64,000 nucleotides of DNA from an uncultured delta proteobacterium (GTDB lineage Bacteria > Myxococcota_A > Polyangia > Polyangiales > Polyangiaceae). Below are positions 1 to 64,000 of the stretch, one piece after another. The stretch lies in the NCBI GenBank assembly GCA_963850305.1, contig CAWKKR010000007.1, forward strand, positions 512,001 to 576,000, read 5' to 3'. A model generated the notes under the pieces. That model was not told the origin of the DNA and searched no databases. It worked only from the letters and a program-made list of their open reading frames with translations. Positions within the stretch are counted from its first letter, which is position 1; the number at the start of each line of letters is the position of its first letter. The position numbers were made by a program, and so were the translations under genes.

Positions 1-2
1 TC

Positions 3-1133
3 TCCGTCCACGCGGGCGCGTACCTCCTGCTTCGCACGTTCGGCCTCTGGGGTGACGTGACGGCGGTGAGAATCTGCGTCGGCGGGATTGGCCTGTCGAC
101 GGCGGCGCTCTGCTCGATGTTCAGCCGCGTGCAGCCCACGATCAAGGGCCAGGTGGGCTACGCGTCCGTGGCCCAGGTCGGCTTGATCTTCGTCGAGCTC
201 GGCCTGGGGCTCAGAGGCCTCGCGCTGGCTCACATGGTCTCGAATGCTCTCTTGCGCTGCTACCAGCTCCTGGTGTCGCCCTCGACGGTGGCCTACCTGT
301 TGCGAAGGCAAGCCTCCGCGGGCTCAGCGCAGGCCGCGGACTCGCGCGTGCCGTACGCGCCCCGCTTGCCAGAAAGCTGGAACTCCGCCCTCTACGTCTT
401 TGCGCTCTCGGAGGGCTACCTCAAGGAGACCTCGAAGGTCGCGCTGTGGAGCCCACTGCGGCGGCTCGGCCGTATGATGCGCCCTCGGCGCGCGCTCGGA
501 TCGATCGTGGTCCTCACCGCGGGGCTCGCCTTCGCCTCGCGGACGTTGCACCGAGGAGACCTGGCCCTGGGCTGGGTGTTCCTTGCCGTTGCGCTCCTCT
601 GCTCGGGCGCCGGGCTCGGATCGTGGCGCCGGCCGCTGGATGCGGTGACCTGGGTGTCGGGGTCGAGTCTCGCGATCGGAGCGGCGGTGTTCGCCCTCTC
701 TCCGGCACAGAACCGCTTCGCCGGCCTTTCGTACGCAGCAGCCGTCGCGATCTTCTGCGCGCTCGGCGTTGCTGGCACGGCCATGGTCGTGCCCCGGCGC
801 GCGATCATCACTCGATACGCTGGCCTGTCCGAGGTGCGCCCGATCGCCGCGGCGTTCACGCTCGTCTCCGCGCTCGGGATCGCGGGGTTCCCGTTGCTCC
901 CTACCTTCCTCGGCGAAGATCTGCTGCTGCACGACACCCTGCGCGAGAGCGGCGTGATCTCGGCCCTGCTCACGGCCGTGCTCGCCTTGAATGGCTACCT
1001 CGCCGTGCGAAACTTCGCTTTCACCTTCCTCGGCCAGCAGCGTCCGGAGGAAGGCAGCGGATGGGGCACGGCTCAGGGGGTGTTGGATAAGCGGCGACCG
1101 CTCGGCGAGTGGGCGCGATCACCGACGGCCTGA
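3..1133 (+). CDS. Proton-conducting membrane transporter subunit (NuoL/ND5/MrpA family, DabB-like), 5' truncated by window edge
   Basis: Frame is open from position 3 (SVHAGAYLLLRT). Motifs RVQPTIKGQVGYASVAQVGLIFVELGLG, HMVSNALLRCYQLL and LGIAGFPLLPTF; many TM helices. Confidence 0.75.
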   Translation, partial: SVHAGAYLLLRTFGLWGDVTAVRICVGGIGLSTAALCSMFSRVQPTIKGQVGYASVAQVGLIFVELGLGLRGLALAHMVSNALLRCYQLLVSPSTVAYLLRRQASAGSAQAADSRVPYAPRLPESWNSALYVFALSEGYLKETSKVALWSPLRRLGRMMRPRRALGSIVVLTAGLAFASRTLHRGDLALGWVFLAVALLCSGAGLGSWRRPLDAVTWVSGSSLAIGAAVFALSPAQNRFAGLSYAAAVAIFCALGVAGTAMVVPRRAIITRYAGLSEVRPIAAAFTLVSALGIAGFPLLPTFLGEDLLLHDTLRESGVISALLTAVLALNGYLAVRNFAFTFLGQQRPEEGSGWGTAQGVLDKRRPLGEWARSPTA

Positions 1134-1320
1134 TTCCAGGTGCTCGCACCCATCCCCGATGCAGGGTGGGTTCCCGACGCACTACCCCAAGCGAACGAAC
1201 ACCCCGCATCCTGTGCGAGTGGACGCACTGATTGCACCTCGGCGCTGCCGGGCGTCGAGAAATGCACCTTCGGAGGACGCCCCGGCCGCGCGTTTCGATC
1301 CCCGGAAGGCACCCCTGCCC

Positions 1321-1336
1321 GGGCACGACGATTGCT
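1321..1336 (+). promoter_or_regulatory. sigma-54 -24/-12 promoter
   Basis: GGGCACGACGATTGCT is GG-N10-GC and matches TGGCACG-N4-TTGCW. The ATG lies 14 nt after the -12 C. Confidence 0.65.
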
Positions 1337-1348
1337 CCCGCATCGGGA

Positions 1349-1909
1349 ATGGAGTTCGACCAAGTGATTCATGCTCGGCGGGCCGTGCGGGCGTTCGCCC
1401 CTCGGCGAGTCGACGATGCAAACATCAATACGTTGTTGCGCGCTGCCGTACAGGCCCCGAGTGCGATGAACGCGCAACCATGGGGATTCGCGGTAGTACA
1501 GGACGCGGCTCGTTTGAAACGCTACTCGGAGCGCGCGAAGGGGCTTCTGCTCATGGCAGCGGCCGATGCGAAAACCCGGCGCTACGAAGAGATGCTCCGC
1601 AACGACCAGTTCAACATCTTCTATGACGCGACGACGCTCATCGTGATTTGTGCCAGGGTTCACGGCCAGTATGCTGACGCCGACTGCTGGCTGGCGGCGG
1701 AGAATCTCATGCTGGCGGCGTGTGATATGGGGCTCGGCTCCTGCCCCATCGGCTTCGCCATTCCCGCGCTGAATAGCCGCGACATCAAGGAGGAGCTCCA
1801 GATCCCACCTGGAGGCTCCGCTGTTGCGCCCATCATCGTGGGATATCCGAGTGGGCCCACGGCGCCGGTGGTTCGCGCAGAGCCGCGGGTGCTATCTTGG
1901 ATGCGCTAG
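1349..1909 (+). CDS. Nitroreductase family protein
   Basis: MEFDQVIHARRAVRAF, AAVQAPSAMNAQPW, ENLMLAACDMGLGSCPIG, IIVGYP. Confidence 0.9.
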   Translation: MEFDQVIHARRAVRAFAPRRVDDANINTLLRAAVQAPSAMNAQPWGFAVVQDAARLKRYSERAKGLLLMAAADAKTRRYEEMLRNDQFNIFYDATTLIVICARVHGQYADADCWLAAENLMLAACDMGLGSCPIGFAIPALNSRDIKEELQIPPGGSAVAPIIVGYPSGPTAPVVRAEPRVLSWMR

Positions 1910-1967
1910 TCGGGTTCGGCAGGCGTAGCGTTACGACCTCGGCGGGGGAACCATCGAAGCCGTCCAT

Positions 1968-3728
1968 TCAGCCCGCTTCGCCGAACAGCGCCTGCGCGCG
2001 CGCGAGCGCCGCGAATCGACCATCGGCGCGGACCAGCTCCGAGAACCCTCCGCACTCGACGACGGTGCCGTGGTCGAAGACGAAGATCTTCGTCGCGTCC
2101 TTCACGGTGGCGAGCCGGTGCGCGATGACGAACGTGGTGCGTCCCTTGACGACCTCGTCGAGCGCGCGCTTGATCTTCTGCTCCGTCTGGGCGTCGAGCG
2201 CCGACGTCGCCTCGTCCAGTATGAGGATGGGCGGATCTTTCAGGAGTGCGCGCGCGATGGACAGACGCTGGCACTCGCCGCCCGAGAGCGATCTTCCGCG
2301 CTCACCGATGATCGTATCGAGGCCGTGAGGCGCCCGCTCGACGACGTCGAGCGCCTGCGCGCGCTCGAGCGCCCCGAAGATCTCGTCGTCGGTAGCATCG
2401 GGTTTTCCGACGATGAGGTTGTCGCGAATGGACCTGGCGAAGAGCATCGACTCCTGGAAGACGATCCCGATGTTCCGCCGCAACGAGTACAGAGAAAACT
2501 CTCGGATATCGCGTCCGTCCGCCAAGATCCGTCCTTCGGTCGGGTCGAACGCGCGGTGCAAGAGGCCGAGCGTCGTGGATTTTCCGGAGCCCGTCGGCCC
2601 GACGAATGCCACGGTCTCTCCGGGCTCCACGTCGAAGCTCACGTCACGCAGCGCGAAGCCGACACCGTCGTACGAGAACGACACGCGCTCGAAGGTGATG
2701 CGCGCCGAGAGAGTTCCGGCGTCCACGGCGTCGGGCCGGTCCCGGAGCGACGGCGTCGTGTCGAGGATCTCGAAGAACTCGCTCATCTTCGGTGCTTCGT
2801 GGAACAGCGACGTGATGAACCCGATCGTCGTGCCGAGGCGTCCGACGAGCATCCCGGCGATGCTGAGGAACGCCACGACCTCGCCGACGCTCGCCTGGCC
2901 GTGCAGGAAGAGCCACGTCCCAACGAGCAAGATCGCCGTCATCGTGAGGGTTGCGGCGGCTCGCGTGGCGACCGCCGCGACGGCCCACCACGAGAGCACC
3001 GGGAGCTGCGCTTCGAGGAGACGGAGCGTGATCTCCTTGAGCTCGCCGAGCTCGTCTTCGATGCGCGTGAAGCTCTGCACGATCGGTAAATTGCCGATGG
3101 TGTCGGCCGCGTGCTCGGCGAGTGCGGTGTGATGCGCCGTCACCTTCCCCTGGAGCGCCTGAGTGCGTCCGATCACCAATGTGGTCAACGCCGCGAACAC
3201 GACGACGAGGGCGACCAACAAAGAGCCCAGCTGAGCGTTCTTCAGCACCGTGAGCGGCAGGAGCACGACGAGCGCCACGAAGGCCGAGCAATGTTCGCGA
3301 AAGAACCCGAGCCACACGAAGCTCATCGAGTCCGCGCCGCCGAGCATCACCTTCATCAGCCGGCTCGAGTGCGAGTTGGCATGAAATGCGGCCGGAAGCG
3401 ACAGCACGTGCTGGAAGAACCGCGCCATCACGGATGCGCGGCAGCGGTGTGCGAGCCGATCCGCGTGGAGCGCGACGAGCACGCCGGCGCCGATGTTGAA
3501 CAGCCCGAACGCGACCCACGGAACGACGAGCGGCAGGAGACCCCGGAACGTGAGCGGCGGCACCGAGCGCCTCGCTCGCGACAAGGCGTCGACGATGTGG
3601 CCGAACAAGATCGGGTCCGCGAACTGAACGACGGCCAGGAGCACGTTCGCGAACGTCATCGCGATCACGGTCCACTTTTCCGGCCGGAGCTCCGCGAGCA
3701 CGCGTCCGTACGTCGCGAGGAGACGCAT
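1968..3728 (-). CDS. ndvA: Cyclic beta-1,2-glucan ABC exporter (NdvA/ChvA-like) permease/ATPase
   Basis: Fused TMD+NBD with Walker A GPTGSGKST, LSGGECQR and ILDEATSALD. Family-typical N-terminus QFADPILFGHIVDAL, HADRLAHR, WLGFFREH. Confidence 0.8.
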   Translation of the reverse strand: MRLLATYGRVLAELRPEKWTVIAMTFANVLLAVVQFADPILFGHIVDALSRARRSVPPLTFRGLLPLVVPWVAFGLFNIGAGVLVALHADRLAHRCRASVMARFFQHVLSLPAAFHANSHSSRLMKVMLGGADSMSFVWLGFFREHCSAFVALVVLLPLTVLKNAQLGSLLVALVVVFAALTTLVIGRTQALQGKVTAHHTALAEHAADTIGNLPIVQSFTRIEDELGELKEITLRLLEAQLPVLSWWAVAAVATRAAATLTMTAILLVGTWLFLHGQASVGEVVAFLSIAGMLVGRLGTTIGFITSLFHEAPKMSEFFEILDTTPSLRDRPDAVDAGTLSARITFERVSFSYDGVGFALRDVSFDVEPGETVAFVGPTGSGKSTTLGLLHRAFDPTEGRILADGRDIREFSLYSLRRNIGIVFQESMLFARSIRDNLIVGKPDATDDEIFGALERAQALDVVERAPHGLDTIIGERGRSLSGGECQRLSIARALLKDPPILILDEATSALDAQTEQKIKRALDEVVKGRTTFVIAHRLATVKDATKIFVFDHGTVVECGGFSELVRADGRFAALARAQALFGEAG

Positions 3729-4023
3729 AGGAGATTGGTGTAGGTCGCTCGCCTGGCGGTCCGAAAGTACACGGCGTGCAATACGGCCGACTAGCTCGGC
3801 CCGGCGATCGGAAGAAGACCAACACGACCGCGGGCCGGGTGAAGGGCCGCTGTGGAGGCCTCAAGGCGGCGGCATCGTTCACGCCAGGTTCCTCGGGCGA
3901 AGTGGCCGCAGTCTGCGACGCCCGGACGTCGCTTGGCTCTCGGACGCCGCTGGTCTACGAGTGAAGGTAACCTCGCCTTTCTGCAGGGTGCCTGACGGCT
4001 CGGGAGATTTCCACGTGGGACGC

Positions 4024-5199
4024 ATGCGCAAGAAGTCGAAGATTTCGAGGTCGAGTGCGCGAGAGAGGGCTTCGCACCTTGCAATCCTCGTCGCGACGCG
4101 AAAGGGCGCCTGGCTCTTTCGTGGGGATGGGGCGAGACGAACGTTCGACGTCGATGGCCCGCATTTCCTCGGCCACGTCGTGAGCCACATGGTGCTCGAT
4201 CCGCGCGACGGGCACACCTTGCTCGCCGCGGCGAAGACCGGCCACCTCGGGCCGACGGTGTTTCGCTCGGAGGATCTCGGACGGAGCTGGAAGGAGGCGG
4301 TGCGTCCGCCCGCGTTCCCGAAGGCGAAGGACGGCGAGAAAGGGCGCGTCGTCGATCATACGTTCTGGCTGTCGCCCGGGCACGCGAGCGAACCGGGAGC
4401 GTGGTACGCGGGAACTTCTCCGCAGGGTCTTTTCCGCTCGTCGGATGCCGGCGTCACGTGGGATCCGGTCTCGGGCTTCAACGATGATCCGGCGTTCCTT
4501 GCTCGCGTCGGGGACTCGCAGGGTGGGACGCCGGACGGTCCGCAGATCCACTCGATCCTCGTGGATCCTCGAAATGCGAACCACCTTTATCTGGGGGCGT
4601 CGAGCGGCGGCGTGCACGAGTCGACGGACGGGGGCAACACCTGGGCACCGCTCTCCGAAGGGCTCGAGGTCGTCCAGGGATTGGACGCGACGAACCTCGC
4701 GTTCCACGATCCGCACTGTCTTGCTCTCTGCCCCGGAAACCCCGACCGCCTCTACCAGCAGAACCACTGCGGCATCTACAGGATCGATCGCCCCGCGACG
4801 GACTGGGTGCGAGTCGGGAGGAACATGCCGAAGAAGGTCGGTGATGTCGGCTTCCCGATGGTCGTGCACCCACGGGACCCGGACGTGGCCTGGGTGTTCC
4901 CAATGGACGGCACGAGCGTCTGGCCCCGCACGAGCCCTGGCGGTAAGCCCGCCGCCTACCGGACGGAGGATGGCGGCAGGACGTGGAAGAGGCTCGATTG
5001 GGGCCTGCCGCGCGAGCAGGCGTGGTGGACGGTGAAGCGCCAGGCGATGGCCGCCGACGGCCGCGATCCGGCGGGGCTCTACCTGGGAACGACGAGCGGC
5101 GAGCTCTGGGCGAGCCGGAACGAGGGAGATCGGTTTCGCTGCATCGCGCGCCACCTGCCTGAGATTTACGCCGTCGAGGCCGCGGAGATCGACGGATGA
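4024..5199 (+). CDS. BNR/Asp-box repeat beta-propeller protein (sialidase-like fold)
   Basis: Repeated Asp-boxes SEDLGRSW, SSDAGVTW, STDGGNTW, TEDGGRTW and SRNEGDRF; no signal peptide. Confidence 0.85.
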   Translation: MRKKSKISRSSARERASHLAILVATRKGAWLFRGDGARRTFDVDGPHFLGHVVSHMVLDPRDGHTLLAAAKTGHLGPTVFRSEDLGRSWKEAVRPPAFPKAKDGEKGRVVDHTFWLSPGHASEPGAWYAGTSPQGLFRSSDAGVTWDPVSGFNDDPAFLARVGDSQGGTPDGPQIHSILVDPRNANHLYLGASSGGVHESTDGGNTWAPLSEGLEVVQGLDATNLAFHDPHCLALCPGNPDRLYQQNHCGIYRIDRPATDWVRVGRNMPKKVGDVGFPMVVHPRDPDVAWVFPMDGTSVWPRTSPGGKPAAYRTEDGGRTWKRLDWGLPREQAWWTVKRQAMAADGRDPAGLYLGTTSGELWASRNEGDRFRCIARHLPEIYAVEAAEIDG

Positions 5200-5456
5200 A
5201 TGTCCTCATTCCGAGCCCCCTGCGCTCTTACACGGCGGACCGCGATCGGGTCGAGGCGACGGGTGCGTCCCTCGCCGAGTTGCTGGCGGACCTCGAGCGC
5301 CAGTTTCCGGGGATCCGCTTTCGCATGATCGACGAGCAGGATCAGATGCGGCCGCACATCCGCTTCTTCGTCAACGGCGAGCAAGCGTTTGCCATTTCGG
5401 ACCGCGTCGAGCCAACTGACGACATCGCCATCGTGCAGGCATTGAGCGGGGGGTGA
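5196..5456 (+). CDS. MoaD/ThiS family ubiquitin-like (beta-grasp) protein
   Basis: 86 aa; VLIPSPLRSYT...IRFFVNG...IVQALSGG with C-terminal GG; ATGA overlap with the upstream gene. Confidence 0.9.
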   Translation: MNVLIPSPLRSYTADRDRVEATGASLAELLADLERQFPGIRFRMIDEQDQMRPHIRFFVNGEQAFAISDRVEPTDDIAIVQALSGG

Positions 5457-5566
5457 GGTCGATGCGGATCGATCGGGCGGGTTTTGGACGGCCAGGCCAC
5501 CGTCGAACGGGTCCAAGGTGAACCGTCGAGCGGACGTCCGCCCGGAGCCGGGTGTATAAAGAGAGG

Positions 5567-7414
5567 ATGAGGGTTTCTCTCCGTGCACTCGTCGCGCTGA
5601 CCGCGCTGGGTTCGGCAGCGTGCGGGGGAGGGGGTACACACCCGCGGAGCACTGACGGCGGTCCGGGAAACGGAGCGGGCGGGAACGGAAGTGCGAGCGG
5701 TGGGTCATCGGCAAAGGGTGGCGCTGCGTCGGCGAATGGCGGCGCGACCTCACGCGGCGGGAGCGCGTCGCTGGCGGACGGGAGTGTTGCGCCGACGGCG
5801 GCCTGTAAGGTCGGAACGACCCGGGGAGCCGTGCAGAGGCCCGTCTTCGTCCGAAACCTTGCGGCGGGGGAGACCGGGTGGTTCAGCTCGCCCGCCGTCG
5901 TCGACCTCGACGGCAACGGCAAGAAGGAGATCGTCGCGCCGCTCTATAGCACGTTCGTCTATGACTCTTCGGGCAAGCAGCTCGCCAAGGGGACGGCGAC
6001 CCAGGGGCGCATCTACGCGCCCGGCGTCGTCGCGGATCTCGACGGGGATGGCACGACGGAGATCGTCGTCGGAGGCAACAACGGAACCGTCGCGGCTTAC
6101 GAATGGACGAACGGCGCGCTCGCGGTGAAGGCGGGCTGGCCCGCGAGCACGTGCAGCGACGGGCAGTGTCCCGAAGCGCGCGGCATGGCCGCCGCGGACC
6201 TCGACGGCGACGGCAAGATCGAGGTCGTCGTCACGACCACGAACACCGCGACCGATGGCGCACAGGTGTTCGTGTTCGAGCCGGACGGTACGCCATACCA
6301 ACCCCCCGGACTCTCGTTCACGGCGTGGCCTCGTTACAACACGAAGACCGGCACCGGCAACGATGCCGACTGGAACGGCCCGGGCAACCATGGCTACGGT
6401 TGTTACGGGGAGAATGTGGGCATCGGCAATCTCGACGACTCACCGGATCTGGAGATCGTCGTGACTTACGACAACCACCAGATCAACGTCTTCAAAAAGG
6501 ACGGCACATCCGTCCTCGCGTCGGACTACTTCACCAACCCGGACAGCAAGTACCTCGGAAACCGCCTCGGCTGGGGCCAGTTCATCCGCTGGCGCGACCC
6601 GAAGGACGAAGCCGACGAGTACAACACGCACTCATCGTATCCGAGCGTCGACACGACCATGTGGCTCCAGTGGACCGCGTCACCGCCGAACGTCGTCGAC
6701 CTAGACGGGGACGGGAAGAACGATGTGGTCGGGATCCCCAATGCCGAGGAGCACGAGCCTTATGTGACGCAAGCTTACGCATTCATGGCGCTCCATGGAA
6801 ACTACGGGGACGGTTCCCTTTCGGCGCGGCGGCTCGACGCGTTCGACACGCTGCCCGTGAGTGACCAGCCCGCGGTGCGTACGGCCGACGATTACTACCC
6901 GCCGAGCGGCATTCCCGCGCCGACCACGGTCGACATCGTCGGCGACGCGAGGCCCGAGATCATCGCGCCGATCGACGACGGCTACGTCTACGGCATCGGC
7001 CCGGACGGTGAGCGCCTCTTTCGCTTCGACTACGCCAAGGGGGCGCCGAAGACCTTCGCGTCGGAAGTCACCGTTGCCGACCTCAACCAGGACGGCATCC
7101 CCGAGCTCGTGTTTGGCACGTACGCACTGACGAAGAACGCCGGCCGCCTCATCGTCCTGGAGAACACCGGCGAGCTCCTCTTCGACGTGCCTCTTCCGAA
7201 CCAGGGCAGCGACGGCAACGGCATCGGCGTCCCCGCCGCGCCGACGATCGCCGACCTGGACGGCGACGGGACGCTCGAGATCGTGCTCACCACGTTCGAT
7301 CACGGCATCGACATTTTTTCGGTACCCGGCTCGAGTGACAATTGCGTGCTCTGGGGGACCGGTCGCGGAAGCCTGCTCCGCAACGGAGCCGGGCCGAGCA
7401 CGATCGCGCCATGA
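5567..7414 (+). CDS. FG-GAP/VCBS repeat lipoprotein
   Basis: Lipobox SAAC, Gly/Ser linker and multiple DLDGDGxxEIV repeats. Confidence 0.85.
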   Translation: MRVSLRALVALTALGSAACGGGGTHPRSTDGGPGNGAGGNGSASGGSSAKGGAASANGGATSRGGSASLADGSVAPTAACKVGTTRGAVQRPVFVRNLAAGETGWFSSPAVVDLDGNGKKEIVAPLYSTFVYDSSGKQLAKGTATQGRIYAPGVVADLDGDGTTEIVVGGNNGTVAAYEWTNGALAVKAGWPASTCSDGQCPEARGMAAADLDGDGKIEVVVTTTNTATDGAQVFVFEPDGTPYQPPGLSFTAWPRYNTKTGTGNDADWNGPGNHGYGCYGENVGIGNLDDSPDLEIVVTYDNHQINVFKKDGTSVLASDYFTNPDSKYLGNRLGWGQFIRWRDPKDEADEYNTHSSYPSVDTTMWLQWTASPPNVVDLDGDGKNDVVGIPNAEEHEPYVTQAYAFMALHGNYGDGSLSARRLDAFDTLPVSDQPAVRTADDYYPPSGIPAPTTVDIVGDARPEIIAPIDDGYVYGIGPDGERLFRFDYAKGAPKTFASEVTVADLNQDGIPELVFGTYALTKNAGRLIVLENTGELLFDVPLPNQGSDGNGIGVPAAPTIADLDGDGTLEIVLTTFDHGIDIFSVPGSSDNCVLWGTGRGSLLRNGAGPSTIAP

Positions 7415-7430
7415 GCAGTCCGCATGCGCC

Positions 7431-8873
7431 TCAGGGTGTGTGTTGGAAGTCGCTCACCGCCGGATATTCCGTTCTCAGATTGTTGAACGCGGTGCTGCGG
7501 TCCACGCAGTTCAGAGCCTGTTCGAGCACCGCGGTGCTCGTGTAATTGATGATGGCCGGGCCTCTCGTCGGATCCGGCATCGTCCCGCATTGAGCGATCG
7601 AGTCGAGGAGCGGCAAGGCAAGACCGCTGCAGGTCAGGTACTGGTTCGCGACCTGGATCGCAGTTTGACCGGACGAATTCTTTTCCCAGCACAGGTCCGT
7701 CACGTCGAGGTGATTCCCGTTGGCGATGCCGACCAGGTACTTGTCGGCGCCGACGGAGGATGAGTAGGCGCTCTGGTCGGACGAGTACGGGACGACGGAA
7801 TCGTTCGCTCCGCCCGCGAGCAGGACGGCTTTTATCATCGATCCCGTCACGGCCGTTCCGCCGAGATCGGCGAACGGCATGTCGACCTCGACGTTCGGCT
7901 TGGTGCCGAAACCCGCGGCGGCCGAGGCGCCCGCGCTGTGTCCGCTGATCGCGATGCGCGACGTATCGACCGAGTTGCCCAGGAATGACAGATCGCCGGT
8001 TCTGGCGTTCAGCGCCGCAATCTCGGCGTCGACATCCCGGCTCAGGTCCTCCGAGATCCCGGTCGTCGCGCCGCAACCCGAGCCCAGGAAGTCGGAGAGA
8101 AACAGTCCTGGGTGGTCCGCGGCGAGCACCACGAACCCGTGCGAGGCCCACTGGACCATGGTCGACATCGATGCGATCCGGAATGAGGCCGTGCCGTGGA
8201 TGAAGATCACCGCCGGGTAGGGACCATGGCTCGTGTCAGGCGGTAGATCGCGGTAGCACTTTCCTTCTCCGAGCTTGGTGAAGTCGCAGATCGCAGGTGC
8301 ATTGGCCGAAGCCGGGATCTCGCTGGCGTTCGGACCGAGCCACGCGGTCACGTCGTAGCTGACCGGGGTCTGTCCCGCGTCGCTGCCGAACGTCGCGGGG
8401 TACCAGACTTCGACCTTGAGGCTGCCGCCCGTCATCGCGACGCTCACCGTCTTCACGCCGACGGGCCACGGACCCGGCTTTCCGGGATCCGGATCCGCTT
8501 GGTAAATCTTCGAGCTCCCGCAACCGCTGACGACGGGTGGCTCGCCCGAGGAGGCATTCGCTCCGCCAGCGCCGGTGTTGCCCGTTCCGCCGGTGTTGCC
8601 GGTGCCCGTTCCGCCGGTGTTGCCGGTGCCCGTTCCGCCGGTGTCGCCCGTGGCACCGACTCCGCCGACATTGCCCGTTCCACTCACGTTGCCGGCTCCG
8701 CCGAAGTTGCCGGAATTGCCGGCCCCACCCGCGTTGCCGGTGTTGCCGGCTCCGCCGACGGCGGCAACGCCGCCCGTGCTCGATTCCCCCTCGTTCCCGC
8801 TGCCGCTCGGATTATTGGACGAGCAAGCGACCATAGCGATGCATCCGAAAAGTGCGATACCGATGAATTTCAT
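7431..8873 (-). CDS. Alpha/beta hydrolase lipoprotein (PAF-AH/chlorophyllase-like)
   Basis: SD GGAGG before ATG; lipobox MVAC; G/T/N-rich linker; FIHG, LAADHPG, nucleophile motif GHSAG, GNHLDV. Confidence 0.8.
   Translation of the reverse strand: MKFIGIALFGCIAMVACSSNNPSGSGNEGESSTGGVAAVGGAGNTGNAGGAGNSGNFGGAGNVSGTGNVGGVGATGDTGGTGTGNTGGTGTGNTGGTGNTGAGGANASSGEPPVVSGCGSSKIYQADPDPGKPGPWPVGVKTVSVAMTGGSLKVEVWYPATFGSDAGQTPVSYDVTAWLGPNASEIPASANAPAICDFTKLGEGKCYRDLPPDTSHGPYPAVIFIHGTASFRIASMSTMVQWASHGFVVLAADHPGLFLSDFLGSGCGATTGISEDLSRDVDAEIAALNARTGDLSFLGNSVDTSRIAISGHSAGASAAAGFGTKPNVEVDMPFADLGGTAVTGSMIKAVLLAGGANDSVVPYSSDQSAYSSSVGADKYLVGIANGNHLDVTDLCWEKNSSGQTAIQVANQYLTCSGLALPLLDSIAQCGTMPDPTRGPAIINYTSTAVLEQALNCVDRSTAFNNLRTEYPAVSDFQHTP
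8560..8760 (-). repeat. Coding tandem repeats (GNTGGTGT-type linker)
   Basis: Near-perfect 24-nt units ccgccggtgttgccggtgcccgtt inside the hydrolase CDS. Confidence 0.7.
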
Positions 8874-9079
8874 CTTCGAGCCTCCCGCGGCGCCGTTCGG
8901 ATCCCGGACGCGCCCATCCGCGGGATGCCCACTTCGCAGCGGATCCATTGGCACGAGCGCCGCGGCTGGGCGCGCCATTTTCATAACCGGCGACGCCAAC
9001 CGGTCGGTGCTATCCGTCGGAGGGCGCGTGGTCGCCACGGGCTTCGTCACGTCCTGACGGGCAGCCGACGCGCGTCTCG

Positions 9080-10381
9080 ATGCACGCGATCAGCAAATAT
9101 CTCGCACGGTGGACGGAGCCGGAGGCGGCGTTTGCGTCGAAGATCGAAGGCCCGTACGCGCGGACACTCGTGGTCCCGGCGTGTCGCGAAGTCGGGTCGC
9201 TACTCGACGGTTACGCGGACGCGACGACTGCGGCCTCGGGGCGAACTCTCGTCATCCTCGTCGTCAATGGACCGGACGATGGCGAGGGTGCGGCAGAAAA
9301 CGCGGCGCTGCTCGACGCAGTGCGTGCTCGCGCAACGGGTGCCCGTGACATCGCGGTCGAAGGTTGCCGCGGCTTTGCGGGTTCGCACACGTCGAGCTGC
9401 GACGTCCTCGTCGTCGACCGAGCGTCGCCCGGCGCTCGTGTCCCGCGGAAGGAGGGTGTCGGGCTCGCACGGAAGATCGGCGCAGACGTGGCGCTCGCGC
9501 TCCACGCACGCGGGCGCGTGGCATCGCGGTTCATCTTCAACACCGACGCCGACGCGACGCTCCCGGAGTCGTACTTCGACGTCGGGGAGGTGGAGACGTA
9601 CGGGCGCGTCGCGGCTCTCGTATTTCCGTTCTGGCACGACGCAGGCGCCGACACGGAAATCGCGACAGGGACGGCGCTCTACGAGCTCTCGCTCCGGTAC
9701 TACGTCGCGGGGCTCGCGTGGGCGGGCTCGCCGTATGCGTTTCACACACTCGGCAGCGCGACCGCCGTCAGTGTGGAAGCGTACGCCGCGGTCCGTGGCT
9801 TCCCGAAGCGCGCCGCCGCCGAGGACTTTTACCTTCTGAACAAGGTCGCGAAGGTCGGGAGCGTGGTGCGAACGACGGGGCCGACGATCCGGTTGCGCTC
9901 GCGGTCCTCGGATCGGACCCCCTTCGGAACCGGCGCGAGCCTGACGAGCGCCCGTGAGCGCTTCTTCTATCCGCCCGAGTGCTTCTCGGCGCTGAAGACC
10001 GTCCTCACGACCCTCACGTCGTTCGCGACGCACGGATCCGTGGAGCGATTGTTCATCGACCTGCGTGAGCTCGGCCCTCGGGTGAGCGACGCCGTGCTCG
10101 ACGTGTTCGAGCAATTCGACGGACGCGACGCCCTCGCCGCGGTGAGCCGTGAAGTGGACGACGTCGCCGCACGACTCGAGCGCGTGCATGTCTGGTTCGA
10201 TGCGTTCCGCACGCTGAAGGCCATCCACACCGTCCGCGCAATCGTGCCGCCGAACGAATCTTGGAAGGACACCCTCGAACGCGCGCCGTTCGCGCCGAAG
10301 ACCGCGTCGGGCTCGGACGTCGACGAGCTGCGAAGGGCGTTCATGGTCGAGCGCAGCTACGAAGACTCCAAAAGGCAGTGA
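9080..10381 (+). CDS. Glycosyltransferase family 2-like (GT-A fold) protein
   Basis: LVVPACRE, GVGLARKIGAD, DxD motif TDADA, AYAAVRGFP, EDFYLL. Confidence 0.65.
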   Translation: MHAISKYLARWTEPEAAFASKIEGPYARTLVVPACREVGSLLDGYADATTAASGRTLVILVVNGPDDGEGAAENAALLDAVRARATGARDIAVEGCRGFAGSHTSSCDVLVVDRASPGARVPRKEGVGLARKIGADVALALHARGRVASRFIFNTDADATLPESYFDVGEVETYGRVAALVFPFWHDAGADTEIATGTALYELSLRYYVAGLAWAGSPYAFHTLGSATAVSVEAYAAVRGFPKRAAAEDFYLLNKVAKVGSVVRTTGPTIRLRSRSSDRTPFGTGASLTSARERFFYPPECFSALKTVLTTLTSFATHGSVERLFIDLRELGPRVSDAVLDVFEQFDGRDALAAVSREVDDVAARLERVHVWFDAFRTLKAIHTVRAIVPPNESWKDTLERAPFAPKTASGSDVDELRRAFMVERSYEDSKRQ

Positions 10382-10497
10382 TCGACTCTCGCCCCTCGAC
10401 CCTCGATGAACGTGCATGCATCGGGACACGCCAGAACCTGGGTCGGTGCCGCTCGGCGAGCACCATAGTCGGAGAAGTCGACGACGTGGCGCCCGAC

Positions 10498-11121
10498 TCA
10501 CCGCGCGTGCGCTCGCAACCGGCGGCCCGCGACGAGTCCGAGCAATGCCGCGATGACGACCCCGCCGAAATGAAACACTGCGACGTGGGGCGCGTCGTGC
10601 GCGGCGGGGCAGCGGAAGTGTAGGTAGGCGTCGGCGCTGAGCGCGGCCCACGCGGCAAACGCGGCCACGGTCCGCACGGGCGGCGGCGCGCGTCCCGAAA
10701 TCGCTCGCGAGGCCAGGAACCCAATCGGTACGATCGCGGCGCCAAGCTCGATCAGAATGCACTCGATGCCGACGCGCGCCACGAGCCCGCCGCCCTCGGT
10801 GTCGAACCACGCCGCGAGCGCGGCGACGAGGATTGCGATCCACGCGGACGGCGGCCCCGACGGACGGCGGGCGGCCTCGGCGGCGGCCTGCTGCGCGTCC
10901 TCTTCGGCGACCACGGCACGGCGTACGCGTTCGAGCACCGCCGGCGTCGGGGGTTCGACCGGAAGGGCAGCGTCGATGAGGAAGCAGAGCTCCTTTCCCT
11001 CCGCAAGGGCTCGGGCGCAGTCGTCACACGTGGCCGCGTGTTCGTACGCGGCGATCCGTTCGGGATCGGTCTCGCGCAAGGCGGCGATGCCCGCGGCTTG
11101 GTCCCGGACGTGCGCGATCAT
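10498..11121 (-). CDS. Anti-sigma factor (ZAS zinc finger plus NrsF/DUF1109-like membrane domain)
   Basis: HAATCDDC (HxxxCxxC); TM helices; LHFRCP...HVAVFH; ATGA overlap with the sigma gene. Confidence 0.7.
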   Translation of the reverse strand: MIAHVRDQAAGIAALRETDPERIAAYEHAATCDDCARALAEGKELCFLIDAALPVEPPTPAVLERVRRAVVAEEDAQQAAAEAARRPSGPPSAWIAILVAALAAWFDTEGGGLVARVGIECILIELGAAIVPIGFLASRAISGRAPPPVRTVAAFAAWAALSADAYLHFRCPAAHDAPHVAVFHFGGVVIAALLGLVAGRRLRAHAR

Positions 11122-11726
11122 GCGGGTTTCCCTCCCGCCCCTTCGACGGCAATGCCGAGTGACGCCGAGAGCTCTTGCCGGAGGGTCTCGTAGGCGCGGA
11201 AAGCGTGCTGGCGGACGGCGCCCGGGCTGGTGTCGAGCGCCTTCGCTATCTCGGCGAAGGTCAGTCCCTCGTATCGGTGAAGGTGGAGAATCGTGCGCTG
11301 AGTGTCGGGGAGGGCAGCAATGGCGGCGCGTACGGTGTCGCGCCGCTCGGCGGACGCTTCCCGGCTCTTTGCGCGTGCAAAGGCGTCCGATTCGTCGGCA
11401 GCGGCGATTGCGTCTTCACCCGTGTCTTCGGCCAGGCGTTTCCGCTTTCGCCATTCGTCACGGCGCACGTGCCCCGCGACCGTGAAGAGCCAGGGTCGAA
11501 GGGGCAGGTCCGGCCGGTATGTGTCTCGAGCTCGGTGCACTTTCAGGAACGTGATCTGCAGCAGCTCGTCGGCGACACTGGCGTCACGGAACGAACGCAG
11601 GAAAAACGCATGGACCCGAGGTGCGAGGATGGCGAACAGTTTGTCGAAAGCCCGGCGATCCCCGGCGACGTAGGCCGCCATCAGCGACTCCTCGCTTTCT
11701 GGGTCCGAGAGGCCACTACGCGCCAT
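11118..11726 (-). CDS. ECF RNA polymerase sigma factor
   Basis: GDRRAFDKLF, DELLQITFLKVH, PWLFTVA; region 4 ALPDTQR...EGLTFAEIA. Confidence 0.9.
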   Translation of the reverse strand: MARSGLSDPESEESLMAAYVAGDRRAFDKLFAILAPRVHAFFLRSFRDASVADELLQITFLKVHRARDTYRPDLPLRPWLFTVAGHVRRDEWRKRKRLAEDTGEDAIAAADESDAFARAKSREASAERRDTVRAAIAALPDTQRTILHLHRYEGLTFAEIAKALDTSPGAVRQHAFRAYETLRQELSASLGIAVEGAGGKPA

Positions 11727-11783
11727 TCGCGCCGAAAGTTACGCCGAGGCTCCGCGGGTGGCTACGCCCGCGATCGAATACGT

Positions 11784-12590
11784 TCACCCCGCGGTGGGCG
11801 CGGCCGGGGCCGGCGAGGCGTCGCTCGCCGCGGGACCGTCGACGAGCAGCCGATCAACGGTGAACGGGGCGTAGTAATTGCCGTGGCCCACCCAGCCGAC
11901 CACGACGACCTCCACCGGGGCCGGAACTCGAGCGTCGTAGGAGAGGGTCACCTCGAACCCCGTCTTCTCCTTCGGCATGGTTCCGAAGTCGGTCTTCACT
12001 TCGGCGTAGAGCACGCGCTTTCCACCCGTCTCCACCAGCATTGCGTCCACGCTCGGTGCCATCGGAACGCCGAAGTCCACCGGCGTCAGGTACGTCACGT
12101 AGACGCGCCCGCTCTGCTCTCTGAAGGCCATCCGGCCCTTCGTGTCGCGCAAGGAGACGACACTGGAAAACGTCACCGGCGCGATCTGCTTGTACTCGAG
12201 GCGGTGGATCGGCAAATCGCGGTCGAGCGCCTCGCTCTCGCCGTGCTCCAGGAGGCCGTACCAGAGCCAGCCGCGCGCCGCCGCGCGGACGTGTCCAGGG
12301 ATCGGGTCCCAGGGGGACACGACGGTCTCCATGTGAATGGGACGCGACTCTGCCGTCCATTCAATCGCGCTCGCGAGCGGGTCGTCCGCGAAGCGCGTCC
12401 GGCCGTGGCATTCGAGAATCCAGTTCGTCCCGGCGGCCACGGGGGGCCGCAGCTCGAAACGCAACACGTCCCCGACGTGCCCATCCACCGCATCCGGCAC
12501 GACCAGCGCTGTCCCGAACGCCGAGTGCTGTTGCACGTTGGTCATGCAGGCCACGCAGGAAACGAGAGTGGCGGTCAGGAGCCGGCGCAT
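11784..12590 (-). CDS. Hypothetical exported protein/lipoprotein
   Basis: Lipobox-like MRRLLTATLVSCVAC; GC3-rich codons. Confidence 0.6.
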   Translation of the reverse strand: MRRLLTATLVSCVACMTNVQQHSAFGTALVVPDAVDGHVGDVLRFELRPPVAAGTNWILECHGRTRFADDPLASAIEWTAESRPIHMETVVSPWDPIPGHVRAAARGWLWYGLLEHGESEALDRDLPIHRLEYKQIAPVTFSSVVSLRDTKGRMAFREQSGRVYVTYLTPVDFGVPMAPSVDAMLVETGGKRVLYAEVKTDFGTMPKEKTGFEVTLSYDARVPAPVEVVVVGWVGHGNYYAPFTVDRLLVDGPAASDASPAPAAPTAG

Positions 12591-12650
12591 GAGTTTTCGG
12601 GACGCTAGCCTAGAGCCCCGGCGGGTCCGGCAGCAACGGGGGTTCCTTGT

Positions 12651-12786
12651 GCTAGTAACGAAGGGAGGGTCTTGGCCTCCCGCGGCTTTGCTTCGCAACC
12701 GCTCCCCCCGCCGCCTTCGGCGGGCTCGCGTAGTTCCGTGCCTCTTTGATCCATCGGGGACGACGGCGGCGTCGATGCGGAACTAC
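12651..12786 (-). repeat. Dispersed REPIN-like structured repeat, copy A
   Basis: Reverse complement reads GTAGTTCCGCATCGACG..CGTCGTCCCCGATGGATCAAAGAGGCACGGAACTAC plus tail hairpins; homologous to 24282-24361 and 28926-29075. Confidence 0.8.
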
Positions 12787-12808
12787 TTTCTGGCGCGTTA
12801 CAACGGAA

Positions 12809-15800
12809 ATGCTCGAAATGGACGAAACGGCCCCCACGTCGCAGGCGCTCTCGGCGTTTCATCCAGCCGTTCGCGGCTGGTTCGAAGCGCACGTCGGGAC
12901 GCCGACCACGCCCCAGGAGCACGGGTGGCCTCACATCGTCGCCGGCGAAAATACGCTCATCGCCGCTCCCACCGGGTCCGGCAAGACCCTCGCGGCGTTC
13001 CTCGCGGCGATCGATGAGCTCGTTCGCGACGGCGTGAACGACCCTCTGCCGGACGAGACGCGGGTCGTCTACGTGTCGCCGCTCAAGGCGCTCAGCAACG
13101 ACATCCAGCGGAATCTGGAGGCGCCACTCGCTGGAATCGCGACCGAACTCGAGGCGCTTGGCCTGCCGCGCGTCGACATCCGGACGATGGTCCGGAGCGG
13201 TGACACCCACAGTCGAGACCGCGCGCGGATGACGTCGCGTCCGCCACACGTCGTGGTCACGACGCCGGAATCCCTCTACATCTTGCTCACGAGCGAGGGG
13301 GGCCGAAAACTCCTCCGGACGGTCCGGTCCGTCATCGTCGACGAGATTCACGCTCTCGTCGGCGACAAGAGGGGATCCCATCTCGCGCTTTCACTGGCAC
13401 GGCTCGACGCCCTTGCCGGGAAGGCTGTCCAGCGCATTGGTCTCAGCGCGACGCAACGCCCGATCGATCGCGTCGCTCGGTTCCTTGTCGGCGCGGATCG
13501 AGCCGGCGCCGACAGACTCTGCGCGATCGTCGATTCTGGACACATCCGTCCGCGTGATCTGGCGATCGAACTGCCGCGCTCGCCGCTCGAAGCCGTGATG
13601 GCGGGCGAGGTGTGGGAGGAGATTTACGCGCGCATGGTCGAGCTCATAAAGGAGCACCGGACGACGCTGATCTTCGTGAATACCCGCCGCCTCGCGGAGC
13701 GTATGACCCGGAGGCTCGGAGAGCTACTCGGTGCCGATCAGGTCACTTCGCACCACGGCAGTCTCTCTCGCGAACAGCGGTTCCGCGCCGAGCAGCGACT
13801 GAAGTCTGGCGAGCTTCGCGCCCTCGTCGCGACGGCCTCGCTCGAGCTCGGCATCGACGTCGGCAGCGTGGACCTCGTCTGTCAGATGGGTTCGACACGG
13901 TCTATCGCGAGTTTGCTCCAGCGGGTCGGGCGCGCGGGACATTTTCACGGCGGCGTCGCCAAGGGGAGGGTCTTCCCGCTCTCACGCGATGAGCTGGTCG
14001 AGATGCTCGCGCTCCTCGAAGCGGTCGGTCGCGGCGAGCTCGACCGCGTTTCCGTGCCCGAGGCGCCGCTCGACATCCTCGCCCAGCAGATCGTCGCGGC
14101 CACCGCCTGCGAAGAATGGGATGAAGACGCCCTCTTCGCGGTTCTCCGGACCGCCGATCCGTATCGCGCCGTCGACCGCTCGGCGTTCGATGCGCTGGTC
14201 CGCATGCTCGCCGAGGGGTTCAGCACGCGTCGCGGCCGTCGCGGCGCGCGTATTCATCACGATGGCACGCACGGCAAGCTCCGCGCGCGCCGTGGGTCGC
14301 GACTCACCGCGATCACGAGCGGCGGCGCGATCCCCGACATGGCCGATTATGACGTCATCGCCGATCCGGCGGGCTTGCGGGTCGGCTCGATCAACGAAGA
14401 CTTTGCGATCGAGAGCATGGCCGGCGACGTGTTCCAGCTCGGCAACGCCTCGTGGCGCATTCTCAAGGTGGAGCCGAGCGTCGTCCGGGTGGAAGATGCC
14501 CGCGGCCAACCGCCGTCCATCCCTTTCTGGCTGGGCGAAGCCCCCGGACGCACGCACGAGCTCTCGGTGGCGGTCTCGGAGTTCCGCTGCTCGGTCGAGG
14601 CGCGTCTCGGCGCGGTACCCGGAGACATCGAAGGGACGGTCGCGTGGCTTTCGGAGAGGCCCGGCGTCACGATCGCAGCGGCGCGCCAGGCCGTGGAATA
14701 CCTCGCTGCGGGCCGCGTCGCGCTGGGCGTGATTCCGTCGCGCGACACCCTCGTCCTCGAGCGGTTCTTCGACGACAGCGGCGGCATGCAGCTCGTCGTG
14801 CATTCGCTCTTCGGCAATCGCATCAATCGCGCGTGGGGCCTCGCGCTACGAAAGCGATTCTGTCAGCGCTTCGATTTCGAGCTCCAGGCCGCCGCGACCG
14901 ACGATGCGATCGTGCTTTCGCTCGGCCCGACGCACAGTTTTCCGCTCGAGGAAGTGTTCGAGTACCTTCGCGCGGAGTCGGTCCGCGAGCTCATCATCCA
15001 GGCGGCGCTCGTTGCGCCGATGTTCAAGTCGCGCTGGCGCTGGAACGCGACGCGCGCGCTCGCCGTCGTCCGCTGGCGCGCCGGAAAACGAGTGCCGCCA
15101 CGGTTTCAGCGTATGGACGCGGACGACCTCGTGGCCGTCGTATTCCCGGACCAGGTGGCGTGTCAGGACAACCTGCCCGGAGCGCGCGAAGTGCCGGACC
15201 ATCCGCTGGTCAAGCAGACGATCGACGATTGCCTCGTCGAGGCGATGGACATTCACGGGTTCGAGGCGCTTCTGCGCGACATTGCAGGCGGGCGGAAGAA
15301 CCTCGTCGCCAAAGACACGACAGAGCCGTCTCCGTTCGCGCAGGAGATCCTCACCGCGCGTCCATACGCGTTTCTCGACGACGCACCGCTCGAGGAGCGC
15401 CGCACGCAAGCGGTCTATTCACGTCGCCTTCTCGACGCGCGTTCCGCGTCCGATCTCGGCGCGCTCGACGTTTCGGCGATCGAGCGCGTGCGCGGCGAAG
15501 CGTGGCCCGCGCCGGTGAACGCGGACGAACTCCACGAAGCGCTCGTTCTCCTCGGGTTTCTCACCGACCGAGAGGGGAGAGAGGGGGGTTGGTCCGGATT
15601 TTTCGACGAGCTGTGCGCCGGCGGACGCGCCACGTCTGTGAGCCTCGACTCGCGCAGAGCGCTCTGGGTCGCGGCCGATAGACTTCCGGAGGTCGTCGCC
15701 GCGTTTTCCGTGGAGCCGTCCTTCGGCTCGGCCTTCCACACGACACCCGAGATTCGAGCCGCCTCGCAGCGCCGCCGCGCGAACGTGGGACCCGGAAGCG

Positions 15801-17183
15801 GCGCTCGTCGAGATCGTGCGTGGCCGACTCGAGTCGGTCGGTCCGACCACGACACCGGCGCTCGTCGCGTCGAGCGGCGTCTCCGCCGCTCGCATGGACG
15901 TCGCGCTTGCGGCGTTGGAGTCGGAAGGCTTCGTCCTGCGCGGCCGATTCACGCCGGGCGTCGCGGAGCGCGAGTGGTGCGAGCGGCGCCTCCTCGCGCG
16001 CATCCATCGGTACACGCTCGGCCGATTGCGGAGCGAAATCGAGCCCGTATCGCAGACCGACTACGTGCGGTTTCTCCTTCGATGGCAGCGCGTGTCCGCC
16101 GACACGAAGATGCGTGGTCCCGAGAGCGTCGCGGCCGTCCTCGCGCAGCTCGAAGGGTTCGAGGTCCCGGCGCATGCCTGGGAGTCGGAGATTCTCCCGT
16201 CCCGCATCGCGGACTATTCGTCGGCGTGGCTCGACGCGCTCTGCCTGTCGGGACGCTTCACGTGGTTCCGGCGATCGCTCGCCGCGCGCGCGGGCCGTGC
16301 GTCGGGGCCAGTTCGCAACTCGCCCGTCGCGCTCGTTGCGCGAGCGAACGCCGTTGCGTGGCACGGAGCGGCGTCCGCGGAAGCTCTCGATTTCGGCCCG
16401 GCGGCGGCCAGGGTGCGCGCGGAGCTCGAGCGACGCGGTGCGACTTTCTTCGACGATCTGGTGACCGGCACGCGGCTGATCCGCACCGAGGTCGAACAAG
16501 GTCTCGGGGAGCTCGTGACCCACGGACGGGTCACCTCGGATGCGTTTGCCGGCCTGCGGTCGTTGGTCACTCCGGCCGCCGAGCGTGCACGCGGCCCGTC
16601 ACGCCGCCGCGGCGCGCGTCCCGTCTTCGGGATGGGCGGCGCCGGAAGGTGGTCGCTGCTCGACACCGCGAAACGGGTCGACGTGGATGCGGCCGACCTC
16701 GAATGCGTCGCGCGGGCATTGCTTCGTCGCTATGGCGTGGTCTTCCGGAAGATACTGGAGCGCGAGACGGAGCTCCCGCCGTTCCGCGATTTGCTGCGGG
16801 TTTACCGGCGTCTGGAGGCGAGCGGAGAGTTGCGGGGAGGGCGCTTCGTCGCAGGCTTCTCGGGCGAGCAGTACGCTTTACCCGAAGCCGTCGAAGCTCT
16901 ACGCGCAGCCAGGCGCGACCAGGCGTCGGGCGCGCTCGTGGCCGTGTGCGCTGCGGATCCGCTGAACGTCGTCGGCGTCGTCACGCCGGGCGAGCGCATT
17001 CCGGCGATCGCGTCCAATCGCGTCCTTTATCGCGACGGCTTACCCGTCGCGCGGAAGATTGGCGCCCGCGTCGAGTTCCTGAATGGCGCGGAACCTCCAG
17101 AACGCTGGGCGCTCGAGACGGCGCTCGTCCGCCGCCCCACGCCCGAGCGCGAACACGACCGCGAACGCGCGGTCACCACGTGA
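12809..17183 (+). CDS. lhr: Lhr-family ATP-dependent SF2 helicase with a +1 frameshift near 15753 (pseudogene or sequence error)
   Basis: [39 protein letters not shown]. The C-terminal Lhr part ([34 protein letters not shown]) continues in the frame of 15816..17183. Confidence 0.85.
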
Positions 17184-17217
17184 CCGCGCCCATCCGAGCG
17201 ATGTAGACTGCTCGTCC

Positions 17218-18831
17218 ATGTCGGGCGAGTCGCTCAGCCTCCGCAGCCAGTGGATCCTACGGATCGGGATCCTCCTTGCCGTCGCCGCAGTCGTCTTCTG
17301 GACCCTCTACAGCCTGGATTTCTTCTTCACGGGCAGGCGTTTCGAGGCCACACCGACGAACCCGCTCACGCACTATCTGAATTTCGACCCGGGGAGCATC
17401 TCGGACGCCATCAGTTCACTCGCAGGCAACATCGCGGCGATCTTCGGGCTCGTCATCACCGTCGTCAGCATCATCGTGCAGCTTTCGGCCGATCGGTACA
17501 CGGGCGTGACGCGGATGTTCTTCCGCGATCGGCTGAACATCGGCGTGATGGCGTACTACCTCGTCGTCTGCATCTACGCAGTGTGGCTCAGCATGTCGCT
17601 GCAGCACGACTACGTACCCCGCGCGGTGATCGTGACGATGCTGGGCGCCACGACGACCGGGCTGCTCCTGATGCCACCCTACTTCGGCTACGTGTTCTGG
17701 TTTCTCGAGCCGACGACCATCATTCACCGTATCCGTAGCGACGCGGTCAAGACGGCCGGAAAGGGAGCGCTCGAATCGAATCGTGCAGCGTGTTTCGAGG
17801 CTCAGGCCACGACGCTCAACGCGATGGAGGAGTTGACGGATATCACGAGCAACTCGATTTCCGGCAAGGACAAGATCATCGCGAGCGGCGCCGTGGACGC
17901 GCTAAAGGATTTTGCGCTCGAGTACTTGAAGGTGAAGGCGCGAGCGACGAAAGACTGGTTTTCGATCGGCGCGGGCATCCGTGAGAACCCCGATTTCGTC
18001 GCCATGGATCCCGAGTCGATCGAGGACCTCGAGGAGCGTCGAACCTGGGTAGAGTGGAAGGTGATGCGGCAGTACCTGGGGATCTACAACGAGGCCCTGG
18101 CGACGATGCGCGACATCAACTACCTCATCGCCATCGACACGCGGTACATCGGAGAAGCGGCGATCCACGCGCGTGACCGGGAGCTCTTGAGCCTCGTGTA
18201 CCGGTACATGAACTCGTACCTTCGCGTGACGCTGAACGCGCGGGACGTTCGAACGGCGTACAACGTCCTCCATCAGTATCGCCTGCTCGTCGAGACGATG
18301 CTCCGGAACGACCACGGCGAAGCGGCTCTCGAGGGCGTGAAGTACATGAAGTACTACGCGCACGTCAGCTTCGACATGAAGCTGACGTTCGTGACGGAAA
18401 CCGTGGCTTACGACGTTTCGACGCTGTGTGAAGTCGCGAATCGAGTCGGAGCCCGCGAGGAGCCCGAGATGTTGAAAGAGTTTCTCGAGCTCGATCAGCC
18501 GCTCCTCGCTCGCGGTCAGGAAAAGGGGCTCCTCGGCGTCCGGAAGGCCCAGGTCAAGCTGGCGAGCTATTACTTGCTCACCCAGCAGGAGCCGAAGGCT
18601 CGTCTCATCTGCAAAGACATGGAGGGCGAGCCTCGCGAGCGGCTCCTCGCGATCCGCAAGCAACTCGAGAGCGTCACGAGCAAGGATTTCTGGGAGATCA
18701 TCGATCGCGGCCGGAACTTCGAGTTCATGCCGGTCGAGCAGCGCGAGTGCATGAAGACGTTCTTTTCGTGGCTCTCCCTCGACGCTCCAGCCCCTTCCGC
18801 GAAGCAGTCCACGCGGGCAACCGCCGAGTGA
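17218..18831 (+). CDS. DUF2254-like membrane protein
   Basis: N-terminal TM helices with ITVVSIIVQLSADRYT...FFRD, followed by a helical soluble domain. Confidence 0.6.
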   Translation: MSGESLSLRSQWILRIGILLAVAAVVFWTLYSLDFFFTGRRFEATPTNPLTHYLNFDPGSISDAISSLAGNIAAIFGLVITVVSIIVQLSADRYTGVTRMFFRDRLNIGVMAYYLVVCIYAVWLSMSLQHDYVPRAVIVTMLGATTTGLLLMPPYFGYVFWFLEPTTIIHRIRSDAVKTAGKGALESNRAACFEAQATTLNAMEELTDITSNSISGKDKIIASGAVDALKDFALEYLKVKARATKDWFSIGAGIRENPDFVAMDPESIEDLEERRTWVEWKVMRQYLGIYNEALATMRDINYLIAIDTRYIGEAAIHARDRELLSLVYRYMNSYLRVTLNARDVRTAYNVLHQYRLLVETMLRNDHGEAALEGVKYMKYYAHVSFDMKLTFVTETVAYDVSTLCEVANRVGAREEPEMLKEFLELDQPLLARGQEKGLLGVRKAQVKLASYYLLTQQEPKARLICKDMEGEPRERLLAIRKQLESVTSKDFWEIIDRGRNFEFMPVEQRECMKTFFSWLSLDAPAPSAKQSTRATAE

Positions 18832-18959
18832 GAGTGGGACGGCCGGCAAGGGGTGGTGGCGAGCCCCGCTGCGAACCTTCCCAAAGACTATCGATGAGTT
18901 AAGGTGGGTCGTCCCGGCTTCGTCGGCACCCTCCGTGAGAAGGCCAGTGACGAGGTAGG

Positions 18960-19319
18960 ATGATCTGCTACCTTCCTGCCGTCGTGGAGATGACTCGGGT
19001 CCTCGCAACCGATACCCAGCGCCGCCGTCGCCGCGTTCGCGCCGACCTTAGGGTCGTCGTTGCGCTCCGCAACGGTGACAAGCAACAGGCGCGCGTCGTG
19101 GATCTGAGCATCGGCGGCATGCAGCTCGAGGCAGCTCGTGCTCCCGGGTACGGCGAAAGCGTCACCATAGTCGTGCAGCTGCACGATTCGCATGACTGGT
19201 TCATCATCCCCGCCACGGTGCGCTGGTTCAGTCGGGGCGGCTTCGGTGTGGCCTTCGAGGGTCTGGACAGAAGCCAGGAACTCGCGCTCGCAGCCTTCGT
19301 CAATCAGTCTGCAGCCTGA
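18960..19319 (+). CDS. PilZ domain protein (c-di-GMP receptor); start may be 18990
   Basis: RRRRRR followed by DLSIGG motif; ATVRW...GFGVAF. Confidence 0.85.
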   Translation: MICYLPAVVEMTRVLATDTQRRRRRVRADLRVVVALRNGDKQQARVVDLSIGGMQLEAARAPGYGESVTIVVQLHDSHDWFIIPATVRWFSRGGFGVAFEGLDRSQELALAAFVNQSAA

Positions 19320-19337
19320 AGGACTCCGGCGGCTGCG

Positions 19338-19844
19338 TCAGCCGCCGGTCTCACCGCGCAGGAACGCCCGAAGCCTCGGCACGAGGTTCTGTTGAACGGC
19401 AGAGGGCCCCTTGATCGACCCTTCGATGCGGTGGCTGGACGCGGTTCCGTCCGCGTTGGGCAACGCGATGAGTGGAATCAAATGCGACGAGTAGCCCGCG
19501 GCCGTGAGCGCGTCCCGATCCTCGTCGAGATCGAACTCGACTAGACGGACGCCGTCCAGGAGCTCGTCGAGCTCGCCCGCTTCCACGGCGTGGTGAAACC
19601 GCTGGCATGGCTCGCACCACGTGGCACCGACGTACACGAGGACGCCGCGATGCCGGGACCGCCCGCTCGCTGCCTCCGCCGCAATGAACGGCGCGATCGC
19701 CTCCCCGCCAGTCGGTCCGCGCACGAATACCGGTCTGGTGTGGCTTGGTGCCGGAGCATCCCGTTCCGCCGGAGCGGCCTTCGCGTGTCCACTGTCGCAC
19801 CCGGCGAGCAGCGCACACGCGAGGACGGGCCAGGAGACGTTCAT
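19338..19844 (-). CDS. Thioredoxin-fold lipoprotein
   Basis: Lipobox LLAGC; VYVGATWCEPC. Confidence 0.8.
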   Translation of the reverse strand: MNVSWPVLACALLAGCDSGHAKAAPAERDAPAPSHTRPVFVRGPTGGEAIAPFIAAEAASGRSRHRGVLVYVGATWCEPCQRFHHAVEAGELDELLDGVRLVEFDLDEDRDALTAAGYSSHLIPLIALPNADGTASSHRIEGSIKGPSAVQQNLVPRLRAFLRGETGG

Positions 19845-20053
19845 CGACTGTCCTTCACTCCCGCATCTCTTGGACAGATACACGCCCCGAACCCGCTGAG
19901 GTCGGGCGCGCACACGGCCGAGCCGACGCACCCATCCACGTCCGAGCACGGAATCGTCTGTCCGAGCGTGCATCCGACGCCTCCGGTGGCTTGCGGCGTG
20001 GACGTGCACCCGGAGGCACCAACGCAGCAGATGCCCGCGAGCAATTTGGCCAT
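19841..20053 (-). CDS. Small Cys-rich lipoprotein
   Basis: MAKLLAGICCVGASGC...CTLGQTIPC..GCVGSAVC..FGACIC; stop overlaps the thioredoxin ATG. Confidence 0.55.
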   Translation of the reverse strand: MAKLLAGICCVGASGCTSTPQATGGVGCTLGQTIPCSDVDGCVGSAVCAPDLSGFGACICPRDAGVKDSR

Positions 20054-20120
20054 CACCGCGCTTCGGGCGGCTCTCGTTCTGGCGCTCACCGCCCGGATTC
20101 TAGCGGTCACGCGCGCGATG

Positions 20121-22239
20121 TTAGCGAAAATCTGCGAGCTTTGCCGTCAGGGCGGCTGAGCTACCCGTCCTTCGGTCCGAGTGGAACGTGTTCTGTCGCG
20201 CCTCGGTCGTTGCCTCGGCCGTTTGCACGGTGAAGCGTCGCGCGGGATCGCGCCGCTGCCCCGTGTAGCTTCCGTCGGTCGCTACAGACCCCGCGCACGC
20301 GCGGCAAGCGCCGCAGGGTGGGGTGTCGGTCTCACCGAGGAACTGCCGGAGGCGTGCCGTCTTGCACCCCGTGTACGAGGCGAGCCCGCCGACGTCGACC
20401 AGCCGGCGTGCATCGAGCGCGCGCACCGTGGCCAATCGCTCGGCGAGCGCCCGGAGCTCGCCGAGTACAACGTGGTTAGGCACGAGACGACGGAGCCATC
20501 CATCGCGATTCGAGACGAGACCCATCCCCTCAAGCAGGGCCGCCAGCGTCTCGACGCTCCTTCGGCTGGAGCGGGCCTTCGTGGCTAGCGACTCCGTCGT
20601 GACGACCTCGTCGTCCGAAGATTCTTCCAGTGCTCTTCCGAACATCAAGAGCTGTTCGCCCGTGGGCCGGGCGTCTTGGACTTCCGCTTCGAGAGCCAGG
20701 TGATCGCCCGGCGAGAAGAAGACCAGACCTTCGGCGGGTTTCCCGTCGCGTCCCAAGAGCGAGAGCTCGTCGGCGAGCTGTTCGAGCGACGTCGGGGGCG
20801 AAAGGCGTACCAGAGCTCGGATGTCCGCTTTCGTCGTCCTCCGGCCGTAGCGGAGCGGAACGCCTTCGGTGTCGTTCTCGCACGCCGCGGCGCCGATTGC
20901 GAAGGCGCTCGTCGCGACGAGGATCGCTCGCTCCCCGGGCATCGAAAATTGAATCTGCTCGCCGGCGCGGAGTCCCGTCTTCATTTCCTCGTGGTACCGG
21001 TGCGAGGGGAGCCCTCGTGCTCGGAAGGCTTCGTGGACGGTTTCGACCTCCCGGGGAGAGGTGCAGAAGACAATCAACGGCCGCGGCAACTGGCGCAACG
21101 CCTCCGCGAGGGCGCGGTGCCCGGCTTCACCTCGAATCCTTGAAGGCGAGCGACACGTTGGAGCGCACCCCGGGGCCTCCGAAGACGTCCGGTGGGTGAG
21201 GGAAAAGTGCGATGGAGATGTCGTGACAGACGACACTGGTCGCTCCAGGTGCGAGCGCGAACACGGGAGGCTTGCCGAGTCGCGCGAGATAGTCGCCGAG
21301 TCGCGCGTACGCCCCCGAAAAGGCGTGCGATGACGTGGCCGCGCGATGAGCCTCCAGGATCATCATGACGCCCAGCCCCACTCTGGCGAACGCCCGGAGA
21401 ACCTGAGTTCGAGAGAGAATTTCAGGCGTTGCGAAAACGACCTTCACCGCGCCGCTGCTGATTGCATCCAGGACGTGCGCCGCTGGTCCTTCGCCCTTGG
21501 CATCCTCCAGAAGGACCGTGGTGGCGCCCGTTCGTTCGACCTTCTCCTTCTGGTGCGCCAGCGTCGAAATGTCGGGCCCCACGATCACGGCGAGCTGCGG
21601 CAGAAGCAACGACGCCACGAGTCCCGCGAGTTCGTGATTTCCGCTCCGAAGCTCCGTCGAGAGGGTCGCGCGGCTTTCCAAGATCGAACGGACGACCTTT
21701 CCCATGGTCGCATCGAGGGGCGCCGACAGCTTTGCGGCGGTGTCGGTCACGTCTCGCCACCGCTGATCGGTGATCGAACCGCGGGGCATCGTCGGGGTCA
21801 TCAAGATCGATGAGAAAGGGGAGCTCGCGGGTGGAGCGCTCGGGGACGTGCTGACGCTATCTCGCGGCGGCAGTCGGCCGAGGCGAACTCCGGTGGCGAT
21901 GATGCGTGGCCCCCTGCCGGGCTTGGCTGGCTTTCGTGTCTGGACCGTGGCTCGCGCGCGGCTCGGCTTCGTCCTGCCACGTGCGATGAGGCCCCGGCGG
22001 CTTCCTCGAGGCACCGTCTTCGCGTTCAGGTGGGCCTTCAATTTCAGCTTTTTCGGCGGCTGCTTCACGGAAGGCTTCGGTTTCGGTTTCGGCTTGGGCC
22101 TGGGTTTCGGCTTCGGCTTCGGCTTGGGTGTCGCCCCTTTCCGTGCGTACCCGCTCATGGCCGGCGTCAGGCGCGGGCGGGCCTTTGGCTTCCCGCCTAC
22201 TGAACGCCCTTTGGCCAGTCTCTTCGCTCTCCTCCGCAA
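20121..22239 (-). CDS. Degenerate RecQ-like protein with K/P/R-rich N-terminus, split by a +1 frameshift near 21135
   Basis: TTG start preceded by GGAGG. RecQ-like segments VVFATPE, LEAH, IVFC, ILVATSAF and LGRDGKPA; C-terminal Zn motif C...CGACRAC. ORFs 21127..22239 and 20121..21236 join. Confidence 0.7.
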
Positions 22240-22637
22240 GTCAGTCGCCTCCGTCAGTCTTCAGAAAGGACCGAGATCCTTGTGGAAATGGATGATCTCC
22301 CGAATCCACATCCATATCATTTGGGCCCAAGCGACGTGAACGAAAAAACAGGGCATGTCCTTTCAGCCCGCGGGTGGGCCCATGGCCATCCAGGGGCATC
22401 AGTGTCGGAGCTGGTCCTGCCTCGGCTTCGATGCCGTTCTTTCCGCGAGCGGGCCACAGCGCTATCGCGGGCCCCCTCGAAATGAACTGGCGCTCCTGGG
22501 GCCAGATCGAAGGCCGAGGTTGCTTCGCAATGATCTCAATCGAGACATGCACGTTTCCGAGTCGTCATACAAAGGACACTTTTCCGGCAGACATTGCGCT
22601 CCCTTTTCGCAAACTCTTCAGCAGGAGCCAAAAAGTC

Positions 22638-24149
22638 TTGAAGACCCTCGCGTCATCCGTCGCTATGATCGTTTCGATCCTTGGGACCCCAGCGTTGGTA
22701 TTCGCGCAAGCCACGGTCGCTCCGCCAGGTGCGACGTCTCCGGCGGCGCCTGCCTCGGCGGATCCTGTTCCAGCGAGCCTCGTTCAGCCGGGTCCGTCGC
22801 AGACACCAGCAGGCCCGCCGATGGTCCCTGCGCCCGCATCAGTCGAGGGCGCCGCGGTCGCGCCGGTGTCAGGTTCGCCCGTGTCCGTGGGGGGACCGCC
22901 ATCGGTGCTTTCGAAGTTCAGCGCGCGGTTTTATGGGTTCGTCGAACTCGACGCCATCGAAGACTCTACGCAGAGCTTCAGCGAGCTCGCCGGCAATGGG
23001 CTCATTCAACGCGACAACTACGCCGCCGATCACGCGCGCACGACCTTCGGAGCTCGCAACTCGCGCCTCGGCTTCAAGATCGGGGGCCCCGGGAGCGATG
23101 AAGTGAAGACGAGCGGTATCGTCGAGATGGACTTCCTCGGAAACCAGCCCGGCAACCCTCCGTCCGTCAGCGAAGGATCCTATTTCACGAGTCCCACGTT
23201 TCGCATTCGGCACATGGCGCTCAAGGTGGAAACGCCAGTGATCGACATCCTCGCGGGCCAGTACTGGGAGCTATTCGGCTGGCAATCGTATTTCGATCCC
23301 AATACCGTCGAAATCCAGGGTCTGCCGGGGCAGGTGTACTCTCGCTCGCCGCAACTCCGGCTTTCTCACGTCTTCAAATCCGACGACGTGAACTTCGAAC
23401 TCGCCGCAGCTGCCTCACGTCCACCCCAGCGAGACTCCGGCGTCCCCGACGTTCAAGCGGGTTTGCGGGTACTGGCGAACCACTGGCAAGGGTTTCACAC
23501 GGCTGGAGGGACGGGCTCTTCGCTCGACGCGGCAGGGATCGGGCTGAGCGGTGTATTTCGGCACTTTGCCGTCGCCGAATTTTCCGCGGCTCCACGGGAC
23601 TCGGTCCAGAAGAACGGATGGGGTATTTCGATCGACGGGTTGATTCCAGTGATTCCCGCCACGAAGTCCGGCCACGCGAACGCGCTGACCTTGACGGGTT
23701 CGTTCGTGACGGGGAGCGGCATCTCGGATCTCTATACCGGTCTCACGGGTGGGATCGGGTTCCCGTCCCTTTCGAACCCGACCAAGGCCACGCCGGCGCC
23801 GACGTACACCGCCGACATCGACAACGGTCTCGTCACCTACGACAGTATAGGGAATCTCCACACGATCGATTGGCAGTCGTTCATCATCGGTGTCCAATAC
23901 TATCTGCCGATCGAAGAGGTCTGGCTCTCCGCGAACTATTCTCGGATGCACTCTGGGAACATCGCCTCCTACGGAGCCGATCCCTCGAAGGTCTTCACGG
24001 ATTCGAACTGGTATGATGGCAATCTGTTCTGGGACATGAACGGCTCCGCGCGGTTCGGACTGGAGTACGCCCACTTCCAGCAGAAGTACGCCGACGACAA
24101 GAGAGCGAACAATGATCGGGTCCAGCTTTCGGCCTTCTACATTTTCTGA
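22638..24149 (+). CDS. Outer-membrane beta-barrel/porin (DcaP-like)
   Basis: AGGAG plus TTG start; signal peptide; Pro-rich linker; FYGFVELD, RNSRLGFK, GIVEMDF, RSPQLR; C-terminal RVQLSAFYIF. Confidence 0.75.
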   Translation: MKTLASSVAMIVSILGTPALVFAQATVAPPGATSPAAPASADPVPASLVQPGPSQTPAGPPMVPAPASVEGAAVAPVSGSPVSVGGPPSVLSKFSARFYGFVELDAIEDSTQSFSELAGNGLIQRDNYAADHARTTFGARNSRLGFKIGGPGSDEVKTSGIVEMDFLGNQPGNPPSVSEGSYFTSPTFRIRHMALKVETPVIDILAGQYWELFGWQSYFDPNTVEIQGLPGQVYSRSPQLRLSHVFKSDDVNFELAAAASRPPQRDSGVPDVQAGLRVLANHWQGFHTAGGTGSSLDAAGIGLSGVFRHFAVAEFSAAPRDSVQKNGWGISIDGLIPVIPATKSGHANALTLTGSFVTGSGISDLYTGLTGGIGFPSLSNPTKATPAPTYTADIDNGLVTYDSIGNLHTIDWQSFIIGVQYYLPIEEVWLSANYSRMHSGNIASYGADPSKVFTDSNWYDGNLFWDMNGSARFGLEYAHFQQKYADDKRANNDRVQLSAFYIF

Positions 24150-24281
24150 CCGCTCGGATCAGGCCCTCCCAGACTCAGCGAACAGATGGGTCGACGCAAT
24201 CCGCACCGGAAATCGGATCGGTAGCTGGAGCGGGCGTTTCCGCGCGCATCGCCCAGCGCGCGGAGCGAAGCGCGGGGTCAC

Positions 24282-24361
24282 TTAGTTCCGCATCGACGAC
24301 ACCGTCGTCCCCGAAGAATCAACGAGCGGAACTACGCGAGCGCAGCGAGCCCGCCGAAGGC
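24282..24361 (+). repeat. Dispersed REPIN-like structured repeat, copy B
   Basis: TTAGTTCCGCATCGACGACACCGTCGTCCCCGAAGAATCAACGAGCGGAACTAC-GCGAG..GCCCGCCGAAGGC, between convergent genes. Confidence 0.75.
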
Positions 24362-24367
24362 CCCAAG

Positions 24368-25762
24368 TCATTCTGGCAACTCTGGATCTCGCGCGAGCCA
24401 TCTCGCCAGCGTCTTGTCATCGATTCCAAGAGTCCCGGCGGTGAGCAGCTTCCGATTCCCGAGTTGCCCGTAAGCCCATGCGACGTACCGGCGCTGCACT
24501 TCTCGCAGGGGCAGGACGCGTCCTGAGAATTCCGTCGACGCGCCCGCGCCGGCGCCGACCGTCGCCGGAAGGTCGGCTGGCGTGACCTCGGCCGAGCGCG
24601 CGAGAAGCACTACTCTCTCGATGACGTGCTCGAGTTCGCGAACGTTCCCTGGCCACGGATGCGATAGGAGACGGTCCATCGCTTCCTTCGCGATTCGCTC
24701 GACGCGCGACGACGGATTGTTCGAGTGCGACTTTCGAAGAAAGTGCTCCGCCAGGGCAGGGATGTCTTCGGTCCGGTGCCGCAGCGGCGGAATCTCCACG
24801 GTCAACACCTCAAGTCGATAGAGGAGGTCCTCGCGAAATGAGCCCTCGGCCACTCGGGTTCGGAGGTTTCGATGCGTGGCCGCGATGATGCGAGCATCCA
24901 CAGCGCGCTCCCGGCTCGAGCCAAGAGCCCGCACGACGCGTCGCTCCAGCACATCGAGCAACTTCATTTGCAAGGCTCCACTCAGCTCGCCGACCTCGTC
25001 CAGAAACAGCGTGCCGCGATCGGCTTCCTCGAACAACCCCTGTCGCGGCGACGTCGCCCCGGCGAATGCGCCCTGCGCGTGACCGAAAAGTTCGCTCTCC
25101 AGGAAGGTTTCGGGTAGGGCCGCGCAGTTGACCGTGACGAAGGGTCCTCCTGAGCGGCGCCCGGCAGCGTGAATCGCACGGGCCACTAGCCCCTTTCCAG
25201 TGCCGGTTTCTCCGAGGAGCAAGACGGGCGCCACCGCATCCGCAAAGCGTTCCGCGACGTCCAGCACCTCGCTCATCGCGCCGCTCGCCGCAACGATGCC
25301 CGCCCGCGAGAATCGCTCCGAGAAGGCACGCCGCAGCGCCGCAGCTTCACGCCGCACCCTCGATTCCTCGAGTGCACGCTCGAGAAAGAGCCCGAGCTCA
25401 GCCATTTTGAACGGCTTCGTTACGTAGTGGTACGCGCCTCGGCGGATCGATTCGACTGCGGAGTCCACGGCGCCATAAGCGGTCATGACAATCACGGGCC
25501 GCTCCGGTGCCGCTCGTTTCGAAAGCTCGAGGAGACCGAGCCCATCCACTTCTGGCATCCGCAGGTCGGTGATGAGGGCAGTGAAGTCCTCGAGCTCGAG
25601 GAGCTGGGCTGCTTTCGAGCTCGAGTCGGTGGCGCAGCCATCGTAGCCCCGCTCGGACAGAGATTCCGCGACCATTTCCGCCATCGCTAGATGATCGTCA
25701 ACGACGAGCACCCGCGATCGGCGGAGCCCCGAAGGTTTCTCGGGCGGCGCGTCGCTCTTCAT
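24368..25762 (-). CDS. Sigma-54-dependent response regulator (REC-AAA+-HTH, NtrC family)
   Basis: VLVVDD, ITDLRMP, GETGTGK, ESELFGH, GAFAGA, LFLDEVGEL, FREDLLYRL, WPGNVREL. Confidence 0.92.
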   Translation of the reverse strand: MKSDAPPEKPSGLRRSRVLVVDDHLAMAEMVAESLSERGYDGCATDSSSKAAQLLELEDFTALITDLRMPEVDGLGLLELSKRAAPERPVIVMTAYGAVDSAVESIRRGAYHYVTKPFKMAELGLFLERALEESRVRREAAALRRAFSERFSRAGIVAASGAMSEVLDVAERFADAVAPVLLLGETGTGKGLVARAIHAAGRRSGGPFVTVNCAALPETFLESELFGHAQGAFAGATSPRQGLFEEADRGTLFLDEVGELSGALQMKLLDVLERRVVRALGSSRERAVDARIIAATHRNLRTRVAEGSFREDLLYRLEVLTVEIPPLRHRTEDIPALAEHFLRKSHSNNPSSRVERIAKEAMDRLLSHPWPGNVRELEHVIERVVLLARSAEVTPADLPATVGAGAGASTEFSGRVLPLREVQRRYVAWAYGQLGNRKLLTAGTLGIDDKTLARWLARDPELPE

Positions 25763-27123
25763 GGTCCGGTCGCGATGGGTAGCTCGATGCTTGCCCGGGT
25801 GCCACTCGAAGCGTCGCCTTCGGATTTCGGTCCGATGACCAACGTTCCCCCGTGGCTCTTGGCAATTTCATTCGCGATGGCGAGCCCCAGCCCCGTTCCC
25901 TTCCCGGGGGGCTTCGTCGTGAAGAAGGGCTCGAGCGCGCGCGCGGCTGCTTCTTCGGTTATGCCCGAGCCGTCGTCGGTCACGACGAAGGATACGCGGC
26001 CTTCCGCCGCGCGCACCGCGAGCACGACGGTTCCTCCCGAGACGCAGGCGTCGCAGGCATTCAGGAGCAGGTTGATCAGAGCTTGCTCGAGGAGCGGAGT
26101 CTCGCAGGAGATGGCCGGAGTGCTCTCTTCCACGACGACTCTCAGATTCACCTTCGCCTTCGAAAACCGGTGTTCGACGAGAGCGATTGCCGCTCGCGCG
26201 ATGGCGCCAGGATGCACCCGATCCAGCGATGGCGCGTCGCCGCGCACGAGGTTCAGGAACCCTCGGACGACATGTCCGATCCGGGTGCCCTGCTCCACGA
26301 TGGTCTCGACGTGCTTCTTCGCGCGCTCGTCCACCATCTTCGGCAAGAGTTGCTCCGCGCGACCGAGAATGACACCCAGAGGTGTGGACACTTCATGAGC
26401 GATGCCGCTTGCCAGAGCCGTGAGCGTCCCGAGTTTGTCAATTTGGACGAGCTGCGCGTCGCGTTGACGGGCAAGCTCGGCGATCGCTAGGCGGCTCTCG
26501 AGCTCGAGTTCCTTTCGTTGTTTGCGAAGTGCGACGCCCCCGAAAGCGAGGACCAAGCCCGTCGCAACGAGGACGCTGAACAAGAGGCGCCGCTCGGCGC
26601 GGAGCTCTCGGTCCCGCTCGTGGGATGCAGTTGCTGCAACCACGACCGTCCAGCGCCCGCCCGGTCCGTCGAACGCGGACAGGCCGACGATCGCCGTTCG
26701 TTCCGGAAGCGCAAAGTTTGGCGCGTCCGTGCGCGCGAGACGCAGCGAGTCCAGACCCTGGGCGGCGGCCGCTTCGACGCGTGCGTCGCGAACGATGCGC
26801 CCGCCGATGGTCGACAATCCCGGCACCCCGCCCCGAATCAGCAACAGACGTCGGTTTGATGCCGACTCGATGCCGCCAACGCCGGCGAAGAGATCCTTGA
26901 CGCTCGGTTCGGGGGCGTCATTGTGGAGATCCGCGAGCCGACTCGAAACGACTGCGGCCACGCTCCTGGCGAGCGTCGCCTGTTCGCCGGCGAAGTCATT
27001 TAATGCAGCCGCGGACTCGCGACTCGCGTCCCACGAGGCAAGAACCGTCACGACCGCGATTGCGACGGCCATGGACGTTGCCAGAGGGAGCCTGCCAGTC
27101 CCGCCCGCGGTTCGCGTGAACAT
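25759..27123 (-). CDS. Membrane sensor histidine kinase
   Basis: Two TM helices; H-box GIAHEVSTPL; N-box NLLLNACDA; DDGSG, PFFTTK, GTGLGL. Confidence 0.9.
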   Translation of the reverse strand: MFTRTAGGTGRLPLATSMAVAIAVVTVLASWDASRESAAALNDFAGEQATLARSVAAVVSSRLADLHNDAPEPSVKDLFAGVGGIESASNRRLLLIRGGVPGLSTIGGRIVRDARVEAAAAQGLDSLRLARTDAPNFALPERTAIVGLSAFDGPGGRWTVVVAATASHERDRELRAERRLLFSVLVATGLVLAFGGVALRKQRKELELESRLAIAELARQRDAQLVQIDKLGTLTALASGIAHEVSTPLGVILGRAEQLLPKMVDERAKKHVETIVEQGTRIGHVVRGFLNLVRGDAPSLDRVHPGAIARAAIALVEHRFSKAKVNLRVVVEESTPAISCETPLLEQALINLLLNACDACVSGGTVVLAVRAAEGRVSFVVTDDGSGITEEAAARALEPFFTTKPPGKGTGLGLAIANEIAKSHGGTLVIGPKSEGDASSGTRASIELPIATGP

Positions 27124-27232
27124 TTCGATACGACAATTGCCTTTTCGCGCTAGGCAGGCCGCGCCGCAAGAGCCCCGCGGTCTTGAAAAGCCCATGGTCG
27201 TCCCCGGCGGATGGAGCGACCCTAGGGGGGAC

Positions 27233-28156
27233 GTGCCGGGTTTCTTCGACTTCACCATTAAGAGGGCTCTCGGTTGCTCGACCCTCGTCGTGTGCGCCTT
27301 GTCGACGCCGTTCGCGAATCCGACGCCAGCCGAGTCGGCGACCCTCGCCGCGGCTCGTCCCGCCGTGCGGCAAGGATCCTTCATTACCGACCACACGAAC
27401 GCTCCGAGTCGAGCTTCCCCGGACGGGGAAAGTTTCGCCCATGTCACGACTGTGGAAGCGCGAGTCGCGTCGGTCAACGACTTTGCTCGAGAGTTCGCGC
27501 CCGATGCCGTTCGCGTCGGCTCGGCGTCTCTGGGTAGCCCGAATCGCGGCTTCTTGGTGAACGGCGTTCAGATGCCCGACGGACCCTACTGGCGCGTGCT
27601 CGACCGGGACCGTGCGTGGGGAACCGCTGAGACCATAACGTCGCTCCTGAATGCGATCGGGCGTGTGCACGCAGCGTTCCCCGATTCACCCGCGCTCTAC
27701 GTCGGCAACATCTCCGCAGAGGATGGCGGCTATTTGAGGCCGCACCATAGCCACCAATCGGGACGCGACGCGGATCTCGGCTACTACTACTTCGAGGGAT
27801 CACGCTGGTACGCGCGCGTGAACGCCAGGAATCTCGATCGCCCACGAACATGGGCTCTCGTGAAGGCTCTCCTGTCGGATCCGAACGTCGAAGACTTGTT
27901 CATGGATCGCTTCGTTCAGAACCTACTCCGGAGCTATGCCAAGCAAGTGGGCGAGGACCCGGAGTTCGTGGCTGGCGCCTTCGATGGCGGACTTGGGCAG
28001 GAGAAGCGTGTGTTTCACGCGTGGGGACATCTCACTCACATGCACGTGCGTTTCCGCTGTCCGCGCGCCGTCGCGGCAGGCGTCGGGACCATCGGGGTTT
28101 CCCGCCAGTCGCGCACCGTCGTGCGGAGCGCTCATCGCCATGGACGACGAACGTGA
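27233..28156 (+). CDS. Penicillin-insensitive murein endopeptidase (MepA-like); start uncertain
   Basis: SLGSPNRGFLVNG, WGT, GNISAEDGG, HHSHQSGRDADLGYY, HLTHMHVRF. Confidence 0.8.
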   Translation: MPGFFDFTIKRALGCSTLVVCALSTPFANPTPAESATLAAARPAVRQGSFITDHTNAPSRASPDGESFAHVTTVEARVASVNDFAREFAPDAVRVGSASLGSPNRGFLVNGVQMPDGPYWRVLDRDRAWGTAETITSLLNAIGRVHAAFPDSPALYVGNISAEDGGYLRPHHSHQSGRDADLGYYYFEGSRWYARVNARNLDRPRTWALVKALLSDPNVEDLFMDRFVQNLLRSYAKQVGEDPEFVAGAFDGGLGQEKRVFHAWGHLTHMHVRFRCPRAVAAGVGTIGVSRQSRTVVRSAHRHGRRT

Positions 28157-28929
28157 AAAGCGTCGCCCATGCGCAGGTCTCCGCCGCGATCTCGGTGTTG
28201 CTCGTCGTGGCTTGCGGCTCCGGTGGCGGAGACGCGGCCGGGTCGAACGACCACGCGTCGTCAGGCGGCAGCACATCATCGGTTCCCGGTTCTGGAGGAG
28301 CGTCGCAGGCCGAATCATGCGATTCGGAGCCCGTGCACACGGGGCAAGCGACGTATTACTCGACCGCCGATGGTTCCGGGAATTGCAGCTTCGATCCGAC
28401 TCCTGACGATCTGATGGTGGGTGCCATGAACGCCGTGGACTACGCGGACTCGGCAGTGTGCGGCGGCTGCGCCCACATCGTCGGGCCGAGTGGGGACATC
28501 ACGATACGCATCGTCGACCAGTGTCCGGAATGCCCGCAAGGCAACATCGACTTGAGTCCCGAGGCCTTCGACGGAATCGCCCAGCGCTCGCTCGGGCGCG
28601 TCGCCATCCAGTGGACGTACGTCGCCTGCGCCGTCACCGGCGACGTCTCGTATCGTTTCAAGGAAGGCAGCAGCCAGTATTGGACCGCCGTACAGGTCCG
28701 AAATCATCGCTATCGCGTGGCGAAGTTCGAATACGAAAAGAGTGGTGCGTTCGTGAACGTGACCCGGCAAGACTACAACTACTTCGTCGAACCGAACGGC
28801 ATGGGACCCGGCCCGTACGCGTTCCGCGTGACGGATGTGTACGGGGCCGTCGTCACGGACACCGGGATTCCGCTCGAAGTCGCACAGGTCGTTCCCGGCT
28901 CGTCGCAGTTCCCCGTCTGTTCTCGGTAG
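28153..28929 (+). CDS. Expansin (EXLX1/YoaJ-like) lipoprotein
   Basis: Lipobox VVAC; GQATYY, GNCSF, CGGC, IVDQCPEC...IDLS (DPBB domain); KEGSSQYWTAVQVRNH, RQDYNYF (CBM63-like). Confidence 0.9.
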   Translation: MKSVAHAQVSAAISVLLVVACGSGGGDAAGSNDHASSGGSTSSVPGSGGASQAESCDSEPVHTGQATYYSTADGSGNCSFDPTPDDLMVGAMNAVDYADSAVCGGCAHIVGPSGDITIRIVDQCPECPQGNIDLSPEAFDGIAQRSLGRVAIQWTYVACAVTGDVSYRFKEGSSQYWTAVQVRNHRYRVAKFEYEKSGAFVNVTRQDYNYFVEPNGMGPGPYAFRVTDVYGAVVTDTGIPLEVAQVVPGSSQFPVCSR

Positions 28930-29075
28930 TCCCGCATCGACGAGCAGCGTCGTCCCCGAGGGATCAAAGAGGTGCGGAACTACGCAAGTGGAGCGAGCAC
29001 GCCGAAGGCGGCGGGGGAGCGGGCGCGGAGCGAGCCGCGGGGGTAAGGCTGGCAAGGACCCCCTTTCCTAGTAGC
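28926..29075 (+). repeat. Dispersed REPIN-like structured repeat, copy C
   Basis: GTAGTCCCGCATCGACGAGCAGCGTCGTCCCCGAGGGATCAAAGAGGTGCGGAACTAC plus tail; its TAG is the expansin stop codon. Confidence 0.8.
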
Positions 29076-29120
29076 CACGGGTCACTTGCCTCGGAGGCGC
29101 CCGCATTCCGCGCCTCTGGT

Positions 29121-29615
29121 TCACTTAGCGGCCAGAGCGCGGTCGACCGCGCTCGTCAGTTCCGCGTCGAGCGGTGCCGTCGACGGTGCGAATCGGCCCA
29201 GGACGCCGCCCCGTTTGTCGATCACGAATTTTTCGAAGTTCCACACGACGTCACCTTTGCCTTTCGGCGGCGCGTCTTCATTCGTCAGGAATCCGTAAAC
29301 CGCGGCCTGTTCCGCGCCAAGGACGTGGACTTTCGAGAACAAGGGAAATGAGACCCCGTATTGCGACTCGCAGAACGCCTTGATCTCCGCTTCCGTGCCG
29401 GGTTCTTGTGCGGCGAAGTCGTTGCAGGGAAACCCCACCACGCAAAATCCGCGGTCGCGATATTTGCGGTGGAGCTCCTCGAGAGCCGCGTATTGCGGCG
29501 TCAAGCCGCAGCGCGACGCCACGTTGACGACCAGTAGCACTCTCCCGGAAAAGTCGGAGAGTTTCTGCGCGTTGCCCTCGATCGTCGTCACCGTGAAATC
29601 GTGGAGAGTCGCCAT
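29121..29615 (-). CDS. Glutathione peroxidase (Cys-type)
   Basis: VNVASRCGLTPQY, GFPCNDF..QEPG, WNFEKF. Confidence 0.93.
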   Translation of the reverse strand: MATLHDFTVTTIEGNAQKLSDFSGRVLLVVNVASRCGLTPQYAALEELHRKYRDRGFCVVGFPCNDFAAQEPGTEAEIKAFCESQYGVSFPLFSKVHVLGAEQAAVYGFLTNEDAPPKGKGDVVWNFEKFVIDKRGGVLGRFAPSTAPLDAELTSAVDRALAAK

Positions 29616-29770
29616 GTGTGCAGCCTACCACCACTCACCGGGTCTCCGTCACGCCAGGTCTCCGTCACGACGCCCCGGATCCGGGCCAGAGGCTTCGTCG
29701 TTGGCTCTGCCCCGGTAGCTCGCCCTCGGCCTGTTTCCGCGAGACGATGTTTCGTGGTCAAGTCGCAGGA

Positions 29771-30988
29771 ATGAACGATGGCGTGCTCCATGGCGTTCGG
29801 GTCGTTGACTTTGGGCGTTACATCGCTGGCCCGTATTGCGCCGCAGTGCTCGCCGACCTCGGCGCGGACGTGATTCGCGTCGAGCGTGCGGACGGGAGTG
29901 AAGATCGGTTCCTTGCGCCGGTCACGGACGATGGCGACGGCGCGATCTTCTTGCAGTGCAATCGCGGCAAGCGGGCAATTGCATTCGACCCGTTGTCGCC
30001 GGACGGGCGGGAGATCACGCGAAGGCTCGTGGAGACGGCGGACGTGATCGTCGCGAACCTGCCTCGACGCACGCTCGCAGAGATGGGTCTCGATTTTCCC
30101 GCGCTGTCGCGGCAAAACCCCCGGGCTATCCTGACGGCGATCACGGCGTTCGGAAACCGAGGGCCGTACGCCCACCGAGTGGGCTTCGACGGCATCGGTC
30201 AGGCGATGTCGGGCGCGATGTACCTGTCAGGGACGCCCGACGCGCCGTCGAAATCCATCGCGAACTACGTCGACTTCACCACGGCCGTGTCGGCCGCTCT
30301 CGGCACCGTGGCGGCCCTCCTCGAACGGACGAGGACCGGCCGCGGTCAGCTCGTCGAGGGTTCGCTTCTCGGGTCCGCCCTCACGTTGATGAACGGCGCG
30401 CTCGCCGAAGAAGCTCTCCTCGGTATCGGGCGGGTTGGGTCCCAAAACAGAAGTCAGCTTTCGGCGCCGTCCGACACTTTCCGCACGCGAGATGGCTGGG
30501 TACTGGTCCAGACCGTCGGCCAACCGCTATTCGAACGATGGACCCGGCTCGTCGGCGAACCCGCGTGGCTCCAGGACCCCCGCTTCAAGAGCGACATCGA
30601 GCGCGGCAAGCACGGGGCGCTCTTGTGCGAGCGCATGCAAGCTTGGTGTGGCGAACGCTCGAGCGCCGTCGCGCTCGCGGAGCTCGAGGCGGCGAAGATC
30701 CCGGCCGGACCGGTGCTGTCTCCTCATGCCGCTCTCCTGGATCCCCAGGTCCAGGGCGGCGACTTCTTCGCGGCACTCGACTATCCCGGACTCGCGCGCG
30801 CGGCCCCGATTGCGAGATTGCCGTTCGAATTATCCGAAGGGGGCGTTCGTATCCGAGGCCGCGCCCCGACTCTCGGAGAGCACACCGAGCAGATCCTCGG
30901 CGAGCTTGGTTACGATGCGGCGGAGATAGAGGGGCTTCGGGACAAGACCAGGGACGGCCACACCGGCAAGCCGGTCGTCCCGCACTAG
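29771..30988 (+). CDS. CaiB/BaiF family III CoA-transferase
   Basis: GVRVVDF, AGPYCAAVLADLGADVIRVE, NRGKR, GFDGIGQAMSG, APTLGEHT. Confidence 0.92.
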   Translation: MNDGVLHGVRVVDFGRYIAGPYCAAVLADLGADVIRVERADGSEDRFLAPVTDDGDGAIFLQCNRGKRAIAFDPLSPDGREITRRLVETADVIVANLPRRTLAEMGLDFPALSRQNPRAILTAITAFGNRGPYAHRVGFDGIGQAMSGAMYLSGTPDAPSKSIANYVDFTTAVSAALGTVAALLERTRTGRGQLVEGSLLGSALTLMNGALAEEALLGIGRVGSQNRSQLSAPSDTFRTRDGWVLVQTVGQPLFERWTRLVGEPAWLQDPRFKSDIERGKHGALLCERMQAWCGERSSAVALAELEAAKIPAGPVLSPHAALLDPQVQGGDFFAALDYPGLARAAPIARLPFELSEGGVRIRGRAPTLGEHTEQILGELGYDAAEIEGLRDKTRDGHTGKPVVPH

Positions 30989-31083
30989 AATGGTTGCAGA
31001 GGTGCATGTTCAATTGTGGAGGGGAGCGTGCCCGTTCCGGTGGTGGGGTGACTGATTCTCGGCACTTGAACTCGCTACCTCTC

Positions 31084-31099
31084 TGGCACGAACCCTGCT
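31084..31099 (+). promoter_or_regulatory. sigma-54 -24/-12 promoter
   Basis: TGGCACGAACCCTGCT (GG-N10-GC); GTG start 15 nt after the -12 C. Confidence 0.6.
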
Positions 31100-31112
31100 A
31101 TCTCGCGCGCTC

Positions 31113-31538
31113 GTGACCATGACCCTCGAACAGATTCAGTCGTCGCCCCGCGTGTCGCCAGCCCCGTACCTGGTCCTCCTGGCGGAGCCCGATGCCGATG
31201 CACGGGGCCGTCTCGGCGCGTCTCTGGAGGCGCTCGGTCCGCACGTGGTCACGCACGTCGAGGATGGGGACGAACTCGAACGCGCGTTCTTCAACCGGGG
31301 GCCGTACGACCTCGTCGTTTGTCGCTCGGCGCTCGGGGCAACGAGCGGGCTCGACGTGCTCGCAAAGGCGCGGCGCCGCGGACGCCGCTCGTCGTTCATC
31401 GTTTACTCGTCGCTCGAGGGACCGTGGCTTCGCGTGTTCGTCAGCGACTCCGACGCGACCGTGCTTTCGAGTCGCGTGGTCTCGCTCGACGGTCTCGCGC
31501 AACTCGCGAAGGGCGTGCTCGACTCCAAGCGGTGGTAG
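31113..31538 (+). CDS. Atypical stand-alone receiver-domain protein
   Basis: VLLAEPD, VEDGDE, YDLVVCR, SGLDVL; the phospho-acceptor Asp position holds Arg. Confidence 0.65.
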   Translation: MTMTLEQIQSSPRVSPAPYLVLLAEPDADARGRLGASLEALGPHVVTHVEDGDELERAFFNRGPYDLVVCRSALGATSGLDVLAKARRRGRRSSFIVYSSLEGPWLRVFVSDSDATVLSSRVVSLDGLAQLAKGVLDSKRW

Positions 31539-31556
31539 GCGGGCTCCGCTGCAGTC

Positions 31557-32774
31557 TCATTGGAGCAGTGGGAACCGTCGCTCATCGTAGCCAAATTCGG
31601 TTGGGATGAGCTCCACGACCGTGTGAAGCGGGATGACGACGTAGGGACACTCATCCTGCGGTTTGCCGGTGAGATACCCGTAGAGCGCCCGTATCACGGC
31701 CTGGTGCGCGATGATCAACACGGGCGACCTCTGACGCTCGAGCTCCACGATGACCGGTTCGAGGCGCTGGACCACGTCCGCGTAGGATTCGCCGCGAGGG
31801 TACCGGTAACGGAACTTGTCGCGGGCCCGCGCGGCGAACTCGTCCGGCATCTCTTCGCGGATCTCCGGGTAGGTCATACCGTCGCACACGCCCGCGTCGA
31901 TCTCGTCCAGCGACCGCCAGGTGAACGCAGCCGTCTCGAGCGGCCCTGCGGTGGCGACCGTACGCTGCAGAGTGCTCGTCCACACCACGGGCACCCTCGG
32001 CTGTGTGCGAATGAAATCTCCGAGCGCGCGTGCGTACTCTGCGCCTCGCTGCGTGAGCGGCGGATCGCCGCCAATCCGTCCGAGCACGTTGAACTCACTC
32101 TCGCCGTGGCGCGTAAGCCAGACTGGTCTGTCCGTCGGCTGAATCTGCATCAAAAAGAAGACGAGTCGCGAGCGGAGATAGCCCTCCAGCCGGTTGACGA
32201 TGACCTGGCGCCCCATGTCGACGAGCTTGATGTAGCTGCCTTCGGCGTCCGAGACTGGCTCGTACGTTCGCTCATAGTGAGCGATTCGTGCGCGGAAATC
32301 CCTGAACGCCGCATCGCTGGACATGCCCTCGTAGTCGGGAAGTCCCACCTTGTTGCGCCGGACGTTCGCATCCACGATCGCCTGGTCATCGCAGATCGTC
32401 TCGACGAACATCACCTTTATTCCGGCTCTCGCACAGCGCTCTTGAATGACGGCGCGCCGGCTCCTCTCGGTGTTCGTGGCATCGTAAATGCCGACTTCGC
32501 CGCCCTGGTCGAACCACGCGAGGAGATCGTCGAGGGCTGCCATGGCGAAGGCTAATCGTTCTTCCTTCGTCGCCGCGTTGTCCGGCGCGAAGTACGCTGC
32601 CGGCTGCTTCGCTCCGGCGCGTCTACGGCGGTAGTCCCCGACGTTCACCCAGAGCGTGCGGTGGCCGAGCCACGCAAGGTATCGCTGGAGCTTCCGTGCG
32701 ACGAACGTCTTGCCGCGCGCCGGCAACCCTACCATGACTAGCGCCAGCTTCTGTGGACCGGGACTCGAGCTCAT
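31557..32774 (-). CDS. Bifunctional 6-phosphofructo-2-kinase/fructose-2,6-bisphosphatase (PFKFB-like)
   Basis: Kinase: MVGLPARGKT, NVGDYRR, DATN, FVETICDD, RIAHY, YIKL. Phosphatase: RHGES, RIGGD, WTSTLQRT, LDEIDAGVCDGMTY, YRYPRGESY, HQAVIR. Confidence 0.92.
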   Translation of the reverse strand: MSSSPGPQKLALVMVGLPARGKTFVARKLQRYLAWLGHRTLWVNVGDYRRRRAGAKQPAAYFAPDNAATKEERLAFAMAALDDLLAWFDQGGEVGIYDATNTERSRRAVIQERCARAGIKVMFVETICDDQAIVDANVRRNKVGLPDYEGMSSDAAFRDFRARIAHYERTYEPVSDAEGSYIKLVDMGRQVIVNRLEGYLRSRLVFFLMQIQPTDRPVWLTRHGESEFNVLGRIGGDPPLTQRGAEYARALGDFIRTQPRVPVVWTSTLQRTVATAGPLETAAFTWRSLDEIDAGVCDGMTYPEIREEMPDEFAARARDKFRYRYPRGESYADVVQRLEPVIVELERQRSPVLIIAHQAVIRALYGYLTGKPQDECPYVVIPLHTVVELIPTEFGYDERRFPLLQ

Positions 32775-32792
32775 CGGGCACCTATATCGAAA

Positions 32793-34898
32793 CTACTCGC
32801 ACGCGCCGGCGGTGCCGCAAGGGGTACAAAGCTCGCCTGCGTTGCAGCCGATGCCGTTCAAGGTCGCCTTCACGATGGGGTTCGTGATCTGGCAATCCGG
32901 CAGACAAGCCCCGAGCCCTGCGGAGCAGCTCGGGAAGTTCGCCGTTGCATCTGCCACCTTCAAGTCAGGCATACACAACGAGCCTGCGCCGCAAGAATCT
33001 TGAGGGAGCGTCGACGCCTCGGTGGAACCGATGAGCACGGTCGGCACGCAGGTCCCGCGCGCGGCGCCGTTCGTGGCGGGGTAGGGACAGCACGTCGGAT
33101 AGAGGGTCTTGGCCCCCGCGGGCTTGTCACCATTGAATTTGCAGGCGCCGCTGTCGACACCGGTGACCGGGTCGTAACAAGGGACGCAGAGCTCGTTCGC
33201 CGCGCAGGTCTCCTCTAGCAAGGTCGACGCGGCGGCGGCCACTTTCGGCATGCACGATGGGAGGCACCGGGCCTCGAGGTTGCCGGGCGCGGTGCAGCTC
33301 GCGGGCTTTGCAGACGGGTCGAGGAGCGCGGTCGGCGCGCACACGAGTGACGTCCCGGTGCACGTATCTGCTCCGAGTTCCGCCGCGGTAGACGCCGCTA
33401 CGTACGTTTTCGGAACGCAATCCCCCACGCCGCCGCAGCAGGCTGTGAAGGTCTTCTTCGCGGCTTTCGGCGCGTCGCCGTTTTCGTCGCACACGCCGGT
33501 GTCCGAACCGGTTTGCGGATCGTAGCAGGGCGCGCAGAGCGTGTTCGCGGGACACGCGGGAGAACCGGAGTCGAGCCTGGCTTTTTCGGCTTGTATCGAC
33601 GGAACGCAAGCCGGGATGCAACGGCCTTCGGCGCCAACTGCGCCCAGCGCCGTGCAGGCCTTCGGCAGGTCTCCCGTGACGGAAAACACGTCGGGTGAAC
33701 AGAGCGACCCGCTCCCCGTGCACGTATCCTTGTCGAGCGACGCTTGCTCGCCTGCCGTCAGGAGCGTCGATGGCAAGCAATGTCCAAGTCCGCTACAGCA
33801 CCCAGGGAACTGGAAGGGCTGATTCTTCGGGGTGTCTCCGTTCTGCGTGCAGGCGGACGTCTCCTCGCCGGAGATCGGATCGTAACAGGGGGCGCACAGA
33901 TAGCCGCTCGCGCAGACGTCCTGGGGCAAACTGCTCGCCTCGGACGCGATGTCGGGCAAACAGCTCTCGAGGCACCGTCCTTCGCTGCCGCCCAGGGACG
34001 TGCAGATTGGCGGCTGGGACGTGCCGTCGCTCAAGTCGTTCGGCGAGCAGAGGTCCGCGGCGTTCTTGCAGACGTCCTTGTCGAGCAAGATGGCCGACGA
34101 CAGCGAACTCGAGGGGACGCACGAGCCGAGGCCGCCGCAGCAAGCTTGAAACGGGTTCGGCGCCTCGGTCGGCCCAGGGTCGCAGCCCTGATCGCAGGCG
34201 TGGGTGTTCGCGCCTGTCCGCGGATCGTAGCAGGGCGCGCAGAGATCTCCGGCTCCGCAGACATCGCGAGGCAAGGATGCGGCCTGAGACGCGATGCTGG
34301 GAATGCACGTCGAGAGGCAACGACCCTCTTCGCCGTTCACGGATGTACAAGTTGGCGGGATGAATTTACCGGCGCGCGCGAGAACGTACGCCGGTATGCA
34401 TTTGCTGCCCGTCCCGCAGTCGGCGAAAAACGCCGCGGACGCCTCCGGAACGAGGCTGGACGCGACGCACTTGCCGTTCGTGCAAAGCGGGAAGTCCGTC
34501 GAGCTACACGCAACGTCGTTCGACACGTCGAGGAGTGTCGCGGGCACGACGCAACCTTCTGCGCCGCCGCCCGTGCCACCTTCGGTAGAGCCAGCATCAC
34601 TTCCCTTCGCGACGACCCCGGAATCATCGTGCGCGTCCACACCCGCGTCGACAACCGAGCCACTTCCGGTCCCGCCTGTAACCGAGGTTCCCCCGGCTCC
34701 CGGCGGGACGCCCCCGTTCCCGCTCTGGCCGAGAGAATTCGTCCCCCCCGCGCCGAAGATGGCATTGCCTGCGTCCGGCTGATGCTCATGACCGCCGCTC
34801 GTGCTCGAACCGCAAGCGGTGACGACCTGGCCGCAGGCGAACAGGACAAAGGCCTCAAGAATCCGGATCAGGAACTTCGAGCCGATGAGGGTCTTCAT
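32793..34898 (-). CDS. Cys-rich tandem-repeat lipoprotein (four ~120-aa units)
   Basis: Lipobox VTAC; Gly linker; four units with E[GA]RC[LI]..C.P, C[AV]PCYDP.[TS]G and CC motifs. Confidence 0.8.
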   Translation of the reverse strand: MKTLIGSKFLIRILEAFVLFACGQVVTACGSSTSGGHEHQPDAGNAIFGAGGTNSLGQSGNGGVPPGAGGTSVTGGTGSGSVVDAGVDAHDDSGVVAKGSDAGSTEGGTGGGAEGCVVPATLLDVSNDVACSSTDFPLCTNGKCVASSLVPEASAAFFADCGTGSKCIPAYVLARAGKFIPPTCTSVNGEEGRCLSTCIPSIASQAASLPRDVCGAGDLCAPCYDPRTGANTHACDQGCDPGPTEAPNPFQACCGGLGSCVPSSSLSSAILLDKDVCKNAADLCSPNDLSDGTSQPPICTSLGGSEGRCLESCLPDIASEASSLPQDVCASGYLCAPCYDPISGEETSACTQNGDTPKNQPFQFPGCCSGLGHCLPSTLLTAGEQASLDKDTCTGSGSLCSPDVFSVTGDLPKACTALGAVGAEGRCIPACVPSIQAEKARLDSGSPACPANTLCAPCYDPQTGSDTGVCDENGDAPKAAKKTFTACCGGVGDCVPKTYVAASTAAELGADTCTGTSLVCAPTALLDPSAKPASCTAPGNLEARCLPSCMPKVAAAASTLLEETCAANELCVPCYDPVTGVDSGACKFNGDKPAGAKTLYPTCCPYPATNGAARGTCVPTVLIGSTEASTLPQDSCGAGSLCMPDLKVADATANFPSCSAGLGACLPDCQITNPIVKATLNGIGCNAGELCTPCGTAGACE

Positions 34899-34982
34899 CA
34901 CCAAGCAAGCCTCTCCAGGCTGCCGCGTCAGAGCCTAGCAGATCGGATCCTCACCGCAGACTGAACGAATTTTGCACGAGGC

Positions 34983-36377
34983 TCACGCTGCGCGTTCGGC
35001 GGCGCCCCCGCCGGCCAGCTCCTCGACCGAATCCGCGATGCCCCGCGCCAGGATCTCGGCGTCCGGGAACAGATCGAAATCTGCGTTGATACCGAAGCCG
35101 ACTTTGCCGTTATACGAAAGCGCGGCAATCCCGAGCGACGTGACGCCGGCGATGGGCACGACGGGGAAAGCGTCGATCATCTCGCCGCCCTTGAGGAAGA
35201 GCGGAAACTGGGGTCCCGGCACGTTCGTGACGACCAGGTTGCACATCCGCGCGAGCGGGAGTGCCTTGCCCGCCAGCGAGAGCACAGTGGGCGGCGCGTA
35301 GGCGCTGGCCTTCAACCAGAAGTCCGCGGCGACGGCCTGGTTCGATTCTTTCGCCGCACGCATGGATGCCTGGACGCGCCGGACGCGCTCGTCCGGCCGT
35401 TCCTCGCCGATGGGCAAATCCGCAACGACCCAACTCACCCGATTGCCGGGCGTATTACGCTCCGATGCCGCGCGGAAACTGACGGGGATCATGGCCTTCA
35501 AGACGAGCCCGTCCACGGTTTCTTTTCGTTCCAGCAGGAGCTTCCGGAGGCCACCGGACACGACGGCGAGCAGCACGTCGTTCACGGTGCAGTCGAGCCG
35601 CGCACGCACGGTCTTCAGCTTTCCGAGCTCGGTTCGCACGGTCTCGAACCGCCGGTGCGGTCCGATGCCGCGAGTGAATGAGGTTCTCGGCGCGAGTTCG
35701 AGCCCGGCTCTGCCGAACGACAGGAGCCCGCGGGCGAGGTCTTTGCCACGCTCCAGGTATTCACGAGGTGCCTGCGACACCTTCCGGACGGATCGCATGA
35801 CGTCCGCCGGTTGAGCGGCGCGCTCGACGAGAGCGTCGCGGAGCAATTCCGAAGGGGTCGGCGGTGCCTCGGGGACCCAGGGCGGCACGTCCAGCGGGGG
35901 CGATTCAGGTCCGAAATCCAGCAAAACAGTCCCGATGTCGACAGCGCCGAGCCCATCGACGAGGCAGTGGTGGCACTTCGTCAAGAGAGCGCTTCGTCCG
36001 CCCGGGAGGCTGACATGCCAGATCTCCCAGAGTGGACGGTTGCGTTCCAGCTGGCGTCCGAGCAGGCGCGAAGCAAGCCGCAGCAGGTCACGCTCCGTTG
36101 CGCTTGCCGGGAGCTTGGTGAAGATGACGTGGTTTCGGACATCGAAGTCCCGATCGTCTATCCACACCGGCCTGCCCTGATTCCCCGGCACCCAGGCGAT
36201 CTTCTGCCGGTACCGCGGCACGAGGTGAAGTCGCCGTTCCACGTGGGAGAGCAGCGCGAGTTCGCGTGAGTCGGCGTCTTGAAAGATCGTGAGCGAGCCC
36301 ACGTGCATGTGCGCCGTCGGCGATTCCGCGTACAAGAAAGCCGAGTCAATCGGCTGTAGCCGCTCGTATCGGGTCAT
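34983..36377 (-). CDS. Wax ester synthase/diacylglycerol acyltransferase (WS/DGAT)
   Basis: DSAFLYAES..HMHVG, RPLWE, catalytic HHCLVDG, TVNDV, NLVVTNVPGP. Confidence 0.93.
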   Translation of the reverse strand: MTRYERLQPIDSAFLYAESPTAHMHVGSLTIFQDADSRELALLSHVERRLHLVPRYRQKIAWVPGNQGRPVWIDDRDFDVRNHVIFTKLPASATERDLLRLASRLLGRQLERNRPLWEIWHVSLPGGRSALLTKCHHCLVDGLGAVDIGTVLLDFGPESPPLDVPPWVPEAPPTPSELLRDALVERAAQPADVMRSVRKVSQAPREYLERGKDLARGLLSFGRAGLELAPRTSFTRGIGPHRRFETVRTELGKLKTVRARLDCTVNDVLLAVVSGGLRKLLLERKETVDGLVLKAMIPVSFRAASERNTPGNRVSWVVADLPIGEERPDERVRRVQASMRAAKESNQAVAADFWLKASAYAPPTVLSLAGKALPLARMCNLVVTNVPGPQFPLFLKGGEMIDAFPVVPIAGVTSLGIAALSYNGKVGFGINADFDLFPDAEILARGIADSVEELAGGGAAERAA

Positions 36378-36515
36378 CGTAGCCTCCCTCGTCGCCTCGC
36401 GCTCGAGAGCGAACAGTGACGAGCTTAGCCCCTGCTACGCGTTTTTCTACCTGAACGGACGCGAGCTGCTCGACTATGATGTCAGAAGGGCTCGATTGCG
36501 ATAAAGGAACGGAAG

Positions 36516-36878
36516 ATGGACGAGAGCGTTCGACGCAAAGTCTGCCGGTTGATTGCGGGTATCGTGGTGTCCGACGAGGACTTGTCCCCGCAGGAAGATG
36601 CGTTCGTGGACCGCATGCTCGAGCGTTTCGGCATCCCGCTGGCGGATCGGGAGGTCATCTTCCCAATCATCGATTCATCGGAGGCGGCTGCTGCCATTCG
36701 AGAGTTCGACCCCGCCCTGCGCACGGAAGCCTTCGGGCTCCTCATCGAGGCCGCCGCCGTGGACGGATCCATCGCACCCGAAGAGCTTGGTTATCTCGAA
36801 ACCGTGGCTGAAGCCGTCGGCGTCTCGAAGGACGAGCTAGGAGATCGGCTCGCTGCGGCTCTCGCGAAGCGCCCGTGA
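36516..36878 (+). CDS. TerB-like protein
   Basis: SDEDLSPQE and AAVDGSIAPEELGYL motifs. Confidence 0.75.
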   Translation: MDESVRRKVCRLIAGIVVSDEDLSPQEDAFVDRMLERFGIPLADREVIFPIIDSSEAAAAIREFDPALRTEAFGLLIEAAAVDGSIAPEELGYLETVAEAVGVSKDELGDRLAAALAKRP

Positions 36879-37001
36879 GCCGCCGCGCCGGCCTGCGGCT
36901 GGGCGCGGCCGGGTTGACGGTGATTGGTCACCCCTTCGCTCGTGTTATCGCGAAGCCGCATTTCTTTCGCGCCTCGCGTCTACCCATGAGGAGGTACTCC
37001 C

Positions 37002-37175
37002 CTGGACGAGTATCACGTGGCGCTTCGTTTCTGGACCGCGGCGCTGGCCGTCATCCTCGTGGCGCCTTACGCGGCGGCCGCCGCGGGGCGCTTTCTTCAA
37101 TCGCTGGACGAGCACGTTTCGGGCGGCGGTGGGCCGATTTCGCTCCCGCCGTCGCCGCGGCCGAGTTCGCCGTAA
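37002..37175 (+). CDS. Putative small membrane protein (57 aa, CTG start), not in ORF track
   Basis: GAGGAGGT SD 6 nt before CTG; hydrophobic FWTAALAVILVAPYAAAAA; GC3-rich codons; tandem TAATAA stop. Confidence 0.45.
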   Translation: MDEYHVALRFWTAALAVILVAPYAAAAAGRFLQSLDEHVSGGGGPISLPPSPRPSSP

Positions 37176-37223
37176 TAATCGCGGAGATCGTCTGGCTCGC
37201 CTCGGCCCGGGAGCTCGGCCCGC

Positions 37224-38333
37224 GTGGATGATGGGGGCCGTTCGCGCGCCTGGATCCCGTCGCTCGACGGGCTCCGGTGCCTCGCGATCCTCCCCGTCAT
37301 CTGGCATCACAGCACGTCTGCGCCGGCTCCGGGCCTGCTCGGCAAGGGGCCGCTGGGCGTCCATCTGTTCTTCGCCATCAGTGGCTTTTTGATCACGACC
37401 CTCCTGCTGCAGGAACGAGCGGATACCCGCCGGATCTCGCTCCGGAGATTCTTCGGGCGCCGGAGTCTGCGGATCTTTCCGCTCTACTACGCCGTTCTCG
37501 CCCTCTTCGTGCTTCGCGCTCTCTGGTTTCTGCCCGACTCCCCGATGCGCGCGCACTTCCTGGGCAACGTGCCGTACTTTGCGACGTACACGACGAACTG
37601 GTTTGTGGACTTCGGCGTCCCGCATCCGGTCATCTTCGGCTTCTCCTGGTCCCTCGCGACCGAGGAGCAGTTCTACCTGGTGTGGCCGCTCGTCATCGCC
37701 AGCTCTCGTTCGCTCGCCGCGCCGGTCGCATTCGTCATCGGGCTTCTCGCTCTCGACCGTGCCGGGCTCGGTCATCTCGCATTCCTCGGCGTTCACGGCA
37801 CGCTGTTCCGGATCGTCACGAGTATTTCGACGCCGATCTGTATCGGCTCCCTCCTCGCGTGTGGGCTTGCTTCGCCGAGAGCTGCGCGCGCGATCCGGCG
37901 CGTGCTCGGGCCGCGGTTCATGGCGCCCCTGGTGCTCTTCGCGCTCGTCGCGTGCGTCTTCATCGACGCGCCCCTCCTTTTGATCCACGTCGCGATGACC
38001 GCGCTGGTCGGCGCCGTCACAATCCGTCGTGACCACGGGCTCGCGTTCTTCCTCGACGCGCGCCCGGTCCGCTACGTCGGTTCCATCAGCTACGCAATGT
38101 ATCTTCTCCACGTTTCCGCCATCACCCTCGTGAAAATGCTCGGCGTATCCACTCCCCCGCTGGCGGTGTTCGTGCTTGCGACGCTCGTGACGGTGCTGCT
38201 CGCGTCGATCACGCGCCGCCACATCGAGCTTCCGATTCTGAGGTGGAGAGACCGGAGGCTGCCGGCGCCGGGGTCCGCGCGCGTCCGCGCGCCCTTGGTT
38301 CCGGTCATCGGACTCACGAGCGACGGACGGTGA
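37224..38333 (+). CDS. Acyltransferase family 3 (OafA-like)
   Basis: SLDGLRCLAI, GVHLFFAISGFLIT, RRSLRIFPLYY, WSLATEEQFY, GSISYAMYLLH. Confidence 0.92.
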   Translation: MDDGGRSRAWIPSLDGLRCLAILPVIWHHSTSAPAPGLLGKGPLGVHLFFAISGFLITTLLLQERADTRRISLRRFFGRRSLRIFPLYYAVLALFVLRALWFLPDSPMRAHFLGNVPYFATYTTNWFVDFGVPHPVIFGFSWSLATEEQFYLVWPLVIASSRSLAAPVAFVIGLLALDRAGLGHLAFLGVHGTLFRIVTSISTPICIGSLLACGLASPRAARAIRRVLGPRFMAPLVLFALVACVFIDAPLLLIHVAMTALVGAVTIRRDHGLAFFLDARPVRYVGSISYAMYLLHVSAITLVKMLGVSTPPLAVFVLATLVTVLLASITRRHIELPILRWRDRRLPAPGSARVRAPLVPVIGLTSDGR

Positions 38334-38364
38334 GCAGGCCACCGACAGCGCGCGACACGCAGAG

Positions 38365-39246
38365 TCAGTCGTGTCCCGCGTCGAGGGAAGTGACGACGGC
38401 TCCATCGGGCTCGTAGAGCAGGCCTCCGTCCGAGACGACGGCGGGTCCGTGCCAGTTGGGCGTGCATTCGCCGACCCCGACAGGGTCCCGGTTGAAATGA
38501 ACGCAGTCGCCCTCACTGCCGCCACAGGCGGGGGATCCGCATGCCGCCCAGCGGCAGAGTTTGCGGCACGTGCCTTGCGCGGGTGCCGCAGCGCCGGCGC
38601 AGATCAGGCCCTTGTCACATTGTGCGGGGCTGTCGCACGGAGCTCCGAGTTCGAGCGAACTCGGCTGCTCGCAAGCGACGTCGCCGAGCGGATCGGCGAT
38701 CCGACAGACCTGGTGTTGCTCCGAGCACGCCCCCGGATCGAGCACGTCGCAGTCGTTCACGGGGAAGCAGAGATCGAATCCAGCGGGCACCGTCGCGCCG
38801 GCGTCGTCGATCCGCGCGTCCACCTGGTGAATGCAGCTCTCACCGCTCGGACACGCCGACCAGTCGGCGCCGCAGCACATCTTCCGACATGCACCCTCGA
38901 CGCAGTAGAGTCCCGGACCGCATAGATCGACGTTGTCGCAGGTTTGTCCGTGCGTTCGCGCACCGGGGACGCCGCAAGCGGGCGTCACGGTACCGCGGCT
39001 CTCGTCGATGTCGGGCCAGCACGTCTCGCCGTCCTTGCACCCCGTCTGTGTCTGGTAGTTGCAGGGACCTTGCGCGCACGCGGAGGGCCCGTCAGGGTGG
39101 GGCGGAATGACTCCGCCGCCGAAGAAGATATTCACCGTGCAGACCTGACCGGGAATGGAAACGCTGCCAGTGCCCCCGCACGCTCCCACGCCACCCAGCG
39201 CTACGAGGACGCCGATGATCACTGCTCGTGCGAAATGCCGCATCAT
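38365..39246 (-). CDS. Cys-rich lipoprotein
   Basis: Lipobox VGAC; many Cys repeats such as CGPGLYC, CDKGLIC and CRKLC. Confidence 0.75.
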   Translation of the reverse strand: MMRHFARAVIIGVLVALGGVGACGGTGSVSIPGQVCTVNIFFGGGVIPPHPDGPSACAQGPCNYQTQTGCKDGETCWPDIDESRGTVTPACGVPGARTHGQTCDNVDLCGPGLYCVEGACRKMCCGADWSACPSGESCIHQVDARIDDAGATVPAGFDLCFPVNDCDVLDPGACSEQHQVCRIADPLGDVACEQPSSLELGAPCDSPAQCDKGLICAGAAAPAQGTCRKLCRWAACGSPACGGSEGDCVHFNRDPVGVGECTPNWHGPAVVSDGGLLYEPDGAVVTSLDAGHD

Positions 39247-39295
39247 CGGCCAGTATCTCACCGATGCGCGCGCGGCGCGCAACATTCACCGCTCG

Positions 39296-40951
39296 CTACT
39301 CGGGCCCTGCGGCGAGCGGTGGGATCCCGGCAAGAGGCTCCACGCCGATGATGCTCTCGAGCCACGGCGTCGAGAAGCGAATGCGTTCGAGTAGATAGCG
39401 CTTCGGTGTGCGGCGCACCTCGGTTTCCCACGAGCGAAGGCTCGGCGTTCCGGCGTTTCCGACGATGACGAGCGGCATGCCCGTCACCGGATCGCTTTCG
39501 TAGACGAAGAAGGAATGGAAGTGCACATGGGCCGGATCCCAGGGCGTCTTGCCCTTGATGAGTACGGCATCGCCCGGAGCGAAGTCATCGACGTGGTCTG
39601 CCAGATATCCGAAGAACGCGCTTCGATCGCCGAGCTCGATCCGGGGCTGGGCATCCTCGACGTCGAACCACTCTGGGTGGCTCTTCACGAACGCGATGAA
39701 CCCGGGCACGCGGCGCATCTCCATCCGGTCGCCTCCCAGGCTGTCGAAGTCGAGTTTGCCCGCAATGCGGGCCGGTGCCGCACCGCGGGGCTCGTACCAG
39801 GTGCCGGAAGTGCGTTCGAGGACGTCCGTCAGGAAATCGACGCACACCTCGGGCGTGAGCGGACGTCCTTTCGCGTCGAAGACGCGGTAGGGATCCCCGT
39901 TGAAAGCGAACTTGTCGCGGCGGTGCAGATACGCCGCGAGCCACCGGCTGCGGAGCATGCCGTCGAGCTGAAAACCGTACTCGTGCAGGGGTTCGTCGAA
40001 GGGCAGTGCTTCGTCCAGTTCAGCCAGCATGGCGGCCCTCAGAGATTGGACGGCACGCTCGCGGCGTTCGGCCTCGGCACGATACGCGTCACGAGCCGCG
40101 CGAACGTGTGGCGCGAGCACCTCGCATTCGACGTCCACGTGCGCCCCGCGCATCTCGAGGACGGTCGGCACCCACAGCTTGCCGTAACGAAGGTTCGCCG
40201 CGATGTGTCCGCGGGTGACGCGACGGATCTGCATGCGATCGAAGTGGAGCCGATATCGGAGGGCGCGCAGATCCAAGTGCAGCGGGGGCGGGGGAGCGTC
40301 TCCGCCCCCGACGCGGTCGAAGAGCACGAGTCGCACGCGTTGACCGGCGAGCGCGCCGTCCAGATATTCGTACCGGCCATTCCTTCTCTCGGCATGGAGC
40401 ACCCGTTCGCCGCGCTGGATCCAGATGTGGTCGTATCCGAAGAGTTGCTGCGGCTGGACCAGGCTGACGAGTGCATATGCCAGGTTCGGATCTTCCGCGT
40501 ATAGGTAACCATCCCTGAGGAGCACTTCGCGAGCCTGTTCGGGCAGCCCTCTGGATTCGTCGAGCACGCGCTCGACGGTGCCAAACGGGTTTCCCTCGCC
40601 GAGCATCTGCCGGAATCCGCGGATCGCGAGCGTCGCCGGTGCGCGCTCGTATTCAGGGCGTTCCTCGAAGAGTACGGGCTCGGCCTTCGTTCGTGCGAGG
40701 AACATCGCGCGGTTCGCTTGGATGGCCGGTGCGCCAGGGACCTCCGGCGCGGCAAGGACCTCGCGCATGCGCGTTTCGCATGCGCGCCTCGCCGTCTCTT
40801 CGGGGGAGGGCGCGATGTCGTCCGTCTCGGGCCCAATGTAGTCGCGCAGTACCTCTGGGCTCCCCGGGACCGTGTCGTGTTTGCAGCCCGCAGTCGCCAG
40901 AGCAAGCAACCAGAGGATGACGAGACGTGATAGGCGATGCGATCTCTTCAT
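39296..40951 (-). CDS. Hypothetical lipoprotein, possibly with a C-terminal papain/NlpC-P60-like domain
   Basis: Lipobox TAGC; C-terminal EVCVDFL...PGDAVLI...HFHSFFV. Confidence 0.6.
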   Translation of the reverse strand: MKRSHRLSRLVILWLLALATAGCKHDTVPGSPEVLRDYIGPETDDIAPSPEETARRACETRMREVLAAPEVPGAPAIQANRAMFLARTKAEPVLFEERPEYERAPATLAIRGFRQMLGEGNPFGTVERVLDESRGLPEQAREVLLRDGYLYAEDPNLAYALVSLVQPQQLFGYDHIWIQRGERVLHAERRNGRYEYLDGALAGQRVRLVLFDRVGGGDAPPPPLHLDLRALRYRLHFDRMQIRRVTRGHIAANLRYGKLWVPTVLEMRGAHVDVECEVLAPHVRAARDAYRAEAERRERAVQSLRAAMLAELDEALPFDEPLHEYGFQLDGMLRSRWLAAYLHRRDKFAFNGDPYRVFDAKGRPLTPEVCVDFLTDVLERTSGTWYEPRGAAPARIAGKLDFDSLGGDRMEMRRVPGFIAFVKSHPEWFDVEDAQPRIELGDRSAFFGYLADHVDDFAPGDAVLIKGKTPWDPAHVHFHSFFVYESDPVTGMPLVIVGNAGTPSLRSWETEVRRTPKRYLLERIRFSTPWLESIIGVEPLAGIPPLAAGPE

Positions 40952-41205
40952 GGCTCGTCCTCGACGCGCGGACGGAGCTCGAACCTACAGCACAAAGCAT
41001 TGGGCCTCGTCGCTGCCGGCGCAACCGGAGCGCTTCGGATCGCGCCTACACGCGTCCCTTCGTGACGCCACGCGCGCCGAGACCCGACGTGTCAATTTCT
41101 GCGGTGGCGCCGCTGGCGCGCAGCGTCGTCTCGCTGCGTCGCGCTTCTTCGAACGCGTGAACGTTCGTCTTTCGCCGGACCGAGTTGCTGTAAGATCAAA
41201 ATCGA

Positions 41206-42564
41206 ATGGTGGAAGACCGCGTCGAAGAAGCGATCACCGTAGCCGAGCTGGCGCATCGTCTCCGGCGTGCCGTCGAGGGGACGACCGGCAAAGCCTGGGT
41301 CGAAGGTGAGGTCACGTCGTTCAAGGCGGCGGCGAGTGGCCACCTTTACTTCACGCTGAAGGACGAACGCGAAGACGCGTGTGTAGAGTGTGTCATGTAC
41401 AGGACTCAAGCTCTCCGTGCTCGGCGATTTCTGGCCGATGGGTCACGCGTGCAGCTCCTCGGGCGCGCGACGGTGTGGGCGCCCCGTGGCCGTCTGCAGC
41501 TCGTCGCCGAACACGCCCGTCCTGCGGGGCGCGGAGCGCTCCTCGCCGCTCTCGAAGCCCTGAAGGAGAAGCTCGAGGCGGAGGGACTCTTCGATCCAGC
41601 GAAGAAGCGCGCGCTTCCGGCCGAGCCCCGCGTGGTCGGCGTCGTGACGAGCGCGCATGGCGCAGCCATCCACGATATCGTGACCGTTGCATTTCGTCGC
41701 GGAGGCGCGCGTATCGTTCTGAGCCCAGCAAGCGTGCAAGGGGAAGGCGCCGCGTCGAGCATCGTTGCCGCGATCGACCGGCTCGAGCGCTATCCGGGCC
41801 TGGACGTGCTCATCGTCGGACGTGGCGGCGGCTCGAACGAAGATCTTATGGCGTTCAACGACGAGCGCGTCGTCCGTCGCGTTGCTCGGACGGTCGTGCC
41901 GGTCGTGAGTGCTGTGGGACACGAAATCGACGTAACGCTCACGGATTGGGTCGCGGACGTCCGCGCCGCGACACCGTCCCAGGCCGCCGAGCTCGTCATC
42001 CCTGACACCGCGGCTCGTGCGGAAGCTCTCGCGCGTCTCGCGCGTTCGCTCGCGCGGGCCGTTCGCGCCCGGTTTCTCGAAGACCGGCACGCGCTGAACT
42101 CGTTGCGGAACAAGCTCTCCGACCCGCGCTTCGTGATCGCGGAAAAGCAACAATACGTGGACGACCTGTCGCTCCGTCTGGAGCGCCGCATCTCGAAGCA
42201 AGTCGGACGGCGTCGCGCGGCGCTGGATTCGCTCGTGTCGCGCCTTTCTTCACGGCATCCGCGTCTCGTCGTGGCGCGCGCTCGCTCGGAGTTCCACGCC
42301 CACGCTGCTCGACTCGGCGCTTTGGCGGAGCTGCGCGTAGCGCGGGCACGCGGCGCCCTGGGCGAGGTCGCATCGCGGCTGGACGCGCTCTCGCCGCTCA
42401 GCGTTCTGTCGCGTGGGTACTCCATCGCGACGCGCGCGGACGGGCACGCAGTACGCCGAGCGAGCGACGTCGTTGCAGGCGATGCGGTGGCGATCCGCGT
42501 GCACGAGGGCAGCATCGAGGCTGTCGTCCGGAACACGAGAGACGAAGGAGAGCATCCGCCTTGA
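41206..42564 (+). CDS. xseA: Exodeoxyribonuclease VII large subunit
   Basis: WVEGEV, SGHLYFTLKD, EGLFD, VQGEGA, GRGGGS.EDL.AFN, SAVGHEID, TPSQAAE, LSPL.VL.RGY. Confidence 0.95.
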   Translation: MVEDRVEEAITVAELAHRLRRAVEGTTGKAWVEGEVTSFKAAASGHLYFTLKDEREDACVECVMYRTQALRARRFLADGSRVQLLGRATVWAPRGRLQLVAEHARPAGRGALLAALEALKEKLEAEGLFDPAKKRALPAEPRVVGVVTSAHGAAIHDIVTVAFRRGGARIVLSPASVQGEGAASSIVAAIDRLERYPGLDVLIVGRGGGSNEDLMAFNDERVVRRVARTVVPVVSAVGHEIDVTLTDWVADVRAATPSQAAELVIPDTAARAEALARLARSLARAVRARFLEDRHALNSLRNKLSDPRFVIAEKQQYVDDLSLRLERRISKQVGRRRAALDSLVSRLSSRHPRLVVARARSEFHAHAARLGALAELRVARARGALGEVASRLDALSPLSVLSRGYSIATRADGHAVRRASDVVAGDAVAIRVHEGSIEAVVRNTRDEGEHPP

Positions 42565-43472
42565 ACGCGCGCGCGGCGTCGACGAGGTTCGTGCTCATCG
42601 GGCATCCCGTCCGCCATTCGCTGTCGCCCGTCATTCACGCTGCCGCGTACCGAGAGCTTGGCCTCGAAGGGTACAGCTACGATGTCGTGGATTGTCCGGG
42701 CCCCGACGCCGTTGCGCGCCAGTTCGACGCGCTCAGGAGGGGGGAACTGGCTGGCGCGAACGTCACATTGCCCTGGAAACGCCTCGCCCTCGAGCTCGCC
42801 GACGAAGCGGACCCCTCGGCGCGCGAAACCGGCGCCGCGAACGTCATTCGACCGACCGGAGCGAACGGTTCGGGTCGCTTGGTGGCGCACAACACCGACG
42901 TTCCGGCGCTCGCCGAAGAGCTCCGCCGCGGCCGAGCGGATGCGCGGAGCGCCCTGGTGATCGGCAATGGAGGAGCGGCACTCGCAGCCGTGGTCGCGTG
43001 TCGGTCGAACGGCATTTCGCGCGTCGTCGTCGTCGCGCGCAAGTGGCGTGGCACGGACTCGACGAACTGGCCCGGGGTCAGAGAACTCGGTGCGCGCGGG
43101 GCGGAGGCCGTGGCCTGGCCCGAGGAGCCCCGCGCGGACTCAGATTTCTGGCGGGCGGTGAAAACGAGCGACGTGATCGTCCAATCCACGACCGACGGTA
43201 TGAGCGGTGCAACGGACGGCACGAGCGTGCGAGACCTCATACCCTGGAGCGAACTCGGCTCGGGCACCTTCGCGTACGACGTCGTCTACAACCCGGCCCT
43301 CACACCATTCATCGCCGCGGCGCGCTCCGCCGGTCTTCGCGCGGAGAGCGGCCTCGGCATGCTTGTCGGACAGGCGGCGCTTGCAGTGGAGCTCTGGATC
43401 GGACGAAAGCCGGACACGGAGCGACTCCTGAACGCTGCATCGAAGGCGCTCGCCGAGTCGCGCAAGCCATGA
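42561..43472 (+). CDS. aroE: Shikimate dehydrogenase
   Basis: GHPVRHSLSP, GANVTLPWK, GAAN, NTD, GNGGAA, DVVYNP, GLGMLVGQA. Confidence 0.92.
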   Translation: MNARAASTRFVLIGHPVRHSLSPVIHAAAYRELGLEGYSYDVVDCPGPDAVARQFDALRRGELAGANVTLPWKRLALELADEADPSARETGAANVIRPTGANGSGRLVAHNTDVPALAEELRRGRADARSALVIGNGGAALAAVVACRSNGISRVVVVARKWRGTDSTNWPGVRELGARGAEAVAWPEEPRADSDFWRAVKTSDVIVQSTTDGMSGATDGTSVRDLIPWSELGSGTFAYDVVYNPALTPFIAAARSAGLRAESGLGMLVGQAALAVELWIGRKPDTERLLNAASKALAESRKP

Positions 43473-45436
43473 ATGGCCCCTGGCCGAGAGTACAGGTCGG
43501 CGGCCGGCTAGAGAACGCCGAGATGGAGTGGTTGCACACGAACGGCGCCGGCGCGTACGCGATGAGCACCATCGCGATGCGACACACACGCCGGTATCAT
43601 GGCGTCCTCGTCACGGCGCAGAATCCGCCCGTCAATCGACACGTCATCGTGAGCCACGTCGAGGCGGAAGTGGTCGTCGGTGAACGCTCGTATCGGCTCG
43701 CGGCTTTCCAGTCCCCCGGTGCGGCGCCGACGCCCGGTTATCGATTCCTCGAGAGCTTCGAGCAGGACCCGGTCCCTCGCTGGATCTACCGGCTCGGCAA
43801 AGGCCGGCTCGAAGTGAAATTGTCGCTGGTTCGTGGCAGAAACGCGGTGGTCATAGGATACGTGTGGCACGGTGCAGGCCATGCGGCGCTTCACTTGCGA
43901 CCTCTCTTGCCGCTGCGACGCATCCACACACTGACGCGCGAGCACGGAGCGATGATCCAGCGAGTGCGGATGCGGCCAGGTGAAGTCGAGATAAGACCGG
44001 TCGCGACGCTGCCGCGCATCGTGTTCGCGCACGAAGGCGTCTTTCTCGGCTCGCCGGACTGGTACCGGCGTCTCGAGTACCCCGAAGACAAACTGCGCCG
44101 CGTGGGCGGCGAGGAAGATCTCTGGACACCGGGCTCCTTCGAGGCGCGCATCGCGTCCGGCAAGGCGACCCATCTCGTGATCGGGGTAGGGGAGCGGCCG
44201 CACGCGACGCCCGAGGAGCTCGCGAACGATGCGATTTCGCACCTGCGAGCCCAGGATCCGGGACCTGAGCGGCCCCCCATCGTTCGTGAGCTTTCGATCG
44301 CCGCCGACGCGTTCTGCGCGGACCTCGGAGAGCATGCGGCCGTAATTGCCGGTTATCCGTGGCTCACGGCGCTCTCGCGCGATGAGCTCATCGCGCTCCC
44401 GGGGCTATATCTCGTCCGTGGTCGGGTCGACGGCGCGCGGCGAGTGCTCCGGACCCTCGTTGCCACGATGAAAGACGATCTGGTTCCCCGCCGCGCGTGG
44501 AGCGCTGCCGACGGCGTGTTCGTGCCCTCTCCGGACGCCACCCTGTGGCTCTTCGAAGCCGCTCGTCATCTTGCAAACGCGGTCGGCCAGGAGGACGAGT
44601 TCGTCAAAGGTACGCTTTATCCCGCGCTAGTTCGCGTATTTCGGGGCATCGTCTCCGGGACGCAGTCCGTCCTCTCGCTGTCACCCAGCGGCCTCGTGGC
44701 GAGTGGGGACGAGGAGGTGGCGCTCACGTGGATCGATACGAACACCGGAACGCCCGTGGCGACGCCGCGTCGCGGGCTCGCGGTCGAGCTCCAAGCACTG
44801 TGGAGCAAGGGCACCGAGACGCTCGCACGATTCGCTAGGGGCTACGGCGACGCCGATGTCGCGGACCAAGCGACGGCCGCATGCGCTCGGGCTCGCCAGG
44901 CCTTCGCAGATCGCTTCTGGTGCGAGAGCACTCGATACCCATACGACTGCCTGCGGAATGCCGACGACGCCGACGGTCCGATCCTCGACGCTAGCATCCG
45001 TCCGAACGCGCTCGTTGCCCTCGACGTCGATCCGGAGCTCTTCGAACGGTGGCAGGCGTCGGCCATCCTCGAACGCGTGCGCGAGAGGCTCCTGACCGTC
45101 CGTGGCGTGAGGTCGCTCGATCCGGACCAGCCCGGCTATCGCGGCGAGTACGAGGGTACTTTCGCGGAACGGACCCTCGCGTATCATCAGGGACTCGCTT
45201 GGACGCATTTGCTGGGCGCCTACGCGCGCGCCTCGCTCCGGCTTGCACCGGACGACTTCGATCTCGAGGAGAGCCTTCGTGTCCGCGTCGAGGAGGCGAG
45301 TTCCGGAGGCCCGATCCTCGGCCAGGTGACGCAGTTTGCCGACGGCGAGCCGCCGTATCGAGCCGGCGGATGCCCGGCTCAAGCCACGAGCGTCGCCGAG
45401 CTGCTGCGTACCCTAGTGTGGGACCTCGGTCTCTGA
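43469..45436 (+). CDS. Amylo-alpha-1,6-glucosidase / glycogen debranching enzyme family
   Basis: EWLHTNGAGAYA, TRRYHG, IAGYPW, DATLW, LTWID, IRPN, YHQG, GCPAQA.SVAE. True start lies inside ORF 42413..45436. Confidence 0.85.
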   Translation: MNGPWPRVQVGGRLENAEMEWLHTNGAGAYAMSTIAMRHTRRYHGVLVTAQNPPVNRHVIVSHVEAEVVVGERSYRLAAFQSPGAAPTPGYRFLESFEQDPVPRWIYRLGKGRLEVKLSLVRGRNAVVIGYVWHGAGHAALHLRPLLPLRRIHTLTREHGAMIQRVRMRPGEVEIRPVATLPRIVFAHEGVFLGSPDWYRRLEYPEDKLRRVGGEEDLWTPGSFEARIASGKATHLVIGVGERPHATPEELANDAISHLRAQDPGPERPPIVRELSIAADAFCADLGEHAAVIAGYPWLTALSRDELIALPGLYLVRGRVDGARRVLRTLVATMKDDLVPRRAWSAADGVFVPSPDATLWLFEAARHLANAVGQEDEFVKGTLYPALVRVFRGIVSGTQSVLSLSPSGLVASGDEEVALTWIDTNTGTPVATPRRGLAVELQALWSKGTETLARFARGYGDADVADQATAACARARQAFADRFWCESTRYPYDCLRNADDADGPILDASIRPNALVALDVDPELFERWQASAILERVRERLLTVRGVRSLDPDQPGYRGEYEGTFAERTLAYHQGLAWTHLLGAYARASLRLAPDDFDLEESLRVRVEEASSGGPILGQVTQFADGEPPYRAGGCPAQATSVAELLRTLVWDLGL

Positions 45437-45455
45437 AGAGGTAGAGTGACTTCAG

Positions 45456-46469
45456 ATGACGGCGCGCGGAGCCTCCGAGATCGAGCCTGAAACGTCCGGT
45501 GGAGCGCGGACTAGTCGGCCCGGACCGGGGCGAGCTGCGGAGTACGCGCTGCGGATCAGCGGCCTCACGAAGCGAAACTTCCGCCGCATCGTCGTGCTGC
45601 TGGTCGCGCTCATCGTCGTACCGACGTTTCTGCTGCTCGGCCTGGGCGTAGTGCTTCTGTTTCTGGGGGAACTGAACGCCAACTTGCTCATGGGCATATT
45701 GGTGCTTGCGCTGTCGGGCGCGGCGGCGACGGGGGTCATCCTCGTCTGGGTCTTCGTCTCGCGCGAAGCGAACCTGTCCCAGCTCCAGACGGATTTCGTG
45801 TCCAAGGTCTCGCACGAGCTGCGCACGCCACTGACGTCGATTCGCTTGTTCTCGGAGACGCTCGCGCTGCGCCGTGGCGACACCGCCGCCGAGGACAAAT
45901 GCATCCAGGGGCTCACGCGAGAGAGCGCCCGGCTCCAAGCACTCATCGATCGGCTCCTCGACTGGGGCCGGATGGAGAGTGGCCGGCGCGAGTACCACAT
46001 GCTCCAGACCGACGCCTACGTCATCGTGGACGAGGCAGTGGCCGCCTTCGAGCCCGTTCGCGAGCGACGCGGCGCCGACCTGCTGGTGGACGTGCCGACG
46101 GACCTGCCGTCTTTCGTTGCGGATCGTGGCGCGATGAGCGATGCGCTCTTCAACTTGCTGACGAACGCTTACAAATATGGCGGCGACCCGGCGAAGATCC
46201 GTCTATCCGTCGTGGCGAAGGACCGTCATTTGCGTTTCGCCGTGTCCGACAACGGCCAAGGGATCATGCCGCGAGAGCACAAACGCATATTCCAGAAGTT
46301 TTATCGCGTCGATGATCGGCTGTCGCGAGAGCGCGAGGGATCGGGCCTCGGCCTGGCCATCGTGAAGCATGTGATGAAGGCGCACCGCGGGAGCATCGAG
46401 GTAGACAGTCGTATCGGGCAGGGAAGCACGTTCACGCTCGTCGTCCCTCTCGCCCCCTGGGCCGGCTGA
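45456..46469 (+). CDS. Sensor histidine kinase
   Basis: Two TM helices; FVSKVSHELRTPL, NLLTNAYKY, DNGQG, GSGLGL. Confidence 0.92.
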   Translation: MTARGASEIEPETSGGARTSRPGPGRAAEYALRISGLTKRNFRRIVVLLVALIVVPTFLLLGLGVVLLFLGELNANLLMGILVLALSGAAATGVILVWVFVSREANLSQLQTDFVSKVSHELRTPLTSIRLFSETLALRRGDTAAEDKCIQGLTRESARLQALIDRLLDWGRMESGRREYHMLQTDAYVIVDEAVAAFEPVRERRGADLLVDVPTDLPSFVADRGAMSDALFNLLTNAYKYGGDPAKIRLSVVAKDRHLRFAVSDNGQGIMPREHKRIFQKFYRVDDRLSREREGSGLGLAIVKHVMKAHRGSIEVDSRIGQGSTFTLVVPLAPWAG

Positions 46470-46470
46470 C

Positions 46471-47175
46471 ATGGCATCGAACGGAGACGAAAAGAAGATT
46501 CTCATCGTCGAGGACGACGAGAGCATCTCGCTCGGATTGAGAATGAATCTCGAAGCGGAGGGCTTCGTGGTCACGGTGGCCGAGGACGGTGAGGAAGGGC
46601 TCGCGCGCATCCGGAGCGCGGATTCGCTCGATTTGGTCATCCTGGACGTCATGCTGCCGCGCCGGAACGGGCTGGAAGTCCTGAGAGCCCTGCGGGCGGA
46701 AGGGAATGCCGTCCCCATCATCGTGCTCTCCGCCCGGGGTGCGGAGATGGACAAGGTGATGGGGCTCGAACTCGGCGCCGAGGATTACGTGACAAAGCCG
46801 TTTGGCCTCGCGGAGCTCCTGGCTCGTGTACGCGCCGTCCTCCGGCGCGACGCCATCGCGCGGCCACGCAACGACGAAGTCATCCGCACCGAGGACATCG
46901 AAATCAGCAAAGCGACGCGCGAGGTCACCAGGGCGGGCACCGTCGTTCCGCTCACGCCGACGGAATTCGACATCCTGTGGTGTCTGGTGGAAGCGGGGGG
47001 GCGAGTCCGGTCTCGCGAGCAGATCAAGGCGCGGGTCTGGGGAGCGGGGCATCACGGAACGCAGCGAACCATCGACAACTTTCTCGCCCAGCTCCGCGCG
47101 AAGCTCGAACAGGATCCGTCCGAGCCCAGGCATCTTCTGACGGTCCGCGGCGTCGGTTATCGCTTTCAGGTTTGA
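46471..47175 (+). CDS. OmpR/PhoB family response regulator
   Basis: ILIVEDD, ILDVMLP, DYVTKPF, LTPTEF, TVRGVGYRF. Confidence 0.93.
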   Translation: MASNGDEKKILIVEDDESISLGLRMNLEAEGFVVTVAEDGEEGLARIRSADSLDLVILDVMLPRRNGLEVLRALRAEGNAVPIIVLSARGAEMDKVMGLELGAEDYVTKPFGLAELLARVRAVLRRDAIARPRNDEVIRTEDIEISKATREVTRAGTVVPLTPTEFDILWCLVEAGGRVRSREQIKARVWGAGHHGTQRTIDNFLAQLRAKLEQDPSEPRHLLTVRGVGYRFQV

Positions 47176-47212
47176 GAGACCCGTCGCGCTGAGGTAGAGA
47201 AGCGAGCCAGCC

Positions 47213-47680
47213 GTGGACCAGAATCTCCTTCGTTCCTATTTCGCCACCGTGTTCGAGTTCCCGGGAGAAAACGGGACTCAGCGCGTCTCCATCGACGGGG
47301 AGCTCGTTCGAGACGAAAACGCGCTCCCGGCCCTCCTCCGACAGGAGTTCGCCATTCTTACCGCTTACAACCCGCGGTCGATGCTCCTGCCGCGACGCGT
47401 GAACGAGTCGCGGCACGTCGTCATGCGCGACCTGCTGATCCTGGGCTGCTACCGCGTCGAGCAGTGCGTCGGGTACGAGGAGGAGCCGGAGGGCGTATGG
47501 CGCGAGCCATCGTGGCTCGTGCACGGGATCGATCGGGACGAGGCCATCAACTTCGGCCGTACTTTCCGGCAAAATACGATCGTTTATTGTCGGGCTTCGC
47601 GCCCGGAGCTCATCGTCACCGACCCGACGTGCGACGCGGTCGGGAAGACCTACCAGGGCAACTGGCGCGTGCGGAGCTGA
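47213..47680 (+). CDS. DUF3293-like protein
   Basis: FAILTAYNPRS, WREPSW, GRTFRQNTIV. Confidence 0.65.
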   Translation: MDQNLLRSYFATVFEFPGENGTQRVSIDGELVRDENALPALLRQEFAILTAYNPRSMLLPRRVNESRHVVMRDLLILGCYRVEQCVGYEEEPEGVWREPSWLVHGIDRDEAINFGRTFRQNTIVYCRASRPELIVTDPTCDAVGKTYQGNWRVRS

Positions 47681-47718
47681 GACCCGATAGCGGGACCTGT
47701 GCACCGAAGAGCGCGCGA

Positions 47719-48714
47719 TCAACCCGAGCCGAACGCGCGATCCGACACGCGGCGCGCCTCCTGGAGCTCGTCTCGGGTGTCGGCCGTGGCACCGTCGCGG
47801 GACTCCGCGTACACACCTCGATACGGACCGGGCAGGAGGCGTCCGATAGCCACGCCCACGGCGTCCATCGCGAGGCGCTTGTTGCTCGCGCAGGCGCTCG
47901 ACAAAAGATCCGCTGCAATCGGCTTCCCGATACGGAACGAGACCCGTGTCGGGTGAACGCGCTCTTCGCCGACCGGGACGAATCGCTCCGAGCCCGATAC
48001 GGCGATCGGGACGAGCAAGGTGTCGGCGCCCTCGAGGTAGCGGGCAACTGCCGGCAGGGCTCTTTGCATCGATGCGGTCCGGCTTCGCGTACCCTCGACG
48101 AAAATGAGCAAGGCGTCTCCGGCGCGCTGCCGTTCGCGCGCGATTTCGATCGTGGCGAGCGCCCGGCGCGCGACCTCCCGTGCCGACATGACCGCTTCAT
48201 CCGAGGAGCGCGTGCTCGACTGCGGTGTCTTGATCGTCCCGAACGCGAGGCTCGAGAACCGCCTCATCGGCTCCGAATAGACCTTCGGTCCTGCAATGAC
48301 GGTCAGGCGATCCGCGATGCTCGCCCACCCGGCGCGATAGAGGAGGATCTGGAAGAGGTTAGCGTCCGAATACGATAGATGATTCGACAAGAACACTGCG
48401 GACCGGTCTCGAACCGGCGCCAGGTTCGCGCCATCGAGTAACCCTGAGTCAGGTGTCACCGCGAGCTCTGCCACGGCGTAGTGGATGAGCTTGGCGAGCG
48501 GCTCGGGCGGGTAATACGTGAAAGAGGCTCCAGTCGTGAGCAGTCGCTCGATGAGTCGCGCGACCGATTGGCTGCCGTGTTTCTCGCAGAGACCCATGAG
48601 GTTGGCGCGGAGAGTCTCCTGAGCCTCTCTGGACTGCTCGGCTACGAATCCGACAATCCGGTCGATGAGCACGCGCTCGGCCGTAACGGTCGACTCAGTG
48701 GGCGAATCCGACAT
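47719..48714 (-). CDS. Lysophospholipid/glycerol acyltransferase (PlsC family)
   Basis: NHLSYSD (HX4D), FVEGTRS, VPIAV. Confidence 0.85.
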   Translation of the reverse strand: MSDSPTESTVTAERVLIDRIVGFVAEQSREAQETLRANLMGLCEKHGSQSVARLIERLLTTGASFTYYPPEPLAKLIHYAVAELAVTPDSGLLDGANLAPVRDRSAVFLSNHLSYSDANLFQILLYRAGWASIADRLTVIAGPKVYSEPMRRFSSLAFGTIKTPQSSTRSSDEAVMSAREVARRALATIEIARERQRAGDALLIFVEGTRSRTASMQRALPAVARYLEGADTLLVPIAVSGSERFVPVGEERVHPTRVSFRIGKPIAADLLSSACASNKRLAMDAVGVAIGRLLPGPYRGVYAESRDGATADTRDELQEARRVSDRAFGSG

Positions 48715-48729
48715 GCGGGCTTCGAGAAC

Positions 48730-51144
48730 CTAGCGACTCGCCTCGTCCAGCCGGCGCATTCCTTCGAGGAGTAGCATTTCCGGGCTCGACTGGATCACCT
48801 TCTCCGGGGGCTGGACGGTGGGATCGATCGTGAACTCACCCGTCGAGACGCCGACAATCGCATAGAAAGCTTCCTCGCCCCGGAGGGCCCTGAAGATCGC
48901 GTCCACGATAGTTCCGTCCTTGAAGAAGACGGACCCCTGCTCGCCGTCGGAGGAGAGCTGGAGCGCGCCCGTCTTCCGTCCCTGGTGCAGGATTTGAACG
49001 AGATCTGGGATTGCCATTTCCTCCAGCGAGCCGCTCACACCGCGGACCCGCTTCGCGCTCTGACTCTGTTCCAGCAACCGTCGAAGCTTTGCGACGACCA
49101 CGGGCGTCGCAATCGGCTTGAACAGGTAGTCGGCGGCGCCTCCATCGATGGCCTCGGCAACCCTGGTGGCGTCGGTATGCTCGGACAGAAAGACGAACGG
49201 GATCGATTCTCCTCCCGGCCGAGCGCGGATCTTCTGCAACAGTTCGAAGCCGGTACCGCCTTCCAGATCCATCTCGCTCAATACGATGTCCACTGCGGCG
49301 CTCTCGACGAAGTGAACCGCATCTTCGATGCCCCGCACGACGTGTACGTCATAGCGCTTCTCCATGAGCGCGAGTTCGAGCACTGTCGTCTCCTCGATGT
49401 CGGGATCCACCAGCAGCACGCAGCCCCGATCGCCTCGCAGGCGCTGGGCGATCTCGTCTCCGAGGACCGCGTGCACGAATCGGTTCACGACCTTCGGATC
49501 GAAAACCTGGCCCTGCAGTTCGCGAAGGGCTTCGCACGCTTCCGGTGCGGTGAGGACCCTCCGGAACGAGTTGCGCGGGTTGTTCGTCAGGTCGGCGTAG
49601 CTGTCGCAGATGGCCAAGATTCGGCTTTCGAGCGGGATTTCTTGCCCCTTCAGGCTGTCCGGGAAGCCTTCGCCGTCGTAGCGCTCGTACATGTGCAGCA
49701 CGGTGGTCGTCGCCGTCGTAGCGAGCTTTGCCGAATCGACCACGCGGGCCGGTGTCGCGTAGAGCTTCTGTGCCGCCGCCCGGTGCCCGTCGAAGCGAGC
49801 GACGTTGTAGGGCGTGAGATGATAACTCGAGGCCTTTCCGAAATCGTGGATCAGCGCCGCAATTTCCGCCGCCCGCGCGCGCGCTTTCGGCACGTCGAAC
49901 TTCGCGCAGACCGTGCTGACGAGTCGTGCGGTCTGGATGGAGTGCCCGCGGAGATCCTTCCGGTTCCCTTCGAGCAAGGACACCATCAAGACCGCGAACT
50001 GGAACGGATCCCCGATCCCCTGCGGCGGTTCCGAATCCCTCGAGACAGGTGTCGCCCGATCGTGCCCGGCGAGGCGTCCCGTATCGCGGGCTCGCGGGGG
50101 CGTCCCGCTTGGCGATGCGGGCGGCTCGGAACGTACCAGCTCCGGCGAGAGTGTCATTGGCAGTGGCGACACGTCCGCGGGATCGAGCTCCTCCGGTGGT
50201 GGCGGTGGCGGTGTCAACGCTACCCGTTGCGAGACGGCCGAGGGCCGTGTGGGCAGCGACGGCCGTGGCTGGGTCGGGCGTGTCGGCACGGTCGGCGCGG
50301 GGATGGATCGCGCCGGGGCGGGCGGAGCATGACCGGGGCCGGCCGTCGGCGTTGGCGTTGGCGAGCGAGGAACGCCCCGAGCCAGCGGCGCGACCGGCGT
50401 TCCTCGTGAAACAACGACGCCGGCAGATGGAGCAACATAGGTCTCGGCCGTGGGCGTCCGTTGGGCGGCGTATTGTCCGGAGGGGCGTGGCGCCCCTGGG
50501 TACGAAAGGCGTCCGGTGTCGGATCGCGGCGCGGATTCCTGAGTTGCCGCAGCGCTACCGCCCTCGGTGAGCACCGTCTCGTTGCGCTGGACCTGAAGGG
50601 CGGCGATCGGATCGCGTTCGAGAGCTTGCGCGACGTCGTACTTTTCGTTCCGGAGCAGGGCGAACGCGAAGTCGTCCCCCTGGTAAAACTTACGCACGGC
50701 AGCATCGACCGCCGCCGGGCGTGCAACGAGCGCGCGGATCGTGCGGACCTGGGTCGCGATCTCGAGTTCTTTCAAGGTCTCCGCGTCGTCCGGATCCGAT
50801 ATCACGACCGTCAGCACGGACCGCTGGCGATCCAGGAGAACGGGGACGGCTTGACGTTGCTCCGCGATCGCAGCGGGCACGAGCGCAAGCGTTCGCTTGT
50901 CGACTGCCGCAGCTGAGAGCTTGGCCGTGGAAATGTATTGAACCCGGTACATTTCTGCCAGTACACGAAGCAGCTGATCCTCGGGCAAGCCCGCCTCGAT
51001 GAGTGCTTCCTCGAACCGGAGCCCCTTCACGTTGCGGTGCCGAGCCGCCGAATCATGAAGATCGCGAGTGATCCGCCCTTCGGCGAGGAGTCGCCGCGCG
51101 ACGCGTTCCGACGGATCGCGGAGTTTCTTGAGACCCGTGGCCAC
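48730..51144 (-). CDS. Multidomain signalling protein: MshEN/GSPII_N-like, Pro-rich linker, HD-GYP, REC, DUF4388
   Basis: LLAEGRIT...AVPV...DPDD; GHS, IHDFGK, ERYDGEGFPDSLKGQEIPLESRILAICD; VLLVD...DYLFKP; SGSLEEMAIPDLVQIL...KTGAL...LLLEGMRRLDE. Confidence 0.8.
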   Translation of the reverse strand: MATGLKKLRDPSERVARRLLAEGRITRDLHDSAARHRNVKGLRFEEALIEAGLPEDQLLRVLAEMYRVQYISTAKLSAAAVDKRTLALVPAAIAEQRQAVPVLLDRQRSVLTVVISDPDDAETLKELEIATQVRTIRALVARPAAVDAAVRKFYQGDDFAFALLRNEKYDVAQALERDPIAALQVQRNETVLTEGGSAAATQESAPRSDTGRLSYPGAPRPSGQYAAQRTPTAETYVAPSAGVVVSRGTPVAPLARGVPRSPTPTPTAGPGHAPPAPARSIPAPTVPTRPTQPRPSLPTRPSAVSQRVALTPPPPPPEELDPADVSPLPMTLSPELVRSEPPASPSGTPPRARDTGRLAGHDRATPVSRDSEPPQGIGDPFQFAVLMVSLLEGNRKDLRGHSIQTARLVSTVCAKFDVPKARARAAEIAALIHDFGKASSYHLTPYNVARFDGHRAAAQKLYATPARVVDSAKLATTATTTVLHMYERYDGEGFPDSLKGQEIPLESRILAICDSYADLTNNPRNSFRRVLTAPEACEALRELQGQVFDPKVVNRFVHAVLGDEIAQRLRGDRGCVLLVDPDIEETTVLELALMEKRYDVHVVRGIEDAVHFVESAAVDIVLSEMDLEGGTGFELLQKIRARPGGESIPFVFLSEHTDATRVAEAIDGGAADYLFKPIATPVVVAKLRRLLEQSQSAKRVRGVSGSLEEMAIPDLVQILHQGRKTGALQLSSDGEQGSVFFKDGTIVDAIFRALRGEEAFYAIVGVSTGEFTIDPTVQPPEKVIQSSPEMLLLEGMRRLDEASR

Positions 51145-51291
51145 CAGGCGCCGAGCTTACTACACCGGGCCCGCCTAGGCCCTGGGAGCCGTTCTTACTG
51201 GCCCGAGCGTCCGAAACCGATCCAGCAGAAACCGTCGTCGGTATCGGCTAGCCGGGGTGCGTAGTCCAGGTACAATCCGGACGGACCTCGT

Positions 51292-51687
51292 GTGACCGAT
51301 TATCGCCTTCGATATCGCGGAACGCTCTTTCCCATCCGCGGGGGCGAAGCCACCCTCGGCCGGTCGAGTTACGCGTCGATCGTCGTCAATAACCCCCTCG
51401 CCTCGAGAGAGCATGCCTTGGTTCGCGAGGCTCCCGGTCGCCTGGAGGTGACCAATCTCGGGAGCAAGAATGGCACTTTCGTCAATGGTGCCCGGGTCGA
51501 GGGGGTCTGTCCGGTACATGTCGGGGACCAAATCAGAGTCGGCACCGACGTTATCGAAGTGTCGGTCGCGTCCGCACAGGACCCAAGTACTCTTCGTGTC
51601 GCGACCGAACCCGGGCACAAGTCTGCAGGGTCCGCGTTCCTGGGGGACGAAGAAACCGAAACCGGGCGTGAGGAAGAGAGAGCATAG
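51292..51687 (+). CDS. FHA domain protein
   Basis: LGRS, ASREHA, LGSKNGTFVNG, GDQIRVG. Confidence 0.9.
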   Translation: MTDYRLRYRGTLFPIRGGEATLGRSSYASIVVNNPLASREHALVREAPGRLEVTNLGSKNGTFVNGARVEGVCPVHVGDQIRVGTDVIEVSVASAQDPSTLRVATEPGHKSAGSAFLGDEETETGREEERA

Positions 51688-51689
51688 TC

Positions 51690-52349
51690 GTGTCCACACA
51701 TACCATCACGATCGACGATAGGCTCCACGCTTACCTGCTCGGCACCGTGCGTGAGCCGCCGGTTCTCGCGCGGCTTCGCGAAGAGACGGCGAAGCTTCCG
51801 GAGGGAGGCATGCAGATATCGCCCGAACAAGGCCAGCTCATGGCGTTCCTCGTGGAGACGCTGGGTGTCCGGCGCGCGCTCGAGATCGGGGTCTTCACCG
51901 GGTACAGTTCGACCCGAGTAGCGCTCGCGTTGCCCCAGGACGGTCATCTCGTCGCGTGCGACGTGAGTGACGAATGGACGAGCGTGGCGCGCCGCTACTG
52001 GCGCGAAGCCGGCGTGGAGAAGCGCATCGAGCTCCGTCTCGGGCCGGCTCTCTCGACGCTCGACGCGCTCCTCGCCGAAGGCGCCGCGGCGAGCTTCGAC
52101 TTTGCCTTCGTCGATGCAGATAAGGAAAATTACCCGCCCTACTACGAGAAATGCCTCGCGCTCGTCCGGACGGGAGGTGTGATCGCATTCGATAACACGC
52201 TCTGGAGCGGGCGCGTCGCGAACCCCGAGGATCGGAGCGAGACGACTGTCGCCATCCGCGCGCTGAACAAGACGCTCGCCGCCGACCCGCGCGTGTCGGC
52301 CTCGCTCGTTCCGATCGGCGACGGCCTGTTCCTGGCCCGAAAGCGGTGA
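51690..52349 (+). CDS. SAM-dependent O-methyltransferase (caffeoyl-CoA OMT-like)
   Basis: MQISPEQG, LEIGVFTGYS, FDFAFVDADK, DNTLWSG, PIGDG. Confidence 0.92.
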   Translation: MSTHTITIDDRLHAYLLGTVREPPVLARLREETAKLPEGGMQISPEQGQLMAFLVETLGVRRALEIGVFTGYSSTRVALALPQDGHLVACDVSDEWTSVARRYWREAGVEKRIELRLGPALSTLDALLAEGAAASFDFAFVDADKENYPPYYEKCLALVRTGGVIAFDNTLWSGRVANPEDRSETTVAIRALNKTLAADPRVSASLVPIGDGLFLARKR

Positions 52350-52588
52350 GCTGGGCCAAGGCGCCCGGGACCCAGGCGGCGGGGGCAGCGGACCGGACGG
52401 GCGGTGAGACGACACCTGCGCGCCGGAAGGCGAGCTACGTGTCCGGAAGCGCGCGCCGAGGGCGCGGGAAGGCGAACCGGGGGTCACTCTCCACAGGTGA
52501 CCGCGCGTCGAGCATATTGGAAACGATCAGAGCATGCTGCCCGCGCGTCATCGACCCCCTGCGCAAATGATCGATTTCGGCTTGGAAT

Positions 52589-53485
52589 CTACCTGATCGG
52601 CGCTCCTGTATCTTCCGGGAGTGCGTCGAACGTTCCGAGGAGGCGTACTCCCCACCCGTTCGCTTCCAGAGCCGCCAGCACTTCGCGGCCGTGCGAGTTC
52701 TGATGGATGTCCATGTGGAACACGTACGCCCATGGTCGGCTCCGGGCCGGGCGCGATTCGATGCGGCAAAGGTTCACGTCGTGCTGCTTGAGCAACGATA
52801 GGATCTCGTGAAGCAGCCCCGGCCGATCCGTCCGCGGGTCGATCACGAAGGACGCCTTGTTCCGCGAGAAATCCGGCGCGCGGGCCTCTTCACGGCGGCG
52901 GACGACGAGGAAGCGAGTCGTGTTCTCCGGGTCGTCCTGAATGTCGTCAGCGACGATCAGTTCCGGAACATCATCCCCGTAGGCGACGGGGACGATCGCC
53001 GCGACCCGCGCTCCCGACTCGATCGACCTGAGCCTGTCGCCACTGTCCGTGTTCGAGTGCGTGAACGTGACGGCCACATTCGGCAGCCGCACGCCGAGAA
53101 ACGTCGCGCATTGCTCGTGGCTGGCTGGATGAGTGAATACGCGAGTCACCTGAGGGAGAGGTGCGTTCGCGAGCAATCGGAACCGCACGCGCACCTCGAG
53201 TTCGGACTCGATGACGACGTCATGCTCGAGCAGGCCCTCCCGTGCCGCGGCAACGGTTCCGATCGACGAATTTTCGATCGGAACCACGCCGACGGTGTGC
53301 GCCTCGATTGCCGTCCGGCGGAACACGTCGCGCACCGTGGGCGTGAACACCACCCCCGCAGCGTGGCCTCGGCGCCCGAGTGATCGCTCGACGCGCCGGG
53401 CGGCCTGATCGCTGAAGGTCCCGGGAGGGCCGAGCGCGAAAATTTGCGAGATGCTCGGCGGCGCGTCGTCGCGTGGCGACATCAT
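52589..53485 (-). CDS. pheA: Prephenate dehydratase (PDT plus ACT)
   Basis: LGPPGTFS, VPIENSSIG, THP..QC, NTTRF, DRPGLL, IESRP. Confidence 0.88.
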   Translation of the reverse strand: MMSPRDDAPPSISQIFALGPPGTFSDQAARRVERSLGRRGHAAGVVFTPTVRDVFRRTAIEAHTVGVVPIENSSIGTVAAAREGLLEHDVVIESELEVRVRFRLLANAPLPQVTRVFTHPASHEQCATFLGVRLPNVAVTFTHSNTDSGDRLRSIESGARVAAIVPVAYGDDVPELIVADDIQDDPENTTRFLVVRRREEARAPDFSRNKASFVIDPRTDRPGLLHEILSLLKQHDVNLCRIESRPARSRPWAYVFHMDIHQNSHGREVLAALEANGWGVRLLGTFDALPEDTGAPIR

Positions 53486-53501
53486 GGTCGGGCGCGTTTT
53501 A

Positions 53502-53618
53502 TCACGTCGCTCGGGCCTGGCTCTTCACGAAAGCGCCGATCCGTTCGATGGCGGGTCAGGACTCCTTCACGAACGTCGCGAAGGCCTGGAACACGTGGAT
53601 ATGCCCCTGCTCGATGCA
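53502..53618 (-). pseudogene. Remnant of an alpha/beta hydrolase (HSL-family) C-terminus
   Basis: Reads CIEQGHIHVFQAFATFVKES*PAIERIGAFVKSQARAT*, with an internal TGA at 53556-53558 and no upstream body. Confidence 0.45.
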
Positions 53619-53691
53619 AGAGCGCGCCGAGCACCTCGTAGCGCACTGAAGGGGCTCACCCTAACACCCCTCGCGGGCGGGTCGGGCGGCG

Positions 53692-54216
53692 CTACCAGCG
53701 CTTCAGGCGCTCTTTTTCCGTCTCGAGCCGCACCGCGAACTCCCGCTCGAGCCTTTCCGCGTCGCCATCCGAGAGTACTTTGTGCGCCTCGTGGAAGAGT
53801 TCATGCTCCTCCTCTTCTATGTGTTGCTCGACCATCCGCATCATGCTGTCGAACGTCCCGGGCCACGCCATTTCGTTCGGCGCCATGGCGTTGAGCGTCA
53901 GGAGCAGCTCGTTTATCTCGTGGTGTTCCTCGAGCGCGTGGAGCGCGAGCGCGCGGGTCTCCCCGAACTCCGCGAGTGCCGCGTAGAAGACGATCTCTTC
54001 TGCTAGTGCGTGGGCAAGCAGCGCGGCGTGGATTTCCGGAAACCAGGCGGCGCGAACGTCAGCGTGGCTCGTCGCGGAGATCCGATTCATCAGGTCCAAA
54101 ATCGCCGCGTGCTCCGTCTTGAGGCGTCTGAAGATCCCCTTGTCGCTGCGAAATCCAGCGGCGGTCGCCCGCATTTTGCCGACCAGCCGGCTCGTCAATT
54201 CGGAGGGTGTTGCCAT
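53692..54216 (-). CDS. Hemerythrin/HHE domain protein
   Basis: LKTEH, AHALAEE.VFY, EEHHEI, QHIEEEE.ELF. Confidence 0.85.
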   Translation of the reverse strand: MATPSELTSRLVGKMRATAAGFRSDKGIFRRLKTEHAAILDLMNRISATSHADVRAAWFPEIHAALLAHALAEEIVFYAALAEFGETRALALHALEEHHEINELLLTLNAMAPNEMAWPGTFDSMMRMVEQHIEEEEHELFHEAHKVLSDGDAERLEREFAVRLETEKERLKRW

Positions 54217-54228
54217 GACGGGGGAACG

Positions 54229-54244
54229 TGCATCGCTCGTACCA
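54229..54244 (-). promoter_or_regulatory. sigma-54 -24/-12 promoter
   Basis: Minus strand TGGTACGAGCGATGCA (GG-N10-GC); ATG 14 nt after the -12 C. Confidence 0.55.
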
Positions 54245-54288
54245 GGCCATGTGGGGTGCCAGGCGAATCGCGCGGCGGCAGGGTCGAG

Positions 54289-55203
54289 CTACAGATCGAA
54301 CGCGACTTCCGCGGCGACGTCCATGGATACGACGGTGCGGTCTTTCACAATCCAGAACGTTGGGGCTAGGAGATCGAACTCGAGGTGGCTCGAGTCGCCG
54401 ATGGGAAATGAGAGACCGGCGGCCAGGCGCAGAAACGGTCCGTTCTTCGGCAGGTATCCGCTCCCGAACCGAAGCGGGATCCGGAACCCAGAGTCGCCCG
54501 AGCCATGCAGTCGATACTCGAGCTGCGCGTAGCCTAGGACGTTGCCCGTCCGCCCGTCCTTGCCCTTCAAGTTTGCGTAACCCAGATATCCCCCGAGGGC
54601 GACATCGTCGGTGAAGCCGTAGTCGTAGCGAGCGCCGAGAAGCTGATTGTAGAAGGGATGCTCCGAGACGCCGAAGGCTCCCTCGGTCTGGATAGCAATG
54701 CGCGAGCGCGGGGGCCTGGAGGGGAGCGGGATCTGTGAAGGCGCGGGCGTCGGCGCGAAGGACACCGGAAGCAGCAGTGAACGCACGAGCCGCGCGACGG
54801 TGGCTTCCAGAGTGGTCGCGTCCGCCTCCCCCCGCTCGAGGAACGGCCCGGTCCTGTCGGCGTTCGCCACGATGAACGTCACTGCGTAGTGACCGTTCTC
54901 CGAGGACAAGGTCGCCCCCACGGCATGATCGGCCCGGGCTCCGATCGCGACGGCGAGCAGATCCGCGGGCGTCGGGCCGCCAGGCCCGATGCGTGCCGCG
55001 AGCTCGGCTGTCGTCGTTTCCGGTGTCATGCGATAGCCGAGGCGAGCGGCGGTCGCGTAGAGCTGGCTCGTGACCGCGGCGAGCGATTGAGCGGGCATGC
55101 CGACACCGCGGGCATCCACGACCGCGATCGACGGGCTCTCTGCGCGGGCGGCAACCGGCCACGACAGAGACGCAGCGACGACCATCACGAGGACGGCTCT
55201 CAT
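54289..55203 (-). CDS. Exported protein with C-terminal outer-membrane beta-barrel-like domain
   Basis: Signal peptide ending ARA; Pro linker; alternating strands GARYDYGF, YAQLEYR, AAGLSFP; C-terminal EVAFDL. Confidence 0.65.
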   Translation of the reverse strand: MRAVLVMVVAASLSWPVAARAESPSIAVVDARGVGMPAQSLAAVTSQLYATAARLGYRMTPETTTAELAARIGPGGPTPADLLAVAIGARADHAVGATLSSENGHYAVTFIVANADRTGPFLERGEADATTLEATVARLVRSLLLPVSFAPTPAPSQIPLPSRPPRSRIAIQTEGAFGVSEHPFYNQLLGARYDYGFTDDVALGGYLGYANLKGKDGRTGNVLGYAQLEYRLHGSGDSGFRIPLRFGSGYLPKNGPFLRLAAGLSFPIGDSSHLEFDLLAPTFWIVKDRTVVSMDVAAEVAFDL

Positions 55204-57221
55204 GGCGCACCGCTGCCGACCGGCCCCAGCGCTCGCTCGGCCGCATCCAGTAGTGCCGCTGCGTACGGTGCATTGTGCGCGTCCGCCGCCGGATCTTCGA
55301 GAACCAGTGCGATGTCCCACGCTGCACGACTTCGTGGCGTCGCCTGGTCGAGTGCGACCGGGTTTGCGTGAAGAGGAGCGGTGCCGGACACGACGTCGGT
55401 CGTTCGCTGGACGCGCTTCCACAGCGCTTCTGCACGTTCACGGAGAAACTCCACCGGTTTCTCGGTGTGACACCGCGTGCACTCGTCGCGGCGCGCCGCG
55501 AACGCATGGTCCGCGCCGAGTTCGAGTGTCGCCGGACCGTTGCGATGGCACCCAACGCAACCGCCCTCGATGGCGAGGTGCGGGGCAGGACCGTTCAGAG
55601 GTTTCCCATTTTCCGGACTCACGCCCCCGCGTCCTGCCCAGATCGCCGCTGCGCTGGCGGAGGGCGTGGATTGCGTTCCATCCGGCGCGTGGCAGGAGAC
55701 GCAGATGCGCCCGCGCTCCGCCGACGCGGGCAAGCCACGGAACATTGACGGAAGCGGGACGTCGCGGAGCAGGGATGCTGCGGACGCTCGACCAGCCGCG
55801 ACACCGTGAGCCGGATGAACGTCGTGGCACGCGGAGCAGGCGATCCCAATCGCACCGATCGCATCGGGGGCTTTCCAGTCGTTCCGGCCGAGGAACCCCC
55901 AGGTCGTATGGCAGCGCGCGCACGCGCCGTCGGTACGGGTCCGTGGGTCCGCGTCGGCGCGAGCCATGCGCGATGTGCGCCAGGCAACCACGTGGCCATA
56001 GCGTGGCGGCGCGTCGTGGCAGGTCGCACAGACGTCCGCGCGCAGGATCGCGAATCGCCCTCCGGGTTCCGGAATCGCTCCCGGGCCGTGGCAGCCGAGG
56101 CATCCGACGCCTCCGAGGCGTCGGAGCGCGCTCGGGAGATCGCGCCACCCCGTCCGCGCGATGTCGCGGGCGTCGATGCCGAGCTCGCGTGCGACGGCGA
56201 CGAAGCCACCGTCGTCGATGCCGGGCTCGCCCGTCGCATGGCACCCGATGGCGCAGCCCGGATAATCTCCCGGGAACGGCTTTGCAAGGCCGCGTTCGAG
56301 CACCGTCGCCATGGGGCTCGAGCGCGCCGCCTCGGCGAGGCCCGCGTGACAGTTGCTGCGCCCGCAATCCAGGGGCGTCTCGTCGTACTTTCCTGCCACG
56401 ATCCGGAGGGAGCGGCCCGCGCTGTCGATGAGCGTGTAGCTGCCGCGGAGGTCAGGCAAGAGCGAGGCGACACCGTCAGCTTCGTAGATCGTTGCGCGAG
56501 AGCCGAGCGGCAAGGACGACAGCCGAAAGCCCTCGCCGCCGAAGTAAAGACGGGTACCGAGCGCGACGTTCGGCAGGCCATGGGAACGGGCGGCGGCGCC
56601 GACGTGCAGCACGCGGATGATCTTCGCCCTCGCCCCCCCGGTCCACCTCGCCGTGAGCTCCACCTCGCCGCGCGTGCGCGGCGAGAGGGGAATGATGCCC
56701 CACGGCGGCTCCGCGCCGAGCGCATCGCGAAGACTCGGCATCGTCGCGAGGAAGCGATAGCCATCTCGCCCGACGTGAACGTTTCTGAGCGGCGCACCCG
56801 CGGTTTGCCGCCACGCAATGCGCCCAGCTGCCGCCTCCGGACAGCCGGGCGTCACGCCGATGTCGAGCGTCGCACCGAAGCCCATTGCGGGCGCTGGCGC
56901 ACCGAAGTCGAGCCACGGTACCGAGACGCGGTGCACCGTCCGGCCCGAACGCACGTCGAGATCGGGGATGACGAGCGGACAGGCGCCGTCCGAGAGCAAG
57001 ACGACTCCACCCGCCCGGTTCGCGTCGAGTTCGACGACTATCTTAGAGCCTGACAGCGTGAGATGCCGTACGGCAAGGCCCTGCGCGCGCGTGTGCGCCA
57101 GGTCGATTCCGCTATACGGTGTAGTTTCGACGACGAGCCACGTCGTTTTCGGCGCCGCGTGCCCGCAAGCGACGATCGCAGCGGCGAACAGCAGCGTGGA
57201 AGCGACACGAAGCGTTTTCAG
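55200..57221 (-). CDS. Multiheme cytochrome c lipoprotein (7 CXXCH plus CX3CH plus CX4CH); start CTG 57221 or GTG 57239
   Basis: Lipobox IVAC; CGRSNCH, CAIGCH, CLGCH, CATCH, CARCH, CSACH, CVSCH, CVGCH, CTRCH. Confidence 0.85.
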   Translation of the reverse strand: MKTLRVASTLLFAAAIVACGHAAPKTTWLVVETTPYSGIDLAHTRAQGLAVRHLTLSGSKIVVELDANRAGGVVLLSDGACPLVIPDLDVRSGRTVHRVSVPWLDFGAPAPAMGFGATLDIGVTPGCPEAAAGRIAWRQTAGAPLRNVHVGRDGYRFLATMPSLRDALGAEPPWGIIPLSPRTRGEVELTARWTGGARAKIIRVLHVGAAARSHGLPNVALGTRLYFGGEGFRLSSLPLGSRATIYEADGVASLLPDLRGSYTLIDSAGRSLRIVAGKYDETPLDCGRSNCHAGLAEAARSSPMATVLERGLAKPFPGDYPGCAIGCHATGEPGIDDGGFVAVARELGIDARDIARTGWRDLPSALRRLGGVGCLGCHGPGAIPEPGGRFAILRADVCATCHDAPPRYGHVVAWRTSRMARADADPRTRTDGACARCHTTWGFLGRNDWKAPDAIGAIGIACSACHDVHPAHGVAAGRASAASLLRDVPLPSMFRGLPASAERGRICVSCHAPDGTQSTPSASAAAIWAGRGGVSPENGKPLNGPAPHLAIEGGCVGCHRNGPATLELGADHAFAARRDECTRCHTEKPVEFLRERAEALWKRVQRTTDVVSGTAPLHANPVALDQATPRSRAAWDIALVLEDPAADAHNAPYAAALLDAAERALGPVGSGAP

Positions 57222-57991
57222 GGAACCCCCTGCATGCACGTCCCAAGGCGACACTGGCCGCAGTCTTCGTCTAGCCAGCACGCGGGCAACGGGTCGACGG
57301 GGACGCAGATCGCATCGACGCACGATAGCCCGCTGACACACGGGTGCATCCGGTCGCACGCGTCGGTCACGGCGTGGGCGGTGGAATCGCGCATGCATGT
57401 TCGGACGAGGCCGTCCTTCGGCTCGTAGCGGCAGCGCCACCCGCGCGGTTCGCCGTCGGGAAAGTCCGGTGAGAGGTCCACACAGATCCGTTCTCCGGGG
57501 ACCGCCTTTGTCCCGCGCCGCTGGCCGCACTCGAAGCCCGTGTCGGCAGCGCCAGGCGGAACTCCCGCCGCATGCGTCGACCCGCGACAGACGACGATGC
57601 CGGCGAAGTCCGCGCACTCCCATTCGCCGTCGTCGGGCATGCGCGGGTGAGGTTGCTCGCAGACGGCGCCGCGGCAGGCGAACGGCGGCGCGTAGCGGGT
57701 CCTGTCCACGCAGCGCCGCGACGGTCCCGAACCCGTGCAGCGGAAACCCAGCGGCGACAGGGCGACGGCCGGCAGCGGACGCGCGCGTACGGCGGGAATG
57801 CCGGCGTCCCAGCACACGCGACGATCTCCGACATCCGTACACCACCCGCCAGGCTCGTCCGCAGGCGAAGGCCAGGCCGTCGAGATTGTCATCGGTACGG
57901 GCGCGTCGCGGCGAGCACACCCCAACGGCAAGAGGCAGGGGGTGCACCACGCGAATCGAGCGACGACTCTGAAGCAGCAAGCGACGCTCAT
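57218..57991 (-). CDS. Cys-rich lipoprotein
   Basis: Lipobox PLGC; about 20 Cys; overlaps both neighbours. Confidence 0.7.
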   Translation of the reverse strand: MSVACCFRVVARFAWCTPCLLPLGCARRDAPVPMTISTAWPSPADEPGGWCTDVGDRRVCWDAGIPAVRARPLPAVALSPLGFRCTGSGPSRRCVDRTRYAPPFACRGAVCEQPHPRMPDDGEWECADFAGIVVCRGSTHAAGVPPGAADTGFECGQRRGTKAVPGERICVDLSPDFPDGEPRGWRCRYEPKDGLVRTCMRDSTAHAVTDACDRMHPCVSGLSCVDAICVPVDPLPACWLDEDCGQCRLGTCMQGVP

Positions 57992-58869
57992 GAGGCGCGA
58001 CGATAACGGCGTCGAGCCAGCAACGAAAGCACGAGTACGCTCGTGGCGATGGGGGCGGCGGGCGAGGAAGTGTTCGACGAGGCCTCGTGGGCGGCGACGC
58101 GACATCCGTAGAAGAACGGGGGCGGGGTCGTGGTCGCGCAGACCTCCTCGCTCGCGCCACCGGACGTTGCCCCGGCGAGGTCGCGTACGAACGCAGCGAA
58201 GCAGACGTGGCCTGTCCCGTCGGAGATCGACGTCTCGACGCGCACGCTCTGGCCCGTGGTCGGAAGGTGTGTCGTCAGTACCGGGATGGGGGGCGCGTCC
58301 GCGTCGATGTTCGGGCCCTTGGTCTGGAAGATCGCGAGCGCGAGCAGGGCCGTCCCGAAGTCGTCGCTCGCCGCGCCTGGCGTGAGATCGAACGCGAAGC
58401 GATCTTCGAGATCGTTCGTGCAAGCGTCGCTCTCGCGCTCGACGTCCCATTCGACGTGCGAGAGCCCGTTGAACGTCGGCGCGACCGTGTCCGCGCCGGA
58501 GCCCGTCGTGAAGTGCACCACTTCACCCGAGCCCTGAGTCGCGGTGTCGATTCCGCGGAGCGCGGGCCACGTGATCGCGTACGAGTCGCCCCCGACGAGT
58601 CCTTCGGGCGGAATCACGACGAGCAGCCCCTCGGTATCGTCGAACGTGCCGTCGACGGTGACGGAGCCGGCCCCGACGTGCTCGAAATCGATGCTCTCGT
58701 TCTGGTATTCGGCCGTCGGCGCGTAATACGCCGAAAGGGTCGCGTTCGTGGGGACATTCTTGGCGCCGTCCGCAGGGAATGTCGTCAGCAGGTCGGGTTT
58801 ACCGCACGTGTCCGCGTGCGCGGGCGTGGCCACGACTGCGACCGTGAGTCCAAGGACGAATCTTCGCAT
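57988..58869 (-). CDS. Ig-like (Big_5-like) surface protein with MYXO-CTERM-like tail
   Basis: Signal peptide ending AHA; PADGAKNVPTN...FTTG..DTVAP; tail GCRVA...VLVLSLLARRR. Confidence 0.75.
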   Translation of the reverse strand: MRRFVLGLTVAVVATPAHADTCGKPDLLTTFPADGAKNVPTNATLSAYYAPTAEYQNESIDFEHVGAGSVTVDGTFDDTEGLLVVIPPEGLVGGDSYAITWPALRGIDTATQGSGEVVHFTTGSGADTVAPTFNGLSHVEWDVERESDACTNDLEDRFAFDLTPGAASDDFGTALLALAIFQTKGPNIDADAPPIPVLTTHLPTTGQSVRVETSISDGTGHVCFAAFVRDLAGATSGGASEEVCATTTPPPFFYGCRVAAHEASSNTSSPAAPIATSVLVLSLLARRRYRRAS

Positions 58870-59567
58870 CACGGACTGCACGTCACTTCGCCGCACTGCC
58901 CGACCATGTCATCGTGGTCGCCGTCGCCGTCGAGATCATAGTCGTCGTGACAGCAGTAGCCGTGGTCGACGCAACATTGTTCGAGCTGCCGCGAGTCCTT
59001 GTACTCGGACGACACCGCGGCGCACTCGGGTGGTACAGGGCTCTCCTTGCACGTGCCGAACGACCGCCCGTCGGCCGCACACGTCTCGGTGGCCCAGTAA
59101 GCGCAATAGGAGAGGAAGCAGACTCGCTCGCTCCCCGGGATGCAGGTCTCGCAGCGCGACGGGCACGCGCTGTAACGCCCGGCGACGCAATATTGGTCGC
59201 CGCCGCTCGCGCAGGGGATCGGCGGCAGGCCGTCGTCCACGACGCCGTTGCAGTCATCGTCGATGCCGTTGCACACTTCCGCGTGAGGGACGCACCCGGG
59301 GGCCGTCTTCGTCGGCGGTTTGGAGACTGGCGGGCCCGGCGGTGCTCGTCCCGCATCGGTCACGGTGACGATGGGGAGTACAGAAGCGTCCGACGTCGGC
59401 ACCGGGCTCACGACGGTGCCGACAGAACCCCCGATTCCAGAATCGACTCCGGGGGGCGTGGCTCCGCCAACACCGTCGATGGCGGAGAAGTCATCGAAGC
59501 CCGTTCGACTGCAGGCGCCCAGAACGAGCGCCGCGACGCTGAGCGAAGCGGCTCGGAGGAGCGTCAC
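58869..59567 (-). CDS. Cys-rich lipoprotein with myxobacterial EVCNGIDDDCNGVVDDG repeat
   Basis: GTG start; lipobox LGAC; Cys/Asp-rich C-terminus including DLDGDGD. Confidence 0.75.
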   Translation of the reverse strand: MTLLRAASLSVAALVLGACSRTGFDDFSAIDGVGGATPPGVDSGIGGSVGTVVSPVPTSDASVLPIVTVTDAGRAPPGPPVSKPPTKTAPGCVPHAEVCNGIDDDCNGVVDDGLPPIPCASGGDQYCVAGRYSACPSRCETCIPGSERVCFLSYCAYWATETCAADGRSFGTCKESPVPPECAAVSSEYKDSRQLEQCCVDHGYCCHDDYDLDGDGDHDDMVGQCGEVTCSP

Positions 59568-59584
59568 ATTGGAACGGTAACAGC

Positions 59585-59600
59585 TTGGCACGGTGTTCGC
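59585..59600 (+). promoter_or_regulatory. sigma-54 -24/-12 promoter
   Basis: TTGGCACGGTGTTCGC (GG-N10-GC); in-frame ATG 13 nt after the -12 C. Confidence 0.5.
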
Positions 59601-59612
59601 CATTGTGGCCCA

Positions 59613-60572
59613 ATGCAATTGATGTGCGCAGCACCGTGTCCGTCCCGCCGAGCGAGCGTTGCGCTCGTCTTGAGCCTATCGATCGGCATCGCGACCGTGG
59701 ACGCACGCGGGCAAAACCACGGCGTTTCCGAGCCGCCTTCGCTATCGGCGCCGACCACGCCGGAGCCCTCGGCAATCAACGGCGCGTCGGCACCGGGCGC
59801 CCCGGCGTTCACGGTCGGATCTGCCCCGGCGTTCACACCCGCCCCCGGAATCGGTCCACAGGGAACGTCCGGTGCCGGCGCCTATTCGCAAGCGCGCGGC
59901 CCTCGGATCGCCGAGCCTCCGGCCGACGCGAGCGACGCGCGCTGGAACGACGCCAACGCGGATCGAGTCGTGCTCGTGCCGACGGCGGCGACGCATCCGG
60001 CCGGCACCTGGTACCTGTCGGACTACGACGTCGTCGTGGTGCAAACGGGTTACGCGTTGACCGACCGCATGCAGCTCTCACTGACGTTGACTCCACCACT
60101 CTCGAAGGACTTCTTGCTGCCGATCGATCTCACCTTGAAGGGCGTCGTCGCACGGGCGCCGCGGGTGCGAGTCGCGTTGCTCGGATCGGTTTCGGGGCTT
60201 CTCGGCTACGAAGGCGGCGAGGCCCTGCTAGGTCGTGTGGGCGGAGCGACGGAGCTCTGTTTCGACGACGATTGCCGTTCGAGCGTCAGCGTGGCCGCCG
60301 ACATGCTGCTCGCCGGAGGGGCGATAGTGTTCACGGATGGTGTCGGCGCGATCATCCGGGCCAACGACACCGTCGCGTTTCTCTTCGAGTTGCAGAGTGC
60401 GCTGCCCATCGGGTCCGCTGACGGCCAGTACAACGTGCTCGCAGGAGCCTCGGGGCTCCGCTTGTCCGGGAGGACCTGGGGCGTCGATCTCGCAGCCGAG
60501 GCGCCGCTCGACCGGCGCACGAGTCCACAGCTCATTCCGTTCGTTGCCGGGACATACCGGTTCCTGCCATGA
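59613..60572 (+). CDS. Exported Pro-rich protein with probable beta-barrel domain
   Basis: Signal peptide; Pro/Ala linker; PTAATHPAGTWYLS..QTGYALTDR; C-terminal AGTYRF. Confidence 0.65.
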   Translation: MQLMCAAPCPSRRASVALVLSLSIGIATVDARGQNHGVSEPPSLSAPTTPEPSAINGASAPGAPAFTVGSAPAFTPAPGIGPQGTSGAGAYSQARGPRIAEPPADASDARWNDANADRVVLVPTAATHPAGTWYLSDYDVVVVQTGYALTDRMQLSLTLTPPLSKDFLLPIDLTLKGVVARAPRVRVALLGSVSGLLGYEGGEALLGRVGGATELCFDDDCRSSVSVAADMLLAGGAIVFTDGVGAIIRANDTVAFLFELQSALPIGSADGQYNVLAGASGLRLSGRTWGVDLAAEAPLDRRTSPQLIPFVAGTYRFLP

Positions 60573-61044
60573 CCGGCCTCCGTCTCAGATCCTGTACCTG
60601 GAATGGCCCTAGAATTCGGTATCGAGTTGCTGAATAGCTACCGATGCGGTCGACTGAGGGACAGTTTTGGTACTTCGATAGGTGAATCTCGGAGACCGCG
60701 ACGTATGGAAGCAACATCGCGCCGCACACGCTCCCGGGGCACACGCAGTGAGGAGGGGGTCGGCCACGAGAGCGGAGCCCGCGACTATGGGCTCGGCCTG
60801 GGGGGTGGGGGCGGCCTGCGCTGAGCAAAGGTTACCCCAGGGAGCCAGTCCGCCGTCAAGAGCCGTTCGAACGGACCGCGGGTTCGATCGTCTCGGTCGG
60901 TTTTTCCGGGGTAACTCGAAATCTCAGGGATCGGGACGCTAGGGGCCATTGCCTTCGCGGGGGGCGCTGGTAGTTTTGCCGTCGATTTTGATGGCTTCGA
61001 CTGCGGCCTCCCCCGTGTCATCCGAAGCCAGGAAGCTCTCGCGC

Positions 61045-64000
61045 ATGTCGCAGCTAGTGGACACGTCAGTCGGCACCCAGAACGTCGAGTTCCTCGAAGG
61101 GCTCTACGAGGAATACCTGCGAGATCCCTCGAGCGTCCCGCCCGATTTTCGAGAGTACTTCGAGTCGTTCGGTGCAGTTCAGTCCCCGACGCGGATCGGT
61201 CCGTCTTTCACGCCGAGGAGTCTGTTCGATTCCGGTCGCCGACGGACGAACGGAAGTGACGGACACGACGTTGTGCCGCGCGCGGCGTTCGGTGGCAACG
61301 GCGCAAAGCCGGCGCACTCGGCCAACGGTGCGGGTCTCGCCGGGGGGGTGTCGACGGTTCCCGCCGAGATGCCGATTCTCGCAGGGCCCGTGCTGCCCGC
61401 CAGTCCCATCGCGGATCTGAGCGAGACCAGTCTGCGGGTGCCGCCAGTGGGCTCGCTGCGGCCCGAGTCGCTCCACGAGACGCTCGACATCGCCATACGT
61501 CAGGATCGCGTCGATCAGCTCGTCCGCGCGTACCGCATCCGCGGGCACATGATCGCCAAGATCGACCCGCTTGGAATGGCGCGCCCTGCCGTCGTCGAGC
61601 TCGACCCGAAATTTTATCACCTGACCGAGGAGGATCTCGATCGCCGGTTTTCGAGTCGCACGATCTACGGCACCGAGACGCTCACGCTGCGCGAGATCCT
61701 CGACCGCCTGAGAAGCACTTATTGCAGGTCCATCGGCGTCGAGTTCATGCACATCCACGATGTCGAGCCGAAGAATTGGCTCCAGGAGCGGATGGAGGGC
61801 ACGGAGAACCGGATGGAGATCTCGGTCGCGGAACAGCGACGGATTCTCACTCTGCTCACCGACGCGGTCATGCTGGAGGAGTTCATCCAGCGCAAATATC
61901 TCGGTGCCAAGAGCTTCTCGCTCGAGGGGTCGGAGAGCTTGATCCCGCTCCTGGCGCTCACCATCGAGCACGCTGCAGACCACGGTGCCGACGAGTTCAC
62001 GCTCGGCATGGCGCACCGCGGGCGATTGAACGTGCTCGCGAACATCATGGGCAAGAGTCCGCGGGAAATCTTCCGCGAGTTCGAGGACCTCGACCCGCTT
62101 CTTTACAGGGGTCGCGGCGACGTGAAGTACCATATGGGGTACAGTTCGGATTATCTGACGGCGGCAGGGCGAAAGGTGCACCTCTCGCTGTGCTTCAACC
62201 CGAGCCATCTCGAGTTCGTGAATCCGGTCGTCGTGGGTCGGGTTCGGGCGAAGCAGGATCGCATCGGTGACGCGGAGCGGAAGCGGAAGATAGCCCTCGT
62301 CATTCATGGCGATGCGGCAATGGCGGGAGAGGGCATCGTACAGGAGACGTTCAACCTCAGCCAGCTACGTGCCTACAATGTTGGTGGCACCATTCACGTG
62401 GTCGTGAACAACCAGATCGGCTTCACGACACCCCCGTGGGAGTCGCGTTCCTCGACGTACGCGACGGACATCGCGAAGATGTTGCAGATCCCGATCTTCC
62501 ACGTCAACGGCGAAGATCCCGAGGCGGTTGCGCAGGTCGTGAGGCTCGCGATGGATTTCCGGATGACGTTCAAGCGCGACGTCGTGATCGACATGTATGG
62601 TTATCGCCGTCACGGTCACAACGAGGGCGACGAGCCGTCGTTCACGCAGCCGGTTCTTTATCGCGCGATTTCGAAGCGCGTGAGCGTTCGGGACGGTTAC
62701 CTCGGACACCTGCTCGCGCTGGGCGGCATCACGCGGGAGGACGCCGACCAGATCGCCGTGGAGCGCCGTGCGCATCTGGAGCAAGAGCTGACCGTTGCGC
62801 GACGCAAGGACTTCAAGAGGGTCGACGACTGGCTCGGAGGTTACTGGACCGGTTACACCGGCGGCCCCGAGTCCGCGGCTGACGAGATCGATACGGCCCT
62901 GGACGCATCGACGCTGGCGGCCTTCATCGAACGCATGTCGGAAGTTCCGGACGGCTTCACCCCGCACCCGAAGATCGTCCGTCTTCTCGAGCAGCGCCGC
63001 GAGATGGCTCACGGTAAACGCGCGCTCGACTGGGGTACGGCCGAACTCGCTGCGTTCGCGTCCCTGGTGACCGTCGGCATCAGGGTTCGCTTTACGGGTC
63101 AGGACGTCCCGCGCGGCACGTTCACCCAGCGGCACACAGTTCTCTACGATTACGAGAACGGCAAGACGCATACGCCGCTCGCGCACCTCTCGCCGACCCA
63201 GGCGCCGCTGGAGATCTTCAATAGCGCGCTCAGCGAGGCGGGCGTGCTGGGCTTCGAGTGGGGTTACAGTCTCGACTACCCCGACGGGCTCGTCGTCTGG
63301 GAAGCGCAGTTCGGCGATTTCGTGAACGTGGCGCAGGTCATCATCGATCAGTTCATCATGAGTGCGGAGGACAAGTGGAAGCGCCTGTCCGGGCTCGTCC
63401 TTCTTTTGCCGCACGGGTTCGAAGGCATGGGCCCGGAGCATTCGAGCGCGCGCATGGAACGCTGGCTCGCGCTGGCCGCGGAGGACAACGCGCAGATCGT
63501 CCAGCCAACGACGCCCGCGCAGCATTTCCATCTGCTCCGCCGTCAAGCTCTCCGCAAATGGCGAAAACCGCTAGTCGTGTTCACGCCCAAGAGCTTGTTG
63601 CGCCATCCGCTCGCGACGAGCTCTCTGGAGGACGTCGCGGCGGGCAGGTTCCACCGCGTGCTTGGCGACGAGCTCTCATCTCGTACGAAAAAGGTGGGCC
63701 GAGTCATCCTCTGCTCGGGCAAGCTCTATTACGACCTCGTGAAGCACCGGCAGGACACGGGACGCGAAGACGTTGCGATCGTCCGCCTGGAGCAGCTCTA
63801 CCCTCTCCCCAAGAAGTCGCTACTCGCGGCGCTCGATCCGTATTCCGACGGCGTGTCCCTGGTCTGGGCGCAAGAAGAACCGGAGAACATGGGCGCCTGG
63901 CGGTACATCCGGGTGCTCCTGGGTGAGCGCGTCTTCGGCCGATGGCCGCTGAGCGTCGTTGCCCGTGACGAGTCCGCCAGCCCGGCGACGGGCTCGGCCT
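61045..64000 (+). CDS. sucA: 2-oxoglutarate dehydrogenase E1, 3' truncated by window edge (absent from ORF track)
   Basis: Frame 1: LYEEYLRDP, AYRIRGH, FSLEG, GMAHRGRLN, GDVKYH, NPSHLE, HGDAA, NNQIGFTT, WEAQFGDF, QEEPENMGAW, SASPATG. Confidence 0.96.
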   Translation, partial: MSQLVDTSVGTQNVEFLEGLYEEYLRDPSSVPPDFREYFESFGAVQSPTRIGPSFTPRSLFDSGRRRTNGSDGHDVVPRAAFGGNGAKPAHSANGAGLAGGVSTVPAEMPILAGPVLPASPIADLSETSLRVPPVGSLRPESLHETLDIAIRQDRVDQLVRAYRIRGHMIAKIDPLGMARPAVVELDPKFYHLTEEDLDRRFSSRTIYGTETLTLREILDRLRSTYCRSIGVEFMHIHDVEPKNWLQERMEGTENRMEISVAEQRRILTLLTDAVMLEEFIQRKYLGAKSFSLEGSESLIPLLALTIEHAADHGADEFTLGMAHRGRLNVLANIMGKSPREIFREFEDLDPLLYRGRGDVKYHMGYSSDYLTAAGRKVHLSLCFNPSHLEFVNPVVVGRVRAKQDRIGDAERKRKIALVIHGDAAMAGEGIVQETFNLSQLRAYNVGGTIHVVVNNQIGFTTPPWESRSSTYATDIAKMLQIPIFHVNGEDPEAVAQVVRLAMDFRMTFKRDVVIDMYGYRRHGHNEGDEPSFTQPVLYRAISKRVSVRDGYLGHLLALGGITREDADQIAVERRAHLEQELTVARRKDFKRVDDWLGGYWTGYTGGPESAADEIDTALDASTLAAFIERMSEVPDGFTPHPKIVRLLEQRREMAHGKRALDWGTAELAAFASLVTVGIRVRFTGQDVPRGTFTQRHTVLYDYENGKTHTPLAHLSPTQAPLEIFNSALSEAGVLGFEWGYSLDYPDGLVVWEAQFGDFVNVAQVIIDQFIMSAEDKWKRLSGLVLLLPHGFEGMGPEHSSARMERWLALAAEDNAQIVQPTTPAQHFHLLRRQALRKWRKPLVVFTPKSLLRHPLATSSLEDVAAGRFHRVLGDELSSRTKKVGRVILCSGKLYYDLVKHRQDTGREDVAIVRLEQLYPLPKKSLLAALDPYSDGVSLVWAQEEPENMGAWRYIRVLLGERVFGRWPLSVVARDESASPATGSA

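Follow-up and report, generated by a model that had tools for sequence, protein, structure and literature searches.

A myxobacterial member of the PFK-2/FBPase-2 family with conserved active sites, and class I fructose-1,6-bisphosphatase as its candidate target

Background

To our knowledge, fructose 2,6-bisphosphate (Fru-2,6-P2) is taught as a regulator of eukaryotes only. We describe a PFK-2/FBPase-2 (PFKFB-type) gene in an uncultured bacterium of the family Polyangiaceae, phylum Myxococcota. With mammalian PFKFB1-4 (PDB 1k6m, 1bif, 2axn/2dwo and 5htk) the encoded protein shares the domain order, the fold (TM 0.92-0.95), 44-47% identity and 20/20 scored active-site residues. Unlike them, it has no N- or C-terminal regulatory tails, its host has no eukaryote-type PFK-1, and it is known here from its sequence and a structural model. 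The highest eukaryotic identities (50-54%) are to plant F2KP and dictyostelid PFK-2/FBPase-2. However, these carry 130-350 extra N-terminal residues, often including a CBM20 domain, that our protein lacks, and the trees give no support for placing them as sisters of the bacterial proteins.

A published bacterial exception, for either the enzyme or the metabolite, is the PFK-2/FBPase-2 homolog of Desulfovibrio desulfuricans, which belongs to another phylum (Rider et al. 2004, as cited in the accessible part of a 2022 paper, PMC9721465). Much closer are proteins of Polyangiaceae, Sorangium and other Myxococcota that NCBI annotates as PFK-2/FBPase-2. They belong to the same family, the named Polyangiaceae and Sorangiineae proteins being 63-80% identical to ours, but their names are automatic only.

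Domains and active sites

The window, i.e., the whole stretch of 64,000 nucleotides that was analyzed, contains the gene and its parts at the following positions:

31557..32774, minus strand: PFK-2/FBPase-2 (PFKFB-type) gene; 405 aa, ATG start, uninterrupted open reading frame
32133..32753, minus strand: 6-phosphofructo-2-kinase domain, residues 8-214 (Pfam PF01591 and alignment to duck PFKFB3)
32706..32729, minus strand: P-loop GLPARGKT, residues 16-23 (from the sequence)
31596..32123, minus strand: fructose-2,6-bisphosphatase (histidine phosphatase) domain, residues 218-393 (Pfam PF00300 and identity to the rat liver FBPase-2 domain)
32103..32111, minus strand: RHG motif with phospho-acceptor His223 (from the sequence; role of the histidine from PMC9721465, accessible part)

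In Pfam searches, an N-terminal 6PF2K kinase domain (residues 8-214; E = 1.5e-70, 237 bits versus a cut-off of 27) is fused to a C-terminal His_Phos_1 domain (residues 218-393; E = 1.1e-40, far above the cut-off). A reading of this DNA from its sequence only had proposed a single 405-aa polypeptide carrying both halves, and the profile search bears this out. All motifs quoted in that reading are present in the translation: GLPARGKT, NVGDYRR, DATN, RHGES, LDEIDAGVCDGMTY, YRYPRGESY and HQAVIR. The best 12 PDB sequence matches are all mammalian PFKFB (E = 1e-113 to 1e-109, residues 10-396). An AlphaFold2 model built from a 14-row alignment has a mean pLDDT of 92 and a pTM of 0.88, and its best 26 Foldseek matches are all full-length PFKFB chains at the TM values given above (0.94 to human PFKFB3).

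The phosphatase half is 54-55% identical to the rat liver FBPase-2 domain, versus 20-30% to bacterial PhoE, CobC and PspA. These proteins share the RHG histidine phosphatase fold, but they are single-domain proteins, whereas ours is fused to a kinase. In the Foldseek list they cover the C-terminal half only. NCBIfam phosphatase and mutase models gave 14 weak matches, none of which reached its cut-off (the best, TIGR03162, scored 90.9 bits versus 162.9).

Active sites were scored at nine kinase and 11 phosphatase positions, with duck PFKFB3 (P0154) as the reference. All nine kinase residues (K22, R50, R73, D98, T100, R107, K142, R163 and Y167) are identical, as are all 11 phosphatase residues (R222, H223, N229, R271, E291, Y302, R316, K320, Y331, H357 and R362); R49 of the kinase domain is likewise kept. 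In PFKFB, the kinase site presumably uses a P-loop lysine, the Mg-binding aspartate of DATN, arginines that bind fructose-6-phosphate (F6P) and a catalytic lysine. In the phosphatase site, we take the second histidine, the glutamate and the Arg, Lys and Tyr residues that bind phosphate or sugar to be the relevant ones. Where our protein has R271, human PFKFB3 has serine. We assume that arginine at this position marks a competent phosphatase and that the serine causes the weak phosphatase of human PFKFB3. The histidine of the RHG motif has a catalytic role (PMC9721465, accessible part). Together, the Pfam domains, the fold and the 20 scored residues uphold the original assignment to the PFKFB family with intact active sites. 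In the alignment, the protein consists of the catalytic core only, without terminal regulatory extensions.

These residues are also kept in the bacterial relatives. Among the 111 rows of the bacterial group in our FastTree phylogeny, which include close kin and come from a sample in which every sixth of the first 120 homologs was kept, 108 have all kinase residues, 105 have all phosphatase residues and 102 have both sets. The P-loop K22 and the arginine at the R271 position occur in all 111, and the median pairwise identity is 55%. On the eukaryotic side, 95 of 154 rows keep both sets. The conservation of both sets in the bacterial rows points to selection on both activities.

Genomic context

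The gene is native to its host, as judged by its codon usage and gene order. Its GC3 of 0.80 lies within the range of seven neighboring genes (0.73-0.83), in agreement with the host-like GC3 and lack of introns noted from the sequence. There is one PFKFB gene in the host genome (6.26 Mb in 11 contigs, 94.8% complete, 1.6% contamination), and a search against plasmids gave zero matches at E = 1e-20. Two neighbors are relevant to the comparison with other genomes:

31113..31538, plus strand: degenerate stand-alone receiver-like gene, 141 aa, convergent to the PFKFB gene (weak PF00072 match, below the cut-off)
32793..34904, minus strand: Cys-rich repeat protein, 703 aa, with a lipoprotein-like start (homolog upstream in loci L001 and L006)

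We compared eight related loci from named genomes, five in Polyangiaceae and three in Acidobacteriota. Four of the five Polyangiaceae loci (L001, L003, L004 and L005) have a common order: PFKFB, the receiver-like gene in the same convergent position, then glutathione peroxidase and MepA. The fifth contig stops 0.8 kb past the PFKFB gene. The window keeps this order of receiver-like gene, glutathione peroxidase and MepA, with a CoA-transferase inserted between them. On the other side, the Cys-rich gene ends 18 bases upstream of the PFKFB gene on the same strand, and the two are possibly co-transcribed; Pfam and NCBIfam searches with the 703-aa protein gave zero matches.

A conserved sugar-metabolism operon is ruled out, given that none of 119 neighboring ORFs scanned, in flanks that mostly span only 1.5 kb, is a glycolytic gene. 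Among the 30 loci fetched in the phylum survey, a class II DAHP synthase lies downstream in three and a phosphate transporter in three, in each case within one family. In six loci of another family, f23 (L021, L025, L027, L035, L040 and L044), the position directly upstream of PFKFB, on the same strand, is taken by a conserved gene with no Pfam match and a length of 490 codons or more.

Distribution in bacteria

In the host's phylum, a survey of 401 genomes gave PF01591 matches in 82 (75 of these among the 340 of high quality), each with one copy and no internal stops. The matches fall in 13 of 70 families. Their frequency varies among families: the gene is present in 10 of the 29 other genomes of the host's family and in 28 of 29 in family f23, and in 0 of 34 in f20 and 0 of 23 in f2. 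Each of the 30 fetched loci encodes both domains in full, at 53-65% identity, and a protein search returned 119 relatives at 63-85% identity. The nearest ESM Atlas cluster is mostly bacterial, with Myxococcota as its commonest members. In a search from a low-GC relative, all named matches carry labels of Myxococcota or broad labels of Proteobacteria or Deltaproteobacteria. None of 14 control genomes has a PF01591 match.

Three Acidobacteriota copies nest within the Polyangiaceae group in the trees, and none of 200 further Acidobacteriota genomes has PF01591. These copies thus look like sporadic transfers from Polyangiaceae, and, over the genomes searched, Acidobacteriota are rejected as a second home of the family.

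The name “6-phosphofructo-2-kinase/fructose-2,6-bisphosphatase” is already attached by NCBI to proteins of Polyangiaceae, Polyangium and Sorangium, and Sorangium cellulosum is a cultured carrier of the gene. In the available supplement of PMC11976288, bacterial members make up 13.6% of KEGG K19028. The rarity in bacteria that the sequence-only reading implied must therefore be abandoned, given the 82 carrier genomes, the existing NCBI names and the Desulfovibrio exception in print. The gene of the window is an ordinary member of a known family, in a bacterial branch that is widespread and annotated, though apparently unassayed.

Our literature search, from which the comma-bearing name of the metabolite was effectively excluded, found no functional study of a myxobacterial PFK-2/FBPase-2. 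Bacterial PFKFB is absent from the accessible main text of PMC11976288, of the preprint 10.64898/2026.05.08.723234 and of PMC12965863, and PFKFB terms are absent from the readable supplements of PMC13468126 and PMC12872458. The “PFK2” in the accessible part of PMC11976288 was considered and rejected as a PFKFB, as it is a pfkA paralog (K00850). What is added here is the co-occurrence with class I fructose-1,6-bisphosphatase (FBPase I), with its control and exceptions, and the cultured carrier.

Phylogeny

The bacterial proteins lie outside the animal, fungal and green-plant groups, apparently at a deep radiation without a resolved order. In a FastTree phylogeny of 273 rows, the 111 bacterial rows group together (SH 91). 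In an IQ-TREE mixture-model tree of 80 rows, the 28 bacterial rows lie on one side of a branch with an SH of only 36, and 26 of them form a group at 87. In a careful tree of 44 rows, 12 of the 14 bacterial rows are together (94/73) and two lie outside at unsupported nodes; two groups are free of bacteria, animals with fungi (99/96) and green plants (100/98). Bacterial monophyly appears in 0 of 200 bootstrap trees of the 44 rows, and the AU test (p = 0.41) gives no ground for rejecting it. Some eukaryotic rows in these trees are named and the rest were labeled eukaryotic by clustering and length, and both IQ-TREE runs left out viral and incomplete rows. All trees are unrooted, because a search of the host genome for an outgroup turned up no kinase and just three further weak histidine phosphatases.

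The sequence-only reading had proposed a phylogeny against eukaryotic PFKFB, and had pointed to a bacterial origin of PFKFB or a transfer from eukaryotes. Our trees answer this in part: they do not support animals, fungi or green plants as the source of a recent transfer, but unrooted trees do not give the direction of an early one. The bacterial lineages are as deep as eukaryotic supergroups, and none of the eukaryotic groups has support as their sister; this is compatible with an origin in Myxococcota. Sterol and plasmalogen genes of eukaryotes have been credited to myxobacteria. Myxococcota is a frequent sister of lipid genes of LECA (the last common ancestor of eukaryotes) in the accessible part of the preprint 10.64898/2026.05.08.723234. 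A farther-reaching idea is that Fru-2,6-P2 signaling is ancestral and still active in many Myxococcota, where it brakes FBPase I, and that eukaryotes obtained PFKFB from Myxococcota before LECA. We regard this as speculative and rather unlikely to hold in full.

Related genes also occur in giant-virus metagenome-assembled genomes (GVMAG records). Seven loci (L125-L131) encode full-length homologs of PFK-2/FBPase-2 at 35-37% identity, with a GC content of 21-26%. The giant-virus copies group with P0234 (SH 97); all kinase residues are present in 8/8 rows and all phosphatase residues in 7/8. In nine further loci (L132-L140) the FBPase-2-like domain stands alone; L141 is split. The enzyme name PFK-2/FBPase-2 was not found in the giant-virus literature searched. 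These copies, in putative bins, could be a means of host metabolic reprogramming.

Candidate receivers of the signal

Of the eukaryotic Fru-2,6-P2 circuit, the host has FBPase I but lacks the double-length PFK-1 that is activated by Fru-2,6-P2. Its three pfk loci are all single-length bacterial types, namely a group III-like gene, a clade-X ATP-PFK (NF005301, above the cut-off) and a divergent one, and they score 51-128 bits with the eukaryote-type model TIGR02478, versus a cut-off of 708. The sequence-only reading had named PFK-1 as a eukaryotic target of Fru-2,6-P2 and the host PFK as one to examine, but because the host has bacterial-type PFKs only, PFK-1-type activation by Fru-2,6-P2 is unlikely. 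The eukaryotic site for Fru-2,6-P2 lies in, or comes from, the duplicated half of PFK-1 (review PMC12203962, accessible part).

Two of these loci have features of their own. The group III-like pfk (G000:C4:544452-545361; L009:1471-2560) has a one-base frameshift near L009:2165 and is either a pseudogene or an assembly error. The divergent protein of 403 aa (G000:C8:442158-442925; L011:1408-2619) carries GGNG and VSIDND where the usual motifs would be expected and is below all NCBIfam cut-offs.

The host has one copy of FBPase I (NF006778, 438 bits versus a cut-off of 368 in NCBIfam), which adjoins a class I aldolase gene and has the E. coli enzyme as its closest match. E. coli FBPase I is inhibited by Fru-2,6-P2. 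The accessible part of PMC5639204 gives Fru-2,6-P2 as a competitive active-site inhibitor of mammalian FBPases, with a Ki of 0.2-0.5 uM, and of the Leishmania enzyme, with a Ki of 1.9 uM. Since the inhibitor occupies the substrate site, the conservation of that site in FBPase I is not specific evidence.

Among the same 401 genomes, FBPase I was found in 74 of 82 PFKFB carriers (90%) versus 138 of 319 non-carriers (43%). Counted by family, PFKFB occurs in 12 of 45 families with FBPase I versus 1 of 25 without it (p = 0.024), and in the host's family alone the link is not significant (11/0 versus 13/6, p = 0.061); these statistics ignore genome size as well as kinship, and kin are not independent. 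As a control, clade-X PFK goes in the opposite direction (9 of 82 carriers versus 62 of 319 non-carriers), and for lack of co-occurrence it was ruled out as a partner of PFKFB. All three Acidobacteriota genomes with a transferred PFKFB also have FBPase I. The 138 genomes with FBPase I and no PFKFB imply that FBPase I does not need PFKFB.

Eight of the 82 carriers have no match to the FBPase I profile. Five of them (93-96% complete) were searched again, with zero matches to class I, GlpX or PF01950; three have a PPi-type PFK and in two no PFK was seen. The five include all three carriers of one genus, g105 (G074, G089 and G144; 94-95% complete), which have PFKFB and no FBPase I, GlpX or PF01950 match; two of the three have a PPi-type PFK.

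Proposed function and alternatives

Our proposal is that the protein comes from an old branch of the PFK-2/FBPase-2 family in Myxococcota and would work like the eukaryotic enzyme. The N-terminal domain would phosphorylate F6P at C2 using ATP, and the C-terminal domain would hydrolyze Fru-2,6-P2 via phospho-His223. Without regulatory tails, the level of Fru-2,6-P2 would follow the levels of substrates and effectors (F6P, ATP and Pi) and not hormone-type phosphorylation. The likeliest receiver would be the host's FBPase I, inhibited competitively at its active site. This would shut gluconeogenesis and the futile cycle between F6P and fructose-1,6-bisphosphate when hexose phosphate is plentiful.

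Taken as a whole, this reading, in which PFKFB makes and hydrolyzes Fru-2,6-P2 with FBPase I as the likeliest target, is one that we moderately favor. Its parts differ in strength. It is quite likely that the enzyme has the proposed activity, and the presence of the metabolite in host cells is plausible. That FBPase I is the main target, considered on its own, is slightly worse than an even bet. Activity is something that we infer, because two-domain fungal PFKFB paralogs proved to be monofunctional or inactive in assays (PMC9721465, accessible part).

The same chemistry might serve another receiver, such as a PFK (group III or PPi-type), pyruvate kinase or a regulator that binds sugar phosphates. 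The five re-searched carriers without FBPase I, GlpX or PF01950 all keep an intact PFKFB match, and three of them have PPi-type PFKs, a type of enzyme that in plants is activated by Fru-2,6-P2 (PMC12203962, accessible part). However, the same accessible text describes every characterized bacterial PPi-PFK as non-allosteric and knows of no activator of the T. brucei PFK other than AMP, and the origin of the PFK-1 site in a duplicated half counts against a host without any double-length PFK. Pyruvate kinase is a receiver of Fru-2,6-P2 in trypanosomatids, but the host's pyruvate kinase is closest to those of Firmicutes and E. coli. We see another receiver as improbable, yet worth keeping in mind. 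The host also has a second, divergent pyruvate-kinase-like match (G000:C8:918347-919651; L144 and L145); it lies in an open frame of 694 aa that contains a long insertion.

It is also conceivable, but we think doubtful, that the substrate is a different sugar phosphate, e.g., a heptulose or other ketose phosphate, or that the protein has a single working domain and serves as a repair kinase or phosphatase. The lack of a conserved glycolytic neighborhood fits this idea, as do the DAHP synthase and phosphate transporter genes, each in three of 30 loci and within a single family, and the monofunctional fungal proteins are a precedent for one active domain (PMC9721465, accessible part). By contrast, 102 of 111 rows retain the substrate-binding residues of the kinase and of the phosphatase alike, and the identity of the phosphatase half to FBPase-2 is twice that to the broad-specificity phosphatases of bacteria. 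A recent transfer from a eukaryote, contamination or a chimeric contig might be suggested by the identity of 46-53% to enzymes of animals, plants and amoebozoans. This explanation is extremely improbable: the gene is intron-free with the GC3 of its host and the gene order of four of five Polyangiaceae loci, it has 119 relatives at 63-85% identity and occurs in 13 families of the phylum, and the bacterial proteins lie outside well-supported animal, fungal and green-plant groups. Synteny and spread across the phylum refute a recent transfer or chimera at the PFKFB locus and rule out contamination, so the contig is bacterial, as originally supposed.

Conclusions

Roughly a fifth of the sampled genomes of the phylum carry this strictly conserved bifunctional enzyme, and one carrier is cultured, which makes the use of this signal by bacteria directly testable. 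The same is true of the question of whether Fru-2,6-P2 first braked FBPase, before eukaryotic PFK-1 gained its site for this metabolite. The myxobacterial branch of the family also bears on the debated share of Myxococcota in the origin of eukaryotes.
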